DNA of 64,000 nucleotides from contig JASJDM010000016.1 in assembly GCA_030065125.1 (NCBI GenBank), forward strand, positions 52,328 through 116,327, in the 5' to 3' direction. The translations under genes and the position numbers were made by a program. This document shows positions 1 through 64,000 of the stretch, one piece after another (position 1 is the stretch's first letter; each line of letters starts with the position of its first letter). The DNA is from Lysobacterales bacterium. Lineage in GTDB: Bacteria; Pseudomonadota; Gammaproteobacteria; Xanthomonadales; SZUA-38. Below the pieces are notes generated by a model. The model saw nothing but the letters and a program-made list of their open reading frames with translations. It was not told the origin of the DNA and ran no database searches.

Positions 1-312
1 CGCCTGAAATCCGCGCTGCAGGACTACTTCGCCTGGCTGGACAACCCGGACGACTTTGTCTCGGCCGGCGGTGAAACCCGGCCCCAGCCGGTCAAGCGCG
101 CCCAGGCAGGCCGGAAATCCGCAGAGGAAAAGGCCCTGGAGGGTATCCGGCTGACCGCCACCAGCATGCCCGCAGACCTTTTGCCGATTCCCCTGCGCCC
201 GGACCGTGTGGTCTATATTCAGAATCTCCCGCTGGATCTCACCGCTGATGAAGCTGAGAAGATCCAGCGCGTCGTCGGCGCACTGGCCGTGGCCAGGGAC
301 AGCGACTCGTGA
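1..312 (+). CDS. Hypothetical protein, 5'-truncated by the window edge (not in ORF track)
   Basis: Frame 1 is open from base 1: RLKSALQDYFAWLDNPDDF...IPLRPDRVVYIQNLPLDLTADEAEKIQRVVGALAVARDSDS*, TGA at 310-312. GC-rich codon usage; the stop overlaps the next GTG start (GTGA). Confidence 0.7.
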   Translation, partial: RLKSALQDYFAWLDNPDDFVSAGGETRPQPVKRAQAGRKSAEEKALEGIRLTATSMPADLLPIPLRPDRVVYIQNLPLDLTADEAEKIQRVVGALAVARDSDS

Positions 313-899
313 ATCGTTACATGCTGGTTGCGCCGTTGGCGCTGTTCGGCGTGGCCGGGGTGGCCCTGTATTACTACTTCATGCAGGGGGGAGCGGGAGG
401 CCCGTTCCACGACAACCTGCTGCCGGAGCTCATCGGGTTCTGCATCGAGGGGTTCTTCCTGGTTGGGCTGTTGAGCTTTTTCCAGCAAACCCGCGAGCAC
501 GAGCGCCGCAAGGCATTGTGGCTCAGCCTGCGTGGTGCCTTGCGTGAGTTCCTGTCGCATCTCGACGTCGCATTCCTGGCCCAGGACGCTGAACCGTCCA
601 ATTCACAGTCCCTGGAGCAGGATCCCACGGTTGTGGGTGAACTGCTGGGCAAGCTGAAGGAATCCGAACTGGACCTGGACAGCATGGTCTCGCTCAAGGA
701 GATTGCCATTCGCAACCTGGGCCTGGCCCACGACCTCATTCCCGTGGCAGCCCAGCTCAGCGCGGGTCATATGCGCTGGTGGATTGCCATTGTGGATGCG
801 ATGCGCTCGCTGACCGAGGCCGGCGACCGTGACGCGGTGGAGCGCAGCATCTACACCATGCTGATGAACGTCAGGGAGTTTGACGACCTGCGGCTGTAG
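309..899 (+). CDS. Hypothetical membrane-anchored protein (two N-terminal hydrophobic segments, helical C-terminus)
   Basis: 196-aa ORF coupled to the upstream gene by a GTGA overlap; host-like codon usage; no recognised motif. Confidence 0.7.
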   Translation: MNRYMLVAPLALFGVAGVALYYYFMQGGAGGPFHDNLLPELIGFCIEGFFLVGLLSFFQQTREHERRKALWLSLRGALREFLSHLDVAFLAQDAEPSNSQSLEQDPTVVGELLGKLKESELDLDSMVSLKEIAIRNLGLAHDLIPVAAQLSAGHMRWWIAIVDAMRSLTEAGDRDAVERSIYTMLMNVREFDDLRL

Positions 900-999
900 G
901 GCCTGGCCATGGACCTGACGCACGCCATTGGCGCTTGCCCCTGGCGGCCCCGTTGGGGACTCTGAGATTCAGTGAACCGGATGACAGGACACTAATGGA

Positions 1000-1410
1000 C
1001 TAACGGTTCCAGCAATAGTCGACGTCTTTGTCGCCGGTGATGGTCCGGACGCCTGTGTTGCTCAGGCCAAAGGTCAGGCAGTCGGTGTCGCCGGTCTGGT
1101 TACCCACGGGGACGGCCTGCAGGGTATAGCTGGTCGCCAGCACGTTGCCCGAAATCAGGTAGTAGGCGTTTTCCGAGTCGTAGCCCCCGCCGAGATCGGT
1201 GGCGATGTTGCAGGACGCGTTGTTGTAGGTCCCGAACCGGGTGAAACAGCGTTCCAGACCCTGCTGGGCGCCCACCAGCCCCGTCTTGGCGTCACCGCGC
1301 CGGGAACGCTCCACGAATTCTGAGTAGGCCGGGATGGCGATGGACGCCAGGATGGCAACTATGGCAACCACGACCATCAGTTCAATCAGGGTGAATCCAC
1401 GTTGTTTCAT
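1000..1410 (-). CDS. pilE: Type IV minor pilin PilE
   Basis: Class III signal MKQRG/FTLIELMVVVAIVAILASIAIPAY with Glu+5; last gene of the fimT-pilVWXY1 operon; start placed at the ATG at 1410. Confidence 0.9.
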   Translation of the reverse strand: MKQRGFTLIELMVVVAIVAILASIAIPAYSEFVERSRRGDAKTGLVGAQQGLERCFTRFGTYNNASCNIATDLGGGYDSENAYYLISGNVLATSYTLQAVPVGNQTGDTDCLTFGLSNTGVRTITGDKDVDYCWNR

Positions 1411-1494
1411 GTCAGTTCTCATTATGTCAATGAACGGGGCCGGTGCCCCGCTCATTGTAACTCACGGAGCGCAAACGGCTGCGCTCCCGTCCAA

Positions 1495-4400
1495 TCAGTT
1501 CAGCTCACGCTCACCCCAAACGGTGCGGCCTTCCTTGATGCAGCCGATGGGAATCCGCTGTCGGGTGACCGGGTCGATGACCACCACCGGGCGTGATCCC
1601 AGGGGGCAAGCCGAAATGATCTCGTCCTCGTCTGCGTCGGAGCAGGAGGCGTCGTTGGGGTTCAGGATGCAGAAGCAACCCGGACCACTCGGATCGTCGT
1701 AGCAGGACTGGACCCGCTCTTCACCCGTCTTGTCGATCACGACCGGCGGAACCAGCGGTGCCCCGGTGGAGAGCTCAAGCACGCCACAGTCGGTGCAGTC
1801 GATGGAATTACTGGCCAGTTTCGGCGCGCCGGTTACGGCATCGAGCACGTAAAGTCGCGGCACACCTCCCGGGGTACACGGCGTATTGGTGGGCTCAAAC
1901 GTAGTGAAAATCAGCACCCCGAAGTTCACCCTGGGCGTTGACACCACCCGCTCCCCGGTTGGGTCATTCAGGTTGAGGGCAAGATCGATGTACCAGCCCT
2001 GACCCAGTTCGCCGGGAATGGTGGTGGAATCGAAGTTCCGCAGGTTCAGGCCATTGTCCACCACGGTGGAACCCAGCTTGATCTGGTGCAGATCATCACG
2101 ATCCTTGGAAGAACCGATGTTGAAATCGGCCAGCGGGTCCAGGTCGGGTCGGTCTTCCACCACCGCGAAAAAGGTCTGCATCTGCGGATTGGCACTGACC
2201 GTGGCATCGGAGGTTTCAAAGAACTTGCCGCTGCCGAAGAACAGCGCCAGGTCGCCCTGAGGCGTTCGGGTCAGGGTCGGCGCAGAGGTAATGGGCTGAC
2301 GATTGCCGTTGGGATCCGTCGCCACGAACAGCGGCAGCGGGTTGCCCCCGGAGGTGAATGCGGAACTCCAGGATCCGGGGCTTGCGTCGGATAGATCGAA
2401 CTTCCACAGGTTGCCCTGCAGGTCGCCGATGTAGGCATTGGCCACCGACAGCCCATCCACTCCGTTCAACTCCAGACGCGGCGACGCCAGGCCTGCGGGG
2501 TTGACCGCATCGCCCACCTCGGTTTCCAGCTTGGCAATCACGCTGCCGGTGAACAGGTCTACCACGAACAGGATGCCGTCGTTGTTCTGGCTGTTGTAGC
2601 CGTTGCCGAAAATGGCCACCCAGCGGCCATCCGAGATGCGGGAAATCACCGGCCGGCCGATGGTCACGCCCAGGTCCGGGTCGTCATTGCCGGACAGCTC
2701 CCACAGCACGTCGGAGGCGTCGAAGCTGGTGGGGTCCGTGATATCCAGCGCGAACACCGCGCGACCGCCGGCACCCGTAGCGCCCACCAGGATGGTTCTC
2801 CAGCCGCCATTGTAGGCATCACCCACGGTGGCGGTGGAATCCACATAAAACTCGTGCAGGTAATTGGGGTTGCCCAGTTCAGCGGTCTTGGGAATCACGT
2901 CCCGCGGCACGTAGGCCATCATTTCCGTCCCGTCCTCGGCCCGGAATCCGTGCATCATGGCGTCATTGGCCCCCACGTACACCATCAGCGGTCGGGACTG
3001 CTTGGTGGTGTCCACGTAGTTCAGATAGCTCATGCCGCCGCCGGCGCCACCGGGCAGGCGCGCCCAGCCTTCGTTACCGGGTCCGGCAACTACCGGCTCG
3101 GAGTTCACCACGTCACCCAGCAGGTTCTGGCGGTCCCGCAGAGGGCTGCCGGCCAGGGACTGGTCACCGGCAATGAAATCGATGAACTGTGAACCCGTGA
3201 ACAGCGGCGACGCGTCGGTGATGTCAACGCCCAGCACCGTCTGGATGCTGGTGGCCAGGGCAGTCTGGACCGATGTGTCCAGGTTATTGTAGTCAAACGT
3301 CGTACCGCCGCTGTCGTTAATGGTCAGGATGTTGCGGGGCGAGGTGCGCGCCTGGAGCACCGATTCAGCGTTCCAGTCGATGGAACCGTCCAGGGCCAGG
3401 GCCACCAGGTTGCCGGACCAGTCAAAGCTGTCGAAGGCTGCCTGGTACAAGCGGCTCTCCGTGGTCAGTCGGGTCGATGTTGCGGTCAGAGCGGTGGTGG
3501 GCCGGGACCGCTGCACGATATCCTGCAGCGCGCTGGAAAACTGCTCCGCAACCTCGGTGGGTGTGGCGGCATTCAGCATCAGGCCGCGGCCGTTGACGGC
3601 AGCGTGATACAGGTCATCGATCTGGGTCGGATCCCGGCTGCCGTTGACGTCGGGCCATGTCGGCGGGTTGTCATAGGCGTCTTCGATCTCGGTATGGGTC
3701 ACGTTGTAAATGGTGCCCCGGCCGTTCAGCACCACCATATAGGTGTTCATGTGCGAGTCCGTCTTGCAGTCCAGCGGCGTTGGGAATGTCGCGGTGTCGC
3801 AGTCCCGCGGCACTGCCACGTCACCCCGGTTCTGGATGGGAATGCCCAGCCCGCTGATATCCAGGTTCTCGTAGTAGTCCATGGCAATGTCAGCGATGGA
3901 GTCGCTGATGTTATCGGCATAGGGCGAGCCCTCACCGCCGTCGGCATTGCCGGGGCTGGGGATGCCGCCCAGGGAGGAAAACCCGTCGGTGAACATGACC
4001 GCGAAGTTCTTCTGGCACTCGAACTCGATGATGGGGTTACTGGTTCGCTCGAACTGCAGGCCCGCGTGATTCAGCGCCTGCCGGTTGGGGGTACCGCCAC
4101 CGAAATTCTCGGCCACGATGTCCTCCAGGAAATCTTCGCGCTCATCCACCGCGGGGTTGTTGTCGAAATTCCGCATGGTGACGGTGTTTCGGTTGTTGAT
4201 GGTGAAGTAACCAACGTTGAAGCCCAGTCGCAGGTCACGGAAGGCGCCCACGATGCCGTTGCGCACCGACAGGTGGCGCTTGCGGTAGTAGCTGAACCAG
4301 TTGGCGAAGTTCTGCATCTCCTGGGTGCCGGCGCTGATGTCGGTACGAACCAGGCAGGAGCCGTCGGGTCCCAGCGCGTCCACATCGCCGGTAATGGTGT

Positions 4401-5241
4401 TCAGGTCGCTGGGGCGACGCTCGAACAGCTTGTAGTTGGCCGGCAGCGGAGCACCGCAGTCGCCCAGCACGATGGCGCCGCCACCATCCAGCACCGAATA
4501 GGTGCCGGTGTCCACCGGCGTGTAGTAAAACGCCGGATAGAAGTCCACGCCCCGCTGGCGGTCATCGCCACCGGTCCAGACCGTGTCCGTTGCTGCCGTG
4601 ACCCAGCTGGTGCCGTTGTGCCAGCGGGTTCCTTCGGGAATGACCATGCCGTTGTGGAAATGGTAGCGGTCATTGCCGCCGCTGAATTCAAAGTCCGAGG
4701 TCAGGTCAAAATCGCGGTTGGCGTTACCGGTTGACCCGGAGGGATCCGACACGGCGTTGCGTTCGTCCATATCCACGAAGGTGCGCCCCGGAAAGCTGGG
4801 CCACGGATCGTAGGTCTGGGTCGGGTCGTAGTAGCCGGCGTTGTAGGCCGAACTGCGCATGAAGTTGTACTGGGCAAACGGCGGAATCAGCTTGTGACTG
4901 CCGGTCCCCGGTCCCTCGGTAAACGGAAACAGATAGGCGGATTTACCATCGTTGAAGCCGTTGTCGCGGTTGAAGAACAGCGTACCGTCGTCACGCACAA
5001 ACGAGTCGACGTTGCCGCGCTGCCACCATAGCGACCCGTCATTGGTCGGCACGATAGTCTCGAAGGACATGGAGCCGGAGTCATCCAGCACCACCATGAC
5101 GTTGCTCTTGACGTTCTGAAAGACCACCAGGGGCTGTGAAGCAATGTCCAGAGCGCCCCAGGCGTTACCGCTGAAGAAGCAGGCGAACGCAAGTCCGGCG
5201 ACGCACTGCAGCTTATTCCCAAATTGACGTTTCATGTCCAT
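1495..5241 (-). CDS. pilY1: Type IV pilus tip adhesin PilY1 (vWA domain plus beta-propeller)
   Basis: Sec signal; vWA MIDAS-like VLDDSGSM...GGTP...MFTDG; PilY1 propeller motifs VYVGANDAMMHGF, YVDST, GATGAGGR, YIGDLQGNLWKFD; sits between pilX and pilE. Confidence 0.92.
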   Translation of the reverse strand: MDMKRQFGNKLQCVAGLAFACFFSGNAWGALDIASQPLVVFQNVKSNVMVVLDDSGSMSFETIVPTNDGSLWWQRGNVDSFVRDDGTLFFNRDNGFNDGKSAYLFPFTEGPGTGSHKLIPPFAQYNFMRSSAYNAGYYDPTQTYDPWPSFPGRTFVDMDERNAVSDPSGSTGNANRDFDLTSDFEFSGGNDRYHFHNGMVIPEGTRWHNGTSWVTAATDTVWTGGDDRQRGVDFYPAFYYTPVDTGTYSVLDGGGAIVLGDCGAPLPANYKLFERRPSDLNTITGDVDALGPDGSCLVRTDISAGTQEMQNFANWFSYYRKRHLSVRNGIVGAFRDLRLGFNVGYFTINNRNTVTMRNFDNNPAVDEREDFLEDIVAENFGGGTPNRQALNHAGLQFERTSNPIIEFECQKNFAVMFTDGFSSLGGIPSPGNADGGEGSPYADNISDSIADIAMDYYENLDISGLGIPIQNRGDVAVPRDCDTATFPTPLDCKTDSHMNTYMVVLNGRGTIYNVTHTEIEDAYDNPPTWPDVNGSRDPTQIDDLYHAAVNGRGLMLNAATPTEVAEQFSSALQDIVQRSRPTTALTATSTRLTTESRLYQAAFDSFDWSGNLVALALDGSIDWNAESVLQARTSPRNILTINDSGGTTFDYNNLDTSVQTALATSIQTVLGVDITDASPLFTGSQFIDFIAGDQSLAGSPLRDRQNLLGDVVNSEPVVAGPGNEGWARLPGGAGGGMSYLNYVDTTKQSRPLMVYVGANDAMMHGFRAEDGTEMMAYVPRDVIPKTAELGNPNYLHEFYVDSTATVGDAYNGGWRTILVGATGAGGRAVFALDITDPTSFDASDVLWELSGNDDPDLGVTIGRPVISRISDGRWVAIFGNGYNSQNNDGILFVVDLFTGSVIAKLETEVGDAVNPAGLASPRLELNGVDGLSVANAYIGDLQGNLWKFDLSDASPGSWSSAFTSGGNPLPLFVATDPNGNRQPITSAPTLTRTPQGDLALFFGSGKFFETSDATVSANPQMQTFFAVVEDRPDLDPLADFNIGSSKDRDDLHQIKLGSTVVDNGLNLRNFDSTTIPGELGQGWYIDLALNLNDPTGERVVSTPRVNFGVLIFTTFEPTNTPCTPGGVPRLYVLDAVTGAPKLASNSIDCTDCGVLELSTGAPLVPPVVIDKTGEERVQSCYDDPSGPGCFCILNPNDASCSDADEDEIISACPLGSRPVVVIDPVTRQRIPIGCIKEGRTVWGERELN

Positions 5242-5277
5242 ACCCTCCGGGCAGCCAGTCAGCCGACCGTTGTCAAA

Positions 5278-5826
5278 TCAGTCTTCGTAGTAATAAGTCG
5301 TTACAACCAGGTCACTGGCCCTGGCCGCCGGTCCTTCGGCGTAGCCAAACACCAGAAAATAAGACGAGCGGTTGCCCGCACCCACCAGGGGTTCTTCCTC
5401 CAGCGGCTTGCAGGCCACGCTGCGCCCTCCGACCCCGCTCATTTCCACCACCTGGTACCGCATGTCACCGCGGTTGGTGTAGGTGGTCGGCGGCGTCGGC
5501 CAGGTGGTGGGATCCGGGTTGGCCAGGATCTTGCCGCCGGCGCAGTCATAGACACCGAGTCCGCTGTCCACCCAGGTCTGGGGCAGGAGCCCGCCCGAGG
5601 TGCCGGTTTCGGCGGCAACCTTGACGATCTGCTCCACCTGCCGGACGATGTCCTCGGCGGTCTGAAACGCCAGGTTGGCCTCGCGAACGTTGCCGGCCAT
5701 GCGTTCCTGCAGCGTCGTGCTGCGCATGGCGCTGATGGATATCAGCGACAGGACCATCAGCATCATCAGTCCCATGATCAGCGCCACGCCTTTTTGTCGT
5801 TTGAAGTTGTTCATGGAATGCCTCAA
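5278..5826 (-). CDS. pilX: Type IV pilus assembly protein PilX
   Basis: RQKG/VALIMGLMMLMVLSLISISAMRSTTLQERMAGN...AFQTAE is the PilX N-terminal signature (no Glu+5). Confidence 0.9.
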   Translation of the reverse strand: MRHSMNNFKRQKGVALIMGLMMLMVLSLISISAMRSTTLQERMAGNVREANLAFQTAEDIVRQVEQIVKVAAETGTSGGLLPQTWVDSGLGVYDCAGGKILANPDPTTWPTPPTTYTNRGDMRYQVVEMSGVGGRSVACKPLEEEPLVGAGNRSSYFLVFGYAEGPAARASDLVVTTYYYED

Positions 5827-6989
5827 ATCACGTTGACGCGGTTACGGACGGCCACGGTCGTTGAAAAGACCTGGCGCAGCCGGGAATCGTCGATGGGATC
5901 TACGATGGTGCCCTGCAGATCGTAGGTCTGATCGTCCACCTCCAGGTCCGCGGCCTCGTTGGATCGAACCAGCAGGGAGACCCTGATGGAAACGATGTTG
6001 CCGGGTGTGACCACGGCGTCGGCCTCCAGGTAATTCACGTTGCCGAAAATATCCAGTTCGCCATACATGACCTGGATGTTCTCCACGCCCTCGATCAGTT
6101 CCTCGGGCACACCGTCACCGCCAAAATCCATCTGGAACAGGGCCGGCTGACCGCTGGCACCGATCCCCACGTAGAACAGGACGCTGTGAAACGGCAGCAC
6201 CTGGGCTTCGTCGTTGTAGTTTCGGCTCAAGCCGGCCGCGATGTTGCCGGGCACCGGCCCGCCATCATCCAGCGAAAACACCGGCGAACCGTCGTTGGTG
6301 CGCTGAAACAGGTCGCCACCGGTATTGCAGTCGGTGACCAGCACCAGGCTGCCCTCGGGGTAGATGGCGTCCAGCTGATTCTGGCTGTAGGGAGCCGGCG
6401 GTGTCGCGCCGCAGGCGACCCCCATGTTCAGGGCCAGGTCCGCCGTGCCGGCGTTGTAGCCGCAGGCCGTCAACCGGTCGATGGGATCGGAATACTTGAT
6501 GATCAGCACGTCACTGCCCGGCACCGCGCGATCGATCACGTCCTGGGGAACCGGCAGGCCAAAGTTCGAGTTGTAGTCTCCTCCGGCCACTTCACCCAGG
6601 GCCAGCTCCGGCAGCGCGTAGGCGTCTCCCTCATTGGTCCCGTCGTACTCGAATCCAACGATGGGTACGTTGGGGTTATGAATCGCCGCGAAGTATCCGG
6701 CGGACGCGGTATTCAGCACCTGGTTGACGTTCAGATTGGCCACGCAGAAGTTGACCCGGCCCGCCGGACGCAAGCGCGGCTTCAGCACCTCCAGCACAAA
6801 TCGGCCGGACTCCTGCACCCGGGACAGAGCCTGCTGGGAGCGGTAGGCCTGGTTGGTGGAATAGAACACCTGCACCACGCCGCCGGCGATGATGACCCCC
6901 AGCAACAGTGCCACCATCAGTTCGATCAGTCCGAAGCCCCGCTGGGCGGCTGCCCGGTTTCCATTTCCCTGGTTCCCGATTCCGTTCAT
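5823..6989 (-). CDS. pilW: Type IV pilus assembly protein PilW
   Basis: QRG/FGLIELMVALLLG...QESGRF; C-terminal ELIEGVENIQVMYG...VSIRVSLLVRS...LRQVFSTTVAVRN; the ATG at 6989 overlaps the pilV stop (ATGA). Confidence 0.9.
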   Translation of the reverse strand: MNGIGNQGNGNRAAAQRGFGLIELMVALLLGVIIAGGVVQVFYSTNQAYRSQQALSRVQESGRFVLEVLKPRLRPAGRVNFCVANLNVNQVLNTASAGYFAAIHNPNVPIVGFEYDGTNEGDAYALPELALGEVAGGDYNSNFGLPVPQDVIDRAVPGSDVLIIKYSDPIDRLTACGYNAGTADLALNMGVACGATPPAPYSQNQLDAIYPEGSLVLVTDCNTGGDLFQRTNDGSPVFSLDDGGPVPGNIAAGLSRNYNDEAQVLPFHSVLFYVGIGASGQPALFQMDFGGDGVPEELIEGVENIQVMYGELDIFGNVNYLEADAVVTPGNIVSIRVSLLVRSNEAADLEVDDQTYDLQGTIVDPIDDSRLRQVFSTTVAVRNRVNVI

Positions 6990-7459
6990 ATCCTCGTTTC
7001 CATTTCGAACCACTGCAGGTTGGTGTCAGCAGTGTCGTATCCCCCGGACGCATTGGAGCCACCGGTGACCCCACCGATAGTTTCATCCACCCAGCGGACC
7101 CGAACCGTTATGGCGCAGTCCGCTGCTGAACAGTTGATGGCGCCGCCGCCGGCGCCGACCACTTCCAGTACCCCGCCCGGCAGGGTAGCCGCAACGATGT
7201 CCGCCCACTCACCCAGCTGGGCCGCCGACGGACCGCCGTTCAGAATGAGCTGCTGTCGGTTGGCCCGGATGCGGTCCAGGAGCTCGTAGGACACATTGGT
7301 GGCCTGGGTGCGCTGGTAGGCGTTGAAGTTGTTGCGCAGGGAAATGCCCTGCAGCCCCGCCAGGCCCAGCAGTCCAAATGACAGGATCAGCAGAGCCACC
7401 AGTACCTCGATCAGGGTCACACCGCGCTGTCGGCGGCCAGTTTGGGTCTCCCGATTCAT
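6986..7459 (-). CDS. pilV: Type IV pilus modification protein PilV
   Basis: QRG/VTLIEVLVALLILSFGLLGLAGLQ...RTQA...ELLDRIRAN; the ATG at 7459 overlaps the fimT stop. Confidence 0.9.
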   Translation of the reverse strand: MNRETQTGRRQRGVTLIEVLVALLILSFGLLGLAGLQGISLRNNFNAYQRTQATNVSYELLDRIRANRQQLILNGGPSAAQLGEWADIVAATLPGGVLEVVGAGGGAINCSAADCAITVRVRWVDETIGGVTGGSNASGGYDTADTNLQWFEMETRI

Positions 7460-7938
7460 CAGCAATCCTTCCTTTCCACTGATATTGCGCCGGATCGGGA
7501 TATCGTGATGTCCCGGTTGTTCTGGTTCTTGCAGCCATCTGCCAGGATGTTGAGCAGGTAGGCCTGGGGCAGGAAACCGCTGGGCAGAAAATCCATCGGG
7601 TCCGCATCCACCGTCAGTACGCCTGCCTCGGTCGCTGCAAACTCCAGCAGCACCTCGTCCCCGGCGTCGTCGTAGTCACCATCGTTGTTGGTGTCCAGCT
7701 TCAACTGGTAGCCGGTGTTCCAATCTCCATCCACGGACCAGAGGCCGACCCGCTGGCCCCGGGACAGCGCCTCGTTGCGGGCCAGCTGCAGCACGCCGAT
7801 CACCTCGTTGACCTGGGACGTCGTGCGCTGGTTCTGCACAAAATTGTTAAACGCCGGGATGCCGATGGTGATCACGATTGCGAGCACCGCAAGCGCCATC
7901 ACCAGCTCCACCAATGTAAATCCGTATTCGCGTTTCAT
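7459..7938 (-). CDS. fimT: GspH/FimT family minor pilin
   Basis: G/FTLVELVMALAVLAIVITIGIPAF...LQLARNEALSRG; first gene of the operon. The FimT versus FimU distinction is uncertain. Confidence 0.82.
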   Translation of the reverse strand: MKREYGFTLVELVMALAVLAIVITIGIPAFNNFVQNQRTTSQVNEVIGVLQLARNEALSRGQRVGLWSVDGDWNTGYQLKLDTNNDGDYDDAGDEVLLEFAATEAGVLTVDADPMDFLPSGFLPQAYLLNILADGCKNQNNRDITISRSGAISVERKDC

Positions 7939-8169
7939 GGCTACCTTATATAATGAGATTTACAGTCGCCTCAACGGCTGGCCGATGGTCGGCCATGATT
8001 GCGTTACCAGCGGCAACTGCCTGAATTTAAAGCGCGCCAGACGGGCCCCGGACCCAGAATGCCTGCTTTCCCTGTGGGTGCCATTGTAACAGGCCAGGCG
8101 GATGCAAATTCGGGCTGAACGGTAGCGCAGGCATTGACAACCGGCGCCGCCGGCGCCACCTTGCAGACC

Positions 8170-8841
8170 ATGGAAAGCCCCTACCAGAACATCTGGCGAG
8201 ACGGCCTCTGGCACAACAATGCCGGACTGGTTCAGCTGCTGGGCCTGTGTCCTCTGCTGGCCGTGTCATCCACGGTGGTCTACGGTCTCGGTTTGGGGCT
8301 GGCCACCACATTCACCCTGGTGCTGTCCAACGCCATCGTGTCGCTGTCACGTGGGTGGATTTCCCCAGAAGTGCGAATCCCGGTCTTCGTGGTGATCATT
8401 GCCGCTGCCGTCACCCTGGTGGAACTGGTGATTCACGCCTTCGCCTTTGAGCTCTACCAGGCGCTGGGCATTTTCCTGCCGCTGATCGTGACCAACTGCG
8501 CCATCATCGCCCGGGCCGAGGCATTTGCTTCCCGCAACGGCCTGGGCCCCGCCGCGGCGGACGGGCTGGCCATCGGGCTTGGCTTCACCGCCGTATTGCT
8601 GGTCCTTGGCGCCATGCGCGAGATCCTGGGCCGGGGGACCCTGTTCGACCAGATGGAGCTGGTGCTGGGTGAATGGGGCGCGCGGCTGGTTCTGGACCTG
8701 CCCGGGCTGTCCGGCTTCCTGCCGGCACTGCTCCCCCCGGGGGCCTTTATCTGCCTGGGGCTGCTGGTCGCCGCCAAAAAAGCCCTCGACAATCGCGGCG
8801 CCAGAGAAATTCCTGCGGGAGTGCCGGAGCCCCAGGCGTGA
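8170..8841 (+). CDS. rsxE: Electron transport complex subunit E (RnfE/RsxE)
   Basis: GLWHNNAGLVQLLGLCPLLAVS, EVRIPVFVVIIAA, LGIFLPLIVTNCAII, GAMREILG; immediately followed by nth as in rsxE-nth loci. Confidence 0.93.
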   Translation: MESPYQNIWRDGLWHNNAGLVQLLGLCPLLAVSSTVVYGLGLGLATTFTLVLSNAIVSLSRGWISPEVRIPVFVVIIAAAVTLVELVIHAFAFELYQALGIFLPLIVTNCAIIARAEAFASRNGLGPAAADGLAIGLGFTAVLLVLGAMREILGRGTLFDQMELVLGEWGARLVLDLPGLSGFLPALLPPGAFICLGLLVAAKKALDNRGAREIPAGVPEPQA

Positions 8842-9470
8842 AACTCGCGCAGCGGAACGAGATGTTCCGCCGGCTGCAGCAGGCCAACCCCCACCCGACC
8901 ACTGAACTGGAGTATCAGAATCCGTTCGAGCTGCTGATCGCGGTGATCCTGTCGGCCCAGGCCACCGACGTCTCGGTCAATAAAGCCACGGCCAGGCTGT
9001 TTCCGGTAGCCAACACGCCCCAGGCCATCCTGAGCCTCGGCGAGGAGGGCCTGAAGCAGCATATCCGGACCATCGGACTGTTCAACAGCAAGGCCGCAAA
9101 CATCATGGTCACCTGCCAGCTGCTGCTCGAGCAGCACAATGGCCAGGTCCCGCAAACCCGTGAGGAGCTCCAGGCGTTGCCCGGTGTTGGGCGAAAAACC
9201 GCCAACGTGGTGCTCAACACGGCTTTCGGCCAGCCCACCATGGCGGTGGATACCCACATCTTCCGGGTGAGCAACCGGACCGGGCTGGCACCGGGAAAAA
9301 CACCTCTGGCGGTGGAAAAAAAACTGCTGAAGGCGGTCCCGAAACCCTATCTGGTGGACGCGCACCACTGGCTGATCCTGCACGGGCGCTACGTCTGCAA
9401 GGCCCGCAAACCGGACTGCGCGGACTGCATTATTGCCGACCTCTGCCGCTACGCGCACCGGACCAAATGA
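8838..9470 (+). CDS. nth: Endonuclease III
   Basis: GTG start overlaps the rsxE stop; FELLIAVILSAQATD, HhH motif LPGVGRKTANVVLN, AVDTH, and 4Fe-4S motif CKARKPDCADCIIADLC. Confidence 0.95.
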   Translation: MKLAQRNEMFRRLQQANPHPTTELEYQNPFELLIAVILSAQATDVSVNKATARLFPVANTPQAILSLGEEGLKQHIRTIGLFNSKAANIMVTCQLLLEQHNGQVPQTREELQALPGVGRKTANVVLNTAFGQPTMAVDTHIFRVSNRTGLAPGKTPLAVEKKLLKAVPKPYLVDAHHWLILHGRYVCKARKPDCADCIIADLCRYAHRTK

Positions 9471-9617
9471 TCCGTTAACACCATTCTTACAATCCCGGAC
9501 TATACTCAGCGCCGAAAAATGAAAGCATTTTTCCGGCCGCCGGGTCTTTGATGCTGTGGTTACGATTTGCAGCGTTAACAGCAGTCGGCAGCCAACAACA
9601 GGAAAACGAGTTTACGG

Positions 9618-9667
9618 ATGGGGCATTTGCCCTGGGTGACACCCATTTAACAAGCGGCCATGGCCGC
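9618..9667. promoter_or_regulatory. Three adjacent short palindromes in the leader of the RiPP precursor gene
   Basis: GGGCA-TT-TGCCC (9621-9632), TGGGTG-A-CACCCA (9633-9645) and the perfect 14-mer GCGGCCATGGCCGC (9654-9667). Function is inferred only. Confidence 0.3.
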
Positions 9668-9693
9668 ATCATGACACTGTGAGGATGGACCTA

Positions 9694-10086
9694 ATGTCGA
9701 ACCAAGAGACCAAAGCTAACTGTATCAAGCCCTTGACTGCTGCCGTTGGCGCCGCGTTTGTTTCAAGCGTTGCCCTGACCGGAGCGGCCGTTGCGGCTGA
9801 AAATCCGTTTGAGCTCACCGACCTGGACAGCGGCTACATGGTGGCTGGCAAAGACAAGGGTGAGGAAGGAAAGTGCGGCGAAGGCAAGTGCGGCGGCGAC
9901 AAGGGCGAGGAAGGCTCCTGCGGCGAAGGCAAGTGCGGCGGCGACAAGGGTGAAGAAGGCTCCTGCGGCGAAGGCAAGTGCGGCGGCGACAAGGGCGAGG
10001 AAGGCTCCTGTGGCGAAGGCAAGTGCGGCGGCGACAAGGGCGAAGAGGGCAAGTGTGGTGAAGGCAAGTGCGGTGGCGCTGCCTGA
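9694..10086 (+). CDS. Secreted HvfA-like RiPP precursor (EGKCG-repeat, MNIO substrate)
   Basis: GAGGA RBS then ATG at 9694; signal peptide, AENPF..L..GY.VA motif, then five 15-aa repeats DKGEEG(K/S)CGEGKCGG (10 Cys); directly upstream of DUF692 and DUF2063 genes. Confidence 0.88.
   Translation: MSNQETKANCIKPLTAAVGAAFVSSVALTGAAVAAENPFELTDLDSGYMVAGKDKGEEGKCGEGKCGGDKGEEGSCGEGKCGGDKGEEGSCGEGKCGGDKGEEGSCGEGKCGGDKGEEGKCGEGKCGGAA
9853..10077 (+). repeat. Five tandem 45-bp coding repeats in the RiPP precursor
   Basis: Unit GACAAGGG(T/C)GA(G/A)GA(A/G)GG...TG(C/T)GG(C/T)GAAGGCAAGTGCGG(C/T)GGC x5, read directly from the sequence. Confidence 0.95.
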
Positions 10087-10100
10087 TCTGATCTGAAGCC

Positions 10101-10964
10101 ATGAGTCAACGACACCCCGTAAATGGTGCCGGACTCGGACTGCGGCGGGCCCTGCTGGGCCCGCTGCAGCGATTCGAGGGGCCCTACCCGGTGGACTTCT
10201 GGGAGGTCGCGCCGGAGAACTGGATCAACGTCGGTGGGCGGCTGGGGCGAAAGCTCCGGGAGTTCACTGAGCAGCACCCCTTCGTGTGCCACGGGTTGTC
10301 GCTGTCATTGGGTGGGCCGTCCCCCCTGGACGAGACCTTTCTGCACAAGGTGCGCAACTTTCTGCAGACCCACAACATCCGCTGTTACAGCGAACACCTG
10401 AGCTACTGCACCGATGAAGGTCACCTGTACGACCTGATGCCGATCCCCTTTACCGAAGAAGCCGTGGACTACGTGGCAGAGCGCATTCAGCGAACCCAGG
10501 ACATCATCGGTCAGCGAATCGCTATCGAAAACGTCTCCTACTACGCCGCGCCAGGCCAGGAGATGGACGAAATCGAATTCATCAACGCCGTGCTGCAGAA
10601 AGCGGACTGCGATCTGCTGCTCGACGTCAACAACATCTACGTCAACAGCGTCAACCACCGCTACGACGCCCTTGAGTTTCTCAGCGGGCTGCCCGGTGAG
10701 CGGGTGGCCTACTGCCATATAGCCGGCCACTACAACGAGGCCGAAGACCTGATAGTCGATACCCACGGTTCCGCCGTCATTGACGGTGTCTGGCAGATCC
10801 TGGACAAGGCTTACCAGCTTTTCGGCCCCATGCCGACCCTGGTTGAGCGGGATTTCAACTTCCCGCCGGTTGAAGAGCTGTTTGAAGAAGTCCAGAGGGT
10901 CCGGGACTACCAGTCCGGACACGACTACCCCGAGCAGGCCACGGCCCATGCCGGCGCCCGCTGA
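10101..10964 (+). CDS. DUF692 family multinuclear non-heme iron oxidase (MNIO, HvfB-like)
   Basis: [53 protein letters not shown] and LVERD metal-ligand motifs. Confidence 0.93.
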
Positions 10965-11721
10965 GGGTTCACTGCGGGACCTGCAAACCCGCTTTGCCGC
11001 CCACATCCGCGACCCGGATGCCAACCCGGCGCCCGGCGACGTGGAGGACCGGCGCATGGCGATCTACCGGGAGCTGTTTTTCAACAACATCCAGGGATTC
11101 ATCGCCGGCAATTTCCCGGTTTTGCGCAAGCTCTACAGCAGGCAGGACTGGCTGGCACTGGTGCGCGATTTTTACGCCCGCCACCAGAGCCATACCCCGA
11201 TGTTCCCGGAACTGCCGCGGGAGTTCCTGCAGTTCATGGAGTCCGAGCGGGGCGATCACGCGGGTGACCCACCCTTCGCCCTGGAACTGGCCCACTACGA
11301 ATGGGCCGAACTGGCGCTCTACATGGACGAAAACGACATCGACGATGTCCCGGCGGATCCGGCAGGCGACCTGCTGGACGGCCGCCCCGTGGCGTCGCCG
11401 GTGGCGTGGCTGCTGAGCTACCAGTACCCGGTGCATCGAATTCGGCCGGATTTTCAACCCACCGAGGCGCCAGCCAGCCCCACGTACCTGGTGGTTTACC
11501 GGCGGCGAAACGATCGGGTCAGGTTCATGGAACTCAATGCCGTGTCGGCCCGACTGCTGCACCTCATCCAGAGCGAACCCGGCCTCACCGGACGGCAATA
11601 CCTGGAGCGCATTGCCGGTGAACTTGGACAGCCCGCGGAACAACTGCTCGACGGCGGCAGCAACATCCTTGACGACCTGGCCCGCCGGGAAGTGTTGCTC
11701 GGTACCCGGCCTGAAAGCTGA
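10948..11721 (+). CDS. DUF2063 family MNIO partner protein (RRE-type, HvfC-like)
   Basis: [12 protein letters not shown]...[14 protein letters not shown]...FPVL...[15 protein letters not shown]...[10 protein letters not shown]...YQYPVHRI; start overlaps the DUF692 3' end. Confidence 0.9.
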
Positions 11722-11765
11722 CGCGGACCGGGGGCCCTGGACCTCAGCCAAAGTCTCACCATGTT

Positions 11766-12425
11766 ATGCTGGACGCGATGTCGCCGCCTGAGCACAAATC
11801 CGCCATCGCGCGGCGTTTCCGGGGTTTTCTTCCAGTCGTCGTTGACGTGGAGACCGGCGGTTTCAATCCCGCCCGTCACGCGCTGCTCGAGATCGCCGTC
11901 TGCCCTATTCGCATGGATGACTCAGGTCTGGTGGCGCCGGGATCAATCGTGTCAGCCCACGTCAAACCGTTCCCTGATGGCGTAGTGGAACCCGAGTCAC
12001 TGGAGGTCACCGGCATCGACCCGGACCATCCGTTTCGCAACGCCGTGGAAGAACTGGAGGCACTGCGGCAGATTTGCCGACCGGTGCGACAGGAAATGCG
12101 GGACACGGGCTGTAATCGGGCGATCCTGGTAGGCCACAACTCGGCCTTTGACATGGCGTTTCTGAACGCCGCCATCGAACGAACTGGCTACAAGCGTTCG
12201 CCTTTTCATCCGTTCAGCACCTTCGATACGGTGACCCTGGGCGGGCTGGCCTATGGCCAGACTGTGCTGGCAAGGGCCGCGTCAGCGGCAAAGATCGAAT
12301 GGCAGGCCGACTACGCCCATTCGGCAACCTACGACGTGCAGAAGACCTCGGAGCTGTTTTGCGCCATTGTCAACCAGTGGCATGAAAAGATAGGAATTCC
12401 CTGGACCTGGCCCAACAACAGCTGA
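11766..12425 (+). CDS. rnt: Ribonuclease T
   Basis: [52 protein letters not shown] (DEDDh exonuclease). Confidence 0.95.
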
Positions 12426-12443
12426 ACCCACGCGCAAGGTGTA

Positions 12444-12776
12444 TCAGCTGGCGGCCAGGAACTCCGGCTGGAGGTTGGATACCATGGCCTGCAATTCGCC
12501 CTGCTGCAGCAGGTCACACACCACTTCCGCGCCCCCCAGGAACTCGCCGTTGAGAAAAACCTGAGGCACTCCACCCCAGTCGGATTGCTTGGGCAGAAAC
12601 GCCCTGACCTCCGGATCCTGCCGCAGGTCCAGGTGAAGATAATCCGCGCCTACGCTGCCCAGCGCCTCGACCACGTCAAAGGATCCCTGACACATCGGCT
12701 TGTCCGGGGTGCCCCGCATGAAAACGATCAGAGAGTGAGATTGGAGAATGCCCTGCAGGCGTTCGGTGGCGTTCAT
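12444..12776 (-). CDS. grxD: Grx4/GrxD-like monothiol glutaredoxin with an atypical active site
   Basis: Overall GrxD layout and rnt-grxD-sodB synteny, but CQGS replaces CGFS, WGGVP replaces WPTFP and GGAE replaces GGCD. Confidence 0.75.
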   Translation of the reverse strand: MNATERLQGILQSHSLIVFMRGTPDKPMCQGSFDVVEALGSVGADYLHLDLRQDPEVRAFLPKQSDWGGVPQVFLNGEFLGGAEVVCDLLQQGELQAMVSNLQPEFLAAS

Positions 12777-13012
12777 TAAGTATCCATCGGAAACTTGGAT
12801 CGGAATTATTACATATCCACCGTTAACGCAAAGTAAAATTTGGTTAATTCCCGGGCCGAAACGGCGCCTGCGGGGACATGAGCCGCCTCCCGGCGCACCT
12901 TCAAAATTTCCCCGGGCATCCCGTTGATAAACACTGGCAATGACCTGATCTAGACAATCGTGCGGCTACAGTTGCGGTCGCTTATTTCACCACCTTGAAC
13001 AAGGAGCTTTCA

Positions 13013-13591
13013 GTGGCTATTGAACTACCCCCGTTGCCCTACGAGCGTGACGCTCTGGAACCCCACATTTCGTCCGAAACCATCGATTTCCACTACGGAA
13101 AGCACCACCAGGCCTATGTCAACAATCTCAACGGCATGATCGCCGGCACCGAAGATGAGTCCCGGTCGCTGGAAGAGATCATCCGGTCCTCCAGTGGCGG
13201 CCTGTTCAACAACGCGGCCCAGATCTGGAATCACACCTTCTACTGGAACTGCCTCAGCCCTGCCGGCGGTGGCGATCCCGAAGGCCCCCTGGCCGACGCC
13301 ATCGTTCGCGATTTTGGGTCCATCGACGCCTTCCGTGAGCAGTTCAGCAAGACCGCTGCAACCACCTTCGGCAGTGGCTGGGCCTGGCTGGTCCAGCGCG
13401 CGGACGGCACCCTGGCCCTGACCAGCTCCAGCAACGCAGAAACCCCGCTCACCGGCGAAGACACCCCGCTTTTGACCTGCGATGTGTGGGAGCACGCGTA
13501 CTACATCGACTACCGCAATGCTCGCCCGGACTATATTGCTGCGTTCTGGAACCTTGTAAACTGGGAGTTTGTCGCGTCTCAGATGAACTGA
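13013..13591 (+). CDS. sodB: Fe/Mn superoxide dismutase (Fe-type likely)
   Basis: AAGGAG RBS then GTG at 13013; [45 protein letters not shown]. Confidence 0.95.
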
Positions 13592-13595
13592 TGTC

Positions 13596-14801
13596 ATGAA
13601 TCACCCCAAGCAGCCAGCGCCGGACCACCTGCTGGGCGTCTACGGGCGGATGCCCGTTCGTTTCCAGCGTGGCGAAGGCGTGTGGCTGTGGGATGATCAG
13701 GGAAACCGCTACCTGGACGCCATCACGGGAATCGGCGTGTGCAGCCTTGGGCACGCCCATCCGGAGATTGCCGACGCCATTGCCGACCAGGCACGGACAC
13801 TGATTCACACGTCCAATATTCCGCGCATTCCGCTGCAGGAACAGCTGGCGGAACAGCTGTGCGAGATCGCCGGGATGGATCACGCGTTTTTCGGCAACTC
13901 CGGCGCGGAAGCCATCGAATGCTGCGTCAAGATGGCCCGGGCCTACGGCCATCGGGTGCGGGGCATTTCCAGCCCCGAGATCCTGGTCATGTCGGGTTGT
14001 TTCCACGGTCGGACCATGACCTGCATCAGTGCCAGCGACAATCCCAAGTACCAGCAAGGTTTTGAGCCCCTGCTGCCGGGTTTTGTCAGCGCCCCTTTCG
14101 GCGACCTGGACGCGGTTCGGGCACTGGCATCCAGCCACCCGTCCCTGGTGGCCGTGATGCTGGAACCCGTGCAGGGCGAAGGCGGCGTTGTGGTGGCCCC
14201 AGACGGCTACCTGGCCGACCTTCGAGGGCTGTGTGATGAGCTGGGGCTGCTGCTGATTGCCGACGAAGTTCAGACCGGCATGGGCAAAACCGGCAGCTGG
14301 TTCGCCTACCAGCACGAACAGGTGGTTCCGGACATTGTCGCGGTCGCCAAGGCGCTCGGAAACGGGGTCCCCATCGGGGCGTGTCTGGCGCGAGCCGAGG
14401 TATCCCAGGTCATGGTGCCCGGAGATCACGGTTCGACCTACGGCGGCAATCCCCTGGCCTGCCGCGCCGGCCTCGCCGTCATCAATATCATGCGGCGCGA
14501 CGACATTCCCCAGCGGGCCGCCGACATGGGGCAGCGCCTGCGCCTGCGCCTGGGCCAGCGCCTGGCCGACACCCCCGGAGTCCGGGAAATTCGCGGCCGC
14601 GGGCTGATGATCGGCATCGAACTGGACCGCGACGCCACCCCGGTCAAGACCGCGGCCCTGGGCCGGCATGTCCTGACTAACGTCACCCGCGGGAAGGTGG
14701 TGCGGTTGTTACCGCCGCTGATTATTGAGCAGGAGGAATTGGAGCTGCTGGCCGAGGTCATTGGTGATTCGATTCTGCAGCTTCTGGAAGGGGGCGAGTA
14801 G
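13596..14801 (+). CDS. argD: Acetylornithine/succinylornithine aminotransferase (class III PLP)
   Basis: GIGVCSLGHAHP, NSGAEAIE, FHGRT, EPVQGEGG, DEVQTGMGKTG, AKALGNGVPIGA, HGSTYGGNPLAC. Confidence 0.88.
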   Translation: MNHPKQPAPDHLLGVYGRMPVRFQRGEGVWLWDDQGNRYLDAITGIGVCSLGHAHPEIADAIADQARTLIHTSNIPRIPLQEQLAEQLCEIAGMDHAFFGNSGAEAIECCVKMARAYGHRVRGISSPEILVMSGCFHGRTMTCISASDNPKYQQGFEPLLPGFVSAPFGDLDAVRALASSHPSLVAVMLEPVQGEGGVVVAPDGYLADLRGLCDELGLLLIADEVQTGMGKTGSWFAYQHEQVVPDIVAVAKALGNGVPIGACLARAEVSQVMVPGDHGSTYGGNPLACRAGLAVINIMRRDDIPQRAADMGQRLRLRLGQRLADTPGVREIRGRGLMIGIELDRDATPVKTAALGRHVLTNVTRGKVVRLLPPLIIEQEELELLAEVIGDSILQLLEGGE

Positions 14802-14810
14802 CTGCTCAAT

Positions 14811-14928
14811 GGGGAACGCTCGCTGCGCGAGCTAGGAAACGCGTCCTGCGGACGCTGGGGAACGCTCGCTGCGCGAGCTGGGGAACGGCCGCTATGCGGC
14901 CTGGGAAACGCGCGCTTCGCGCGCTGGG
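14811..14928 (+). repeat. Left array: five tandem 23-bp hairpin units
   Basis: Units start at 14811, 14834, 14857, 14880 and 14903; each is RGGRAAC + 6-bp stem + 3-nt loop + complementary stem + T (stems GCTCGC, GCGTCC, GCTCGC, GGCCGC, GCGCGC). Confidence 0.92.
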
Positions 14929-15015
14929 TTGTCCCCCCTGCTGCTCGCCAATCCACACGCAGCAGCCATTCGAAGTCAGCACACCTTGGGAACCTGTTTA
15001 CCATGAGCGAAGGGG

Positions 15016-15107
15016 CCCAGCGCGAAGCGCGTTCCCCAGGCCGCGCCAGCGGCCGTTTCCTAGCGTCCGCAGGACGCGTTTCCTAGCTCGCGCAGCGAGC
15101 GTTCCCC
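15016..15107 (-). repeat. Right array: four hairpin units, inverted relative to the left array
   Basis: Reverse complement of 15085-15107 equals left unit 1, and of 15062-15084 equals unit 2; 15038-15061 resembles unit 4 (4-nt loop); 15019-15037 resembles unit 5 (4-bp stem). Confidence 0.92.
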
Positions 15108-15110
15108 GGG

Positions 15111-16238
15111 TCAATGCCCTCTGGTGAATGCCTCAACTCCCGACTCCTTCAACTGCTCTCCCAGTGCAAGGGCGAATTTCCCCAATTCCGCCTGTAGCGC
15201 CAGGATGTTCTCGGCGTTGATGGTCACGTGGCCGACTTTGCGACCGGCGCGTGGTTTTTTGCCGTAGTCGTGCCAGTGGGCGTTGGGGTAGCTGAGGGCG
15301 TTGGAGGGGTCTGGCATGGCGCCGATCCAGTTGAGCATGGCAGATGCGCCAACCGGGTCGGTTGAACCCAACGGCCAGCCCATGATCGCCCTCAGGTGGT
15401 TTTCGAACTGTGATGTGACGGCGCCGTCGATGGTCCAGTGCCCGGAATTGTGCACCCGTGGCGCCATTTCGTTGGCAACCAGGCCGTCATCGACGTCGAA
15501 GAATTCGATGGTCAGCACACCGCAGTAGTCCAGGTTGTCCAGCACCTTGATGGCATAAGCCCTGGCGCGCTCCACCAGCAGGCCGGCGTTGGCCGGCGCA
15601 AAGCTGGTAATCAGAATTCCGTCTTTGTGACGATTCTCGGTCAGGGGATAAAACACCGTTTCGCCCCGGGTCGAGCGGGCCGCGATAATGGACAACTCCC
15701 GCTTGAATCTGACGAACGCCTCTAGGATCAGCGCCTGGCCGCCCAGGTCCGACCAGGCCTGGTCCACCTGCTGTCGGTCCTGGATGATGCGCTGGCCCTT
15801 GCCGTCGTATCCCATGCGGCGGGTCTTGAGAACGCAGGGGTATCCCATTTCGTCCGCTGCGCTGACCAGGTCGTCGTAGCTGTCCACGGACGCAAACAGG
15901 GCACAGGGAATGCCCGCGTCGGAGAAGAAGGTTTTTTCCCGCAGCCGGTCCTGGGAAACCTCCAGGGCCTGGTAGCGGGGAAACACCGGCAACGAATCGG
16001 ACAGCGACCGGGCTGACGCCACCGGCACGTTCTCGAAATCGTAGGTCACGATATCCACGGCGTCTGCCAGTTGCGCCAGGGCCGCTTCGTCATCGTAGGG
16101 AGCACAGATCAAATCCCCCACCACACCGGCGCAGGCATCTTCAGCAGGGTCCAGGAAAACAAACTCCTGCCCCAGCGGTACGCCTGCCAGAGCCATCATG
16201 CGGCCCAGCTGGCCGCCGCCCAGTACACCGACTTTCAT
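15111..16238 (-). CDS. purK: N5-carboxyaminoimidazole ribonucleotide synthase
   Basis: VGVLGGGQLGRMM, TYDFENVP, KTRRMGYDGKGQ, NEMAPRVHNSGHWT, SQFENHLRA, YGKKPRAGRKVGH; downstream of purE. Confidence 0.96.
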   Translation of the reverse strand: MKVGVLGGGQLGRMMALAGVPLGQEFVFLDPAEDACAGVVGDLICAPYDDEAALAQLADAVDIVTYDFENVPVASARSLSDSLPVFPRYQALEVSQDRLREKTFFSDAGIPCALFASVDSYDDLVSAADEMGYPCVLKTRRMGYDGKGQRIIQDRQQVDQAWSDLGGQALILEAFVRFKRELSIIAARSTRGETVFYPLTENRHKDGILITSFAPANAGLLVERARAYAIKVLDNLDYCGVLTIEFFDVDDGLVANEMAPRVHNSGHWTIDGAVTSQFENHLRAIMGWPLGSTDPVGASAMLNWIGAMPDPSNALSYPNAHWHDYGKKPRAGRKVGHVTINAENILALQAELGKFALALGEQLKESGVEAFTRGH

Positions 16239-16248
16239 GCTCTCGCCT

Positions 16249-16737
16249 TCATGAACTGGGGTCCGGATGGTCCAGCACGGACTGGGTCTGGCGGCTGCGG
16301 AAATCCTGCAGGGCGCTGCGCACCGCCGGGTCCGAATGGGCCACGATGGCCGCGGCCAGCAGCGCGGCGTTCACCGCACCCGCCCGGCCGATGGCCAGGG
16401 TACCCACCGGTATTCCCGCGGGCATCTGGGCAATGGAAAGCAGTGAGTCCATGCCGTTCAGCGCCTTGGACTGCACCGGCACGCCCAGCACCGGCAGCGC
16501 GGTCTTGGCAGCCACCATGCCCGGCAAATGAGCGGCCCCGCCGGCGCCGGCAATGATCACCTGGATGCCACGGGATTCGGCACTGCCGGCGTAGTCAAAC
16601 AGTAGATCCGGCGTTCTGTGGGCAGACACCACTTTCGTCTCGTGGGCGACGCCAAGCTGTTGGAGTGTATTTACGGTATGTTCCATGGTGCTCCAGTCTG
16701 ACCGGGACCCCATGATCACGCCTACCTGAATATTCAT
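16249..16737 (-). CDS. purE: N5-carboxyaminoimidazole ribonucleotide mutase
   Basis: [55 protein letters not shown]. Confidence 0.97.
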
Positions 16738-16853
16738 CGGCGCATTGTATCTGCTGACCCGACAGGCCACCACCGCAGCGGGACGCCCTTATCCGGAGCG
16801 CCCTATCCGAGGTACACTTGGCCCAACCGGAGAACTCCTGGGAAGGAAGAATC

Positions 16854-17120
16854 ATGCCAGTTGACAAGAAGCTGATGGAGATCCTGTGCTGCCCGGTATC
16901 CAAGGTGCCGGTTACGCCCATGACCTCAAGCTCACTTGAACGGCTGAACCGTGCCATTGAGCAGGGTGAGGTGAAGTACGTTGATGGAGATCCGCTGGAC
17001 CAGGTGATGCAGGAAGCCCTGATTACCGAGGACCGCAAGGTAATCTACGAGGTTCGGGACGACATTCCCATCCTGTTGCCGGAACGAGGCGTGGGAACGG
17101 CCCAGCTGGAGTCAATCTGA
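16854..17120 (+). CDS. Trm112 family protein
   Basis: DKKLMEILCCPVSK...YEVRDDIPILLPE pattern typical of Trm112/YcaR. Confidence 0.85.
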   Translation: MPVDKKLMEILCCPVSKVPVTPMTSSSLERLNRAIEQGEVKYVDGDPLDQVMQEALITEDRKVIYEVRDDIPILLPERGVGTAQLESI

Positions 17121-17130
17121 GCATCCCTCC

Positions 17131-19476
17131 ATGGCGAGCCGGTCTGCAAAACCTGGCGCAGCAATGACGCCTTTCCTACGCTGCGTCCGGGCCGTTCGCA
17201 AAGGCCTGTCGCCGCTGCTCCAGTCCTTCTTCGAGTCGGTGGATGACGCCCTGTTCGACATGGCGGAAAAGGCGGAGAACAACGCGCAGCAGACCCACTA
17301 CTTCGATGGCATGCGGGAAGTACGCCGCAAGCGCAGCGACGCGGAGCAAACTTTTGAGCAGGAGTTCGAAAAATCGCTCAAGGCATTCCGCAAAGGTGAG
17401 CCGTTGCGCAAGGGCCAGGGCCAGCAGGCAGTGACCGAAGATGATCTGACCCTGGTGGACGAACAGGAGCTTGAGGAATCTCTGGCCATTTCCGAGATGG
17501 CCGCCAAGGGTGAGAACCGGCTGTCCCGCTCGCTGCACGCGCTGAGCCAGCGCCTGGGGGCAATACAGCGGAGCCAGCCCCCCGGCAATGAGCAGAACCC
17601 GCTGGCTCCACTCAACCTGTCCATGTGTTTCAAGGTCGCGGCGGACCAGTTTGACGTCGAACTGCCGGTGCTGATCGTCATTTACAAGCTGTTCGACAAG
17701 CACGTTCTGGAAGAGCTCGGCGGCGTATACGATAAGGTCAACCAGGAACTGATCGCGGCCGGCGTGCTGCCACAGCTGCGGGGCCGTGCCCGACAGGCGA
17801 CGCCACCTCCGGCCGGCGACAGCGGTCAGGGTCAGCCCGCCGCCGCACCAGGGCCAGCTGTCCCCGACGTCGCGGACACCGGATACAACGATGATGTTGC
17901 CCTGGCGGAAGAACACGCCATTCAGAACCAGCTGGTGGAGCACATAGTCGATTTGCTGTCGGTGCGCCGCCAGTCAGCGCCGCCGCCGGTTGCCCCCACT
18001 GCGCGGGTGGAAACCAACGATCTGATCAACGCCCTGAGCATTCTGCAGGCGGAGCAGCTGGCACAGCCCCAGCCCGTGGAACAGGCCACGGGCCTGAAAG
18101 ACCTGCTGCTGGCGGAAGTCGCCAAGCTCACTGATACCGAAGCGCCGGGTGCCGGCCACGAAGACGAAAACACCATCGACCTGGTGGCCATGCTGTTCGA
18201 CTTCATCCTGCAGGATCGCAACCTGCCGGACCACATTCAGGTTCTGCTGAGCCGTCTGCAGATACCCTACATCAAGGTGGCCCTGCTGGACGGCCAGCTG
18301 TTTGCCTCCAGGTCCCACCCGGCTCGATTGCTGCTGGACGACCTGGCCAGTGCCGGTGTCGGCTGGAGCGAGGGCAGCGATCGCGGCCAGAAGCTGTACT
18401 CCAAGATGGACGAAATCGTAGAGAAGGTGGTGTCAGAGTTCGATGACGACCTGGTGCTGTTCGACGAGCTGCGCGAGGATTTCACCGGCTTCATGCAGAA
18501 GTCCCGCCGGCGTGCCGACGTGGCTGAAAAGCGAACCGCTGAAGCGACCGAGGGCAAGCAGCGCCTGGAGGCTGCCCGGCAGCATTCCGCCAGGGCGATC
18601 ACCGAACGTATCGACCAGGGGGAACTTCCAAACCTGATCGATGAGCTGCTGCGCAAACCCTGGGCCAATGTGCTGGTCCTCACCGAACTGCGCCACGGTG
18701 AAGACTCCGAGGAACTGGCTCGTGCCCGGAGCTTTGTGGACGACCTGGTCTGGACGGCCGAGCCCAAGACCACGGCGGCGGACGTCGCCCGCCTGCAGTC
18801 GCTGCTGCCGCACCTGTCTAAACAGTTGCGCGCCGGTCTGGAAATGGTGGCCTATCACGAGGACGACATCCGCAGGGTTTTTGGCGGGCTCAAAAAGCTC
18901 TACCAGTCCATGATCGATACCCAGTACCGGGAACAGCTGACACTGCCCGACGATGCCGCCTCGCCGAAGCAGACCATGGATCTGCCGGAGGCCGCGGTGC
19001 CGGTCACCCTGCCGGTTTCCGGCGCCGGGGACATGGACCAGGACATCATGAGCGCCGCCGAGGAAGCGGAAGAAGTGATCCCGCCGGAAGACCTGGAGGC
19101 CGCCTATCTGGAAAAGGTGGAGCAGGCCGAAGTCGGGACCTGGTTCGAGTTCACCCATGAGGACAGGGAGTCTGTGCGGGCCAAGCTGTCGTGGAAAAGC
19201 CCGATCACATCTCGCTACCTGTTCGTGGACCAGAAGGGGTTGAAGGTTGCGGACAAACACACTGTGGAACTGGCCCAGGAACTGGCCAGGGGCGAAGCCA
19301 CCATCCTGGAGGCAGTTCCTCTGGTTGATCGAGCCCTGGGAGCCATAGCCAATCAGCTGAAGGGGGAAAAACCGGGTTCGCACGAAGAGGCCGCCCCCGC
19401 TGACTCTTCGCCAGATCCCTCGGAACCCTCCCCCGCAGACCCTCCGGCCGCCCCCCCATCAGAAAATGACACCTGA
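17131..19476 (+). CDS. DUF1631 family protein
   Basis: [57 protein letters not shown]....HPARLLLD; C-terminal GTWFEF...KLSWKSP...YLFVDQKG. Confidence 0.85.
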
Positions 19477-20311
19477 CCATATTGACCTGTCACTGCTGTC
19501 CCAGGAGGTCGGCACCGCACTTTCGGAAGACATCGGTGACGGTGACGTCACCGCCAGCCTCATTCCGGCCGACACCCCGGGCATGGCCCAGGTAATAACC
19601 CGGGAAACCTGTGTCTTCTGTGGCCGCCCCTGGGTCGACGAGGTGTTTGCCCAGGTCGATCGCTCCGTGCACCTCAACTGGCAGGTGGAAGACGGCCAGC
19701 GGATCGACGCCGGGACCCAGCTGTTCTCGGTAGAGGGGCCGGCAAGGTCACTGCTGACCGGCGAACGGACGGCCCTCAATTTCGCCCAGCTGCTGTCCGC
19801 CGTGGCGACCCGTGCGGCGCGCTATGCTGACGCCATCGCCCACACCCGCACTCGAATCCTGGACACCCGCAAGACCATTCCGGGGCTGCGCATGGCGCAA
19901 AAGTATGCGGTTTACTGCGGCGGTGCGGTCAACCACCGGATGGGCCTTTATGACGCCTACCTGATCAAGGAAAACCACATCGCTGCGGCCGGTTCCATCA
20001 CCGCCGCCGTGGCGGCAGCCCGGCATCTGGGTGACGGGCTGCTGGTGGAAGTCGAGGTGGAGTCACTGGATCAGCTGCGTGAAGCCGTTGCAGCTGAGGC
20101 CGATCGGGTCATGCTGGATAACTTCGACCTCGACCAGATGCGCCAGGCTGTATCGGAGGCCGGGGGAAAGGTCGAGCTGGAGGCTTCCGGCGGTATCGAG
20201 CTGGACAACATTGCCGCCGTGGCCGAAACCGGTGTGGACTTCATTTCCGTGGGTGCGCTGACCAAGCACGTCAGGGCGGTGGACCTTTCCATGCGATTCG
20301 TGGAGGCCTGA
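19466..20311 (+). CDS. nadC: Quinolinate phosphoribosyltransferase
   Basis: [60 protein letters not shown]. Confidence 0.96.
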
Positions 20312-20330
20312 GCAGGCGGGAGACACGGGC

Positions 20331-20597
20331 ATGTGCCGCAACATCAAGACGCTTTACAACTATGATCCGCCAGCCTCAACGGAAGAGATTGACGCCGCTG
20401 CCCTGCAGTTCGTCCGCAAGATATCCGGGTACCGCCAGCCGTCCCGTGTCAACCAGCAGGCATTTGACGCCGCGGTGAAGGCTGTCAGCCAGTCCGCTGC
20501 CACCCTGCTGGATCAACTGGTGACCAGCGCGCCACCGCGGGACCGGGAAGCCGACGCGGCCAGGGCGCGCAAGCGCTCGGCCCGCCGCTTTGGCTAG
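20331..20597 (+). CDS. DUF2277 family protein
   Basis: MCRNIKTLYNYDPPA..EEI.AAALQFVRKISG...PS..NQ.AF signature. Confidence 0.85.
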   Translation: MCRNIKTLYNYDPPASTEEIDAAALQFVRKISGYRQPSRVNQQAFDAAVKAVSQSAATLLDQLVTSAPPRDREADAARARKRSARRFG

Positions 20598-20624
20598 CCC
20601 ACGGATGGTTTGTTCAACATCCTG

Positions 20625-21491
20625 TTAGTGTTTTGACCGCCGCAGCGCCGGCAGACCCAGCAGCGCCGCTCCCAGCAGAAACCAGGCACCCGGCTCCAGC
20701 GAGATCCGGGCATCCGCTACCAGCTTGACTGCTACTGCCGCCCAGGCAGCCACGAACACCTCGAGCATGGACCAGTGCCGCAGGGCTGAAGTCCATCCGC
20801 CGCGGTCCCAGGCGGGTCGCAGGTCGGCTACCGCCAGGCAGGCCGGAATCAGCGCGACGAACACCAGCACGATCAACGGCAGCTGCCAGTGCCCCATGTG
20901 GGACATCTGCGCCATGGCTTCAATCACAGAAAAACGCTGATCCCACCATACCCACTTGTTGACTTCCATCAGCGGCAGGCCCAGCCCCAGGCCCAGGGCC
21001 ACGGCGTGCAGTATTGCCACCAGCTGGCCTGGATGCTTGTCCAGCTCCCGGTCCGGCTCAGCCATGACCGCAACACCCATGGACAGGACGACGGCCAGGA
21101 AAAACCAGTAGACGCCAGGGCCTGGCTGAGTGGCACCCAGGATCCCCAGCTGTACGCATCCAACGGTGGCGGCGACGATCAGAACGTCCAGCATGTTCCA
21201 CTTGGCCAGCCCCGCGGATATCAGCATCGACCGACCGACCTGTGGCCGGCCCACCCGTCGATACAGCAGCACCATTTTCAGCGGCGGCAGCACGAGGGAA
21301 AACAGGGCGATGGTCAATCCAAGCCACCAGTCCGCGCTCCCCAGCAGGTGCCAGGCCGCACCCAGGATGGACTGGTCCTGGTTGAATACCCAGAACGAAC
21401 GGATGCGGACCACCGGCAGCAGGATTCCCGCTGCCCAGGCCAGTGCTGCGGCCACCAGCAGCCTACGCAGGGCGCGGGGTCCCACCGGCAT
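20625..21491 (-). CDS. Paraquat-inducible protein A (PqiA)-like membrane protein with two repeats
   Basis: Two halves with QSILGAAWHL...KWNMLDVLIVA and FSVIEAMAQM...HWSMLEVFVAA motifs; no N-terminal Cys motifs visible. Confidence 0.7.
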   Translation of the reverse strand: MPVGPRALRRLLVAAALAWAAGILLPVVRIRSFWVFNQDQSILGAAWHLLGSADWWLGLTIALFSLVLPPLKMVLLYRRVGRPQVGRSMLISAGLAKWNMLDVLIVAATVGCVQLGILGATQPGPGVYWFFLAVVLSMGVAVMAEPDRELDKHPGQLVAILHAVALGLGLGLPLMEVNKWVWWDQRFSVIEAMAQMSHMGHWQLPLIVLVFVALIPACLAVADLRPAWDRGGWTSALRHWSMLEVFVAAWAAVAVKLVADARISLEPGAWFLLGAALLGLPALRRSKH

Positions 21492-21507
21492 GGACTGGTC
21501 GGCCGGG

Positions 21508-22491
21508 TCAGGCGCCGGTGGGCGGCGTATCCGTGGGGCCGGAGCTTCCGCCGGACACCCAGCTGCCGGCCTTGTCTTTAAGCTCCCGGAACTTGCTGCT
21601 GGTCTGTTCCAGCTTGGCTTCCCATTCCGGGTTGGGTTCCTGGCCCTCGATGGACTTGAAGTAGACCTGCATCAACGCCGTCATGGCGATGGGGTCGATG
21701 AGTGCGGCTTTGAGGCCAAAAGCAAATACCGCGGTGAGCGCAAAGGTCCAGAATCCCGCCAGCGCCGGGAACAGGGCGATCAGACCGGCCACCGGAGCCA
21801 ACACGATGATGAACACCAGCAGGGTGAGCAGCCAGATGAAGAACGTCAGGAACACGGCGTTTTTCAACAGCGTCTTGTAGTTCTGGGCATACAGCACCAG
21901 TGCCCGGCGGGCCGACTCCCAGGTGTTGTCGCCGCCCTGGCGCAGGTGGTACGCCAGGATGACTTCGTCCACGTAGGTGAGCGACATGTTGATGACGGAA
22001 TTAGCGGTTTTCACCAGCCCCTGGAGTCCGGGAATGGGCAGGAAATTGGCCACGGTCAGCATCACCCGGTTGAAGGCCTTGAGTATCCCCTTGATCAGCT
22101 GGTCTACGGCGAACAACGCTGACGATTCACCGAAGTGCTGTTTCACCACGTCCTGGGCAAAGGCGACCTGGCCTTTGCCGTCGGGCAGCTGCTCCCCGTC
22201 CATCAGCTTGACCAGAACGGCGATGTGACCCGCCTTGACCATGTACAGCAGGTATTCGCGGGCGAAGTAGATGCCGGCGCTGACCAGGCCGAATCCCAGC
22301 AGGCCGCCGTAGGCCGCGCCGGTGGCGGGGTCTCCACCCACCTTGCCCGCAACCCAGCCGATGCCTGCGCCACCGCCGGTTACTACGATGTAGACGATGG
22401 TGATGCCCACATAGATCATCAGGCGAAAAACCACAAAAGGCATGGACCGGGAGATCAACCCCACGACCTCGGTCATCTTGAAATCCCACAT
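21508..22491 (-). CDS. Conserved hypothetical membrane protein
   Basis: 327-aa ORF, several TM segments, Gly-rich GGGAGIGW stretch, host-like codon usage; no function recognised. Confidence 0.75.
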   Translation of the reverse strand: MWDFKMTEVVGLISRSMPFVVFRLMIYVGITIVYIVVTGGGAGIGWVAGKVGGDPATGAAYGGLLGFGLVSAGIYFAREYLLYMVKAGHIAVLVKLMDGEQLPDGKGQVAFAQDVVKQHFGESSALFAVDQLIKGILKAFNRVMLTVANFLPIPGLQGLVKTANSVINMSLTYVDEVILAYHLRQGGDNTWESARRALVLYAQNYKTLLKNAVFLTFFIWLLTLLVFIIVLAPVAGLIALFPALAGFWTFALTAVFAFGLKAALIDPIAMTALMQVYFKSIEGQEPNPEWEAKLEQTSSKFRELKDKAGSWVSGGSSGPTDTPPTGA

Positions 22492-22557
22492 AAAAGCTTC
22501 CTCCGATTACCTCTTCATCATAGGCGGGCGCCGACAGCTGGCAAGCGCGCGGGCTCG

Positions 22558-22896
22558 TCAATCCAGGCTGTCGTCCGCCTGCCACACGGTCACCTGCTCC
22601 AGGGTGACCAGGCCCGAGCCCAGCAGCGGCTCATGCTCCTGCATAAACGAACGGATCCGAAATTCCTGGTCCACGATTTCCACCACCACCGGCAGGTCTT
22701 CCGCCAGGCGCAGGATCTTGGCGGTATGGATCTCACCCCGCTCTCCGTATCCCAGGGGTCCTCTCAGCACAGTGGCCCCGGCCAGACCGTGCTGCCTGGC
22801 CTGGATCACCAGTTCCTGGTAACGGGGCCTGCCCTGGAACTTATCGGTCTCGTCGAGGAAAACCCGCAGCAGCATCGCCTGCCTCTCAGTCGCCAT
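22558..22896 (-). CDS. DUF190 family (PII-like) protein
   Basis: LLRVFLDETDK..G.P.Y..LV..AR..GLAGATVLRG..GYG...IHTAKILRLAEDLPVVVEIVD; adjacent to fluC, a common pairing. Confidence 0.88.
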   Translation of the reverse strand: MATERQAMLLRVFLDETDKFQGRPRYQELVIQARQHGLAGATVLRGPLGYGERGEIHTAKILRLAEDLPVVVEIVDQEFRIRSFMQEHEPLLGSGLVTLEQVTVWQADDSLD

Positions 22897-22919
22897 TGCC
22901 AACACCTGCCATTGCTGTC

Positions 22920-23306
22920 TTAACGGTTCAGGGCCATGCCGAGGGCATGGCCGGCCCAAACGCCCACCAGGCAGAACACCACGGAGCCCACCACGTAGGC
23001 GCCGCTGTAAAGCCACTCGCCGTCCTGCACCAGGTTGAGGGTCTGCAGGCTGAAGCTGGAGAAGGTGGTGAACCCCCCGAACACACCAACCATCAGGAAC
23101 TGGCGCGCTTCAACGCTCAACAGCCAGCGCCCTTCGGGCGCGCTGAGGGTCGCCACCAGCCCGATAGCCAGGGATCCCAGCACGTTGACCAGCAGCGTGC
23201 CCCAGGGGAAAGTCTCACCGGCCAGGCGCGCCACCAGACCGGAGCAGCCGTACCTGGCCACTCCGCCCAGCGCGCTTCCTATCGCCACCCACAAGACCGT
23301 GGTCAT
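22920..23306 (-). CDS. fluC: Fluoride efflux channel Fluc/CrcB
   Basis: VAIGSALGGVARY, FPWGTLLVNVLGS, GVFGGFTTFSSF signature. Confidence 0.95.
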   Translation of the reverse strand: MTTVLWVAIGSALGGVARYGCSGLVARLAGETFPWGTLLVNVLGSLAIGLVATLSAPEGRWLLSVEARQFLMVGVFGGFTTFSSFSLQTLNLVQDGEWLYSGAYVVGSVVFCLVGVWAGHALGMALNR

Positions 23307-23379
23307 GCCTGCTCCATCCACCCACACGGGACCGCAATATACACTAGCGGCAATAACCAGGCTCCCGGAGGACCGCGCC

Positions 23380-23862
23380 ATGAACCAGACCTGCCCTTTT
23401 CTGATCCGGGCCGAACAGATCGAAGCCTCGGACGATTCAGCGTCCCATCCCTGGAACCCGAACTCTGCCATGCGTGGCATGCACCTGAGCAAACAGACCG
23501 GGCTCACCGATACCGGCATCAGCTGGGTTGAGGTTCCGCCAGGAAAGGAATCCTGCGTCTATCACCTGCACTACCGGGAAGACGAGTGGATCTACATCCT
23601 GTCAGGGTCCGGCACCGCCGAAATCAACGACCGGGAGTACGCCGTTGGCCCGGGGGATTTCATGGGCTTTCCAGCGGGCAAGGCCGCGCACCATCTGCGC
23701 AACACCGGCTCCGAGCCCCTGCGCTACCTGATGGGCGGCAGCAGCAAGCGATTCGAGCTGGCGGATTTTCCGCGACTGGGCCGCAGGGTGATTCGCCAGG
23801 ACGGCGAAATCGGGGTGGTGAAGCTGAGTGATATCTCGGACTTTGAAGCGGACAGCCCCTAG
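23380..23862 (+). CDS. Cupin domain protein
   Basis: GGAGGA RBS then ATG at 23380; HLHYREDEWIYILSG...GPGDFMGFPAG..AHHLRN cupin motifs. Confidence 0.85.
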   Translation: MNQTCPFLIRAEQIEASDDSASHPWNPNSAMRGMHLSKQTGLTDTGISWVEVPPGKESCVYHLHYREDEWIYILSGSGTAEINDREYAVGPGDFMGFPAGKAAHHLRNTGSEPLRYLMGGSSKRFELADFPRLGRRVIRQDGEIGVVKLSDISDFEADSP

Positions 23863-23871
23863 CGGACGTGC

Positions 23872-24150
23872 TTATCTCGGCAGTCCGAAGCGGCCGAACC
23901 AGAATGCAGCCAGCACCACGCTGAAACTGAGAAAACCCGCGGTAGCACCAACCACCGTAGGCCAGATGCGCGCATCAGCCGGCTCCAGCTGGGCAGCCGC
24001 CAGGGCGGACAAAGCCCAGGCCGTTGCCGCCACCGCGAGTGCCAGCCAGTCTCTGTTCCGGCTTCCCCGCCGGCGCGGAAAGGTCCAGAAGATCCAGGCA
24101 ATGGTCAGGTTTACCGGCAGGAGAACCCCCTGCGCACCCCACACCTCCAT
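23872..24150 (-). CDS. Small hypothetical membrane protein
   Basis: 92-aa ORF with three hydrophobic segments, starting 12 bp downstream of the trpS stop. Confidence 0.6.
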   Translation of the reverse strand: MEVWGAQGVLLPVNLTIAWIFWTFPRRRGSRNRDWLALAVAATAWALSALAAAQLEPADARIWPTVVGATAGFLSFSVVLAAFWFGRFGLPR

Positions 24151-24162
24151 CGATTGGACCTG

Positions 24163-25170
24163 TCAGCCCAGCTTGCGTATGCCCACGGCGGCGCGCACCT
24201 TTTCCATCAGCGGGATGGCTTTTTCCCGGGCCTTGCGGGCACCCTCCAGGAGCACGGCTTCGATTTCGCCAGGTGAGGCAATCAGCTGGTTGTAGCGCTC
24301 GCGCCCGGGCGCCAATTCGTCATTGATGCGCTCGAACACGATCTTCTTGGCTTCCCCCCAGGCCAGCCCGTCGGCCAGCTGCTGCTTCATCTGCTCCCGC
24401 TCCGCCTGGCCGACGAAGGCGGCATAGATGGGATACAGGGCTGACTCATCGACGCTCTTGGGTTCTCCCGGTTCCTTGGAATTTGTGACGATGCGCATGA
24501 CCGACTTGCGCAGCTTCTTGGCGCCCTGCCAAAGCGGAATGGCGTTGTCGTAGCTCTTGCTCATCTTGCGGCCGTCAAGCCCCGGAAGCACCGCTGCCGT
24601 TTCGTCGATCACGGCCTCGGGCAGCACAAAACATTCGCCGTAGCGGTGATTGAATCGCTGGGCAATGTCCCGGGCCATCTCCAGGTGCTGCCCCTGGTCT
24701 TTCCCTACCGGCACCTTGTGGGCGTTGAACATCAGGATGTCCGCCGCCATCAGTACGGGATAGTTGAACAGGCCCATGGTCACCTCGTAATCCGGATCCT
24801 GGCCCGCCGCCACGTTGTCCTGGACGGCCGCCTTGTAAGCGTGGGCCCGGTTCATCAGGCCCTTGGCGCAGGAACAGCCGAGTATCCACGTCAGTTCGGG
24901 GATTTCCGGAATGTCGGACTGCCGGTAGAACGCCGCGTTGTCCGTATCCAGGCCCAGGGCCAGCCAGGTGGCGGCAATTTCCAGGGTCGACTGGTTCACC
25001 CGCTCGGGATCCTCACACTTGATCAGCGCGTGATAGTCCGCCAGGAAATAGAACGACTCCGTATCGGTGAGCCGGCTGGCTTCGATGCTGGGCTTGATGG
25101 CCCCCACGTAGTTGCCCAGGTGGGGCGTACCCGTGGTGGTGATACCTGTCAGTACCGTGGTTTTGGACAT
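24163..25170 (-). CDS. trpS: Tryptophan--tRNA ligase
   Basis: [14 protein letters not shown] (HIGH-like), [35 protein letters not shown]. Confidence 0.96.
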
Positions 25171-25212
25171 GTCAGACCTTTCAGAAAAACAGCGGCGAAT
25201 TGTATCCCAAAC

Positions 25213-27099
25213 TCAGCGCCGGCCGGAGTCATCATTGCTGTCGGAAATCCCGCCGCCCGGCCGCAGCTGCTGCCCCAGGAACCGGGCCAGGGTCCGGTAG
25301 TAGTTTTCTTTCACCATGGGCGAAACCAGGTCGTGCCCCTGGCCGTGCAGGGGCAGCCAGGTGACGTCTGCCTCGCCGCCGGCCAGCGCCTGGGCCAGGT
25401 CCCTGGACTGCTCGAATGCGACCACCGCATCCCGGGTACCATGGGCCAGCAGAACGCCCCCCCGAATCTCGTCCGCGCGATGCAGCGGCGACACCTGCTC
25501 CAGATCCTGGGTCCGAGGGTCTCCCACCATGTCCACCCATTCGTAGTAACCGCGCAGGTCACCACGGCGCCGGATGGAGCGGATCTGTGCCGGCAGGTCG
25601 GTGACCGGAGATCGGGCCACCGCACAGCGCACCGGGACATCGGACCCGACCATCATCATCAGGGCGGCATAGCCGCCATAGCTGGAGCCCACGGCGCATA
25701 CCGGCCCGGCCAGGCCCTGCTCCAGGGCCCAGTCCACGGCGTCTTCCAGATCGTTCTGCATGGCGCGGCCCCACTGGCGGCGGCCAGCCTGCAGCCAGGA
25801 CACACCCAGGCCGTAGCTGCCTCGGTAGTTGACCTGCAGGACATGGAAACCGAGCCCGGCCAGGAACTGGGTCTCGGCGTCCCAGCCCCACAGGTCACGT
25901 GACCAGGGACCACCGTGGATTTTCAGCACCAGTGGGCCTGCATCCGGGCCGGACCGGGTGAGATAGCCGGTAACCGTGTGTCCGTCACGGGCCTGGAACT
26001 TGATAGGCTCCATGGAGAACCCGGAGGACACCCCGGGAGAAGAGGGCAGAACGACGGATGGCTGGCCATCAGGTATGACGTGATAATCACCGGGGCTGCG
26101 ATCCGAACTGCTGAACCACAGCTGGGTTCCTCCGGCGGAACCCAGATAGGCCAGGCGCCGGGAGCCACCATGCCGATTCAGGCCGGGTGGCATGCCATTC
26201 CAGCCCGGCTGCAGGCCCTGGCGGCCCGGCAGCGACGCCGATTCGTACGCCACCCAGGCTGGAAGACCCGAATCCGGGTCATGGCCCAGAGCCGAAACTG
26301 CGCCGGCATCAAGGTCAACCTTCCATTGGGGGTCCCTTTTCAGGGTGGCCAGGTCGAGCCGACTCAGTTGACGCCGCAGCGGGGCAGTCTCGGCGGCGAG
26401 GTAGAGATACTGCGCGTCCCGAGAAAACCCTACCGGCCGGATGACTGGCTGGTCCAGCCGGTGGCTCCCACGGATCTGCCAGCGCTGCCCGTCGGGCTGG
26501 GGCACCAGGATGTGGTAGTTCAGAGCCCTGTTCTCCCAGCTCCAGCCACGGCCGGCCTGGACCCGCCCCCTCGGGTCTACCCACCACTGGAATACCTGGC
26601 CCGGATTCGCCTGTTCGATATCCAGGGAACCGTCGCTGAGATCAATCCGGTAAACGTCAGGCTCCCAGGGCCTGCGGCGATCCAGGCTCATCAGGGCGCC
26701 CTGGGGCCGGATCAGGGCCAGCAGCCGCGGGCCGCGGCCACCGGATTGTCCGGCATCGTGGCTGAATACCTGGCGCGCCTTCCCGGTATCGGCCTCCACG
26801 GTCCACCAGCGGATCATCGTCCGATCCTGCTCGATGGCCAGCAGCGCGTTGTCCGACAGCCACGCAATTTCAGGAATCTGTCCCGTGGCGGACCACAGCA
26901 GGGTTTCCTCCTGCCTGGGGTCCTGCTGCCCCAGGGAAGCAACCCGCAGGGTGGCGCCGCTGCTGCCGTTAACGACCAGGGCGATGCGCCCACCCCCGGG
27001 GTCCAGCACAGCGCTCTCCAGGCGTTCGGCCATAATCTGGTCCAGCGGCGTGGCCGGCGCCGCCAGCAGGGCCAGGGTTTTCAGCAGGGCGGAAATCAC
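25213..27099 (-). CDS. S9 family (prolyl oligopeptidase-like) secreted peptidase
   Basis: Signal peptide, N-terminal propeller, IHGGPW, VNYRGS.G.G, nucleophile GSSYGGY, HGTRD and HDL triad positions. Confidence 0.88.
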   Translation of the reverse strand: MISALLKTLALLAAPATPLDQIMAERLESAVLDPGGGRIALVVNGSSGATLRVASLGQQDPRQEETLLWSATGQIPEIAWLSDNALLAIEQDRTMIRWWTVEADTGKARQVFSHDAGQSGGRGPRLLALIRPQGALMSLDRRRPWEPDVYRIDLSDGSLDIEQANPGQVFQWWVDPRGRVQAGRGWSWENRALNYHILVPQPDGQRWQIRGSHRLDQPVIRPVGFSRDAQYLYLAAETAPLRRQLSRLDLATLKRDPQWKVDLDAGAVSALGHDPDSGLPAWVAYESASLPGRQGLQPGWNGMPPGLNRHGGSRRLAYLGSAGGTQLWFSSSDRSPGDYHVIPDGQPSVVLPSSPGVSSGFSMEPIKFQARDGHTVTGYLTRSGPDAGPLVLKIHGGPWSRDLWGWDAETQFLAGLGFHVLQVNYRGSYGLGVSWLQAGRRQWGRAMQNDLEDAVDWALEQGLAGPVCAVGSSYGGYAALMMMVGSDVPVRCAVARSPVTDLPAQIRSIRRRGDLRGYYEWVDMVGDPRTQDLEQVSPLHRADEIRGGVLLAHGTRDAVVAFEQSRDLAQALAGGEADVTWLPLHGQGHDLVSPMVKENYYRTLARFLGQQLRPGGGISDSNDDSGRR

Positions 27100-27169
27100 G
27101 GCCGGCGATTATGTCGTGAAGCCCCTGGAAAAGCGAGGCGGGGAGTTGCAGCTTGTTTTATCAGAACAG

Positions 27170-27202
27170 ATTGATATGATCATTTTAATAGTTTTTCTCA
27201 AT
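27170..27202. promoter_or_regulatory. Putative OxyR/LysR binding site in the divergent promoter
   Basis: ATTG-N7-CATT then ATAG-N7-CAAT in an AT-rich patch just upstream of oxyR; resembles OxyR ATAG-N7-CTAT half-sites, but the spacing between them is non-canonical. Confidence 0.35.
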
Positions 27203-27211
27203 ACTTCCCTG

Positions 27212-28114
27212 ATGAATATCCGCGAACTGCAATACCTGGTCACCCTGGCCGACGTGAAACACTTCGGCCGTGCCGCCGAGGCCTGTTTCGTCAGCCAACC
27301 CACCCTGTCCACCCAGATCAAGAAGCTGGAAGAAGAACTGGGGGTGCAACTGGTGGAACGTGCCCCGCGCAAAGTGATGTTGACCGACATCGGCGCCGAA
27401 ATCGTGGACCGCGCGCGGCTGGTGCTGCGCGACGTGGACCAGATCAAGGAAGTCGCACGCCAGACCCGGGACCCGGAGGCCGGCACCCTCCGGCTGGGCA
27501 TTTTCCCAACCCTGGGTCCCTACCTGCTGCCCCACGTTGTGCCCGGAATCAACCAGCGCTATCCCAGGCTGGAACTGCTGCTGTTCGAGGAGAAAACCGA
27601 GGACCTGATCCGCATGCTGCGGGAGGGCCGACTGGACGCCGCCATCCTCGCCCTGCCGCTGGAGGACGAAGGTCTGCACGTGGAACCGCTGTTCGAGGAG
27701 CCTTTTGTGCTGGCCGTTCCCCAGAGCCACCAGCTGGACAAGGCGCGGCACCTGGAAATCGACGACCTGAGAGATCACACGGTGCTGCTGCTGGAAGACG
27801 GCCATTGTCTGCGGGACCAGGCGCTGGAGGTATGCCAGATGGCCAGCGCCAACGAGAGGGCGGGATTCCGGGCGACCAGCCTGGAAACCCTGCGGCAAAT
27901 GGTAGCCGCCAGCGTTGGCATCACCCTGCTGCCGGTGCTGGCGGTAAAACCACCGGTGGCCATGCCGGCCAGTATTCACCTCAAGGCATTTGACCAGCCC
28001 ATGCCAAAGCGTGCCCTTGGCATGGTGTGGCGCCGCAGCTCGGCGGTAGGCAAATTCCTGCAGGAGTTCGCTGCTCCGTTCAAGGATCTCCCGGAGTCTC
28101 TGCTAAGCCCTTAG
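27212..28114 (+). CDS. oxyR: Hydrogen peroxide-sensing LysR regulator OxyR
   Basis: MNIRELQYLV...HFGRAAEACFVSQPTLSTQI; redox Cys pair LEDGHCLRDQALEVC; RATSLETLRQMVA. Confidence 0.9.
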   Translation: MNIRELQYLVTLADVKHFGRAAEACFVSQPTLSTQIKKLEEELGVQLVERAPRKVMLTDIGAEIVDRARLVLRDVDQIKEVARQTRDPEAGTLRLGIFPTLGPYLLPHVVPGINQRYPRLELLLFEEKTEDLIRMLREGRLDAAILALPLEDEGLHVEPLFEEPFVLAVPQSHQLDKARHLEIDDLRDHTVLLLEDGHCLRDQALEVCQMASANERAGFRATSLETLRQMVAASVGITLLPVLAVKPPVAMPASIHLKAFDQPMPKRALGMVWRRSSAVGKFLQEFAAPFKDLPESLLSP

Positions 28115-28132
28115 AACCCGAGGCCTGGGCGG

Positions 28133-29614
28133 TCAGTCAGCATTCACCGTGCGCGGCCGGGCCCAGTCGCGCAGGTAGGCGATACGCTCGGCCATGACCA
28201 CCGACAGTGGACGGGTGGACCGGAGAGACTCCACCAGGTCCTCGGTGGACAGTGATTCGCCGTCGGCCATGGCTGAGTACAAACCCGCCACCACGGCCTG
28301 CTCGATCTCCGCCCCCGAGAAACCGTCGGAGTGCAGGGTCAGCTGTTCCAGGTCGAATTCGGCCGGGTCCTGTTTCCGTTTTTGCAGGTGAATCTCGAAT
28401 ATCTTCGAACGCACCTGGGGCTTTGGCAGGTCAACAAAAAAGATCTCGTCAAACCGCCCCTTGCGCACCAGTTCCGGGGGCAATGACTCAATATCATTGG
28501 CCGTAGCTACCAGGAACACCTTGCTGTTGCGTTCGGCCATCCAGGTCAACAGGGTGCCCAGCACCCGCTTTGAGGTGCCGGAATCAGAATCGCTCACGGA
28601 AAGGCCTTTCTCGATTTCGTCCACCCAGAGCACGCAGGGCTCCATCACCTCAGCGCTGTTGAGGGACTGGCGCAGGTTTTTTTCCGTCTCACCGTGATAC
28701 TTGTTGTAGATGGCGCCGAAATCCAGTCGCAGCAGCGGCACACCAAAGCCCGAGGCCACGGCCTTGGCCGCCATGGACTTGCCGCAGCCCTGTACGCCCA
28801 GCAAAAGCACCCCCTTGGGCGGATCCAGGCCATAGGGATTGTCGTCGCTGAGAAATACCGGGCGCCGGTCGCTGATCCACTTCTTCATGGTCACCAGTCC
28901 GGCGATGTCGTCAAAACCCACCAGTTCATATTCGTAGCTCAGGACACCACCACGATTCAGCAGGCCAAATTTTTCCTCCATCACCCGGCGCACGTCCTGG
29001 GAGGTGATGGCGCCGTCGTTGAAAATGGCGCTGCGTGCGAGTTGCCTGGCATCCTGCAGGGTCAGGCCCCGAAGGTTCTGGATCAGCAGTCCCAGGGCCT
29101 TGCGGCTGATCTTGACCCGCTGGCCGGCGTTGCGCCGAGACCAGTCAAAGGCCTCCTCGCGCACCATCTGGTCCAGGGCTTCGCTGCTGGGCAGATGCAG
29201 TTCCATCAGTGCCGCATGCCCTTTGAGTTCGTCCGGCAGGTCGAGGGTCGGGCTGATCAACACAACGGTATGCTCGACCCCGAAGTGACCCAGACTGATT
29301 TCCCGCAGCTTGCGGGTGGTCTGGGGGTCTTTCAGGTAGGGGTGGAAGTCCAGCAGCAGGTATATGGAGGGCTCCGCGTTACCGGCAACCTGCCGCAGGA
29401 TGTCTTTGGGGTCAGCCGGCGCGGCACCGAATTCGGCCACGTCGATATCCAGACGCTTCAGACCGCTGGTGATGCTCCACTGGTACAGCGGCCGCAGCGC
29501 CTGGGAGAGAGCGTGGCGAAACAGCTCGATGGCCCGCAGTTCTTCTTCAGTTTCGATGACGATCAGGGGAGTCCCCGATTTGATCAACAGCGCCAGATCC
29601 TGTTCCTGACCCAC
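28133..29614 (-). CDS. Ycf46-like AAA+ ATPase
   Basis: N-terminal PLIVIETEEE.R domain; Walker A GVQGCGKS, Walker B VLWVDEIEK, SRH ATANDIESLPPELVRKGRFDEIFFVDLP. Confidence 0.85.
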   Translation of the reverse strand: MGQEQDLALLIKSGTPLIVIETEEELRAIELFRHALSQALRPLYQWSITSGLKRLDIDVAEFGAAPADPKDILRQVAGNAEPSIYLLLDFHPYLKDPQTTRKLREISLGHFGVEHTVVLISPTLDLPDELKGHAALMELHLPSSEALDQMVREEAFDWSRRNAGQRVKISRKALGLLIQNLRGLTLQDARQLARSAIFNDGAITSQDVRRVMEEKFGLLNRGGVLSYEYELVGFDDIAGLVTMKKWISDRRPVFLSDDNPYGLDPPKGVLLLGVQGCGKSMAAKAVASGFGVPLLRLDFGAIYNKYHGETEKNLRQSLNSAEVMEPCVLWVDEIEKGLSVSDSDSGTSKRVLGTLLTWMAERNSKVFLVATANDIESLPPELVRKGRFDEIFFVDLPKPQVRSKIFEIHLQKRKQDPAEFDLEQLTLHSDGFSGAEIEQAVVAGLYSAMADGESLSTEDLVESLRSTRPLSVVMAERIAYLRDWARPRTVNAD

Positions 29615-29676
29615 TCAGCTCCTGCCTTGTTGTGCAAAACCCAGACAGATTTTGACAGGAAGATCGCCGGTGTCTA

Positions 29677-29838
29677 CTAGCAGGATGTTGAAAAACCCGT
29701 CCATGGCTTTTTCAACAAAGCCAACGGCAAATGCGATTTGCCATTGGCTCACATTTTCAATGACTTACAGTTATCGAATACGCCGGTACCTCCCTGGTCC
29801 GGCGGAGCCTGCCGAAAAATTCCGTTTTTCAACAACCT
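29677..29838. mobile_element. MITE-like element with imperfect terminal inverted repeats
   Basis: AGGATGTTGAAAAA (29682-29695) versus TTTTTCAACAACCT (29825-29838), 13/14 inverted match; a third inner copy TTTTTCAACA at 29708-29717; CTAG at 29677-29680; no coding capacity. Confidence 0.5.
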
Positions 29839-29940
29839 CCCAGCCCGGCTGAATCATGCCACGCGGGTTCAGGAGTTAATCAGCCCGGGGGCTCACCGGC
29901 GCAGCTGAAACGGCGCCGATTCCCCGGCGCCGGCATAAGG

Positions 29941-30177
29941 TCATGCGACCCGACGCTTGTCCGCGGTAATCTCCCGCATCTGGTTGATCGTCCCCAACAT
30001 GCCCTGCAGATGTTCCAGATCGTCGACCAGGCTGCCGGGATCCCGGCCAATGGCCCGCAAGCCGACAATCACGCGCATCAGTCGCCGATGCTGCTCAAAC
30101 AGTTCGTCGTATGCCTGGTTCCAATCCGGCAGTTCGGTGGTCTTGGGCGCCTTGGCACCTGAATATGCGCGGTTCAT
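29941..30177 (-). CDS. Small hypothetical helical protein
   Basis: 78-aa ORF; ATG overlaps the upstream stop (ATGA, 30174-30177); amphipathic helices. Confidence 0.55.
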   Translation of the reverse strand: MNRAYSGAKAPKTTELPDWNQAYDELFEQHRRLMRVIVGLRAIGRDPGSLVDDLEHLQGMLGTINQMREITADKRRVA

Positions 30178-30332
30178 GACGTCATCACCAGCCGCAGGTT
30201 GCGGCGCTCGATGGCAATGGCTTTCATCAGCGTGCGCAGCCTGGGCGCGCTGGACGGATCAGCCGACATGGACAGTCGAATCAATTGCGCCTGCAGCTGA
30301 CGAATTCTTTTTTCAATGGCTATTCTTCGCAT
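30174..30332 (-). CDS. Small basic coiled-coil protein
   Basis: GGGGAGG RBS precedes the ATG at 30332; MRRIAIEKRIRQLQAQLIRLS...LMKAIAIERRNLRLVMTS (52 aa). Confidence 0.55.
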   Translation of the reverse strand: MRRIAIEKRIRQLQAQLIRLSMSADPSSAPRLRTLMKAIAIERRNLRLVMTS

Positions 30333-30457
30333 GGAGTCTACCTCCCCGTGGCCCGTGTTGGATCGCTGTGATTCCGTCAAGGCGTGAATGCCGCGACCTC
30401 CATTGTTATTCTAGGGAAGGGAAGCAGTTTGGGGGATCGCCAGATGGCGGTCTGCGT

Positions 30458-30473
30458 GTAGGAAAATTCCTAC
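30458..30473. promoter_or_regulatory. Palindrome in the divergent promoter (small ORFs / mscS)
   Basis: GTAGGAA-AA-TTCCTAC, a 7-bp inverted repeat; operator role is inference. Confidence 0.25.
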
Positions 30474-30525
30474 CCCGACTGTGGCATAACCCTGGAAATG
30501 TGACTGAGTTGGCGAAATAGACATC

Positions 30526-31692
30526 GTGCAGGACCCCCAGACCACCCCTCCCGCATCGGCCCCGGACTCCGATCCGGCAACCGACCTGAGTCTGCTGATC
30601 GATCCCGCCAGCTGGCTGCCCGAGCCGCTGCAGCCCCTGTGGGGCGCACTGCAGGACTATCCATTTCTGAGGGCACTGGGCATCGCCCTGATCGGTCTGC
30701 TGGCTGCGTACCTGGTACGCTGGGTCTTCCGTTCAGTGGCCTCCCGGCTGGCGGGCCGGACCAAGACCGACGTGGACGATAAGATCCTGCTTCACGTCAG
30801 CCGACCTATCTTTCTCAGCGTTTTTTACGGGTCCCTGTGCCTGGCCATGATCAGCCTCGGCGTGGCCGAACAGGCGACCACCGTGGTGGTCCGGGTGCTG
30901 CTGTCACTGATGGCGCTGGTGTGGATGGTGGCAGGCTTTCGGGTGTCCCGGGTGCTGCTGGCCTCACTGGCCCGGCACAAACACCGCTTCGAGATTGTCC
31001 AGGACCGCACCATCCCGCTGTTCGATATTGTGTCCAAGCTGCTGGTGGTCCTGCTCGGCAGCTATGTCATCCTGCAGATCTGGAACATTGACGCCACTGC
31101 CTGGCTGGCTTCTGCCGGGGTTGTGGGCATCGCTGTGGGTTTTGCCGCCAAGGACACCCTGGCCAACCTGTTTTCCGGCGTGTTTATCGTGGTGGACACG
31201 CCCTACAAGCTGGGCGATTACGTCAACCTGGACAGCGGTGAGCGCGGCATGGTGACCCACGTCGGCATGCGCAGCACACGCATACTGACCCGTGACGATA
31301 TTGAAATCACCATTCCCAACGCGGTCATCGCCAACGAAAAAATCGTCAATGAGAGCGCCGGGCGCTGGGTCAAGCGCAGGCTGCGAATCAAGGTGGGCGC
31401 CGCCTATGGCTCTGACCTGGACCTGGTGTGCGATACGCTGATGCAGGTGGCCCGGGACAACAGCGATGTCTGCCAGGAGCCGCCCGCCCGGGTGCGCATG
31501 CGCAGCTTCGGCGACTCAGCCATCGACTTCGAGCTGTTGTGCTGGATCGACCACCCGGAAGATCGAGGCAAAATCACCCATGACCTGCTGATGGCCGTTT
31601 ACCGCTATTTCCAGGCCGCGGATATCGAAATCCCCTACTCCAAGCACGATCTGTACATCAAGGAAATGCCGTCGGCAACCACCGCCGACTGA
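30526..31692 (+). CDS. Small-conductance mechanosensitive channel family protein
   Basis: LASAGVVGIAVGFAAKDTLANLFSG, PYKLGDYV, VGMRSTRI, TIPNAVI, FGDSAIDFEL, IEIPY. Confidence 0.9.
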   Translation: MQDPQTTPPASAPDSDPATDLSLLIDPASWLPEPLQPLWGALQDYPFLRALGIALIGLLAAYLVRWVFRSVASRLAGRTKTDVDDKILLHVSRPIFLSVFYGSLCLAMISLGVAEQATTVVVRVLLSLMALVWMVAGFRVSRVLLASLARHKHRFEIVQDRTIPLFDIVSKLLVVLLGSYVILQIWNIDATAWLASAGVVGIAVGFAAKDTLANLFSGVFIVVDTPYKLGDYVNLDSGERGMVTHVGMRSTRILTRDDIEITIPNAVIANEKIVNESAGRWVKRRLRIKVGAAYGSDLDLVCDTLMQVARDNSDVCQEPPARVRMRSFGDSAIDFELLCWIDHPEDRGKITHDLLMAVYRYFQAADIEIPYSKHDLYIKEMPSATTAD

Positions 31693-31698
31693 TTCCGG

Positions 31699-32637
31699 GT
31701 GATCAACACGGTTACCATATTCCTGGCCGGACTGGTGCTGCTCTACGCCGGTGGTGAGTCGCTGGTGCGTGGCGCAGCGTCGCTGGGTCTGCGTCTTGGC
31801 ATGACGCCGCTGGTCGTGGGCCTGACCATCGTCGCGTTTGCCACCAGTGCCCCGGAACTGCTGGTCACCACCCAGGCGGCGCTGCAGGGAGAAGGCGGAC
31901 TGGCCGTGGGCAACGTGGTGGGGTCCAACATCTGCAATATTGGCCTGATCCTGGGCATCACTACCCTGGTGCGCCCTACCCGGATCGACGTCAAGCTGGT
32001 GCGGCTGGACGTGCCGGTCATGCTGGGGGCCTCGGTGCTGCTGGCCCTGCTGCTGATCGATTCACGGGTCACCCGGATCGAGGGTACCCTGCTGTTGCTG
32101 GGGCTGGTGAGCTACATGGCCTACACGGTTTACCAATCCCGCAAGGCCGGCAGGTGGGAACAGCAGGAGTTCGAGGAAAGTGTGCCCCAGGAGCACAGCA
32201 CCATTCTCAGCGTGATCCAGGTTGTGGGCGGCGTTTTGCTGCTGGTTTATGGCGGCAAACTGTTCGTGGACGGGGCCGTGGATATTGCGGCCAGCCTGGG
32301 GGTTCCTGCCGCCATCATCGGCCTGTCGGTGGTCTCAATCGGCACCAGTATTCCTGAACTGGCCACCTCCATCGTCGCCGCGGTCCGAGGTCACAGCGAC
32401 CTGGCCGCGGGCAACCTGGTGGGTTCCAACATCTTCAACGTGTGTTCGGTGCTGGGCCTGACGGCCCTGGTCAGTCCCCTGGATGCCGGCCAGGTCACCT
32501 GGATCGATCTGGGGGTGATGCTGGCCGCCAGTGCCCTGACCATGCGGCTGATGTTCACCGCGGCACGCATCGAACGATGGGAGGGTGGCATCCTGCTGCT
32601 GGGATACCTGACCTACCTGACCTGGCTGTTCGTTTGA
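31699..32637 (+). CDS. Calcium/sodium antiporter (CaCA, YrbG-like)
   Basis: Alpha-1 GLTIVAFATSAPEL...GNVVGSNICN and alpha-2 SIGTSIPELATS...GNLVGSNIFN repeats. Confidence 0.92.
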   Translation: MINTVTIFLAGLVLLYAGGESLVRGAASLGLRLGMTPLVVGLTIVAFATSAPELLVTTQAALQGEGGLAVGNVVGSNICNIGLILGITTLVRPTRIDVKLVRLDVPVMLGASVLLALLLIDSRVTRIEGTLLLLGLVSYMAYTVYQSRKAGRWEQQEFEESVPQEHSTILSVIQVVGGVLLLVYGGKLFVDGAVDIAASLGVPAAIIGLSVVSIGTSIPELATSIVAAVRGHSDLAAGNLVGSNIFNVCSVLGLTALVSPLDAGQVTWIDLGVMLAASALTMRLMFTAARIERWEGGILLLGYLTYLTWLFV

Positions 32638-32671
32638 TCCGCCTTTCGGATCGGCAGGCGCTCCCGGGGCT

Positions 32672-33784
32672 TTACTGCATCTGAAACTGCAGGAACCGGG
32701 GCGCAACGCGGGAGGAGAACAGGCCGCTCAGGCTGGAACCTGAACCCGCCTTGATCAGCTGAGCCGCATCCATCTGAAATTCATCAGCCGGCAGCGCGCG
32801 CCGGATTGTCAGTGCCACATCGGAATTCCGGTTGAATTCCATCATGTTGATGGGCCGGTAGCGCGGCAGGTCCTTGCCATCGTGATCGCGCACCAGCACG
32901 ATGCGAGGCTGGGTCCGGTTGGCGGAATTCTGGGCCTGGACCACGGCGACCTCGCCGGTATTGAGTTCCACCAGGGTGCCGTTGGGGTAAACACCCACCG
33001 CCCGCACAAACTCTTCCACCAGCTGGGTGGGGAACAGCACGTCCCGCTGCTGGTACAGGTAATCCATGGCCTCGCAGGGGGTCAGCACCCGGTCTGTGTA
33101 AGGCTTGATGCTGATCATGCTGTCAAACCACTCCACCATGCCCAGCAGCCTGGCCAGGGCCGGAATCTGGTCACCCTGACGGGCGCCGGGGATGCCGGTC
33201 CCGTTAAATCGCTCCTGGTGGTTTTCGATGATTTCGATCACTTCGTCCTTGACCGAGTCAGCCGCGCGCAGCAATTCCGACGCGGGCTGAACGTGATTGC
33301 GGATTCGATCCAGCTCGTCCGCCTGCAGCGGGCCGGATTTCTCCAGCAGCTTCATGGGCAGCTTGGTTTTGCCGATCTGGCACAGCAGCCCGCCCATGGC
33401 AAGGCGCCGCAACTGGGCCTCGGCCAGCCCCATGCTGCGTCCCAGCACAGCGGCAAGAGCGGCAGTTCGGACCGCGTGGCCGACCCAGTAATTGTCCGGG
33501 TGCGGATGCAGGCGACACATCCAGACCATGGCGTCAGGGTGGCGAATGATGCTGTCGATCATCCGCTCCATGGGTTTGTCCAGGGAAGTGGCGCTCAGGG
33601 CGCGGCCCACGCGAACATCGGCATACACCTGGTCGGTGGCACGGCACAGGGCGCGGTAAATGCCCTGGGCCCGCTTCAGCTCACCGCGAAAACCCTGAGG
33701 TTCCGGGTAATAGCCTGGCCGGGTGGGAATAGCGGTGCTTGGTGCAGTTCCGAGCTCCAGTTCCACTGTGTCGAAGTGTTCCAT
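32672..33784 (-). CDS. Degenerate HD-GYP domain protein
   Basis: HD-GYP scaffold (GHAVR, IGK, HQERFNGTGIP, FDSM..KPY, GVYPNGTLVELNTGEVAVV), but HD is CQ and GYP is GIP. Confidence 0.8.
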   Translation of the reverse strand: MEHFDTVELELGTAPSTAIPTRPGYYPEPQGFRGELKRAQGIYRALCRATDQVYADVRVGRALSATSLDKPMERMIDSIIRHPDAMVWMCRLHPHPDNYWVGHAVRTAALAAVLGRSMGLAEAQLRRLAMGGLLCQIGKTKLPMKLLEKSGPLQADELDRIRNHVQPASELLRAADSVKDEVIEIIENHQERFNGTGIPGARQGDQIPALARLLGMVEWFDSMISIKPYTDRVLTPCEAMDYLYQQRDVLFPTQLVEEFVRAVGVYPNGTLVELNTGEVAVVQAQNSANRTQPRIVLVRDHDGKDLPRYRPINMMEFNRNSDVALTIRRALPADEFQMDAAQLIKAGSGSSLSGLFSSRVAPRFLQFQMQ

Positions 33785-33905
33785 CTTCCTGCTGCCGATT
33801 CCGTTTCTGACAGCCCATACTATGTACCAAAAGCCCGTCTACGTGTTTGAACGATTGTTTCAATGAAACGCAGCCGTGCCGGGGCGAAAATCGGCCGGAC
33901 AAATC

Positions 33906-34751
33906 TCATGCGACCAGTGAGCCATCCCGGTAGTCCGCCAGCGCCTGCTGAATCTCGGCAGATGTGTTCATCACGAAGGGACCATGCTGAACGATGGGTT
34001 CCCCTATGGGTCGCCCCGCCAGCAGTATCAGGCGGGCAGCCGATGTCCCGGTACTGATCGATACCCGGCTCCCGGGCGACAGGATTCCAGCAACCCGGCA
34101 ACCCAGTTCCATTGCCTCCTGCCCCACCTCTACTGAACCCTCGTAGGGATAGACAAACGCCACGTGGTGCTCGGGCAGATCCTGCTCGAACCGCGCGCCC
34201 GGCGCCAGCTGCAGATCGAGAAAAACGGGCTCGGTGCTCAGTCCGTTGATGGGGCCGGTGACAGGGCCGGATGCGCCCTGGTACACCCCGGCGATCACCT
34301 TGATCGCCAGCCGGTCCTCCCGCACGGAGGGTATGTCCTCCGCAGGTATGTCCCGGTAGGCCGCCGGCTTCATTTTTTCCGCCGCCGGAAGGTTGATCCA
34401 GAGCTGGAATCCGCGCATGCGCCCTTCCTCCTGCTGCGGCATCTCGGAATGAATGACCCCGCGTCCGGCGGTCATCCATTGCACCCCACCCTGGGTCAAT
34501 TCACCGACATTGCCCATGTGATCCTCGTGCCGCATATGGCCGTCCAGCATGTAGGTGACTGTCTCGAATCCCCGGTGCGGATGGGGTGGGAAGCCAGCGA
34601 TGTAATCTTCCGGTCGATCGGTACCAAATTCGTCCAGCATCAGGAAGGGGTCCAGATGGGATGACGCACCGATACTCCGGCGCAGTTTCACCCCGGCCCC
34701 ATCAGAGGTTTCGACGGCCGGGATTTTTCGAGCCAGGGTGCGGTAGGACAT
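33906..34751 (-). CDS. Pirin family protein
   Basis: DPFLMLDEF, GFPPHPHRGFETVTY, HEDHMGN, QWMTAGRGVIHSE, FQLWINLP, GPFVMNT. Confidence 0.93.
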   Translation of the reverse strand: MSYRTLARKIPAVETSDGAGVKLRRSIGASSHLDPFLMLDEFGTDRPEDYIAGFPPHPHRGFETVTYMLDGHMRHEDHMGNVGELTQGGVQWMTAGRGVIHSEMPQQEEGRMRGFQLWINLPAAEKMKPAAYRDIPAEDIPSVREDRLAIKVIAGVYQGASGPVTGPINGLSTEPVFLDLQLAPGARFEQDLPEHHVAFVYPYEGSVEVGQEAMELGCRVAGILSPGSRVSISTGTSAARLILLAGRPIGEPIVQHGPFVMNTSAEIQQALADYRDGSLVA

Positions 34752-34920
34752 GTCGACTCCAGGCGCCAGGTGACGCTGTCAGGTTGCGGAAATCCGTCCA
34801 GAAGCTTAGACCGGCTCGAGACATTTGGCCACAGCGCCCGGGCGCATGTGCTGATGACTCGCAGTCCGCCCCTGCTTTGTGCAAAATGCGGGTTCATTTT
34901 CCGCAGCCAGAGGCGACATC

Positions 34921-36192
34921 GTGAAAGACGAAACCATTGCCATTCACACAGGTTATGAGACGGATGCCACCACCAAGGCCGTGGCGACCCCCATCTACCA
35001 GACCGTAGCCTACGAGTTCGACGATGCCCAGCATGGCGCGGACCTGTTTAATCTGGCGGTGCCGGGAAACATCTACTCCCGCATCATGAACCCCACCTGC
35101 GACGTGCTGGAGCAGCGGGTCGCAGCGCTGGAGAAGGGCATTGCGGGGCTGGCTCTGTCCGCCGGCAGCGCTGCCATCAACTACTCGATCCTCAACCTGG
35201 CGGAAGCGGGCGACAACATCGTGACGGTACCGCAGCTGTATGGCGGCACCTACACGCTGTTTGCGCACATGCTGCCGAAACAGGGCATTGAGGTGCGTTT
35301 CGCCGAGGATGATTCCCCGGCGTCCCTGGAAAAGCTGATTGACGGCAAGACGAAAGCCGTGTTTTTCGAGTCCATCGGCAATCCGGCCGGAAACATCGTG
35401 GACGTGGCCGCGGTAGCGGCCATGGCGCGCAGCCACGGCGTTGCGACTATCGTCGACAACACCGTGGCGACCCCGGTGCTGCTCAAGCCCATCGAGCACG
35501 GCGTAGACATCGTGGTGCATTCACTGACCAAGTACATGGGCGGTCACGGCACCAGCCTGGGTGGCATCATCGTGGACTCCGGACAATTCCCCTGGACCGA
35601 ACATGCCGAGCGCTACCCGGCCATCAACAACCCGGAGCCGTCTTACCACGGCGTTGTCTTTACCGAGGCCCTGGGACCCGCGGCCTACATCGGCCGCGCC
35701 CGCACCGTGCCGCTGCGCAACACCGGGTCCGCGCTGCCCGCTTTCAATGCCTTCCAGCTGCTGCAGGGCATCGAGACCCTGCCCCTGCGGATGGAGCGCC
35801 ACTGCAGCAACTCCCAGGCCGTAGCCGAGCACCTGAAGGACCACCCCCAGGTGGAGTGGGTCAACTACGCGGGCCTGCCCGGCGACCGTTACCACGACCT
35901 GGCCAACAAGTACATGGACGGCCAGGCCTCGGGCATCCTGACCTTCGGCGTGAAGGGCGGATTTGACGCCGGGGTGAAGTTCTACGACCAGCTGCAGCTG
36001 TTCAAACGCCTGGTCAACATCGGTGACGCCAAGTCCCTGGCCTGCCACCCGGCTTCCACCACCCACCGCCAGCTGTCTGAGGAAGAACAGGCCAGCGTGG
36101 GCGTGACCCCGGAAGCCATCCGGCTGTCCGTGGGCATCGAGTCCATCGATGACATCCTGGAGGATCTGGACCAGGCCCTGGCTGCCAGCTAG
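34921..36192 (+). CDS. metY: O-acetylhomoserine aminocarboxypropyltransferase (sulfhydrylase)
   Basis: PIYQTVAY.F, GNIYSRIMNPT, YGGTYTLF, DIVVHSLTKYMGGHG (PLP Lys), LVNIGDAKSL..HPASTTHRQL. Confidence 0.9.
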   Translation: MKDETIAIHTGYETDATTKAVATPIYQTVAYEFDDAQHGADLFNLAVPGNIYSRIMNPTCDVLEQRVAALEKGIAGLALSAGSAAINYSILNLAEAGDNIVTVPQLYGGTYTLFAHMLPKQGIEVRFAEDDSPASLEKLIDGKTKAVFFESIGNPAGNIVDVAAVAAMARSHGVATIVDNTVATPVLLKPIEHGVDIVVHSLTKYMGGHGTSLGGIIVDSGQFPWTEHAERYPAINNPEPSYHGVVFTEALGPAAYIGRARTVPLRNTGSALPAFNAFQLLQGIETLPLRMERHCSNSQAVAEHLKDHPQVEWVNYAGLPGDRYHDLANKYMDGQASGILTFGVKGGFDAGVKFYDQLQLFKRLVNIGDAKSLACHPASTTHRQLSEEEQASVGVTPEAIRLSVGIESIDDILEDLDQALAAS

Positions 36193-36264
36193 GCACCCGC
36201 CTGGCACTCGGGGCCGGGACTTCCTGGCCCCGCACCACCCGAGGATGTCGTTTACACTGGGCTC

Positions 36265-37455
36265 ATGAAGTTGCTGCGGTTCATGTGGATTCTGTGTGCC
36301 CTGGGCTGGGCCCAGGCCCAGGCCGAGCCGCCCTTTTCCGGCACCATATTCCTCGACCCCGACCTCATCACTGAAGATGATCCCACCGCGTTTGTCTCAC
36401 TGACCGGCAACGGTATGGCCCTGCGAACCATGTTCGATCGCCGGGTCAACCAGTTCATCCAGGTCAACGCCCACCTGTTCGACGCGAGCTATGACGACGG
36501 CCTGAAGATCGAGATCCAGGTCAACGAAGAGTTTAACGCCGCCGAAGCGCTGGCCCAGGCCGAGTTCTACGCTGAGGTGTTTGGCCGCCTACCCACCTCA
36601 CTCCGGCGCGACGTGGAAACCTCCTGGATCCACCGCGGCGACGAGGCGTTTGGGGGCGGCAACAATAATCTTCTAATCCACACCGGATCCCTCGCTGAAG
36701 ACTACATCGCCCGGAGAATACTGGAAGAGACCCTGGTGCACGAAGCCAGCCACACTTCCCTGGATGCGGACCACGCCGCCTCGCCGGGCTGGCTGGCGGC
36801 CCAGGCTGCCGACGGTGAGTTTATCTCCACCTACGCCCGGGACTTTCCCAACCGGGAAGACGTGGCCGAGTCGTTCCTGCTGATCTACGCCCTGGACCAC
36901 CGCCGCGACCGCATCAGTGACGCCATGGCCAACACCATCGCCAGCACCATCCCCAATCGCATCGAGTACTTTCGCGGCGTGCCGCTGGACCTCTATCCCA
37001 ACGGGTCCAACGCCGAAGCCAGCCGCAACGACCAGTACTGGATTGTCGGCCTGGGCAGCTTCAGCGACAGCACCCTGACCGTTGAGCAGGCTACCAGCAC
37101 CAGCGGCGGCGTGTTTGGCGCCAACTTCGACCCTGCTGTCATTCAACGACCTATCTGGGGCCGCATCTCCATCGAGTTCACGGGCTGCGCCTCGGCTGTT
37201 CTCGACTACGAATCCACCACCGACGCGGTCTTTCAAAAGGCCTTTGGCTCTGGCGGCTACGCCCTGGAGCGCCTGCTTCCCAACGCGGGCCAGCGAGGCT
37301 GTGAGGCCGCCGGCTTCGGCAGCACCAACGGTAATGACTGGGTCTCCGGCACCTGGTACGGCGGCGCCGACCGATCGGGCGAAGGATTCCTGATCGACGT
37401 CCTGGAAGACGGATCGGCGTTTGTCGCCTGGTTTACTTACGGCGATCAAAAATAG
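36265..37455 (+). CDS. Secreted protein: zincin-like domain plus C-terminal beta-rich domain
   Basis: Signal peptide; LVHEASH (HExxH) and ISTYA...REDVAESF third-ligand motif; C-terminal WGRISIEFTGC...GSGGY.LERL...SGTWY...SGEGF.I.VL...WFTY unit. Confidence 0.72.
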   Translation: MKLLRFMWILCALGWAQAQAEPPFSGTIFLDPDLITEDDPTAFVSLTGNGMALRTMFDRRVNQFIQVNAHLFDASYDDGLKIEIQVNEEFNAAEALAQAEFYAEVFGRLPTSLRRDVETSWIHRGDEAFGGGNNNLLIHTGSLAEDYIARRILEETLVHEASHTSLDADHAASPGWLAAQAADGEFISTYARDFPNREDVAESFLLIYALDHRRDRISDAMANTIASTIPNRIEYFRGVPLDLYPNGSNAEASRNDQYWIVGLGSFSDSTLTVEQATSTSGGVFGANFDPAVIQRPIWGRISIEFTGCASAVLDYESTTDAVFQKAFGSGGYALERLLPNAGQRGCEAAGFGSTNGNDWVSGTWYGGADRSGEGFLIDVLEDGSAFVAWFTYGDQK

Positions 37456-37843
37456 CGCCCACCCATCCACCAAATCCCGGATCATGATCAAGGCATAGAC
37501 CGGTTAATGTTTCTCTGTCATCCGCCGGTCCGGAACCCATCTGAGCACCAGAAGCCCCAACGCAATCCGCCTAATCCACGCATAGGCAAATAATCGCCGC
37601 CTCAACCGACACGTTCCCAACTTGAGAGGTCGAACGGAATCCGCAAAGCATTGAATCGGTCTCAGTTTCGGGCTGAGGGGCCCTGATTGCCTCCAGGGTC
37701 AGCCTGCAGTGACGGGCGACGAAATGGCCGACCCGAGCTAATGGCACTGGCCGCAACACAGCGGCGATGTCGCACAATCCAATCCGGGCTAATCGCCGAT
37801 GGTTACGAGGCGCCCTGGTAAGCGGCCTGGATTCGCGATTGGA

Positions 37844-38728
37844 TCAACGCCTCAGGTAATACCCCAGAAAGCGGGTGGCCTCGCGGATGGCCGAGTTATT
37901 CAGCGTAAACATGGAGATGTGGCCCAGGTAGGGCACCACGTACAACTCCACGGGAACGCCGGCCCGGTCCATGGCGGCCTTGAGGTTTTTCGCCTGGTCG
38001 GGGCTGACCAGGGTGTCGATGCCGCCGTGGTACAGAAAGGTCGGCGCGTCGCCTTCCGTGACGTGGGTGATGGGGGAAGCGCCGTCCCAGGCGTCGGGGT
38101 TGTCGCCGTAGCTGGAGCCCATGAGCTGGGTGGTCAGGTCACCGTCGGGCCAAACCCTCAGGTCAGAAGGAGTACCGCCGGCCACCACGGCCTGGATACG
38201 GGTGGCTCTACCGCCGTAAGGCTGGTCCAGGGGGTCGCCGTCGTCGATGACCCCCAGCAGGGTAACCAGGTGGGCGCCGGCGGAATAGCCAAAGCCCCCG
38301 ATGCGGTCGGTATCCACCTGGAGCTTGGCGGCATGCTGGTGAATCCAGCGCATGGCCTGCTGCAGGTCGTGCAGCTGGGCCGGCCAGCGGTGTGCCGGGG
38401 CAAAACGATAACTGATATTGACCGCCACGAAACCGTGGCGGGCCAGGTAGCTGGCGATCTCATCCATGTCCTGGCGCTTGCGCCGTTCCCAGCCGCCGCC
38501 GTGGACCACCAGCACCGCGGGGTGCGGTCCGGACCGCTGGGGAATGTAGACGTCGGCCGCTATGGGTTCGGGCCAGTCTTCGGGGGTATACACCTGGTCC
38601 CACAGGACCCGGAATTCGCCGGTCTCCAGCGTGATCTGTTTGTCAGCCGTGAGCCCGGTGTGGCTGGCGCAGGCACAGAGCGCCAGCGTCGTTGCGGCCA
38701 GCAACAGGGCACAAAACCCGTCACCCAT
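37844..38728 (-). CDS. Alpha/beta hydrolase (esterase/lipase), probable lipoprotein
   Basis: LALCAC lipobox-like segment; VHGGGW, GYSAGAHL nucleophile elbow, HGGID.LV, HISMF. Confidence 0.85.
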   Translation of the reverse strand: MGDGFCALLLAATTLALCACASHTGLTADKQITLETGEFRVLWDQVYTPEDWPEPIAADVYIPQRSGPHPAVLVVHGGGWERRKRQDMDEIASYLARHGFVAVNISYRFAPAHRWPAQLHDLQQAMRWIHQHAAKLQVDTDRIGGFGYSAGAHLVTLLGVIDDGDPLDQPYGGRATRIQAVVAGGTPSDLRVWPDGDLTTQLMGSSYGDNPDAWDGASPITHVTEGDAPTFLYHGGIDTLVSPDQAKNLKAAMDRAGVPVELYVVPYLGHISMFTLNNSAIREATRFLGYYLRR

Positions 38729-39665
38729 AGTGATGCAGGCGTTCCATCAGCAGCTGGTAAAAGCCGTCAGCGTCAGCAGTGTGGATCCAGTGGGCGTTGG
38801 CGGGGCGATCCGTCACGTCCCAGAAATCCACGGCGGTATTGCCCATGGTCAGCTCCGAGCTGATTTCCACCGCCACGTTGCAGTCCTTGCCTTCGAACAG
38901 CTCGGGCTGCAGCAGCCAGGCGACGGTACAGGGATCGTGCAGCGGGCCGCCGTCGGTGCCGTACTTCAGCTGGTCGTAGCGCTGATAGAAATCCAGCATG
39001 TTGGCGGTGGCCGTCGCAGCATCGTTGCCAATATCCCGGAGACGGGCAATCCGGGCCTGGGTGGACAGCACGGTGTGGGTTACGTCCAGGCCCATGGCGG
39101 TGATGGGTCTGCCGCAGTCGAACACCACGTGGGCCGCGTGGGGATCCACCATGATGTTGAATTCCGCCGACGGTGAGTAATTGCCCCCTTCCCGCATGGC
39201 CCCGCCCATCAGCACAATTTGCTGGATACGCTCGACGATTGTGGGTTCTTTGATCATGGCCAGTGCGACGTTGGTCAGCGGGCCGGTGGGCACCAGGGTG
39301 ATTGTGCCGGGGTCCCTTTCAAGCAGGGTGTCGATGATGAAATCCACCGCGTGCTCATCCTGCAGCGGCGTACGCGGCTCCACGATCTCCACGCCGTCGA
39401 TGCCGGTTTTGCCGTGGACGTACTCGGCCGTGATGAGTTTGCGCACCATGGGCCGCACGCAGCCCGCATATACCGGCATATCCTCGCGCCCGGCGATGTC
39501 GCACATCAGGCGGGCGTTGCGCTGGCAAAGGTTCAGCGGCACGTTGCCCGCCACGGTGGTAATGCCCAGGAGGTCCAGTTCGTCGGGGGAGGCCATGGCT
39601 AGCAGCAGGTTGACCGCGTCATCCTGCCCCGGGTCGCAATCTATGATGATGGATTGTCTGTTCAT
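38721..39665 (-). CDS. Nucleoside hydrolase (IUNH family)
   Basis: IIIDCDPGQDDA, TTVAGN, HGKTG, PTGPLTNVA, MGGA, AEFNI.VDPHAA, LHDP. Confidence 0.92.
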   Translation of the reverse strand: MNRQSIIIDCDPGQDDAVNLLLAMASPDELDLLGITTVAGNVPLNLCQRNARLMCDIAGREDMPVYAGCVRPMVRKLITAEYVHGKTGIDGVEIVEPRTPLQDEHAVDFIIDTLLERDPGTITLVPTGPLTNVALAMIKEPTIVERIQQIVLMGGAMREGGNYSPSAEFNIMVDPHAAHVVFDCGRPITAMGLDVTHTVLSTQARIARLRDIGNDAATATANMLDFYQRYDQLKYGTDGGPLHDPCTVAWLLQPELFEGKDCNVAVEISSELTMGNTAVDFWDVTDRPANAHWIHTADADGFYQLLMERLHHYG

Positions 39666-39839
39666 TTGCAGCTTTCGATTTACCCAGCTACGCAGCATAA
39701 CCAGAACCTACAGCTTTGCGAATGGGGCATTGGCTGGCGGTTGCGCTAGCATAAGGCCATGGGAGTCTGGGAAATGGGTCACATGCCCCCGACAATCCAA
39801 CCTGGGATTGGACAGCATCAGATTGGATCTTGGATCGTC

Positions 39840-40835
39840 ATGCAGCTTAGCAAGCACTTCGCAATCGCGACCCTGGCCTCGGCCATCAGCCTGCCCGTCC
39901 ATGCCCAGACCTCGGAATACGCCCTGCGCTTTTACGGCAGCGGCGTGGGTCCCCCGGGACAGCAGGACCGGGTACTGCTTCCCCTCGATGACGATCTGCC
40001 AGGTCCCGCGGGACACACGCCGGTGGACATCGGCAGTGGTGGGTTCACCCTGGAGTGGTGGATGCGGGGAAGGCTGTCAGACAATGATTCCGACAGCAAC
40101 GGTGGTGACGTGGAGAGGTTCGACTACAGCTGGATCAACGCCCATATCATTTTTGACCGGGATGTGTGGTGCGGCACGGAACGGAGCTACGGCGTGTCCA
40201 TAGCCGGCGGTCTGGTTCAGTTCGGCAATTCCAGTGGTGATGCTCCGGATTTTGATTCAGCCAACACCATCGAGGGCAGCACGTCCGTGCTGGATGATCA
40301 ATGGCACCACGTGGCCGTGGTCAGGGATGCGGCCACGGGCACCAAGCATATCTATGTGGACGGGGTACTGGACTTTTCCAGCTCGGCCGGGGTCAGCTTC
40401 GCTGATTTGAGCTATCCCGACGACGGCGTGCCGGTCACTGGCAACTGCGGTACGGGCCAATTGACGCCCTATGGACGTTTCCTGGTCTTTGCCGCCGAAA
40501 AACACGATGCCGGTGCGGCCTACCCCTCCTATGCGGGTTACATCGACGAGGTCCGGCTGTGGGCGACCGCTCGCTCTGCCCGGCAGATCGCCGACAACTA
40601 CGACCAGGTCGTGGCGCCAGGCTCACCGGGATTGGTGGGTTACTACCGGTTTGAGGAGGGCTCAGGCACCGTATTGGGCGACAGTAGCGATGCAGGATCC
40701 CCGGACGCACAGCTCATTGCGGGGATTGCAGGCAACGGCGAGTGGGTCAGCCGCGCCGCGGACCCCGACAATACGGCGCCGCTGGCGGCAAGCACGGACC
40801 GGATATTCTCAAGCGGGTTCGAACCTCCGCCCTGA
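39840..40835 (+). CDS. Secreted LamG/concanavalin-A-like domain protein with C-terminal DxIFxxGFE motif
   Basis: Signal peptide; FTLEWW, WHHVAVV, IYVDG, GYIDEVRLW, LVGYYRFEEGSG; ends DRIFSSGFEPPP. Confidence 0.8.
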   Translation: MQLSKHFAIATLASAISLPVHAQTSEYALRFYGSGVGPPGQQDRVLLPLDDDLPGPAGHTPVDIGSGGFTLEWWMRGRLSDNDSDSNGGDVERFDYSWINAHIIFDRDVWCGTERSYGVSIAGGLVQFGNSSGDAPDFDSANTIEGSTSVLDDQWHHVAVVRDAATGTKHIYVDGVLDFSSSAGVSFADLSYPDDGVPVTGNCGTGQLTPYGRFLVFAAEKHDAGAAYPSYAGYIDEVRLWATARSARQIADNYDQVVAPGSPGLVGYYRFEEGSGTVLGDSSDAGSPDAQLIAGIAGNGEWVSRAADPDNTAPLAASTDRIFSSGFEPPP

Positions 40836-40887
40836 TTCCAGGCCCCCGTCGATTGGGACCGGGATCCGAGATTGCGGGAGCGCCTGG

Positions 40888-41346
40888 TCACTCATCAACC
40901 CGCCAACCCAGCGACTCCAGTCCCCCGTCGTCCAACACCGCTTCAGGAACATCGGCAAGGGTCATGACCGACTCGCAGGCCACGGTACCATCGGGAAGGA
41001 CGATCTTTCCCTGGGCTTTGCCCAGTCGCCCACGCAGTTTCACACGGGTCCCTACGATGCGCAGCGGCGTGTTTGTGGGAACGGAATGACGGTACGCCAC
41101 GTTGAGCCTCACCGACATCATCAGGTGATGATGGTCGCCGATCATGGACACCCGGGCCACGACCTCGTCCAGCATGGAGGCCAGGATGCCGCCATGCACG
41201 ATCCCGGGATAGCCCTGGTACTGGTCGCCCACGGTGTACTCGCTGACCACCTGGTCATCGCCGTTGTCATGGAAAACCATGCGCAGACCGCTGGGGTTCT
41301 TGCGGCCGCAGACGAAACACCAGTCCGAGTTGGGCTGTTTATTCAA
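40888..41346 (-). CDS. PaaI family thioesterase
   Basis: CFVCGRKNPSGL, YQGYPGIVHGGILASMLDE hot-dog fold motif. Confidence 0.85.
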   Translation of the reverse strand: MNKQPNSDWCFVCGRKNPSGLRMVFHDNGDDQVVSEYTVGDQYQGYPGIVHGGILASMLDEVVARVSMIGDHHHLMMSVRLNVAYRHSVPTNTPLRIVGTRVKLRGRLGKAQGKIVLPDGTVACESVMTLADVPEAVLDDGGLESLGWRVDE

Positions 41347-42205
41347 TGTCCTGCTCCGACAGCGCGTGGCCCCAGTCCTTCTTGGCCTTGAGGTAGCGCC
41401 GGTTCCAGTCGCCTACGCCTGTTACATGCTTCACCCGGGTCACCTGGTCCAGGCCCAGGGCTGCAAGGTCGTTAATCTTTTTCGGGTTATTGGTCAACAG
41501 GCGGAACGGTCGATTGCCCACAAAAAAGTGGATCAAAGCCGCCGCGTCGCTGAATTCCCGGCAGTCGTCTGGCAGACCAAGCTGGCGATTGGCCTGGTAG
41601 GTGTTCTGGCCGGAGTCCTGGAGCAGGTAGGTTGCTGCCTTGGCCCACAGGCCGATACCGCGTCCCTCGTGACCGGCCATGTAAACCACCATGCCACCCT
41701 GGGGGTCGTCCTTGATGGCAGCAAGTGCCGACTTCAGCTGGGGACCGCATTCGCAACGTTCGGATCCGAATACATCACCCGTCAGGCAGCTGGAATGGAC
41801 CCGGATCAGTGGATTCTCCCAGGTTTTCGGGTCACCCAGGATCAGAACGCTGTTAACCGCCATGCTGGAAGCCAGCACCGAAAACAGGCGCTGTCCCCCC
41901 TGCTGGCGCAGCTCGCTGGCCAGCTCTTCCACCTTGCCCAGTTCCGTGGAGCGAACGCTGGCGTACCAGTCGGCGGTCACCTCCAGATCGCCCAGGTGGA
42001 CAGGCAGCGGAATCGGCCCAAGCAGGTTGACGGCCAACTCGCCGTGGGCCGGCTGCTGGTTGGGGTCCAGCCGACGCCCCTGGCTGTCGATTCGAATGAG
42101 CTTGCCGGCGTCGATCAACTGGGACCGAACGCTGGGGTCGATATAGGTAAACATGGGCGCAAGTTTGGGCGATGTGCCGTCTCGAATCCAGCCCGGGACC
42201 GTCAC
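41339..42205 (-). CDS. ribA: GTP cyclohydrolase II (RibA-like) with N-terminal extension
   Basis: RVHSSCLTGDVFGSERCECGPQL (three Zn Cys), EGRGIGL..K..TY.LQD, CREF, LLTNNPKK. The start may instead be the ATG at 42154. Confidence 0.82.
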   Translation of the reverse strand: MTVPGWIRDGTSPKLAPMFTYIDPSVRSQLIDAGKLIRIDSQGRRLDPNQQPAHGELAVNLLGPIPLPVHLGDLEVTADWYASVRSTELGKVEELASELRQQGGQRLFSVLASSMAVNSVLILGDPKTWENPLIRVHSSCLTGDVFGSERCECGPQLKSALAAIKDDPQGGMVVYMAGHEGRGIGLWAKAATYLLQDSGQNTYQANRQLGLPDDCREFSDAAALIHFFVGNRPFRLLTNNPKKINDLAALGLDQVTRVKHVTGVGDWNRRYLKAKKDWGHALSEQDIE

Positions 42206-42265
42206 TGATCGGGCAGTAAGCGCAATTCAGCAGATGGGAAAGATTAAACCTTTTTGATCGACGGG

Positions 42266-42362
42266 TTGTTCGCATCCGGGCAGCGGCTCAGGTCAGATCG
42301 CCTGTTCGTGGTCCGATGAAAACCGCCGGTGCCGAATCCGGTTGCCGGTCACGGAGAATTCA
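42266..42362 (-). ncRNA. Possible degenerate FMN-riboswitch-like leader
   Basis: On the minus strand, in the expected order: TTCTC...ATTC.GCACCGGCGGT...CCACGA...GATC...GAGCCG...CCGGATG.GA; the T-loop hairpins of canonical FMN aptamers are missing. Confidence 0.25.
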
Positions 42363-42476
42363 ACGATACAGAGGCGAATTCCTATATTTGTGCTTTGTCT
42401 CAGCAAGCCGTAGGCGGCAAGCCACGAGGTCCGGGCGCCCCGATCAACCAGGCCAAGCGCGTCTGAACAACGGTTA

Positions 42477-43037
42477 TCAAGGATCCACGGGATCTGCCGC
42501 CTTCTCCCCTGCCGTCTCATTGGAGTGAAGCTCAACCACCACCTCGATTTCCGTGGCGAAACCAATGGGCAATGACTGCATGCCCACAGCCGAACGCGCG
42601 TGCCTGCCCTTCTCACCGAAGGCTTCCAGGATCAGCTCGGAGAACCCGTTGATCACCTGGGAGTGCTGGGTGAAGTCCTCGGTGGCGTTGACCATGCCAA
42701 GCACTTTGACAAACCGCTTGATCCGATCCAGATCCCCCAGTTGATGCTTCAGGCTGGACAGGATTGCTATACCCGACAACCGGGCAGCCTCGGCACCCTG
42801 CGCAACGGTAAGATCGTCGCCCAACCGGCCGATCAGGTAGCTTCCGTCGGGCTTTTTCGGACCGTGCCCGGCGGTAAACGCAAGATTGCCGGTTTGCACC
42901 ACGGGGACAAATGGATTCGAGGGTTCACTGTGGGGATAAAGCTCGACCCCCATTTCCTTGAGCCTGGCCTCCACGTCCGCCAGTGCGCCAGATGAGACCA
43001 GCAAGCCAAGCAGCCCTGGGAGCAAACGGTTTTTCAT
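42477..43037 (-). CDS. RidA/YjgF family protein with a signal peptide
   Basis: GNLAFTAGHG, GRLGDDLT...G.EAAR, VKVLGMVN..DF..HSQVING.S, HARSAVG...LP....EIE; N-terminal MKNRLLPGLLGLLVSSGALA. Confidence 0.85.
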   Translation of the reverse strand: MKNRLLPGLLGLLVSSGALADVEARLKEMGVELYPHSEPSNPFVPVVQTGNLAFTAGHGPKKPDGSYLIGRLGDDLTVAQGAEAARLSGIAILSSLKHQLGDLDRIKRFVKVLGMVNATEDFTQHSQVINGFSELILEAFGEKGRHARSAVGMQSLPIGFATEIEVVVELHSNETAGEKAADPVDP

Positions 43038-43226
43038 GAGTCACCTCTTTTCGATACTGGCCCGCAAGGGCGTTGATCTCGGACCAGCTAATCTACCTGA
43101 GATACCCCGCCCCCCGCAGGGTATTCCCTGACAAAAGTCAAAAGAGAGCGTGACTTTCGTTAGTGGATTCAACACCAATCTCGGCTAGACTGACCCTCCC
43201 GTTCCTGACACCAAGGACCCTGCCCT

Positions 43227-43982
43227 ATGAAACGCCTGTTCTTCGCCGCTACTGCTGCGGTCTGTACATTTTCCGCCACCGCAGCCGACCTTGATGAGGT
43301 GCTTTCCTGCAACTACGAAACCCTTGGCGGGCTGGACAACATCAAGGCTGTCGAGTCCGCACGAATGACCGGCACCATGACCATGGGTCCCATGCAGGCG
43401 CCGTTCACCATCGAGTTCCAGCAGCCCAACCGGGTCCGGCTGGAGTTCGAGGTTCAGGGCATGACCGCTGTACAGGCCTACGACGGCGAGACCGGCTGGG
43501 CCATCATGCCGTTCATGGGTAAGACCACGCCGGAAAAAATGGCAGACGACCAGCTCAAATCCATCCAGGAAATGGCTGAATGGGAAGGTCCGCTGGTTAA
43601 CTGGCAGGAAAAGGGTCACAGCGTCGAACTGGTGGGCACCGAGGAAGTTGAAGGCACCGAAGCCTACGCGCTGAAAGTGGTTCGCGCGGGCAGCGAAGAC
43701 GAGGTGACGATGTTCCTCGATACTGACTACTGCCTGCCGTTTCTCTCCAAGGGCGTGCGCGACATCCAGGGCAACGAGATGGCCTTTTCCCAGACCATCG
43801 GCGACTACAAGGAAGTCGGCGACATCGTCATGGCGCATTCGATGATTGCCAACATCGGCGATGGCCCCACCCCGATGCAGCAGGCCATCACCATCGAAAC
43901 CGCGGAGCTCAACGTCAGTGACCTCAAGTCCGACCGCTTCGCCATGCCAGAGGTAGAACAGCCCGCCGCGGCTGCCGAGTAA
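43227..43982 (+). CDS. Secreted LolA-like / lipoprotein-sorting-type protein
   Basis: Signal peptide; LGGLDNIKAVES.RMTG, QPNRVRLE, QAYDGETGW, VGTEEVEG..AY.LKV; typical partner of VPS10-like genes. Confidence 0.65.
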   Translation: MKRLFFAATAAVCTFSATAADLDEVLSCNYETLGGLDNIKAVESARMTGTMTMGPMQAPFTIEFQQPNRVRLEFEVQGMTAVQAYDGETGWAIMPFMGKTTPEKMADDQLKSIQEMAEWEGPLVNWQEKGHSVELVGTEEVEGTEAYALKVVRAGSEDEVTMFLDTDYCLPFLSKGVRDIQGNEMAFSQTIGDYKEVGDIVMAHSMIANIGDGPTPMQQAITIETAELNVSDLKSDRFAMPEVEQPAAAAE

Positions 43983-44059
43983 GACTGGCCGCTGCTGTTG
44001 CCGGGCCCCTGCCTGGAAACAGCAGCGGTATCAACCATACCTGTCCTGGGGAGACACGC

Positions 44060-47000
44060 ATGAGCATTCGTAACACCATTTGCGTGGCCGCCATCGCGTT
44101 CGCCACGGCGGCGCAGGGCGCCATTGAAATCAACTCGTCCACTTTCGGCGGACTGAGCGCGCGCAGCATCGGCCCGGCAGTGATGAGCGGTCGCATCTCC
44201 TCCATCGACGCCGTGGTCCATGACGATGGGCCGCTTACGGTCTACGTGGGCACCGCCAGCGGCGGCGTATGGAAATCCGACGACGGCGGCATCGTCTACA
44301 AGCCCATATTCGACGATCACATACAGTCCATTGGGGCGGTGCGTATCGACCCCAGCAATGCCGAAACCGTGTGGGTCGGCACCGGCGAGAGCTCGGTCCG
44401 AAACACGGTGTCCCCGGGCGACGGGGTTTACCGGTCGTTAGATGGCGGCGAAAAATGGCAGCACATGGGGCTTAAAGAAAGCGATCACATCGCTGAACTG
44501 CTGGTGCATCCGGACAACAGTGAGGTGGTCTTCGTCTGTTCCCTGGGGCACCTGTGGGCAAGCGGCGGCGACCGCGGCGTGTTCCGGTCCCAGGATGGCG
44601 GCCAGAACTGGGATAACGTGCTGCACATCGACGACGCCACCAGCTGCTCAGACCTGGCCATGACGCCGGACGGCAGCGTGCTTTACGCGGGCATGTGGCA
44701 GGTTCGCCGCTACCCGGATTTCTTTGAGTCGGGTGGCCCGACATCCGGCCTTTACCGGAGCACCGACGGCGGCGACACCTGGGAAGAACTGACCGAAGGG
44801 CTGCCGGCATCCGACAAGGGCCGCATCGACGTCACCGTGGCCGCTTCGGAACCCCAACGCGTTTACGCAGCCATCGAAAGCGAAAACACCGCGCTTTTCC
44901 GCTCTGACGATGGCGGCGACAGCTGGGTCGAGAAGGACGACTCAGGCAACATCCAGATGCGACCATTCTACTTCGGCGAACTGGTGGTGGACCCCAGCGA
45001 TCCGGACCGCGTCTACGTGCCCGCATTTTCCCTGACGGTGAGTTCTGACGGCGGCGAAAGCTTCTCCGGCATGTTTGGCGCTGGATTTACCGTCTCGATT
45101 CACCCGGACCACCACGCGCTGTGGATCAACCCGTCGAACCCGCAGCAGCTGTTCCTGGGTACCGACGGCGGGGTCTATGTTTCCGAAGACCGCGGCTTCC
45201 ACTGGCGCCACGTGGCCAACCTGCCGGTCAGCCAGTTTTACCACGTGTCCGTTGATGCGCGCTGGCCCTATAACGTCTACGGTGGCCTGCAGGACAACGG
45301 ATCCTGGATGGGTCCTTCCCAGGCGCCCGGCGGCATACAGAACAAACACTGGCAGAACATCGGATTTGGCGATGGCTTCTGGTCGTTCCCGGATCCGACA
45401 GAAGATCGGGTACTGTATACCGAGTACCAGGGTGGCCAGCTCAAGCGTGTTGACCGCGAGACGCTGGAGATCAAGCGCATTCAGCCCGCCGCTCAGGCGG
45501 CACAGCAGCCGTTGCGCTTCAACTGGAACACGCCGATACACCTGAGCCCGAACAAGCCCGGCACCATTTACTACGGCGCCCAGTACCTGTTCCGCAGCAA
45601 GGATCGCGGTGAGTCCTGGGAAGCCATCTCGCCGGACCTGACCACCGATGACCCCCAGGGCCAGCGCCAGGCGCAATCCGGCGGTCTTACCATCGACAAC
45701 TCCACCGCCGAAAACTACACCACTATCTATTCCATCAGCGAGTCGCCGCTGAACCACCGAACAATCTGGGTGGGCACCGACGACGGCAACGTTCAGCTCA
45801 CCCGCAACGGCGGTCGCGGCTGGGACAACGTAGTGGGCAATATTGATGGGGTTCCGGCCGGTACCTGGGTATCCCGGATCGAGGCCAGTCCCCATGACGA
45901 AGCCACTGCTTTCGTCACCTTTGACGGCCACCGGCGCGGCGACATGCAAACCTACCTGCTGCGCACCACCGACTACGGCGCCAGCTGGACATCGCTGGTC
46001 ACCGACGACATCGATGGCTATGCCTGGGTCATCAAGCAGGATCCTGTTAACCCGGACCTGCTGTTTCTCGGCACGGAAGAAGGGCTTTACATCAGCCTCG
46101 ACGGCGGTGTGAACTGGGCGCGTTTTTCCGAAAACCTGCCCAGGGTGGCCGTCCACGACCTGGTGATTCATCCCACCGAACACGACCTGGTCATCGGCAC
46201 CCACGGGCGCGGCGTTTACATCATCGATGACATCACCCCGCTGCGCAGCATCACCCAGGAAACCATCGACGCCAACGTGGCCATTTTGCCCACGCGACCG
46301 GCGCCCATGGTGCTGAACGCCCAGCTGCAGAGCTTTGGCGCCCATGATTCCTTTGTCGGTAACAATCCGCCCCAATCGGCCACCATCGTCTACTACCTGA
46401 AAAAGCGGCACCTGTTTGGCGACCTGAAGGTCGAGGTGTTCAACGACGATGGCAGCCTGATCGCTACCCTGCCCGGAGGCAAGCGGCGAGGTCTCAACCG
46501 GGTCGAGTGGCCCATGCGCTTCAAGGCGCCCAAGTTTCCCCCGGCCACCAACCTGGTGCCCGGCTTTCTCGGCCCCCGCGTGCCGGAAGGTGAGTACCGC
46601 GTGGTTCTCACCAAGGGCAAGGAGACCCTGGAATCCACCGTCCAGCTGGTGGCCGACCCACGCACGCCGCATGCCAGGCGCGACCGCGCGGCCCAGCAGG
46701 CGCTGGCACTTGAGCTTTACGACATGATCAATGACCTCACCTTCCTGTCCGACAATCTTATCGAGGTTCGAACCCAGGCCAGGCAACTCGCCGAAAGCGC
46801 CGATAAGGCCCTGCAGACAGCGCTGGGTGAATACGCGGAATCGCTTGAAAACCTGCGCACCTCCCTGTCGGCGACCAAAGGCGGCATGATCACCGGCGAG
46901 CAACAGCTGCGCGAGCGACTGGGCAATCTCTACGGCAACGTCACCAGCTACGATGGCCGACCGACGAAAACCCAGTTTGACCGGCGCGGCACGCTGGGCC

Positions 47001-47221
47001 AGGAACTGGCAGATGCCATGACGGCCAGTGAATCGCTGCTGGGCGATCAGCTGGGGGCCATCAATCAGCGCCTTACGAAAGCGGGGCTCGACAACATCGC
47101 CGTCCTCGACCGCGAGGCCTGGAACGAGAAGGAAGGGGTGGCCCGGTTCTCCACCGTTGTGATGGCCCGCAGTGCCTGGCGGGCGCTGCTGCCCCAGGCG
47201 CTGTGGGGAATCGAAAAGTAG
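44060..47221 (+). CDS. Secreted VPS10/sortilin-like BNR-repeat protein (putative glycoside hydrolase)
   Basis: RSIGPAVMSGRI; many S.DGG..W Asp-box repeats; YFGELVVDP, HPDHHALWI, QFYHV, YGGLQDNGSW, GTHGRG.YI.DD. Confidence 0.85.
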   Translation: MSIRNTICVAAIAFATAAQGAIEINSSTFGGLSARSIGPAVMSGRISSIDAVVHDDGPLTVYVGTASGGVWKSDDGGIVYKPIFDDHIQSIGAVRIDPSNAETVWVGTGESSVRNTVSPGDGVYRSLDGGEKWQHMGLKESDHIAELLVHPDNSEVVFVCSLGHLWASGGDRGVFRSQDGGQNWDNVLHIDDATSCSDLAMTPDGSVLYAGMWQVRRYPDFFESGGPTSGLYRSTDGGDTWEELTEGLPASDKGRIDVTVAASEPQRVYAAIESENTALFRSDDGGDSWVEKDDSGNIQMRPFYFGELVVDPSDPDRVYVPAFSLTVSSDGGESFSGMFGAGFTVSIHPDHHALWINPSNPQQLFLGTDGGVYVSEDRGFHWRHVANLPVSQFYHVSVDARWPYNVYGGLQDNGSWMGPSQAPGGIQNKHWQNIGFGDGFWSFPDPTEDRVLYTEYQGGQLKRVDRETLEIKRIQPAAQAAQQPLRFNWNTPIHLSPNKPGTIYYGAQYLFRSKDRGESWEAISPDLTTDDPQGQRQAQSGGLTIDNSTAENYTTIYSISESPLNHRTIWVGTDDGNVQLTRNGGRGWDNVVGNIDGVPAGTWVSRIEASPHDEATAFVTFDGHRRGDMQTYLLRTTDYGASWTSLVTDDIDGYAWVIKQDPVNPDLLFLGTEEGLYISLDGGVNWARFSENLPRVAVHDLVIHPTEHDLVIGTHGRGVYIIDDITPLRSITQETIDANVAILPTRPAPMVLNAQLQSFGAHDSFVGNNPPQSATIVYYLKKRHLFGDLKVEVFNDDGSLIATLPGGKRRGLNRVEWPMRFKAPKFPPATNLVPGFLGPRVPEGEYRVVLTKGKETLESTVQLVADPRTPHARRDRAAQQALALELYDMINDLTFLSDNLIEVRTQARQLAESADKALQTALGEYAESLENLRTSLSATKGGMITGEQQLRERLGNLYGNVTSYDGRPTKTQFDRRGTLGQELADAMTASESLLGDQLGAINQRLTKAGLDNIAVLDREAWNEKEGVARFSTVVMARSAWRALLPQALWGIEK

Positions 47222-47241
47222 CGGCGGACAGTCGGCGTGGG

Positions 47242-47562
47242 CTACTCGCCGTCGCCCCTGGCTTGCCGTTGTGCCTCAAACCGGGCGATCTTCTCGGGAT
47301 CGGCCGGTAGCTGGTACCTGGATTTCCACTCCGCGTACGGCATGCCGTAGATCCGCTGCTGCGCGTCCGCCAGGCTGACGTCCATCCCGGCCTCTAACGC
47401 CGCCTGGTGATACCACTTGCCGAGGCAGTTGCGGCAGAAGTCTGCCAGCAGCATCAGGTCGATGTTCTGTACGTCGGTTCGGTTCTGCAGATGTTTAACC
47501 AGCCGTCGGAACACGGCCGCTTCAATCTCGGTAGTTGATGGCGTTTCTGGCATGTTGTTCAC
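47242..47562 (-). CDS. DUF1244 family protein
   Basis: IEAAVFRRLVKHL..RTDVQNIDLM.LA.FCRNCL.KWY...YGMPYAEWK signature. Confidence 0.88.
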   Translation of the reverse strand: MNNMPETPSTTEIEAAVFRRLVKHLQNRTDVQNIDLMLLADFCRNCLGKWYHQAALEAGMDVSLADAQQRIYGMPYAEWKSRYQLPADPEKIARFEAQRQARGDGE

Positions 47563-47664
47563 TGTCCTTGATGACTGATACGCGGAACCCGGGCATGGCT
47601 GACCCCTGGAACCGTACGAGTGTTATATGGAAGACAATCGCATAAACATCAGAGCGTGTCATAT

Positions 47665-48141
47665 ATGCACCTATCGAGCTCTATTCAACGCCTTCCTGTG
47701 CACTGCGTGGTGGCGCTGGCGCTGATGACCACGTCCATGGCAAACGCGTCGGAGCCGGAAGACCCTCTGGGTGAACTGCGCTGGAAGGCACGCGTGCTGC
47801 TGGTATTTTCTCCCAGCGCCGGTGACACGCGTTCCACGGCGTTCCTGCAGGCTGCTGACGCTGCGGCCTGCGCTGTCGCTGAGCGTGACATGGTGATCGG
47901 TCGCATCAGTCCGGCTGGCACCAGCTTCCTGGGAGAAAACACCATCGCACCGTCCGATGCGGCGGCATTACGCCAGCGGTTCGGGATTGCGCCGGAGGCA
48001 TTCCGCATCCTGCTGGTGGGCAAGGACGGCGGCGTCAAGGGCGACTATCAACGGCCGCCCTCGTTGTCAGTAGTGTTTGACCTGGTGGACAGCATGCCCA
48101 TGCGGCGCCAGGAGATGCGGACGCGGTCAACATCCTGCTGA
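47665..48141 (+). CDS. DUF4174 family secreted protein
   Basis: Signal-like N-terminus; L.ELRWKARVLLVFSP, ERDM, LVGKDGGVK, FDLVDSMPMRRQEM. Confidence 0.82.
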   Translation: MHLSSSIQRLPVHCVVALALMTTSMANASEPEDPLGELRWKARVLLVFSPSAGDTRSTAFLQAADAAACAVAERDMVIGRISPAGTSFLGENTIAPSDAAALRQRFGIAPEAFRILLVGKDGGVKGDYQRPPSLSVVFDLVDSMPMRRQEMRTRSTSC

Positions 48142-48145
48142 AGGC

Positions 48146-48178
48146 AAAAAAAAAACGGCCTCCAGTGAGACCGTTTTT
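48146..48178 (-). terminator. Intrinsic terminator of the TonB receptor gene (possibly bidirectional)
   Basis: Minus strand ACGGTCTC-ACTG-GAGGCCGT hairpin (one G-U pair) followed by a T10 run; a T5 run follows on the plus strand. Confidence 0.8.
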
Positions 48179-48196
48179 CTCGGATCAGGTTGACCT

Positions 48197-50221
48197 CTAG
48201 AAGGCGGCCCGCAGACCCAGGATGAAGTTACGCCCGGGCAGTGGTGCCCGTTCGACCACAAACGACGTGTGGTTGCGCGCTTCCTCGTCATCCAGGTTGC
48301 GGCCACGCAGGTAGAACTGCCAGTCCAGGCCGCCAACGTCACCCATGTTGTACACCACGTCGGCGTTGATCATGGTATAGCTGTCGGTGGGTCGCTCAAA
48401 CGCCCCGATGTCGTCCTGGTCGTCGTAGCGGATCGCGTCGAGGCTGAACTGCCACTGGTTCCAATCCCAGTCCAGTCCGGCACCGAAGCGGTTCGGCGGC
48501 GTACGTGGCAGGTCACCTCCGTTATCCAGCTCCGCGGTCACGGAGTCGAAGAACATCGAGGCTCTCCAACCCTCACCAAAACTCAGTGCGAGTTCGCCCT
48601 CCCACCCGGAAATGTCAGCGTCGGCCTGCAGCCATTCAAACACCGGCAGTCCGTCTTCGACCAGCCCGGTGCCGTTCAGGTAGATGAAGTCGTCGTAGTT
48701 GTACTGGTAATAGGACAAGCTACCGGTGAGCGGGCTGGTGGTCGTCGCCAGGGTCAAATCGAAACTGGTGTTGCGCTCCTCCACCAGGTTGGGGTTGCCG
48801 ATTTCGAATGTACCGGTGGCCAGGTGTGGTCCGTCAGCGAACAGCTCCACTTCTGACGGTGCCCGCTCCGTTCGGGCCAGGTTCACCATCAGCTGAAAGT
48901 CTTCGTTGAAGCGCCAGACCGCGCCGCCGGAGATGCTGAACGGGTCATGGCTTGCGCTCAGGCCGCTGATGGCATCGGTATCCTGGCTTTCAATTCGCAG
49001 TCCTACCTCATAGCGGACGTCACCCACGGTTTTTTCTTCCACGATAAACAGCGCCTGCTGTTCGGTAGTGCTGGGGGGCACGAACGCTTCTTCCCCCAAG
49101 GCGCTGAAGTCCCGATCCCGGTAGTGGATGCCGACCGTGCCACGCCATCCACCGATGGGGTTGTGGGTCACTTCGAGCCGGGTTTCCAGGGTATCGGTAT
49201 CGAACTGGGTGCCGATTTCATCCCCTTCCAGTTCCACGTGCTCGTAGTCGTTATCAGAAATCAACAACTCGATCTGCTCAATCCCGTCAAACGGATTGGC
49301 GAAGGCCAGGCGTCCGTCAATCTTGGTTTGCTCCAGGTCGATGGAGACCTCTTCACCGCCGCCTTTCAGGCCAAGCTTGTCGTCCTCGTCTTCTTCCTCT
49401 TCCTCCTCACCGGCGGGAATTCCGTAGAGCGTATCGAAGGTACTGACGGTAATACTGGCGACAACGCTATCGCCGAGATAGCTCAGGCCCGCGGCAAAAC
49501 CCTCGGTTTCCACGCCACTGTTGGGCAGCGTGCCAAAGGCTTCTTCTTCATCGTCCTCGTCCTTCAGGTCATCCGCCCCTTCGCGCTCGGCAAAGCCGGG
49601 AATATCGTAGTCGTCCGCATCCCGGTAGAACGCGTCGAGATGGTAGGCAATCCGGCCGCTCTGACCGTTGATCTCAGCGCCACCGAACAGACCGTCAGCG
49701 ACACTATCGCCCTCCAGCACCAGAGAACCGCTGACGCCATCCCCGCCCATGTCCTCGGGCAGGCGATTGGTGCGTACGTTGACGACACCGCCGATGGTGT
49801 CGGAGCCGTACAGCAGCGTCGCGGGGCCATGCAGAACTTCCACCTGGCGCGCCAGGAAGGGCTCGATGGACACCGCGTGGTCAGCACTGACGGCGGACAC
49901 ATCATTACTGCTGATGTTGTTTTCGAGTACCGCGATGCGGAGGCCGTCCTGGCCGCGGATGATGGGGCGTCCCACGCCGGCGCCGAAAAAGGCACTGTGG
50001 ATGCCCGGCAGATTATTGACGGTCTCGCCAATGCTGGTGGTGAGTCTTTCCCGAAGCTCGCCGCCCGTCAGCACGGCGGTGATCACGGTACTGTCGTCAA
50101 CCGGGGTGTTCAACGGGGTGGCGGTTACAATAATTTGCTCGATTTCTTCCTCGGCGTCCTGGGCCCACGCTCCAGGCGCGACGGCACAGGCAATGGCCAG
50201 ACTCAAAAGGGTCCTGTTCAT
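48197..50221 (-). CDS. ZnuD-like TonB-dependent outer-membrane receptor
   Basis: GGAG RBS then ATG at 50221; plug RPIIRGQDG.R..VL.N...DVSAVSADHAV.IEP...GPATLLYGS..IGGVVN; C-terminal NL.DEEARNHTSF...APLPGRNF.LGLRAAF. Confidence 0.88.
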   Translation of the reverse strand: MNRTLLSLAIACAVAPGAWAQDAEEEIEQIIVTATPLNTPVDDSTVITAVLTGGELRERLTTSIGETVNNLPGIHSAFFGAGVGRPIIRGQDGLRIAVLENNISSNDVSAVSADHAVSIEPFLARQVEVLHGPATLLYGSDTIGGVVNVRTNRLPEDMGGDGVSGSLVLEGDSVADGLFGGAEINGQSGRIAYHLDAFYRDADDYDIPGFAEREGADDLKDEDDEEEAFGTLPNSGVETEGFAAGLSYLGDSVVASITVSTFDTLYGIPAGEEEEEEDEDDKLGLKGGGEEVSIDLEQTKIDGRLAFANPFDGIEQIELLISDNDYEHVELEGDEIGTQFDTDTLETRLEVTHNPIGGWRGTVGIHYRDRDFSALGEEAFVPPSTTEQQALFIVEEKTVGDVRYEVGLRIESQDTDAISGLSASHDPFSISGGAVWRFNEDFQLMVNLARTERAPSEVELFADGPHLATGTFEIGNPNLVEERNTSFDLTLATTTSPLTGSLSYYQYNYDDFIYLNGTGLVEDGLPVFEWLQADADISGWEGELALSFGEGWRASMFFDSVTAELDNGGDLPRTPPNRFGAGLDWDWNQWQFSLDAIRYDDQDDIGAFERPTDSYTMINADVVYNMGDVGGLDWQFYLRGRNLDDEEARNHTSFVVERAPLPGRNFILGLRAAF

Positions 50222-50334
50222 GTTCAACTCCAAAATTTATTTATCCCCAACAGGGGAGGTCAGCCGGGTTGCCCAGGGGCAACACGGAATCAACGTCAAT
50301 TCATAGACATTTCAAGGGGTAACGCGGGAATTGA

Positions 50335-50595
50335 TCAGTGCAGATTAGGGGGAGCGCGGCTGGGGTGACCGTTTCGGGAGGGAGCTGCAGGCGACTGTTG
50401 CGGATCAGACGACACAACTGCGTCGCCATTCTGGGGCAACGTGACTGCAGCCCGGATTTCCGGCAGCAGGGAATCAAGGCCAGGCAGCTGAATGCAGACT
50501 TCGCATTCGGCAACTGGATGCTGGTGCTCAACGTTGTGGTGGGCCGCGAGTGCCTGACCAAACAGCAGTAGCAGCGTGAGGCTGAAGACGCGCAC
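50335..50595 (-). CDS. DUF2946/CruR-like leader peptide with His cluster, CxxC and C-terminal RAPP (start uncertain)
   Basis: 3' part of the 50335-51171 frame: (M)RVFSLTLLLLFGQALAAHHNVEHQHPVAECEVCIQLP...HPSRAPPNLH*; GTG at 50595, alternative GTG at 50673; lies 113 bp upstream of the receptor on the same strand. Confidence 0.72.
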   Translation of the reverse strand: MRVFSLTLLLLFGQALAAHHNVEHQHPVAECEVCIQLPGLDSLLPEIRAAVTLPQNGDAVVSSDPQQSPAAPSRNGHPSRAPPNLH

Positions 50596-50705
50596 ACCAG
50601 TCGTGTGCCCTCGGGAGCGGATTGACCCAGGTTCGGGCAGCCGTTTCTGAATTTTCGAATGGATGCCTGTCACGGATTGTCGATGCCCGAATTCACGCCG
50701 GTCAC

Positions 50706-50771
50706 GAATCAAAAACGCCGAATCAAAAACGCCGAATCGAAAACGAACCCGCGATCCCACAACAGCGGGTT
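50706..50771 (-). repeat. Three 14-bp tandem repeats next to a hairpin (terminator-like region downstream of iorB)
   Basis: GAATCAAAAACGCC x2 plus GAATCGAAAACGAA (50706-50747); AACCCGC-N12-GCGGGTT hairpin (50746-50771). On the minus strand the hairpin is followed by T-rich tracts. Confidence 0.6.
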
Positions 50772-50825
50772 CAAAACGACGCAAACGTAACCTGTGAGAT
50801 GTCACGAAAAAGTGACGGCGGCGGC

Positions 50826-53021
50826 TCAGGCCAGAGCCTCTCGAACGCGGTCGGGCGTGAACGGCTGGTGCCGAATTCGGCGTCCGGTGAGCGCAAAAAA
50901 AGCATTGGCGATGGCCGGCGGTACCAGTGGATTGCCCGCCTCGCCGATCTGGGTCGGCTTTTCGTGATTTTCGGCAATGTGTACCTCGATCTTCGGCGAC
51001 ATGTTGTTTCTCAGGATTGCGTAGTCGTTGAAGTTGTTCTGGTCGACCTGACCGGCAGTGATGGTCACGCGTTCGTAGAGCGCGCTGCTCACGCCCCACA
51101 GCACGCCCCCTTCGATCTGACTGTGGGCATTGTCGGGCGAAACGATCTGGCCGGCGTCCACCGCAATCCACACCTGATGAACGCGGATGGTGCCGGATGA
51201 TTCATTGACCGAGATCTCAGCGATACCGGCGGACTGGGTATCCCCGTAGCCCGCAAACGCGAGACCGCGGGCGCGGCCTTCAGCCAGCGGAACTGCGGCC
51301 GCCATATTCTCGACGCGGTCGATCAGGGCTGTGCCGCGAGGATTGTCCCTCATGATCGCCCGCCGAAACTCGAAGGGGTTGATCCCGGCCTGGACCGCAA
51401 CCTCGTCAATAAACGCTTCTGCGGCAAAACTCGTGTACGCCGCCCCAATGCCGCGCCACGGCAGAATGCGCGCCTGCCGCTCTGTTTTTACGTGCTCCGC
51501 CAGGAAGTCGGGAATGCTGTAGAACTTGCTTTCGGCACCACGCATGGTGACGATGTCGTTTGGCGCTACCTGCTGCCAACGGATCGGATTGAAGTACTCG
51601 ATCACGGACGGTGTCGCCACCCGGTGATGCCAAGCCTTGAGAACGCCATTCTCGTCAACACCGGCCCTGAGGCGCTGGGCCGCGGCCGGGCGGAAGGCGC
51701 CGAACTTGATGTCGTCCGTCCGCGACCAGACCACTTTCACGGGCCGTTTCGCGGCCCGGGAGCACAGCAGCGCGTCGCGTACGTAGTTCTGCATCAGCTC
51801 GGTTCTTCGGCCAAAGCCGCCGCCCATGGTCATCATGTTCAGCCTGATGCGCTCGGGCGTGGTACCCAGCACCTCGGTGGCCGTGCGCGTCGTCCAGCTC
51901 TGGGTTTGTGTGCCGGCCCAGATTTCTGCGCCCTTGCCGTCCGTATCAACGCTGGCCACTGCCGCCATGGGTTCGATCTGAGCGTGGTAGGCGTAGTCCG
52001 AGGTGTACACCGCCTCGAAGGTTCTGGCGGCTCGAGACAAGGCTGCATCAGCGTCGCCCTCTGTGCGCCAGGCGGCGCCGGGGTCGTCACCTTCGGCCGC
52101 CTTTCGATAGGCGGCGATGGTGTCGTCGCTGCTGTACTTCCTGAACGGTGAGGACTCGGTCCAGGTCACGTTCAGCGCGGCCCGGCCGGCAAACGACGCA
52201 TGCATGGTCCTGGCAAGGACCGCCACACCATCCGGCAGCGGCACCACATCCATTACATCACGGGTCGCCCGGGTCGCCTTGTCGTCCATCGACGCGATGG
52301 ACTCGCCTTCCACCGGGGCGCGCAGCACCGTGGCGTAGACCATGTCGGGAACGCGCACGTCGATGGCGTACCGCGCCGTTCCAGTGGACTTTGCCGGAAC
52401 GTCACGACGGGGAACGCTTTTGCCAATCAGGGTGAACTGATCCTGGGATTTCAACGCTGCCGGCGCTGATAGCGTTGTCTCCGAGAATCGCGGCAAGGCG
52501 ACAATGTCGCCATAGGACAGGCTGCGGCCGGATGGCGCATGGATCACCCGGTTCTTTGCTGCTGTCAGCGCCTGCACATCGACCCCCCACTCGTCCGCCA
52601 CGCGCTGCCGCAGCATGTCCCGCAGGGTGGCTCCGGCCTGGCGCAATACCTGAAAGTAGCCGTAAATGGCCGAACTGCCCGCGGTGTAGAGCACATTGCC
52701 GAACGCGGGGTTGCCGAATCGTCGGTCATCCTGATTGAGCTGATGGATCGACACCTGGTCCCAGTCAGCTTCCAGCTCATCGGCCAGAATCTGCGGCAGA
52801 CCCGTCTCGCTGCCCTGCCCCATCTCTGTTGAGGGGAACAGGATATGAACCGAGTTGTCGGGCCTGATCTCCACCCAACCGGCAAATATCTCTCGGGTTT
52901 TGTCGCTGTCGCTGGGGCTGGCATACGCTTCCAGCCGGATACCGCCAGTGGCCAGCGCAACGGCTACGGCGGCGCCGGACTTGAGAAACAGCCGCCGTGA
53001 GGTGTGCACTGAGCCGCTCAT
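50826..53021 (-). CDS. Xanthine dehydrogenase family molybdopterin subunit (IorB-like) with Tat signal
   Basis: SRRLFLKSG twin-arginine signal; EMGQGSETGLPQILADEL, TAGSSAI, HAQIEP, MGGGFGRR, WRGIG, SQIEGGV.WG.S.AL, IGEAG.P.VPPAIANA. Confidence 0.88.
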   Translation of the reverse strand: MSGSVHTSRRLFLKSGAAVAVALATGGIRLEAYASPSDSDKTREIFAGWVEIRPDNSVHILFPSTEMGQGSETGLPQILADELEADWDQVSIHQLNQDDRRFGNPAFGNVLYTAGSSAIYGYFQVLRQAGATLRDMLRQRVADEWGVDVQALTAAKNRVIHAPSGRSLSYGDIVALPRFSETTLSAPAALKSQDQFTLIGKSVPRRDVPAKSTGTARYAIDVRVPDMVYATVLRAPVEGESIASMDDKATRATRDVMDVVPLPDGVAVLARTMHASFAGRAALNVTWTESSPFRKYSSDDTIAAYRKAAEGDDPGAAWRTEGDADAALSRAARTFEAVYTSDYAYHAQIEPMAAVASVDTDGKGAEIWAGTQTQSWTTRTATEVLGTTPERIRLNMMTMGGGFGRRTELMQNYVRDALLCSRAAKRPVKVVWSRTDDIKFGAFRPAAAQRLRAGVDENGVLKAWHHRVATPSVIEYFNPIRWQQVAPNDIVTMRGAESKFYSIPDFLAEHVKTERQARILPWRGIGAAYTSFAAEAFIDEVAVQAGINPFEFRRAIMRDNPRGTALIDRVENMAAAVPLAEGRARGLAFAGYGDTQSAGIAEISVNESSGTIRVHQVWIAVDAGQIVSPDNAHSQIEGGVLWGVSSALYERVTITAGQVDQNNFNDYAILRNNMSPKIEVHIAENHEKPTQIGEAGNPLVPPAIANAFFALTGRRIRHQPFTPDRVREALA

Positions 53022-53476
53022 TTTGGCATCTCGTCGGCAGCACGCTGAACCGCCTTGACGATGCGGTTGTAGGTACTGCATCGGCAGAGGTTGGTGCTCA
53101 TCCAGGACCGGATCTGATCTTCCGAGGGAGAAGGGTTCGTGTCCAGCAGCGCCGCCGCGCGCATGATCTGGCCGGACTGGCAATAACCGCACTGGGGAAC
53201 CTGTTCCTCGACCCAGGCCTTCTGCAGCGGGTGGTCACCGTTCTCGCTCAGCCCTTCGATAGTTTTGATGTTTCTTCCGGCGACACTGGCCAGCGTGATC
53301 TGGCAGGAAAACATCGACGAGCCTTCGAAATGCACCATGCAGGCCCCGCACTGGGCAGCACCACAGCCATACTTGGTGCCAGTCAGACCCAATTCCTCGC
53401 GCAGATACATCAGCAGCAGTGTGTTCGGATCCGCGTCCGTTTCCACGGGTTGGCCGTTGAGGGTGAAGCTGATCAT
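53018..53476 (-). CDS. (2Fe-2S)-binding subunit (IorA-like)
   Basis: LGLTGTKYGCGAAQCGAC, QCGYCQSGQIM, NLCRC; stop overlaps the iorB ATG. Confidence 0.92.
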   Translation of the reverse strand: MISFTLNGQPVETDADPNTLLLMYLREELGLTGTKYGCGAAQCGACMVHFEGSSMFSCQITLASVAGRNIKTIEGLSENGDHPLQKAWVEEQVPQCGYCQSGQIMRAAALLDTNPSPSEDQIRSWMSTNLCRCSTYNRIVKAVQRAADEMPK

Positions 53477-53715
53477 GGTCGCGTGTCCTCCTCGTGACAG
53501 GCGCTGGTTTACTGTTGCCGAGCTTATCCTGGGCGATGTTATGAAACGGTGACGCAGCCGTCCGGCGCGCCAGCACCACTCGTTTGATCGCCTGGTCGAG
53601 ATCTTGCTCGAAAACCGCCGTTTGATGAGTGCCGCACCTGACCATTTGGCCAGTTGCGGCCCTGCTACGTCCGCGTGTCATTCCGGCCGGACACTCCTCC
53701 AGGGAGACCGGTCAA

Positions 53716-55158
53716 ATGACCTTGATCCGAAATTCGTTGCCTTTGCGCCTCCCCTTTTATGCATTCAACAGGCAGGCAGCCGCTATGTGTTTATCCCTTC
53801 AGCGCCAAGGACTACATATTCGAATCTTCTCGAGTCTGATCCTGGTCATCCTGACCTGGCCCCTGCTCGGAATCGCCCAGATCGAGCGCATCAGCGTGAC
53901 CGGCGGCGGCGGCCAGGCAGACAGTGACAGTTACAACGCCCAGTTGTCGGACGATGGCTCGGTGATCGTGTTTCGCTCCAACGCGGAAAACCTGATCGCC
54001 GATGACACCAACGGCTGGTCGGATGTTTTCGTCCACGACCTTAACGCCGGCACGGTGGAGCGGGTCAGCGTGTTGACCGATGGCAGCCAGAGCTCCCGCT
54101 TTTCTACCCATCCTTCGATTTCAGATGACGGTCAGCTGATCGTCTTCGAAGGCCGCCCAACGTCGAACGTGGCGTGGCCAACGCTCTACGACCGCAGTGA
54201 TGACAGCGTGTTGCAGCCGCTCCCCAGGCTCGCGTCCGGAAGCACGGCGGCAGGTCCGCAACGTGCCCGAAACGAGCCCCAGATTTCCGGAAACGGACAA
54301 TTCTTACTGTTTCACACCTGGGCCACGCTCCAAAACCTGTTCGACACCGACGCGCGCCCGTTGAATGACGACAGCAACAGTGCCGATGACGTTTTCGTGT
54401 TTGATCTCACGGCCCAGCCGATTGCGGCGGTCGAGCGGGTCAGCCGCGACTCCAGCGGCAACAGCGTCGATGGCGACAGCCTGTCGGGCTCGCTGTCCGA
54501 TGACGGCCGCTACGTGGCCTTTTTCTCCTACACCAATGAGCTCGTACCCAACGATCTGAACGGCCATGAAGACGTGTTCCTCAAGGACCGGGATACCGGT
54601 ACCATCGATCTGGTCAGCGTCAGCACCAGCGGCGCGCCGGGCAACGAAGACAGCTACAACCCGATGGTTTCGGGCAACGGCCAGTTCATCGTTTTTCGCT
54701 CCCTGGCCAATGACCTGGTGACGGGAGACAGCAACAACAGCTGGGACATCTTTGTTCGAGACCGTAATGCCCAGGTAACCCAACGGGTCAGCGTGTCCAG
54801 CGCCGGACAAGGCGGTGACAATCACAGTTTTGAGGGCTCAATTTCCGACGACGGGCGCTATGTCACTTTTCGGTCCGCCGCTTCGAACCTGGTAGCGGAC
54901 GACGCCAACGGCCGCTTCGATATCTTCGTACACGACCGGACCCGGAGCCTGACCGAGCGGATTTCCGCCGGCATCGCTGCTGAGGCCGACGGCAACAGCT
55001 TTGAGCCCGCGATTTCCGGTGACGGCCGCTGGATCGTCTTCGAGTCCGATGCCACCAACCTGGTGGCGGGTGACAGCAACCAGGCCCGGGACATTTTCCG
55101 TGCCCCCAACCCGCTGTTCGAGGCTGGCGGCAACCAGGACACGGAGGCAGCACGATGA
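53716..55158 (+). CDS. Secreted TolB-like/PD40 beta-propeller protein
   Basis: Repeats of S.DG..V.F.S.A.NLV..D.N...D(V/I)F..D (about 6 copies); signal-like segment ending LGIAQ; start uncertain (GGGAG before the ATG at 53716). Confidence 0.8.
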   Translation: MTLIRNSLPLRLPFYAFNRQAAAMCLSLQRQGLHIRIFSSLILVILTWPLLGIAQIERISVTGGGGQADSDSYNAQLSDDGSVIVFRSNAENLIADDTNGWSDVFVHDLNAGTVERVSVLTDGSQSSRFSTHPSISDDGQLIVFEGRPTSNVAWPTLYDRSDDSVLQPLPRLASGSTAAGPQRARNEPQISGNGQFLLFHTWATLQNLFDTDARPLNDDSNSADDVFVFDLTAQPIAAVERVSRDSSGNSVDGDSLSGSLSDDGRYVAFFSYTNELVPNDLNGHEDVFLKDRDTGTIDLVSVSTSGAPGNEDSYNPMVSGNGQFIVFRSLANDLVTGDSNNSWDIFVRDRNAQVTQRVSVSSAGQGGDNHSFEGSISDDGRYVTFRSAASNLVADDANGRFDIFVHDRTRSLTERISAGIAAEADGNSFEPAISGDGRWIVFESDATNLVAGDSNQARDIFRAPNPLFEAGGNQDTEAAR

Positions 55159-58100
55159 ATTCGATAAAGGGAGTTGTGCGTTGGTTTTTGCTGGTGATGC
55201 TTGCTGCGGGTTCCTGGCAGCAAGCCCATGCCATCGACTGCGGAGAGATTCTCAGCGACAGCTTCGAGGCCGGAACGCCGGGCGCGCTTCCGCAAATCGA
55301 GTCCATTCCTGATCAAGCCGTGCCCACCGGCCAGCTAATCGAAGTTGATGTCGACACCGCCATACCTGCGGAGCAGGCTGGCAACGCCTTTTCGCTGGTT
55401 GAGGCGCCAGCAGGCATGACCATTGATGGCGGCACCGGCCAGATCGCCTGGACACCTGCAGTGACCCAGGCCGGCTCCACGTTGGTGTCCGTCCAGGTTA
55501 CCAACAGTGCAGGCCTGAGCAATGAGCGGTGTTTCGCCGTGGAAGCCATCAGCACCTCAGCGTCTCCCTTGATTGATCCCATCCCAAACCAGGTCGCCGT
55601 GGTGGACCAGTCTTACAGCTACACGGTCACTGCGAGCGATCCTGATGCCACCGACGTGCTTGCCTTCGAACTGGTCAGCGCGCCAGTCGGTCTGGTCATC
55701 GACCCGGCCAGCGGCCTGATTAGCTGGACGCCCATGCCCGGAGACATCGGCACTTATCCCATCCAGGTGGCGGTATCGGATCCCTCGGGCGCAGCCGATG
55801 AAGGGGTGTTTCAGCTCCAGGTGGTGGCCCGGAACGGACCCCCCGTGCTCGAACCGGTCCAGGACCGTGGGGGCGCGCCGGGTGTCCTGGTGGAAATCAG
55901 CGCGCTGGCGCTGGACCCGGATGGCGATGACGTGACCTACTCACTGCCGGTGCGGCCCACGGGTATGACGGTCGACCCGGACAACGGTGTGATCCGCTGG
56001 ACGCCGACATTTCAGCAACTGGGTCCCCACGACGTCACCCTGGCCGCCCGAGATCCCCTGGGTGCCAGCGACAGCTGGTCATTTGAGATCGTTGTTGACC
56101 TTAACCGCGCGCCGGTGGCCATCAACGACGCCGGCTACCGCGTCGAACGGGGCGATACGCTCACGGTTCCTGCCACGGGAATCCTGGCCAACGACGTGGA
56201 CCCCAACGGCGATCTGTTGAGCAGCCTGCTTGATTCCGGCCCCTCACGTGGCAGCCTGCTGCTGGGCAACGACGGTGGATTCGAGTACACCCCAGACAAC
56301 CCGGCTGGCAGCATCGGCATGCAGATCAAGTGGCAGCAAATCAGCGCCAATGGCGGCCCCTCGGGGGGGTGGCAGCCACTGATCGGACAACTGGACGATG
56401 ACCCGGCTGCTGAGATCATCATCTACGACTTCTCGGGTACCGCCGCGACTCGAATCGAGGTCTACGATGGAGAAACCGGTGCCGAGGAATGGGTACGCAT
56501 CTTCGGCAACCGAGAGCTTGGACCAACCACTCAGGCCGAGGCGGCCCTGGCTGATATCGATCTTGACGGAAAGCCCGAAATTCTCATGGTTGGAGGAGAT
56601 CCTGACGGTTCACCGACGCGAATGCTTCGTCTATACGCGCTCGAACATGATGGCGGGCTGAAGTGGATCAGCGAATCGCTGCCAAAGCAGGGGTTTGATC
56701 CCACGCGGGCAGATATTCGCAATACGGCCAACGGTGACATGTTTGATTCCGCTATCAGCGTGGCCGACCTGGATGGCGATGGCCTGCCGGAGATCATTGT
56801 TGCGCCGAGGGGGGACTTCTCCTCATACCAGGTCTGGGACGCCAACGGGCGAAAGGTGGACTATGCCTTTGCGCCGGGGGTGAGAGAAAGCACCAATGGG
56901 ACGCGGGTCAGTGTGGTCGATCTGGACCTGGATGAGACGCCCGAAGTTGTTGTGTCGAATGCGGCATTCACCAACGAGGGTGAGGTGATCTGGACCCGGG
57001 ACGACGTTGAAGATGGCCTGGCGCCCTATGCCCATCCCCAGGTGGCCAATCTCGACGATGACCCATATCCCGAACTGGTGCGTCGACTGGGGGGGTTCCG
57101 TGAAACGAACATCGTTCTGGCGTTGAACCATGACGGATCGACGTTGTGGGAGTATGAGTTCCCGGGCGGCAGCACTTCGCTCTGGTCGCCCCTTACCATC
57201 GCCGACGTCAATAACGACGGTCAGGCCGAAGTCCTTGCCGCAGGCGGTGTGGGCGCCGACCGGTTCGACGTGATCAATGGGCAGGACGGCACGTTACTCT
57301 GGTCGAACACGGTAGAGACAGGCAGGTCTGGTGCGACGGTGTTCGACCTGGATCGGGACGGATTCAACGAAGTCGTATACATCGACGACGTCAGCGACCT
57401 GTACGTCTGGGATGGACGCGACGGAACGGAAAAGCTGGTGCTGGATCTGACCACCCAGGACACTTTTCCCACGGAGCACACGGTACCGGTCTTCGCCGAC
57501 GTTGATGCCGACGGCCACGCTGAGTTGGTGATCCCCGTTGGTTTCACCTTCAGCGCCACTCCCAGCCTGCAGGTATGGGAGAGCATCAACGACGACTGGG
57601 CGCCCATGCGTCCGGTCTGGAACCAGGCTCGCTACTTCGTCACCAACGTCAACGATGATCTGACCGTGCCCGCACAGCAACGCCCGCACTGGCTGCTGCC
57701 CGGGTTGAACCTTGCAATGGTGAACGAACGGCTGCCCGAGGCCCGCATCGACGACCAGGACCAGTTCAGCTATCGCGCCAACGACGGCGAGCTGATCTCG
57801 AACGTGGCAACCGTCGACATCACCATCCTGCCGCCCAACTCCGCGCCCAGGATCCTGTCATCGCCCCGGCTGAAGGCTTCGCCGGGCTTCGAGTACGTAT
57901 ATCGCGCGCTGGCGGTGGATGCAGACGTGGGCGAGTCGCTGACCTGGTCCATTGCCGAGGGGCCGGCGGGTATGGCGGTGGACGCCCTGGGTGCGGTCAC
58001 CTGGACACCCGCGCCAGGCGACCTGGGCGCCAATCCGGTGGTATTGCAGGTCACCGACAGCGTGGGCGCTGCTGGATTCCAGAACTACGTGATCCAGGTG

Positions 58101-59978
58101 GAGGGCGCCGTCACGGTGCCGGATCTGAATGGCCTGACCGAAACCCAGGCCGCTGACGCCATCAATTCGGCCGGGCTTTCCGTCGAGTCGGTCCGCGAGG
58201 TTTTCAGCGACAGCATTGCGGTGGGTCTGGTGGTTGATCAGCAACCGGATGCCGGTGTGACTGTCGCCGCGGGCGATGGCGTCCTGGTCGATATTTCGCT
58301 GGGACCAGTCCCGCTGCGCGTCCCGGATGTGGTTGCCCTTACTGTGGACTCAGCAACAGCCGCCATCGCAAGCGGTGGATTGAGTGTGGGCACCATGGAG
58401 TTCGTCAACGACAGCCTGCAGCCCGCGAACACGGTATTGATCCAGGACCCGGCGCCCCGCGCCTTCGCAGCACCGGGGACCGCCGTCGACATCGTCGTGT
58501 CCGGCGGCCCGAGGGCATCCATCGACATTTCGCCCAGGGTGATAGCGGCAGGCGGCACCGCCGAAGTCTCGGTGGTGATTCGTGACCTGGACGGTACGCC
58601 GCTGGATCCACAGCCCGCCGTGAGCCTGGCGCTCAATATCGCGCCGGGGGGCGTGAGCGGCACACCGCCAACGCTGAACGCCACCACGATTTCCACCGCC
58701 GCAGACAGCCAGGGGTCCTTCGAGGTGACGGCCAGCTTTGCCACCAGCGAATCCGAGCAGGTTTCCACCAGTGCCGCCATCGCCCAGCCCATCAGTGACG
58801 GCGACGGCGCCGATGTGTTCAACCAGTTCGCAGCACAAGTCGAGACTTTCGAGGGCTTGATCACCGACCTCATCGCGGCCGTTAATACCAGCGACAGCGC
58901 CGCCATCGTCGCCATCGACAACGACCTGGCCGACCTGCTGGATGAAATCGATGTGGCGCGCCTGGGCGCTCTGAGCCCCATCGCTCCCGAAGGTGGCGTT
59001 CCGCCCAGCCCCGAGACCGCGGCCACGAACGGTTTTCCGCCCGCACCCGACGACGCGGCGTACGTAGGAGCTGCCCTCGATCTTTTTGTTGCCCTGGAAC
59101 AGACTGAGCAGGCGATTTCAGAAGGAACGGCACCCGACGGCGTCATCAACGTGCTCAACCAGGACCTGGCCGACGTGGCCTCGGTGGTCGGGTCGCTGAA
59201 CCCCAGCGTCTACGGGGTACTCGATGCCTCGGAAGTTCTGATTGCACTGCTGGGTACGCGAGCACCACGTATGGTGGTGGCCGACATCCGTGCCGTCCGC
59301 CAGTCCCTGCGCGACCAGGGGCTGATACCTTCAAAGGGCGGCGCGCTGGTGCAGAAATTCACCCTGCCGGGCATCATGACAGCCAGCCAGATTCGTACCA
59401 AGATCATCAAGGAAATCTACGTGCCCTACCTGGGCCAGGTGGCCCGCGCCATGGGGACCATCATTGGCGCGAACCTGCTTGAGCCCTACAGCAACCAGGG
59501 CGCCATTGCCGGAATCATCACTGGCGGGAGCCTGGCCATCCACGTGTTCGAAATCGAAAACTCCGTCATCGAAGGCGTCGGTTTCGACACGCTGTTGCCG
59601 GAAGGGAACTCGGTGATATTCATCGGTCCTCAATTGATCGACAAGGTCATTGATATCGTGACCCAGGATCTCCCGGGCGCCAACGACCTCAAGGGAGTCA
59701 ACTCGATCAAAGACGCTATTCAGAAACAGTTCGATATGGCCACTGGCCTGCGAGACACCATCAATGACGCCTTCAGCAGTCCATCGACGGTGTTGCGAGG
59801 CTGCATCCTGGACAATCAGAAGGAGTGCCGGCAGCTGGTGTATCCCGATGGATTCAAGTCGGTCTACGAAGTGCAATCTGGACTGGCGTTACCTGCGTCC
59901 ATAGCCATCGTGGTCCACAACCTGGCCGGGGGCGGATTCGCGGTGACCGTCGCCAACTTTGTCCCCACCAGAGAGTGA
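55155..59978 (+). CDS. Large secreted multidomain protein: putative Ig (cadherin-like) repeats, FG-GAP propeller, two PASTA domains, helical C-terminus
   Basis: Signal peptide; GMTID..TG.I.WTP Ig repeats; ADLDGDG.PEI FG-GAP-like repeats; VPDLNGLTETQA..AI..AGL and VPDVVALTVDSA..AI..GGL PASTA repeats; ATGA overlap with the upstream gene. Confidence 0.85.
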   Translation: MNSIKGVVRWFLLVMLAAGSWQQAHAIDCGEILSDSFEAGTPGALPQIESIPDQAVPTGQLIEVDVDTAIPAEQAGNAFSLVEAPAGMTIDGGTGQIAWTPAVTQAGSTLVSVQVTNSAGLSNERCFAVEAISTSASPLIDPIPNQVAVVDQSYSYTVTASDPDATDVLAFELVSAPVGLVIDPASGLISWTPMPGDIGTYPIQVAVSDPSGAADEGVFQLQVVARNGPPVLEPVQDRGGAPGVLVEISALALDPDGDDVTYSLPVRPTGMTVDPDNGVIRWTPTFQQLGPHDVTLAARDPLGASDSWSFEIVVDLNRAPVAINDAGYRVERGDTLTVPATGILANDVDPNGDLLSSLLDSGPSRGSLLLGNDGGFEYTPDNPAGSIGMQIKWQQISANGGPSGGWQPLIGQLDDDPAAEIIIYDFSGTAATRIEVYDGETGAEEWVRIFGNRELGPTTQAEAALADIDLDGKPEILMVGGDPDGSPTRMLRLYALEHDGGLKWISESLPKQGFDPTRADIRNTANGDMFDSAISVADLDGDGLPEIIVAPRGDFSSYQVWDANGRKVDYAFAPGVRESTNGTRVSVVDLDLDETPEVVVSNAAFTNEGEVIWTRDDVEDGLAPYAHPQVANLDDDPYPELVRRLGGFRETNIVLALNHDGSTLWEYEFPGGSTSLWSPLTIADVNNDGQAEVLAAGGVGADRFDVINGQDGTLLWSNTVETGRSGATVFDLDRDGFNEVVYIDDVSDLYVWDGRDGTEKLVLDLTTQDTFPTEHTVPVFADVDADGHAELVIPVGFTFSATPSLQVWESINDDWAPMRPVWNQARYFVTNVNDDLTVPAQQRPHWLLPGLNLAMVNERLPEARIDDQDQFSYRANDGELISNVATVDITILPPNSAPRILSSPRLKASPGFEYVYRALAVDADVGESLTWSIAEGPAGMAVDALGAVTWTPAPGDLGANPVVLQVTDSVGAAGFQNYVIQVEGAVTVPDLNGLTETQAADAINSAGLSVESVREVFSDSIAVGLVVDQQPDAGVTVAAGDGVLVDISLGPVPLRVPDVVALTVDSATAAIASGGLSVGTMEFVNDSLQPANTVLIQDPAPRAFAAPGTAVDIVVSGGPRASIDISPRVIAAGGTAEVSVVIRDLDGTPLDPQPAVSLALNIAPGGVSGTPPTLNATTISTAADSQGSFEVTASFATSESEQVSTSAAIAQPISDGDGADVFNQFAAQVETFEGLITDLIAAVNTSDSAAIVAIDNDLADLLDEIDVARLGALSPIAPEGGVPPSPETAATNGFPPAPDDAAYVGAALDLFVALEQTEQAISEGTAPDGVINVLNQDLADVASVVGSLNPSVYGVLDASEVLIALLGTRAPRMVVADIRAVRQSLRDQGLIPSKGGALVQKFTLPGIMTASQIRTKIIKEIYVPYLGQVARAMGTIIGANLLEPYSNQGAIAGIITGGSLAIHVFEIENSVIEGVGFDTLLPEGNSVIFIGPQLIDKVIDIVTQDLPGANDLKGVNSIKDAIQKQFDMATGLRDTINDAFSSPSTVLRGCILDNQKECRQLVYPDGFKSVYEVQSGLALPASIAIVVHNLAGGGFAVTVANFVPTRE

Positions 59979-60192
59979 ATTGATCGATGCGCCCGATCCC
60001 GATGTGATGCAATCGTGGGTACTGGCCTCAAGCGTTTGCTGCTCGGTCTCAGTTAGCCGAAGGCGCCCGACTCCGCGCGCCAACAATCTTGGCCTGGAGA
60101 CACGCCAGAGCCGAACGTTCAGCTCGGCAAAAACGGTTTGACCCCCGGCGCCGACCCACGTAAAAGATGCGCCTGAATTTCTGGAGCCCTCC

Positions 60193-61782
60193 ATGACCGA
60201 TCACAGCGAACCGGGACCGTCATCCAACGCCGAACCCGCCGTCAGCGGGGCCTCTCTGGGCCAGAGAATTGGCCAGTTCGTCGAGCGGGCCGGCCACCGC
60301 ATCCCGGATCCGGTGATCATATTCATGGCCTTCTACCCGTTGGCCTTCATCCTGACGGTGATCTTCGGAGGCCACCAGTTCAGCACCACCGGCGCCGGCG
60401 GCGAGCCGGTGCAGCACCAGCTGAAAAACATGCTGGAGCCGGAGCACCTGCGCTGGGTGTTCGACAACGCGCTGCTGGCCAACTGGCTGGGCTTCGGCGG
60501 CGGCGTGCTGGGGGTTATTTTTGTGGTCATGCTGGCCATTGGCCTGGCCGAGAATTCCGGCCTGTTCGGCGCGCTGATCAAGAAGGTCGGCGCGCGCCTG
60601 CCCCAGGGCGTGCTGCCCCTTCTGCTGATCTTCCTGGGCATCATCAGCTCGGTGGCCACGGATGCGGGATACCTGGTGCTGATTCCCCTGGCCGGCCTGC
60701 TCTATGCCGGCCTGGGTCGGCATCCCTTCATCGGCATGGCCGCCGCCTTCGCGGGGGTTTCCGCGGGCTTCAGCGCCAACCTGATTCCCGGGCCGGTGGA
60801 CGTCATCATCGGCCTGAACGCCCAGGTGTTCGCCGAGGCCCAGGGCGTGCCCTTCACCAACGCCGCGGGCGAGGCATTGAACCCCGCCACCATGCACTGG
60901 TTGTTCATCATCGTCTCAACCTTCGTGCTGGCCATCACCGGCTTTTTCGTGACGCGCCGCTTCGTCGCACCGCGGCTGGAGCGCATGAGCTGGGTGACAC
61001 CAGAGGATATCCAGCCCGGAGATTTCCAGGTGACCGGACGCGAGCGGCAGGGCCTGCGAGGCGCACTGGGCGGACTGGCGGTAGCGCTGATCATCATCTC
61101 TGGCCTGGTCCTGGGTCCACTGGCCGCCTTCGAGAACGAAGCCGGCAGCACGGTCAAGCCCTACCTGGACAACATCATCCTCCTGATTTCGATCTTCTTC
61201 GCCGTGACGGGGGCCTTCTTCGGCTATGCATCCGGCACTTTCAAGAAGCTGCCGGACGCCGTCAGCGCCATGGTCAAGCAGATGAACACCATGGGCTACA
61301 TCCTGGTGCTGACCTTCTTCTGCTACAACTTCCTGGGTCTGCTGAGCTACAGCGGCCTGGGCACGTATATCACCTACCTGGGCGTGCAGTTTCTGCTCGC
61401 CCTGGGGCTGCAGGACTTTCCGATCCTTCTTCTCATTGGCTTCGTGTTGACCACGGCGGTGATCAACATTTTCATCGGTGGCCTGACGTCCAAGTGGATG
61501 CTGCTGGGGCCGATCTTCATCCCCATGCTGTACTTCGTGAACCCGGCTATGACCCCTGATTTCGTGGCCGCGGCTTACCGGGTGGCCGATTCGTCCACTA
61601 ACATCATCACGCCCATGATGGCCTATGCCGGCGTGATCCTGGCTTTCATGCGCAAGTACCAGCCGAACATGAGCTTTGGCGATATGCTGATCATGATGGT
61701 GCCCTACTCCGCGGCGTTCCTGGTGGTCTGGACAGCGCTGCTGGTGGGCTTTTTTGCCCTGGATATCCCCCTGGGGATCTAA
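60193..61782 (+). CDS. AbgT family transporter
   Basis: VERAGHRIPDPV.IF, GLAENSGLF, ATDAGYLVLIPLA, HPFIGMAAAFAGVSAGFSAN, YRVADSSTNIITP. Confidence 0.9.
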   Translation: MTDHSEPGPSSNAEPAVSGASLGQRIGQFVERAGHRIPDPVIIFMAFYPLAFILTVIFGGHQFSTTGAGGEPVQHQLKNMLEPEHLRWVFDNALLANWLGFGGGVLGVIFVVMLAIGLAENSGLFGALIKKVGARLPQGVLPLLLIFLGIISSVATDAGYLVLIPLAGLLYAGLGRHPFIGMAAAFAGVSAGFSANLIPGPVDVIIGLNAQVFAEAQGVPFTNAAGEALNPATMHWLFIIVSTFVLAITGFFVTRRFVAPRLERMSWVTPEDIQPGDFQVTGRERQGLRGALGGLAVALIIISGLVLGPLAAFENEAGSTVKPYLDNIILLISIFFAVTGAFFGYASGTFKKLPDAVSAMVKQMNTMGYILVLTFFCYNFLGLLSYSGLGTYITYLGVQFLLALGLQDFPILLLIGFVLTTAVINIFIGGLTSKWMLLGPIFIPMLYFVNPAMTPDFVAAAYRVADSSTNIITPMMAYAGVILAFMRKYQPNMSFGDMLIMMVPYSAAFLVVWTALLVGFFALDIPLGI

Positions 61783-61827
61783 ACGGGTTTGACCGGCGAG
61801 CAGCCGTATCGTCCGTTGGCGGCGCGG

Positions 61828-62961
61828 TCAGCGTCCAGCGAGGTGCAGAATCACATCCATCAACATCGGGTCCTTGGACACCGTGTTGTAGTTGACCACG
61901 ATGCGCCCTGAGTCCAGGAAGCGCACCGCCATGTTGCTGCTGCCGAAACCGGCGCCGCCGTGGCCGACCGCCGTGGCCGACCCTGTCGAGTCAAACGGCA
62001 ATTCCGTGATCGAAAACCCGTATCCGTAGGGGTGCATGTGCGGCGGCGGCCACGCGCCTTCGGGCACTTCTGTCGGCAATGAATGCGGCTTGAACATCAG
62101 TTCCCAGGAAGCGGGCTCAAGCAGAACCTCGGACCCGATAGCCGCCATGAAACGATGCATGTCCCGCAGGGTAGATATCTCGCTGCCGTCGCCGAAGTAG
62201 CTGGTCGGGGGTTCACCGTTGATGCGCCCGTCCGACGAGAGATAGTCCGGCATCCCCTCTCCCCGGGCTGCCGCAGCCGGCTCTGAATCAGCCATCCCCA
62301 GCGGGCCAAACAGATGCCGCTGCATGGCTGCCGCAAAGGGAGCTCCGCGTTTCGCCTCGACAATCTGTCCCAGCAGGACATAGCCCGTATTGCTGTAGTG
62401 AAACATGGTGCCCGGCTCGAAATCGAGGTCCATACCGCGCACCATATCCAGCATCTCGTGCAGGCTCGCCTCCGATGCGCCCTCTACCCCGGCCAGCACC
62501 AGCCGCAGGAAGTAGTCCGGCAGGCCGCTGCGATGGGCCAGCAGATGGTGCAGCGTGATGTCGCCCGCGCGCGGGTGCGCGTACGCCGGCAGCATTTCTG
62601 CCAGGGACTGCTCCAGGGCGAGCTCTCCCTCCTCGACCAGTTGCATCACCAGCACCGCGGTGAACATCTTGCCCTGGCTGTTGATGGTGAACCGCTGATT
62701 GACTTCGAGGGTAGCGCCCGTGTCGTAGTCGGCAATCCCGAGGGCGCGCTCGTAAATGACCTTGTTACCCTCGGCCACCAGGATGCCACCATGGATCGCT
62801 CCTTTGGCATACTGGCTGAGGACCACGCGGTCGAGGCCATCACTGACCGTCTCGGCCTCTGGCGCGTTAACCACGGCTCCCAGAGCCAACACCATGGCGA
62901 TGGGCAGAACGCAAAACATCACTGGAATTCGGACGCGGGTCTTGAGCATCGTTGGACTCAC
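61828..62961 (-). CDS. Serine hydrolase, beta-lactamase/transpeptidase-like family
   Basis: SxxK (SQGK), LLAHRSGL, YSN (FHYSNTGY), GHGG; N-terminal hydrophobic signal. The start may be the ATG at 62949. Confidence 0.87.
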   Translation of the reverse strand: MSPTMLKTRVRIPVMFCVLPIAMVLALGAVVNAPEAETVSDGLDRVVLSQYAKGAIHGGILVAEGNKVIYERALGIADYDTGATLEVNQRFTINSQGKMFTAVLVMQLVEEGELALEQSLAEMLPAYAHPRAGDITLHHLLAHRSGLPDYFLRLVLAGVEGASEASLHEMLDMVRGMDLDFEPGTMFHYSNTGYVLLGQIVEAKRGAPFAAAMQRHLFGPLGMADSEPAAAARGEGMPDYLSSDGRINGEPPTSYFGDGSEISTLRDMHRFMAAIGSEVLLEPASWELMFKPHSLPTEVPEGAWPPPHMHPYGYGFSITELPFDSTGSATAVGHGGAGFGSSNMAVRFLDSGRIVVNYNTVSKDPMLMDVILHLAGR

Positions 62962-63047
62962 TGGAATGACGGGATACGAGGCCTGCGTAATCTATCACGA
63001 CCGCGGCGCTTTTGGATTCGAGTCCGGCCCGATGATGCCTGGCGGGT

Positions 63048-63800
63048 TCAGCGAGCCGAGCGGGACCGGTGATCTTCGCTGAGAACGTCCTTCAGGGTGT
63101 CTGCCACCCGTTCACGCAGACCCTGGTCACCGGTCAACATCGAGGCGGACAGGGCCAGCGCCGCAGCGTCGCCGCCAACGTCGCCCAGGGCCTCAACCGC
63201 CGCAATCCGAACACGGGAGTCCGGGTCTCGTACAGCCATCTCCAGCACCGGCAGCGAGGCAGGATCGCCCAGGACACCAAGGCCGTATACCGCCTCGGCC
63301 CGAACCGCGGGGTCGCCGTGGCTCCGCACAATTCCGGTCAGCAATTCCAGGTCGTCCGGGTTCGGGTTGCTGGTCAATTCCGCAATTTGCCAAAGCTTCG
63401 CGGCCTGGGGAGGCGCGCTGCGCGAGGGTGCCGTTGGACTCGATGCTCCGGGATAAAGTGTCAATACCTTGGGCACCCGCTGGAACGGCGGTTCACTGGC
63501 CAGCGTGTACCGAAGACCGTAATCCCGGCGGCGCAAAAGCTGTCCCAGGGCCCTTTCAATAGACGCGCTTTCAATTCTGCAGGTGATCACATCCTGCAAG
63601 TCGCCGCCGATGATCTGCATACCCGTTTCCCGACCCAGCCGCCGAAGAATCTCACCGAGACTGACCCGGTCTGCATCAACGGACACCAACCCCTTGTCAA
63701 CCCTGACGGAGAGCTGCCCGGCGCGTGCGGTCTCCGGGTACAGGCCTTGAATGGCCAGGGCAGCCAGCAGGGCACACATGAGGGCATTTGTCGGGTCCAT
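63048..63800 (-). CDS. Secreted protein with a secretin-N0/STN-like domain and HEAT repeats
   Basis: GGAGG RBS then ATG at 63800; signal peptide; VSVDADRVSLGEILRRLG..TG...I...IERAL..LL; HEAT repeats VRAEAVYGLG, VRIAAVEALGD, LRERVAD.L. Confidence 0.7.
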   Translation of the reverse strand: MDPTNALMCALLAALAIQGLYPETARAGQLSVRVDKGLVSVDADRVSLGEILRRLGRETGMQIIGGDLQDVITCRIESASIERALGQLLRRRDYGLRYTLASEPPFQRVPKVLTLYPGASSPTAPSRSAPPQAAKLWQIAELTSNPNPDDLELLTGIVRSHGDPAVRAEAVYGLGVLGDPASLPVLEMAVRDPDSRVRIAAVEALGDVGGDAAALALSASMLTGDQGLRERVADTLKDVLSEDHRSRSAR

Positions 63801-63818
63801 AAACCGCCTCCTGGAAAG

Positions 63819-63862
63819 CGGGTTTCGCCAGAACCGGTGAATACTGGCCGTGGCGAAACCCG
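63819..63862. other. Intergenic stem-loop (12-bp perfect stem)
   Basis: CGGGTTTCGCCA-N20-TGGCGAAACCCG between two co-oriented genes; no U-tract. Confidence 0.6.
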
Positions 63863-63873
63863 GTATTGCAGTC

Positions 63874-64000
63874 CTATCGAACGTTGAAACAGCTTTCCGT
63901 TGCCGTCTGGTTCCCGCTTTCTTCCCGCACCAGCACTTCAACCTTGAACTCATCGCCGGAGCCGACCAGTGCGGACGGGATCGCGACACTGGTAATGTCG
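63874..64000 (-). CDS. Hypothetical protein, C-terminal fragment truncated by the window edge (not in ORF track)
   Basis: Open frame DITSVAIPSALVGSGDEFKVEVLVREESGNQTATESCFNVR* ending at the TAG at 63874-63876. Confidence 0.65.
   Translation of the reverse strand, partial: DITSVAIPSALVGSGDEFKVEVLVREESGNQTATESCFNVR

Follow-up and report, generated by a model that had tools for sequence, protein, structure and literature searches.

The gap between the stop codons of the convergent genes argD and purK is filled by one copy of a genome-wide, non-coding repeat, which is probably a gene-less (miniature) member of a genome-specific family within a class of 'intervening-sequence-like' cassettes. Cassettes of this class would be long palindromes with arms built from a short G-rich unit in inverted tandem arrays, the loop of the full form carrying a gene for a four-helix-bundle ('S23p', Avd-like) protein of the family PF05635/TIGR02436; in this lineage, the heptamer GGGGAAC would be regularly interleaved with a 16-nt GC-rich hairpin module to give a unit of 23 bp. 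The element appears to be an unusual variant within a poorly understood kind of element. A first-pass annotation of the window (the whole stretch of 64,000 nucleotides that was analysed) had singled it out as a candidate for an undescribed system. This is not wholly so, since the same arms bracket a PF05635 gene at another locus, C117, which links them to heptamer-armed cassettes; of the options then listed, a non-autonomous element with modular ends fits best.

Results

The element between argD and purK

The window sequence agrees with the first description of the locus as five 23-bp left units facing four inverted right units. Left units are arranged head-to-tail and follow the formula RGGRAAC, 6-bp stem, 3-nt loop, stem, T. 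The parts of the locus, in window coordinates, are as follows.

13596..14801, + strand: argD (acetylornithine transaminase; NCBIfam TIGR00707/NF002325, 442-447 bits; ORF listing)
14811..14925, + strand: left G-rich arm, five direct units read from the sequence, each folding alone as a 6-bp hairpin
14811-14833, + strand: left unit 1, stem GCTCGC, loop TGC
14834-14856, + strand: left unit 2, stem GCGTCC, loop TGC
14857-14879, + strand: left unit 3, stem GCTCGC, loop TGC
14880-14902, + strand: left unit 4, stem GGCCGC, loop TAT
14903-14925, + strand: left unit 5, stem GCGCGC, loop TTC
14926..14928, + strand: terminal GGG, with which the left arm ends in a partial heptamer; its mirror is the CCC at 15016-15018
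14929..15015, no strand: 87-nt non-coding core of 'class I' (the common ~90-nt class), bracketed by GGG/CCC
15019..15037, - strand: short unit A GCGC GAA GCGC GTTCCCC, 19 nt, 4-bp stem, innermost of the right arm
15038..15107, - strand: right C-rich arm, three inverted full units (sequence, inverted-repeat search)
15038-15061, - strand: right unit, stem GGCCGC, 4-nt loop, 24 nt
15062-15084, - strand: right unit, stem GCGTCC, exact inverted copy of left unit 2
15085-15107, - strand: right unit, stem GCTCGC, exact inverted copy of left unit 1
15111..16238, - strand: purK (N5-carboxyaminoimidazole ribonucleotide synthase; NCBIfam NF004679, 449.5 bits)

The first unit starts 9 nt past the argD stop codon, and the last one ends 3 nt short of that of purK. 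Tandem Repeats Finder reports a period of 23 with 5.2 copies, and the strict unit pattern matches seven times in the window against 0.58 expected, all seven within this element. The innermost unit of the right arm is not an ordinary right unit but a distinct, nearly invariant short unit. On each side the outer two units are indeed exact inverted copies, and the inverted repeat extends over 61 nt with 93% complementarity. Both folds envisaged at the outset, a row of small hairpins and one long hairpin, are predicted, and single units also fold alone; as one long hairpin, the 309-nt spacer reaches -228 kcal/mol (z = -15.7 and -16.1 on the two strands). An assembly artefact is ruled out because the spacer is 100% identical among three independent metagenome assemblies.

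A repeat family across the genome

The unit recurs far beyond the argD-purK locus: a count over the genome, a 6.5-Mb marine-sediment metagenome-assembled genome (MAG), gave ~480 units in ~79 arrays. Perfect units number 290, against 0-2 for five scrambled-linker controls, and relaxed units 485 in 147 loci, with 45 composites that always run '+ then -'. The build of these composites is fixed, from G-rich arm through core and short unit to C-rich arm. The short-unit sequence has 52 matches in the genome (at most 2 mismatches), 36 of them with the core-end motif 60-125 nt downstream, and its presence in one arm only gives the element a polarity. A three-unit pattern was matched 128 times in this genome and never in 40 relatives, while a scan of 185,579 species genomes returned nothing but unrelated simple repeats; judged from these searches, the repeat family is specific to this lineage or genome. 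It explains many contig breaks in the MAG as well as the tight stop-to-stop filling of convergent gaps, and could mark this lineage in marine-sediment metagenomes.

Several candidate precursors and partners were rejected. Adjacent RGGRAAC heptamers occur nowhere in the genome, the spacing being 23 nt, and plain GGGGAAC heptamer arrays were accordingly discarded as precursors. Genes lying between distant + and - arrays are ordinary chromosomal ones (a rhomboid-like membrane protein, a regulator, dehydrogenases), which dismisses an autonomous transposase copy there. A GIY-YIG partner was likewise rejected, the single PF01541 match falling in a 640-aa open frame near no array.

A gene-bearing copy

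At C117:23448-24218, the same arms and the same short unit enclose an intact PF05635/TIGR02436 four-helix-bundle gene. This gene (23739-24095) encodes a 118-aa four-helix-bundle protein, not a transposase, scoring 113 bits against TIGR02436 (cut-off 24 bits). Its PF05635 match (116.8 bits, at 23751-24053) is flanked precisely by ten + units on one side and by the short unit with four - units on the other; the short unit follows the stop codon, at the 3' end of the gene. C117 is the only gene-bearing copy of the 23-bp-unit family in the genome; the gene could therefore be a passenger that landed in an older repeat, which counts against our preferred explanation.

The architecture itself recurs. 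In a sample of 29 PF05635 loci taken from further genomes of the order, ~11 are bracketed by 7-9-mers in inverted arrays, the G-rich arm preceding the gene on its coding strand, and arm units at such loci include AGGGACT, GGGGACC, GGGATTC and CGGGAAT. The nearest homologues (~62% identical) have the same build, and the G-rich-arm polarity is also seen at 3 metagenome or genome loci. Because the C117 arms enclose a gene whose relatives sit between plain G-rich heptamer arrays, RGGRAAC can be taken as the heptamer and the 16-nt hairpin as a lineage-specific addition. A second four-helix-bundle gene, at C111, whose product has 120 aa, is flanked by arms of the octamer GRCTCCGT, which also forms at least 10 gene-less composites; the C117 and C111 paralogues are 57% identical.

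The window copy has the arms of the cassette class (inverted short-unit arms, G-rich arm 5'), varied by a 16-nt hairpin per heptamer, and lacks the PF05635/TIGR02436 loop gene that its sister copy C117 retains. Since its 87-nt core is non-coding and holds no gene remnant, we file it as a gene-less derivative and not as a full member. An intervening sequence in the organism's own 23S rRNA was also considered, but the assembly contains no 23S rRNA gene.

Genomic setting

Arrays lie between convergent genes in 30 of 61 cases, against 18% of all spacers (p = 2.5e-8), and the first unit follows the stop codon at a median of 25 nt. Single arms turn their G-rich strand towards the upstream gene in 22 cases versus 4 (a hand tally from the array-context table, then tested); where the neighbouring genes run the same way, the element shares their orientation in 12 of 16 cases, and convergent transcripts always meet the G-rich units first. 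Such an arrangement would suit an immobile 3'-end device maintained by the host, be it a two-way transcription insulator, an mRNA stabiliser or an RNase III site, with copies seeded by slippage and recombination. Other observations point the same way: the argD-purK gap is filled from stop to stop and contains no intrinsic terminator, the spacer forms a very stable fold, arms stay conserved as cores decay, and arms mirror each other more within one element than between elements (0.48 vs 0.32; p = 0.0025). We nevertheless regard a host device as an unlikely origin. Family-level relatives (PurK ~70% identical) do without the element in argD-purK spacers of ~40-110 bp (an estimate), many copies lie beyond ordinary terminators, and this explanation has no account of the identical arms around the four-helix-bundle gene or of the parallel octamer family. 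Several copies sit immediately beyond canonical intrinsic terminators, a position that should see little transcription, which weakens a general RNA-level role. In one metatranscriptome the argD contig ends at 14796 and nothing covers the element, but this carries no information because contigs break at repeats. A host device is partly compatible with the cassette explanation, as an effect of the element and not its origin.

The first-pass annotation had proposed a search for empty sites or target duplications in relatives. Neither presence/absence polymorphism nor a clean empty site was found among relatives, the nearest of which are ~70% identical in PurK (a metagenome scan for closer ones gave 58% identity at best), and the flanks of the 45 composites show no target-site duplication, their outer boundaries being somewhat fuzzy owing to degenerate terminal units.

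Units, stems and loops

Stem pairing was assessed in 311 intervals picked by linker spacing alone. Six of six positions pair in 259 of them, with 26 stem types, whereas at most 1 interval does so when the 3' partner is slid by +1 or -1. The early observation that pairing is kept despite changing stem sequence, and that the RGGRAAC linker is constant, therefore extends genome-wide. The accompanying claim of co-varying stems survives as a pairing constraint but only in part as local compensatory change: the vocabulary is limited (~10 common unit types in loose order) and arms grow via duplication of whole units or unit blocks, so that a good part of the covariation seen between neighbours at argD-purK reflects reused paired types. 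The covarying hairpin between the heptamers shows that the constraint lies on the heptamer and on its regular presentation, and not on simple contiguity or arm-to-arm pairing.

On the C-rich strand, 200 of 290 units have a GNA loop closed by a C-G pair, which is the very stable DNA triloop type d(cGNAg), and the short unit contains GCGAAGC. Single stem mismatches on the G-rich strand are more often A:C than G:T (20 vs 5, p = 0.004; in an unbiased set, 26 vs 12, p = 0.03), which suggests that wobble is tolerated on the C-rich strand. Both features, like the high copy number of a small GC-rich extragenic hairpin that lies downstream of stop codons and in convergent gaps, speak for REP/BIME- or REPIN-type repeats, small palindromes copied by a domesticated HUH tyrosine transposase (RAYT) on single-stranded DNA hairpins, and the genome does have three PF01797 genes. 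Such an origin is nonetheless improbable. Neither GTAG nor CGTC occurs at the ends of any of the unit types (that GTAG ends and CRISPR spacers are missing, as first reported, is borne out by the sequence and these unit types), the units are direct rather than alternating, and the conserved portion is a single-stranded heptamer, not a palindrome. The linked HUH/RAYT partner that the first-pass annotation had thought of did not emerge: none of the three Y1-transposase (PF01797) genes, at C53, C122 and C22, has RGGRAAC units in its flanks, and the C53 gene comes with 26-bp inverted repeats of a different, unrelated kind.

The G-rich strand invites a further explanation based on non-B DNA, in which the four or five GGGG tracts would form G-quadruplexes (G4), the hairpins serving as duplex loops, and would influence replication, supercoiling or recombination as DNA structures. 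GGGG is found in 302 of 417 linkers, the modal arm consists of 4 units and a terminal GGG, and the heptamer class is that of the G4-forming GGGAATC repeats of Xanthomonas (PMC4692102). Still, G4 here is a prediction from sequence and, because other cassettes of the class have G-poor units such as AATAGTA, GAGACGA and GTGAGTC, it cannot define the cassette class; we hold this explanation, too, to have very little chance of being right.

Cores

The core, first described as unique, has a homologous and equally long counterpart in ~25 other copies. Its length is conserved at 87-93 nt (93-99 nt including the bracketing TGGG and CCCA, with which nearly all aligned ~90-nt cores start and end), and copies have in common a CTTCGA-like central motif. 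The window core is 71% identical to that at C55:13167, the identity of most core pairs is near random, and no two assembled cores exceed 85% identity, which gives no sign of recent movement. The cores revealed no selected fold, their mean z against shuffled sequence being -0.24 on one strand and +0.40 on the other, so a structured RNA, one of the options originally raised, was rejected for the core. Even in the best-conserved core subfamily all bases change, frame-breaking indels are present and one copy has lost its ATG. Substitutions follow an ordinary spectrum dominated by transitions, from which the cores appear to drift like neutral sequence; Avd/DGR-like adenine-specific diversification was rejected, as all four bases are substituted. 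A scan of the spacer against Rfam (E <= 1) gave a sole, sub-threshold match to the plant MIR1437 hairpin (63 bits vs a 168-bit threshold), which is spurious and reflects the long hairpin. That the core encodes a structured small RNA or micro-protein, the arms being mere processing or termination signals, would fit its conserved length and central motif, but is largely refuted already by these folding, identity, substitution and Rfam results and is highly improbable.

A tblastn search of the cores, the window copy included, found no remnant of the four-helix-bundle gene, and the common ~90-nt cores, again including that of the window, do not resemble what lies inside the C117 cassette. Short cores with GCGAGC-N4-GCGAGC do match its 3' end (z = 6.9 and 3.6). 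Internal deletion of a C117 master copy can therefore account for a minority of copies only, and was rejected for all others.

Discussion

Our preferred explanation is that the argD-purK element is a gene-less cassette. Gene-less copies would derive from a gene-bearing cassette and be spread by its transposase-less propagation, while arms and hairpins may be kept by selection or by the copying process as the core drifts neutrally. At the RNA level, read-through from argD or purK would turn the first arm into a string of hairpins, and transcription of both arms could pair them into a ~100-bp duplex. By analogy with the intervening sequence of Coxiella 23S rRNA, this duplex would be a substrate for RNase III, whose cleavage would define or insulate the 3' ends of the convergent argD and purK. 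The likely effect on RNA is 3'-end structuring or RNase III processing.

A more tentative and rather doubtful idea is that four-helix-bundle (S23p/Avd-like) proteins and short tandem repeats are cognate pairs that make up a transposase-less selfish or regulatory system. The hairpins would then be rigid spacers that hold GGGGAAC single-stranded at a fixed pitch of 23 nt, and an oligomeric protein ring might bind one arm multivalently. The entry for 2GSC, a solved homologue from Xanthomonas, comprises five chains and bAvd is a pentamer, both of which, like the modal arm of four units and a terminal GGG, fit this idea. The C117 paralogue is paired with heptamer-hairpin arms and the C111 paralogue with octamer arms, each with its own gene-less copies. 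With two arm types coexisting in this way, specific protein-repeat recognition is directly testable; if true, two orthogonal protein-repeat pairs would for the first time be known to occur naturally in a single cell, and they would offer a way to learn how heptamer repeats of bacteria are maintained or spread. Such repeats, known as STRR in cyanobacteria and as GGGAATC in Xanthomonas, and the S23p genes found in rRNA intervening sequences have both long been puzzling, and the present variant, in which the heptamer is parted from its neighbours by a covarying hairpin, is an unusually informative one.

Comparison with known repeats and elements

REP sequences are imperfect palindromes of 20-40 bp with a conserved GTAG or CGTC at one end (PMC3733652). 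Like REP, BIME and REPIN elements (PMC2817692, PMC3733652), the present units are small GC-rich extragenic hairpins, clustered and in hundreds of copies, that lie after stop codons or between convergent genes and vary in stem type with pairing kept. In contrast to BIMEs, whose units alternate, they are direct repeats within each arm and switch orientation once, at the core; what is conserved is the unpaired heptamer, not a palindrome as in REP. Terminal inverted repeats, of which the outer two units are exact, are shared with MITEs, whereas target-site duplication was not found and there is no parent insertion sequence here with the same ends and a transposase, the sole gene-bearing copy encoding a four-helix bundle. 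As neither a GTAG/CGTC tag nor a RAYT in the flanks nor a duplicated target was found, the element does not count as a REP/BIME or a classical MITE. Unlike in a CRISPR array, units abut without spacers and differ in sequence.

The pneumococcal BOX element, boxA-(boxB)n-boxC, and the Correia elements of Neisseria are modular MITE-like repeats. They likewise are non-coding, dispersed and modular, with variable module number and long hairpins predicted in the transcript; here, the modules are 23-bp heptamer-plus-hairpin units in mirror-image arms, with no target duplication and no transposase parent.

Closer in kind are the ORF-bearing intervening sequences of 23S rRNA in Coxiella and Leptospira (S23p, PF05635). 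That of Coxiella burnetii, in helix 45, has an S23p ORF, a 28-bp terminal stem and 3-4 GACAGAT heptamers whose number varies between strains, and is excised by RNase III (PMC4990558). Long inverted repeats, a stable stem, a loop able to hold a gene and a sporadic distribution are common to both, in Coxiella tandem heptamers adjoin the ORF, and the C117 copy has the same protein family in the same polarity. Those sequences lie in rRNA, whereas ours lies between protein-coding genes and the window copy is gene-less; moreover, its family has high copy number (~79 arrays), its arms are 4-10-unit arrays with a 16-nt hairpin after every heptamer, which makes self-folding possible, and RNase III processing is here predicted by analogy.

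The GGGAATC repeats of Xanthomonas, described by Rehm et al. 2015 (PMC4692102), fold into G4 structures in vitro, and each genome has 70-75 convergent inverted pairs of them. These repeats and the GGGGAYT repeats of Nostoc resemble the present family in their intergenic, G-rich heptamer (GGGGAAC here) and in the common pairing of a + array with a following - array, and their unit number varies between related genomes (PMC4692102). S23p, four-helix bundles and intervening sequences are nowhere mentioned in Rehm et al. 2015 (PMC4692102), yet in genomes of the same order as ours CGGGAAT and GGGATTC arrays bracket PF05635 genes. In Xanthomonas-type repeats the heptamers are contiguous; in the element described here they stand 23 nt apart, with covarying hairpins between them.

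The argD–purK element

The first-pass annotation had described five left units facing four inverted right units between argD and purK, and the sequence agrees:

Features of the argD–purK region (window coordinates)
13596-14801, + strand: argD (NCBIfam)
14811-14925, + strand: left array of five head-to-tail 23-bp units (sequence, repeat and inverted-repeat analysis)
14929-15015: interior of 87 nt, with GGG on one side and CCC on the other
15019-15037, - strand: shortened innermost right unit, A-GCGC-GAA-GCGC-GTTCCCC
15019-15107, - strand: right array of four inverted units
15111-16238, - strand: purK (NCBIfam)

Every left-array unit opens with RGGRAAC, continues as a hairpin with a 6-bp stem and a 3-nt loop, and closes with T; the right-array unit adjoining the shortened one has a 4-nt loop, and the outer two units on the left and right sides are exact inverted copies. 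The strict unit pattern matches seven times in the window, always within this element (0.58 expected). Folded as a single hairpin, the 309-nt spacer has energies of -228 and -227 kcal/mol on its two strands (z ~ -16), and each unit taken singly also folds. The units start 9 nt from the argD stop codon and 3 nt from that of purK, and no promoter-like or intrinsic-terminator-like sites were found within the element. Three independently assembled metagenome contigs, one of them terminating within the element, carry the spacer with 100% identity; it is genuine sequence of an uncultured organism from marine-sediment metagenomes. A marine-sediment metatranscriptome contig matches the argD 3' end (14616-14796, one mismatch) and halts at 14796, five bases short of the argD stop and immediately ahead of the element; the transcript may end there, or the repeat may have broken the assembly.

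Family size and distribution

The window element belongs to a lineage-specific family with many copies. In the window's own assembly (6.52 Mb, 62% G+C) we found 290 perfect units, against 0-2 for scrambled-linker controls (n=5). Permitting one stem mismatch and loops of 3-5 nt, the genome-wide count that the first-pass annotation had proposed gave 485 units at 147 loci, 79 of them with at least two units, so the unit is not confined to the window locus. Forty-five loci are composites of + units (G-rich arm), core and - units (C-rich arm), 180-400 bp in length; the reverse order was not seen in this assembly. Thirteen arrays lie at contig ends, and the true array number is therefore higher; reads of the source metagenome cover the arms at ~70 times the depth of the flanks. 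A three-unit pattern matches 128 times in the window's genome but never in 40 relatives, 14 of which share its family but not its genus. A scan of 185,579 species (one genome each) returned only 14 matches, all unrelated simple tandem repeats.

A CRISPR array is ruled out by the lack of spacers, and the window element matches no Rfam family. The units carry no GTAG/CGTC tag and do not alternate, and the genome's three PF01797 (Y1 transposase) genes all lack RGGRAAC units in their flanks; the units are therefore not a REP/BIME-RAYT system (PMC2817692, PMC3733652). The absence of REP GTAG ends and CRISPR spacers thus stood as first annotated. No linked HUH/RAYT gene was found among the three PF01797 genes, and no transposase between distant array pairs. 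The PF01797 gene on contig C53 (2030-2710, ~220 aa) lies between inverted repeats of another kind, GGGGTCAGAGTAAAGGGACAGAGTAA, with no relation to the hairpin units; it resembles a Y1 element with associated TIRs more than a RAYT.

Hairpin covariation and the grammar of the arms

Intervals picked by linker spacing alone (RGGRAAC, 16 nt, RGGRA; n=311) provide an unbiased measure of stem pairing: all six positions pair in 259 and five of six in 36, whereas sliding the 3' partner by one base, in one direction or the other, leaves 1 and 0 fully paired intervals. Three or four Watson-Crick pair types occur at each of stem positions 2-5, perfect stems come in 26 distinct sequences, and the linker is GGGGAAC in 302 of 417 units. 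The original observation that pairing is kept while stem sequence varies around a fixed linker therefore holds genome-wide. The C-rich strand gives GNA loops in 200 of 290 units, with a C-G closing pair; single mismatches read on the G-rich strand are A:C in 20 cases vs G:T in 5 (p = 0.004), or 26 vs 12 in the unbiased set (p = 0.03). These asymmetries are suggestive only, hinting at which strand folds.

With the short unit, the near-invariant innermost unit of one arm, used to set orientation, all copies show one constant build: G-rich arm, GGG, core, CCC, short unit, C-rich arm. The innermost unit of the G-rich arm is usually GCGCGC, and ~10 common stem types (GCGCCC, GCTCGC, GGCCGC, GCGCGC, GACCGC, GGCTGC, GGCCCC, GCTTGC, GCTCAC and GCACGC) follow a loose order along the arms. 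The modal arm has four units, and arms have grown by tandem duplication of 2-4-unit blocks (for example on contigs C62, C33 and C70). Mirror-image likeness of arms is 0.48 within an element vs 0.32 between elements (permutation p = 0.0025); the rare GCGTCC unit is found at mirrored positions in the two arms of the window element.

The cores are far less constrained. About 25 copies have a core of 93-99 nt, bracketing TGGG and CCCA included, and the ~90-nt cores have a weak central CTTCGA-like motif in common. Identity between cores is mostly near random, with one subfamily at 70-81%; the window core is 71% identical to that on C55. Folding energies do not differ from those of shuffled sequence (mean z = -0.24 and +0.40), and the best-kept subfamily has substitutions at all four bases, mostly transitions, together with frame-breaking indels. 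The core, then, evolves like sequence under neutral drift, and the conservation of the arms is all the more striking.

Placement after stop codons

Genes were called with a simple codon-usage caller of our own (5,024 genes, 90% of the genome). The 61 arrays classifiable by their neighbours lie in 30 convergent, 26 same-direction and 5 divergent spacers, compared with 683, 2,360 and 773 among all genome spacers, an enrichment of convergent (p = 2.5e-8) and depletion of divergent positions (p = 0.009). The elements follow stop codons closely, the first unit lying a median of 25 nt downstream, and in single arms the G-rich units are on the sense strand of the upstream gene in ~22 cases vs 4 (hand tally, p = 5e-4). 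Several copies lie directly beyond ordinary terminators; no target-site duplication is visible at element flanks.

On contig C1 the element rewrites the 3' ends of genes. Two unrelated predicted proteins there (184214-184837 and 185750-186724) have an identical tail (...QGTAALRPGERASR, then stop) because their reading frames enter two inverted element copies; these enclose ~1.35 kb with genes for a TetR-like protein and a CPBP-like membrane protease.

Gene-bearing copies

The family is associated with a gene for an S23p four-helix-bundle protein (PF05635/TIGR02436), of which the genome has two:

PF05635 cassettes in the window's genome (contig coordinates)
C117:23448-23672, + units: ten units 5' of the first gene
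C117:23739-24095: first PF05635 gene, 118 aa (TIGR02436, 113 bits against a 24-bit cut-off)
C117:24106-24218, - units: short unit, then four - units, 3' of the first gene
C111:2590-2949, - strand: second PF05635 gene, 57% identical to the C117 protein

The C117 cassette has the same unit vocabulary, short-unit position and polarity as the gene-less copies, and its coding strand corresponds to the window's + strand. A minority of short cores with GCGAGC-N4-GCGAGC (C117:25912, C1:185766 and others) match the last codons and trailer of the C117 cassette (z = 6.9 and 3.6), but no such match to the cassette interior is seen for the common ~90-nt cores.

The C111 gene is flanked by inverted arrays of the octamer GRCTCCGT (cassette 2495-3040). 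Such arrays occur in 40 places, with at least ten gene-less '+ then -' composites whose cores are ~100 nt:

Examples of gene-less octamer copies
C8:6322-6489
C25:123473-123646
C44:18568-18759
C57:4069-4243
C92:44399-44558
C108:14892-15173

The C117 and C111 loci therefore represent two gene-plus-arm types in one genome, each with gene-less copies. One group of octamer-element cores lies either way round with respect to the genes beside it. A contig end (C44:27370-27507) carries a third PF05635 copy, truncated, that matches the C-terminal 46 residues of the C111 protein at 98% identity; the octamer-armed cassette is probably present in more than one copy.

Across the order PF05635 is patchy (32 of 81 genomes, 1-5 copies each). 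Among loci sampled in other genomes, inverted 7-9-mer arrays bracket ~11 of 29, a count that depends on the soundness of the ORF picking, with units such as AGGGACT, AGGGCCT, GGGGACC, CAGGGCT, GGGATTC, CGGGAAT and GTGACGC and the G-rich array upstream of the gene on its coding strand. The nearest homologues of the C117 protein (~62% identical) have GAGACGA or GTGAGTC arms that begin at the upstream gene's stop codon. Taken with the C117 link, these heptamer-armed loci identify RGGRAAC as the heptamer of the cassette class.

Possible origin and function

The gene-less elements probably derive from the cassette and have spread with it, now or formerly, by transposase-less means. This reading is weakened by the presence of the gene in only one copy and by our finding no empty site, polymorphism or target duplication. 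Either selection or the copying process could maintain the arms. At the RNA level, the first arm would form a row of hairpins; were both arms transcribed, they would form a long duplex, a predicted RNase III substrate analogous to rRNA intervening sequences, whose cutting would fix the 3' ends of convergent genes and insulate them. That some copies lie beyond terminators weakens this proposal. At its boldest, an oligomeric four-helix-bundle protein may bind regularly spaced single-stranded heptamers, with the hairpins as separators; the entry for a solved Xanthomonas homologue, 2GSC, has five chains.

Relation to known systems

The system is known in pieces, as S23p intervening sequences, Xanthomonas heptamer pairs and cyanobacterial STRR have all been published. 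The Coxiella 23S intervening sequence combines an S23p ORF with a 28-bp terminal stem that RNase III cleaves; its GACAGAT heptamers number three or four, depending on the strain (PMC4990558). Xanthomonas GGGAATC repeats form 70-75 convergent inverted pairs per genome and have been discussed as G-quadruplex formers, in a paper that mentions neither PF05635 nor another protein link (PMC4692102). Their heptamer is that of two PF05635 loci in other genomes of the order, bracketed by CGGGAAT and GGGATTC arrays (L067, G025:C14:68006-68197; L055, G062:C17:57962-58228). We did not find a cassette of PF05635 gene and heptamer arms in the literature searched. Unlike plain heptamer cassettes, the window family has a 16-nt hairpin after every heptamer, and its genome contains no contiguous GGGGAAC arrays. 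This heptamer-plus-hairpin unit, the polar short unit and the coexistence of two protein-arm pairs set the family apart as a new variant.

What the first reader, a model, noticed from the sequence alone, without database searches (positions are those of the whole stretch)
50222..50595. Unannotated metal-sensing RAPP arrest-peptide leader controlling the TonB receptor
Seen: a small ORF with a signal/TM segment, HHNVEHQH, CEVC and terminal RAPP (SRAPPNLH*), then a 113-bp spacer with two hairpins (GTTGCCC-CT-GGGCAAC, TCCCC-TGTT-GGGGA) before the receptor RBS. Known: RAPP motifs stall ribosomes, and Bordetella CruR (DUF2946; CxxC plus RAPP) is a uORF giving copper-dependent post-transcriptional control of a downstream TonB receptor. 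Inference: the same logic with an added His cluster, coupled to a receptor with non-canonical acidic loops, may form a sense-and-import circuit for a different metal. This is the other best candidate for an undescribed system.
Basis: partly seen in the sequence, partly recalled or inferred. Interest (0 to 1): 0.7.

Follow-up and report, generated by a model that had tools for sequence, protein, structure and literature searches.

The report
Zinc-linked RAPP ribosome-arrest leader peptide
A small 86-codon gene in front of a zinc-type outer-membrane receptor is a short relative of the copper-sensing, ribosome-stalling leader peptide CruR, and its whole subfamily sits at the head of zinc-import operons, so it probably ties receptor production to zinc rather than copper supply.

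Summary
Window 50595..50335 (-) is an 86-codon ORF with a signal or membrane segment, a His cluster, CEVC and a near-terminal RAPP. A 113-nt spacer with two hairpins follows, then a TonB-dependent receptor. The CxxC-to-RAPP spacing (45 residues) and the 3-residue tail match Bordetella CruR exactly. The leader does not hit Pfam DUF2946. A profile of its relatives matches canonical DUF2946 (hhalign 95.6%).

The same short architecture occurs in about 16% of 400 genomes of the class. In the loci I classified, it always precedes zinc-import genes: ZnuD-like receptors, an unknown outer-membrane barrel followed by ZnuA and ABC-3 genes, or ZrgABCD. It never preceded the OprC or PCuAC copper genes that follow canonical DUF2946. 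So the His cluster is a subfamily hallmark, not an addition.

Some members fall in Pfam DUF2607. That family includes the first gene of the Zur-regulated zrg operon of Vibrio parahaemolyticus.

Across the family, the codons after RAPP pair with the next gene's ribosome-binding site. At this locus that pairing is ambiguous. A CruR-like C>G (rut-like) stretch covers the stall site.

Verdict: a real CruR/CutF-type arrest leader and a zinc-linked variant of a known kind. No expression or stalling data exist.

The parts
50335..50595 (-). Leader ORF (86 codons plus stop, GTG start): CruR/CutF-like arrest-peptide gene
   Evidence: Homologues. dN/dS 0.39-0.47.
50542..50595 (-). N-terminal export signal or membrane anchor (MRVFSLTLLLLFGQALAA)
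   Evidence: Sequence inspection. The aligned hydrophobic segment with an A/G-Q motif is conserved across 28 relatives. No signal-peptide predictor was run.
50518..50541 (-). His cluster HHNVEHQH (residues 19-26). H20 is the family-invariant His
50494..50505 (-). CEVC (residues 31-34), the invariant CxxC
   Evidence: Spacing to RAPP is 45 residues, as in CruR.
50347..50358 (-). RAPP codons (residues 80-83): predicted ribosome-arrest site, with P82 in the P site and P83 in the A site by analogy
   Evidence: Invariant R-x-P-P. The CruR toeprint is reported in PMC12992588.
50296..50415 (-). C>G 'bubble' (C up to 48%, G 15-18%) over the last third of the leader and the early spacer: candidate Rho-utilisation site
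   Evidence: An analogous feature was mapped in cruR.
50222..50334 (-). 113-nt leader-receptor intergenic spacer
   Evidence: Aligned with two relatives.
50327..50333 (-). Candidate anti-Shine-Dalgarno (CAAUUCC), directly after the leader stop codon
   Evidence: MFE fold. RNAalifold outer helix with one compensatory pair. The pairing partner depends on sequence context.
50264..50287 (-). Hairpin 1 (10-bp stem around GTTGCCC-CT-GGGCAAC)
   Evidence: One pair is kept through changes on both sides.
50244..50257 (-). Hairpin 2 (TCCCC-TGTT-GGGGA), followed by an A/U-rich tract
   Evidence: C-G changes to U-A in L084.
50225..50231 (-). Receptor Shine-Dalgarno region (GGAGUUG)
48197..50221 (-). ZnuD-like TonB-dependent receptor (674 aa from ATG 50221): the regulated gene and last gene of the unit
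   Evidence: Pfam Plug plus barrel. NCBIfam ZnuD 1.1e-123, below cut-off. PDB ZnuD 4rdr 1.8e-63.

Best explanation
The 86-codon ORF is a translated, cis-acting leader of the CruR/CutF kind.

Proposed mechanism, all inferred:
1. As the peptide is made, its N-terminal signal or anchor engages export.
2. Its His2-3/Cys2 site (H20, H24, C31, C34) can bind a metal.
3. Its C-terminal RNGHPSRAPP module stalls the ribosome with the two Pro codons in the P and A sites.
4. The stalled ribosome sits on a C-rich, G-poor stretch and next to the spacer structure. This keeps the downstream ZnuD-like receptor expressed, either by blocking Rho loading (the CruR mode) or by opening the receptor's initiation region (the CutF/SecM mode).
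5. Metal binding to the nascent chain changes how long the stall lasts, and so sets receptor output.

The metal is most likely zinc, because every classified member of this short subfamily heads a zinc-import operon.

Shown here: the anatomy, its conservation, homology to DUF2946 at profile level, and the zinc-type gene contexts.

Not shown: translation, stalling, metal binding, the direction of the response, and which of the two read-out modes operates at this locus.
For: Geometry matches CruR.
- CxxC at 31-34 and RAPP at 80-83 give 45 intervening residues and a 3-residue tail. In CruR these are C90-C93 and RAPP 139-142 of 145.

Conservation.
- Invariant columns are H, C, C, R, P, P.
- The architecture was found in 65 of 400 class genomes and confirmed in 35 of 41 loci inspected.
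- dN/dS is 0.39-0.47.

Homology.
- hhalign of the short family against canonical DUF2946 gives probability 95.6%, E 1.1e-8.
- 15 of 28 relatives hit PF11162 at E<=1.

Zinc link.
- The receptor is ZnuD-like.
- Subfamily +1 genes are an outer-membrane barrel followed by ZnuA and ABC-3 (14 loci), a ZnuD-like receptor (11) or ZrgA followed by ZrgBCD (3).
- The second copy in this genome lies between zrgBC-like genes and another ZnuD-like receptor with His/Glu-rich loops.
- Canonical long DUF2946 genes in the same genome sample precede OprC-type receptors or PCuAC instead.
- DUF2607 overlaps the subfamily. It is the first gene of the Zur-regulated, zinc-starvation-induced zrg operon of V. parahaemolyticus.

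Read-out.
- A C>G bubble spans 50415..50296, like the rut region mapped in cruR.
- Family-wide, the Shine-Dalgarno partner lies within -21..+7 of the leader stop in 20 of 33 loci. Predicted SD accessibility rises from 0.24 to 0.41 with a ribosome at RAPP (Wilcoxon 1.5e-6; 3.4e-5 against a displaced footprint).
- At this locus, RNAalifold gives an outer helix between stop+2..+8 and the SD that encloses two hairpins. Four of the 26 predicted pairs in the consensus (including one beyond the start codon) are compensatory. Predicted accessibility of the receptor's AUG start codon rises from 0.40 to 0.78.
- RAPP arrest is demonstrated for CruR (PMC12992588).
Against: - The leader itself has no hit to PF11162 or PF10795, even at E<=10.
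- A single-sequence search of 1.84 billion proteins found only 3 real relatives.
- At this locus and its closest relatives, predicted SD accessibility does not change with a stalled ribosome (0.38 to 0.38). The SD partner switches with the length of sequence folded.
- The covariation rests on three sequences.
- The anti-SD candidate starts just beyond the expected leading edge of a RAPP-stalled ribosome.
- The C-richness partly follows from Pro, Ala and Ser codons.
- The receptor loops that are His-rich in ZnuD are purely acidic here, so the imported cation is not certain.
- CxxC is also a classic Cu(I) ligand.
- No Zur-like box was found upstream.
- No RNA or ribosome-profiling data exist. 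Only marine-sediment DNA runs hold the sequence.
Confidence: 0.6

Rival explanations
1. It is a copper sensor like CruR. The CxxC site binds Cu(I), and the receptor imports copper or a copper chelate.
For: - CxxC/RAPP geometry is identical to Cu-responsive CruR.
- The DUF2946 family is experimentally tied to copper.
- The receptor lacks the His-rich zinc loops of ZnuD.
Against: - The receptor is not OprC-type (TIGR01778 only 1.8e-7).
- It lacks the PepSY_TM partner typical of the CrtA/BfrG family.
- None of the 28 classified subfamily operons carries copper genes. All carry ZnuD-like, ZnuA/ABC-3 or Zrg genes.
- The copper contexts seen (OprC-type receptors, PCuAC) all followed the long canonical DUF2946 form; some long-form genes preceded other genes.
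Confidence: 0.15
2. It is a small exported metal-binding protein that works in trans, as a periplasmic zinc chaperone or accessory of the importer (as 'ZrgD'-type annotation implies). Its RAPP ending has no regulatory role.
For: - It has an export signal and a His/Cys site.
- The DUF2607 homologue is listed as a component of the zrg system and is co-induced with it.
- dN/dS below 1 shows protein-level constraint.
Against: - Only the anchor, the His/Cys site and the last ~10 residues are conserved. The 45-residue linker is free in sequence but fixed in length.
- R-x-P-P is invariant and always within 1-9 residues of the stop.
- The gene is the first in its operon in most loci inspected. One exception is the second copy in this genome, which follows zrgBC-like genes.
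- The tail codons pair with the next gene's SD across the family.
- CruR and CutF proteins are undetectable in vivo and act only in cis.
Confidence: 0.12
3. It is a chance or decaying ORF in a long 5' untranslated region. The receptor is controlled only at the promoter.
For: - No Pfam or NCBIfam hit.
- GTG start with a Shine-Dalgarno 12 nt away.
- No promoter-like site found by the simple scan.
Against: - The frame, length and all motifs are conserved in relatives down to 22-46% identity.
- dN/dS is 0.4 at saturating dS.
- There is a paralogous copy in the same genome.
Confidence: 0.03

Closest known systems
CruR (Bp2923) of Bordetella pertussis, prototype of Pfam DUF2946 (PMC9426467; arrest and toeprint in PMC12992588)
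   Same: - First gene of an operon, followed after a long spacer by a TonB-dependent transporter.
- Export signal, CxxC, and RAPP three residues from the end.
- 45 residues between the two motifs.
- A C>G stretch running from the 3' part of the leader into the spacer.
   Different: - 86 aa rather than 145 aa. The ~30-40 residues between anchor and CxxC are missing.
- An invariant His plus one or more further His precede CxxC.
- No hit to the PF11162 HMM.
- The receptor is ZnuD-like, not CrtA/BfrG, and there is no PepSY_TM gene.
- The context is zinc import, not copper.
- The spacer is 113 nt rather than 162 nt.
CutF of Rhodobacter capsulatus and the 'CutF-like' clusters (PMC9973294; bioRxiv 10.1101/2025.02.05.636593)
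   Same: - A Sec-exported nascent metal sensor with a C-terminal proline stall motif.
- A stem that hides the next gene's ribosome-binding site. In this subfamily the tail codons form that stem in most loci.
- The authors already note that not all clusters are copper-specific.
   Different: - CutF has CxxxC and PPP, and controls a multicopper oxidase that is switched ON by metal.
- Here the motifs are CxxC and RAPP in front of an importer.
- The word 'zinc' does not occur in that paper's main text.
- SD masking at this particular locus is not robustly predicted.
Pfam DUF2607 (PF10795), e.g. VP_RS01475, first gene of the Zur-regulated zrg operon of Vibrio parahaemolyticus (PMC9817125)
   Same: - A small gene at the head of a zinc-import operon.
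- The one DUF2607 hit over cut-off in my sample (G320) has the same H..CxxC-45-RAPP architecture and was also found by my leader profile.
   Different: - The window leader does not reach the DUF2607 HMM.
- In the literature the protein is treated as a transporter component of unknown function, not as an arrest peptide.
- I did not read the Vibrio sequence itself.
SecM / ApdA / ApdP RAPP-type arrest peptides
   Same: A C-terminal R-A-(G/P)-P arrest module close to the stop codon, an N-terminal export signal, and control of the next gene in cis.
   Different: Those peptides monitor the secretion machinery, where a pulling force releases the arrest. Here a His/Cys metal site lies at a fixed distance from the stall motif.

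Membership tests
DUF2946 / CruR (PF11162) | Match to the Pfam HMM at or above the gathering score (23.7 bits) | tested here: not met
   No hit even at E<=10 for the 86-aa ORF or the extended frame. The six-frame family search of the genome did not report the window locus. Among relatives, 15 of 28 hit at E<=1. One relative in the genome search is over cut-off, and it matches model positions 51-117 only.
DUF2946 / CruR (PF11162) | Conserved CxxC and C-terminal RAPP motifs | tested here: met
   CEVC at 31-34 and RAPP at 80-83 of 86. Both are invariant in alignments A1 and A2.
DUF2946 / CruR (PF11162) | CxxC-to-RAPP spacing conserved to within 1-2 residues (45 in CruR) | tested here: met
   45 residues here. 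The range is 42-46 (mode 44) in 30 relatives. The criterion comes from PMC9426467.
DUF2946 / CruR (PF11162) | N-terminal signal peptide or N-in/C-out membrane segment | tested here: met
   MRVFSLTLLLLFGQALAA by inspection. The hydrophobic block aligns across 28 relatives. No dedicated predictor was available.
DUF2946 / CruR (PF11162) | Homology to bona fide members | tested here: met
   Profile-profile hhalign of A2 (short family) against A4 (11 canonical members over cut-off): probability 95.6%, E 1.1e-8, aligned over anchor, CxxC and RAPP.
DUF2946 / CruR (PF11162) | First gene of an operon with a long spacer and a C>G (rut-like) region from the leader 3' part into the spacer | tested here: met
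   A terminator-like hairpin lies upstream (50771..50746). The spacer is 113 nt. C/G reaches 3.2 over 50415..50296. 28 of 36 relatives have C/G above 1.5 in the same zone.
DUF2946 / CruR (PF11162) | Ribosome arrest at RAPP and metal-dependent release, with Rho-dependent termination | not testable with these tools
   Needs toeprinting, PURE translation, reporter fusions and bicyclomycin. No RNA runs hold the locus.
DUF2946 / CruR (PF11162) | Copper-homeostasis gene context | tested here: not met
   The downstream receptor is ZnuD-like. Subfamily operons carry ZnuA/ABC-3, ZrgABCD or ZnuD-like genes, and none carries OprC, PCuAC or PepSY_TM.
CutF-type translational switch | An mRNA helix that hides the next gene's Shine-Dalgarno and is opened by the stalled ribosome | tested here: inconclusive
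   Family level: SD partner in the stall footprint in 20 of 33 loci. Accessibility rises from 0.24 to 0.41, p 1.5e-6. This locus: SD 0.38 to 0.38, AUG 0.40 to 0.78, partner context-dependent. RNAalifold supports a helix between stop+2..+8 and the SD, from only three sequences.
DUF2607 (PF10795; zrg-operon first gene) | Match to the Pfam HMM | tested here: not met
   No hit for the window leader or anywhere in its genome. Three relatives found by my profile are hit, one over cut-off.
ZnuD (zinc-piracy TonB receptor, NF038289), for the regulated gene | NCBIfam score at or above cut-off, and His-rich extracellular zinc-capture loops | tested here: not met
   414 bits against a cut-off of 950, full-length alignment. 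Best PDB relative is ZnuD 4rdr, 1.8e-63. The two insert loops are purely acidic here but His/Glu-rich in the paralogue and in L005. So it is ZnuD-like, not an equivalog.

The most novel reading that the evidence does not exclude
The short H-x3-H...CxxC-45-RAPP leaders are nascent-chain zinc sensors. A His2Cys2 site, the ligand set of a zinc finger, at a fixed distance from the arrest motif would read zinc availability during translation. It would set the duration of ribosome arrest, giving zinc importers (ZnuD-like receptors, ZnuA/ABC-3, ZrgABCD, including the 'unknown' first gene of Vibrio zrg operons) a post-transcriptional control layer beside Zur. This would be the first zinc-responsive arrest peptide. 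At this locus it may be the main control, since no Zur-like box was found.
Probability: 0.45. Interest if true: 0.8.

Novelty: new variant of a known kind. Interest (0 to 1): 0.55.

Why it matters
Metal-sensing arrest peptides are so far demonstrated only for copper (CruR, CutF). Zinc uptake is thought to be governed essentially by the repressor Zur.

A widespread leader family sits specifically at the head of three unrelated kinds of zinc importer. It appears in about one in six sampled genomes of the class. This would mean zinc import also has a translational or Rho-based check that acts on the nascent peptide.

It would also give a function to DUF2607 and to the 'unknown' first gene of zrg operons. 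It offers a natural comparison (Cys-rich long form against His2Cys2 short form) for asking how a nascent chain's metal site sets ribosome-arrest lifetime and metal selectivity.

For this particular window the value is as one clear, well-delimited example, with a paralogous second copy in the same genome.

Tried and rejected
- Pfam and NCBIfam scans of the leader gave only a noise hit (Mfa1, E 0.07).
- The word-indexed homologue search found nothing.
- The single-sequence HMMER search of 1.84 billion representatives gave 3 real relatives plus one low-complexity hit. Only a profile reached the family.
- The search for related loci with the receptor in genome contigs was wasted: the acidic low-complexity peptides chosen as patterns returned one unrelated Bacteroidaceae locus.
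- The simple promoter and terminator scan found nothing in 50100-50900.
- I looked for Zur boxes of the GTTAT-n3-ATAAC type. None lies within 300 nt upstream of either leader copy (best 5 of 12 mismatches). Four near-perfect ATGTTATAACAT sites exist elsewhere in the genome, but the flanking genes I inspected (a siderophore-type receptor, a small membrane protein, CoA-transferase/lyase genes) do not establish them as Zur sites. The genome's real Zur motif remains undetermined.
- NCBIfam has no ZrgB or ZrgC models. I tied the C50 genes to Zrg only by about 49-50% identity (49.8% and 48.9%) to genes next to a ZrgA.
- No RNA-seq runs hold the locus, so expression could not be examined.
- I considered and rejected intrinsic termination at hairpin 2. 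It has a 5-bp stem, and the U-tract is separated from it by 9 nt.
- I rejected the overlapping ORFs 50338..50571 (+) and 50301..50597 (-) as shadow frames.

Full report
**1. What is there**

On the minus strand, a GTG at 50595 opens an 86-codon frame that ends at TGA 50337..50335: MRVFSLTLLLLFGQALAAHHNVEHQHPVAECEVCIQLPGLDSLLPEIRAAVTLPQNGDAVVSSDPQQSPAAPSRNGHPSRAPPNLH.

- Residues 1-18 are a short positively charged start followed by a hydrophobic block.
- Residues 19-26 are HHNVEHQH.
- Residues 31-34 are CEVC.
- Residues 80-83 are RAPP.
- ATG 50221 starts a 674-aa TonB-dependent receptor that ends at 48197. It has Pfam Plug and barrel domains.
- The next gene downstream is on the other strand (DUF4174), so the unit is leader plus receptor.
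- Upstream, an IorAB-like molybdopterin oxidoreductase operon ends at 50826. It is followed by a terminator-like hairpin (50771..50746).

All parts of the observation are confirmed.

**2. It is a real, conserved gene**

- A six-frame search of related genomes found the same frame in two relatives (46% and 36% identity). Each directly precedes a receptor that is 79% or 59% identical to this one.
- An exhaustive HMMER search added a metagenomic 88-aa protein (58% identity). Its contig has the same leader, 111-nt spacer and receptor layout.
- The genome itself carries a second copy (contig C50, 57504-57797). It ends in RAPPAAIPSLP and precedes a 55%-identical receptor.
- Leader dN/dS against the two closest relatives is 0.39-0.47 at dS of about 1.
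- Conserved across these are the hydrophobic block, the His/Cys region and the last ten residues (RNGHP[SC]R[AG]PP). The linker between them varies in sequence but not in length.

**3. Relation to CruR/DUF2946**

The defining features of the family are CxxC, RAPP three residues from the end, 45 residues between them conserved to within 1-2, an export signal, first position in an operon, and a long spacer (PMC9426467). All are met here, and the spacing is exactly 45.

The proposed HMM test nevertheless fails. PF11162 gives no hit even at E<=10, and a family search of the genome does not report this locus.

A profile built from four leaders (A1) recovers the same architecture in 65 of 400 genomes sampled across the class.
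- 30 of the best loci show CxxC, 42-46 residues, then R[AGD]PP plus a 1-9-residue tail.
- 15 of 28 of those proteins touch PF11162 at E<=1.
- In the genome search, several relatives match only the C-terminal half of the model (positions ~51-117), and one is over the cut-off.
- Profile-profile comparison of the short family (A2) with 11 canonical members (A4) gives 95.6% probability, E 1.1e-8. The alignment runs over anchor, CxxC and RAPP, and shows a ~30-40-residue segment missing from the short form.

So this is a short, divergent branch of the CruR/CutF superfamily that lies outside the current Pfam boundary. Part of the branch is captured by another Pfam family, DUF2607. Three of my profile's hits are also DUF2607 hits, one over cut-off.

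**4. The His cluster is the subfamily's signature**

In 35 leaders, every one has at least two His in the 22 residues before CxxC (mean 3.0).
- One His sits at -13 in 26 of 35.
- A second sits at -9 (H-x3-H, 23 of 35) or at -6/-5.
- The His aligned with H20 of the window is invariant in A2.

Canonical long DUF2946 proteins lack this pattern and often have a further Cys instead. His2-3/Cys2 is the ligand set of structural zinc sites. That comparison is my inference.

**5. Which metal?**

The receptor is ZnuD-like.
- NCBIfam ZnuD scores 1.1e-123 over its full length, but 414 bits against a cut-off of 950.
- The copper receptor model TIGR01778 scores only 1.8e-7.
- The best solved relative is Neisseria ZnuD (1.8e-63).
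- It is not the CrtA/BfrG type controlled by CruR. That type forms its own cluster and is followed by a PepSY_TM gene in more than 75% of loci (PMC12914433). No such gene is here.

I fetched 8-kb contexts for 40 further loci; with the window that made 41, of which 35 kept a detectable leader.
- The first downstream gene is an unassigned outer-membrane barrel ending in SLGAHGAH[KR][YF] in 14. In at least 10 of these it is followed by a ZnuA-family binding protein (PF01297) and an ABC-3 permease (PF00950).
- It is a ZnuD-like receptor in 11.
- It is ZrgA (PF10986, NF047873) in 3, followed in two of those by ZrgB/C/D-type genes.
- The remaining 7 were lost to my ORF filter. Five of these had been seen, on the shorter loci, to start with a ZnuD-like receptor or a barrel-like protein. 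One precedes an unassigned 157-aa protein, and one was not examined.

In the same genome sample, long canonical DUF2946 genes precede OprC-type receptors and PCuAC chaperones, among other genes.

The second copy in this genome follows genes that are about 49-50% identical (49.8% and 48.9%) to ZrgB and ZrgC. The permease carries a long His/Asp-rich insert.

In V. parahaemolyticus, the first gene of the Zur-repressed zrg operon is a DUF2607 protein induced 147-fold by zinc limitation (PMC9817125).

Guilt by association therefore points to zinc. The caveat for this locus is that the two receptor loops that are His/Glu-rich in its paralogue and in L005 are purely acidic here. The transported cation is therefore not certain.

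**6. How the signal may be read out**

Two published modes exist.

*(a) CruR mode.* The ribosome stalled at RAPP blocks Rho from a C>G rut region that runs from the 3' part of the leader into the spacer. Copper relieves the stall, and transcription then terminates.
- Here a C>G stretch (C up to 48%, G 15-18%, C/G up to 3.2) spans 50415..50296 and is centred on the RAPP codons.
- 28 of 36 relatives have C/G above 1.5 in the same zone.

*(b) CutF/SecM mode.* The stalled ribosome melts a helix that hides the next Shine-Dalgarno.
- Across the subfamily this design is clear. In 20 of 33 loci the SD pairs with the codons between RAPP and the stop, or with nucleotides just after the stop.
- Forcing a ribosome footprint at RAPP raises the mean SD accessibility from 0.24 to 0.41. 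The Wilcoxon p is 1.5e-6 against free mRNA and 3.4e-5 against a footprint displaced by 45 nt.
- The paralogous copy on C50 shows the design robustly.

At the window locus the prediction is unstable.
- The SD pairs either with CAAUUCC directly after the stop (50333..50327) or with GCAGCUCC 25 nt upstream of RAPP, depending on how much sequence is folded.
- Predicted SD accessibility does not change with the footprint. Only the start codon opens, from 0.40 to 0.78.
- RNAalifold on the window and its two closest relatives gives a helix between stop+2..+8 and the SD that encloses both hairpins. Four pairs are kept through double changes, but this rests on three sequences, one of them shifted.

I conclude that both read-outs are plausible here. 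The CruR-like one fits the long structured spacer slightly better, and neither is shown. For an importer, the expected logic is 'stall and express when metal is scarce'. That is inference.

**7. What is missing**

- No sigma-70-like promoter was found by the simple scan.
- No GTTAT-n3-ATAAC type Zur box lies within 300 nt upstream. The lineage's Zur motif is unknown, so this is inconclusive.
- The sequence comes from marine-sediment metagenomes, and no RNA runs hold it. Translation and stalling are untested.

**8. Novelty**

- RAPP/RGPP uORFs upstream of TonB receptors and metal genes are catalogued (PMC12992588).
- CutF-like clusters are known not to be all copper-specific. Nickel and cobalt are suggested for His-only clusters (PMC9973294).
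- Neither paper mentions zinc in its main text.
- Searches combining CruR, RAPP or arrest with zinc, Zur, ZnuA or ZrgA found no paper that links them.
- Earlier notes of this scan report the same zinc-linked leader in many other genomes. They agree with my reading, which I reached independently. They are not independent evidence.

The locus is thus a new variant, zinc-linked with a short His2Cys2 form, of a known kind. As an individual instance it is one more member of a recurrent family.

Noticed in passing
window 50706-50747 (read on the minus strand), just upstream of the leader: A 14-nt unit GATTCGGCGTTTTT is repeated about 2.6 times in tandem. It sits between a terminator-like hairpin (AACCCGC...GCGGGTT, 50771..50746) and the leader start. 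It could be a promoter or operator element, or a slippage product.
   Followed up: no
G000 contig C50:55341-59973 (locus L085): A second leader copy (MISGRHKRAL...CTVC...RAPPAAIPSLP) lies between zrgB/zrgC-like ABC genes and another ZnuD-like receptor with His/Glu-rich loops. The permease carries a roughly 60-residue His/Asp-rich insert. Here the receptor SD pairs robustly with the leader tail.
   Followed up: partly
loci L088, L090, L094, L096, L100, L107, L109, L111, L112 (first gene after the leader): A 390-470-aa predicted outer-membrane protein has no Pfam or NCBIfam match. It often has an N-terminal coiled coil and an FNPxISLILxG motif, and it ends in SLGAHGAH[KR][YF]. It sits between the leader and ZnuA/ABC-3 genes, so it is a candidate zinc-specific outer-membrane channel family.
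   Followed up: partly
window 49345-49580 (receptor residues ~215-290): The two insert loops of the receptor are purely acidic (DDLKDEDDEEE and EEEEEEDEDDK). The paralogue and one relative have His/Glu-rich loops at the same positions, and more distant relatives lack the inserts altogether.
   Followed up: partly
window 47242-47562 (-) and 47620-48141 (+): DUF1244 and DUF4174 genes flank the receptor's 3' end. The DUF4174 gene on the opposite strand closes the leader-receptor unit.
   Followed up: no
window 50826-53476 (-): An IorA/IorB-like two-gene aldehyde or isoquinoline oxidoreductase lies immediately upstream on the same strand. It comprises a 2Fe-2S subunit and a molybdopterin subunit with a TAT signal.
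   Followed up: no
G000: C45:2681, C50:71068, C53:62587, C133:36671: Four near-perfect ATGTTATAACAT palindromes occur in a 62% G+C genome. One precedes a siderophore-type TonB receptor. They may be operators of a Fur-family regulator, but I did not establish which one.
   Followed up: partly
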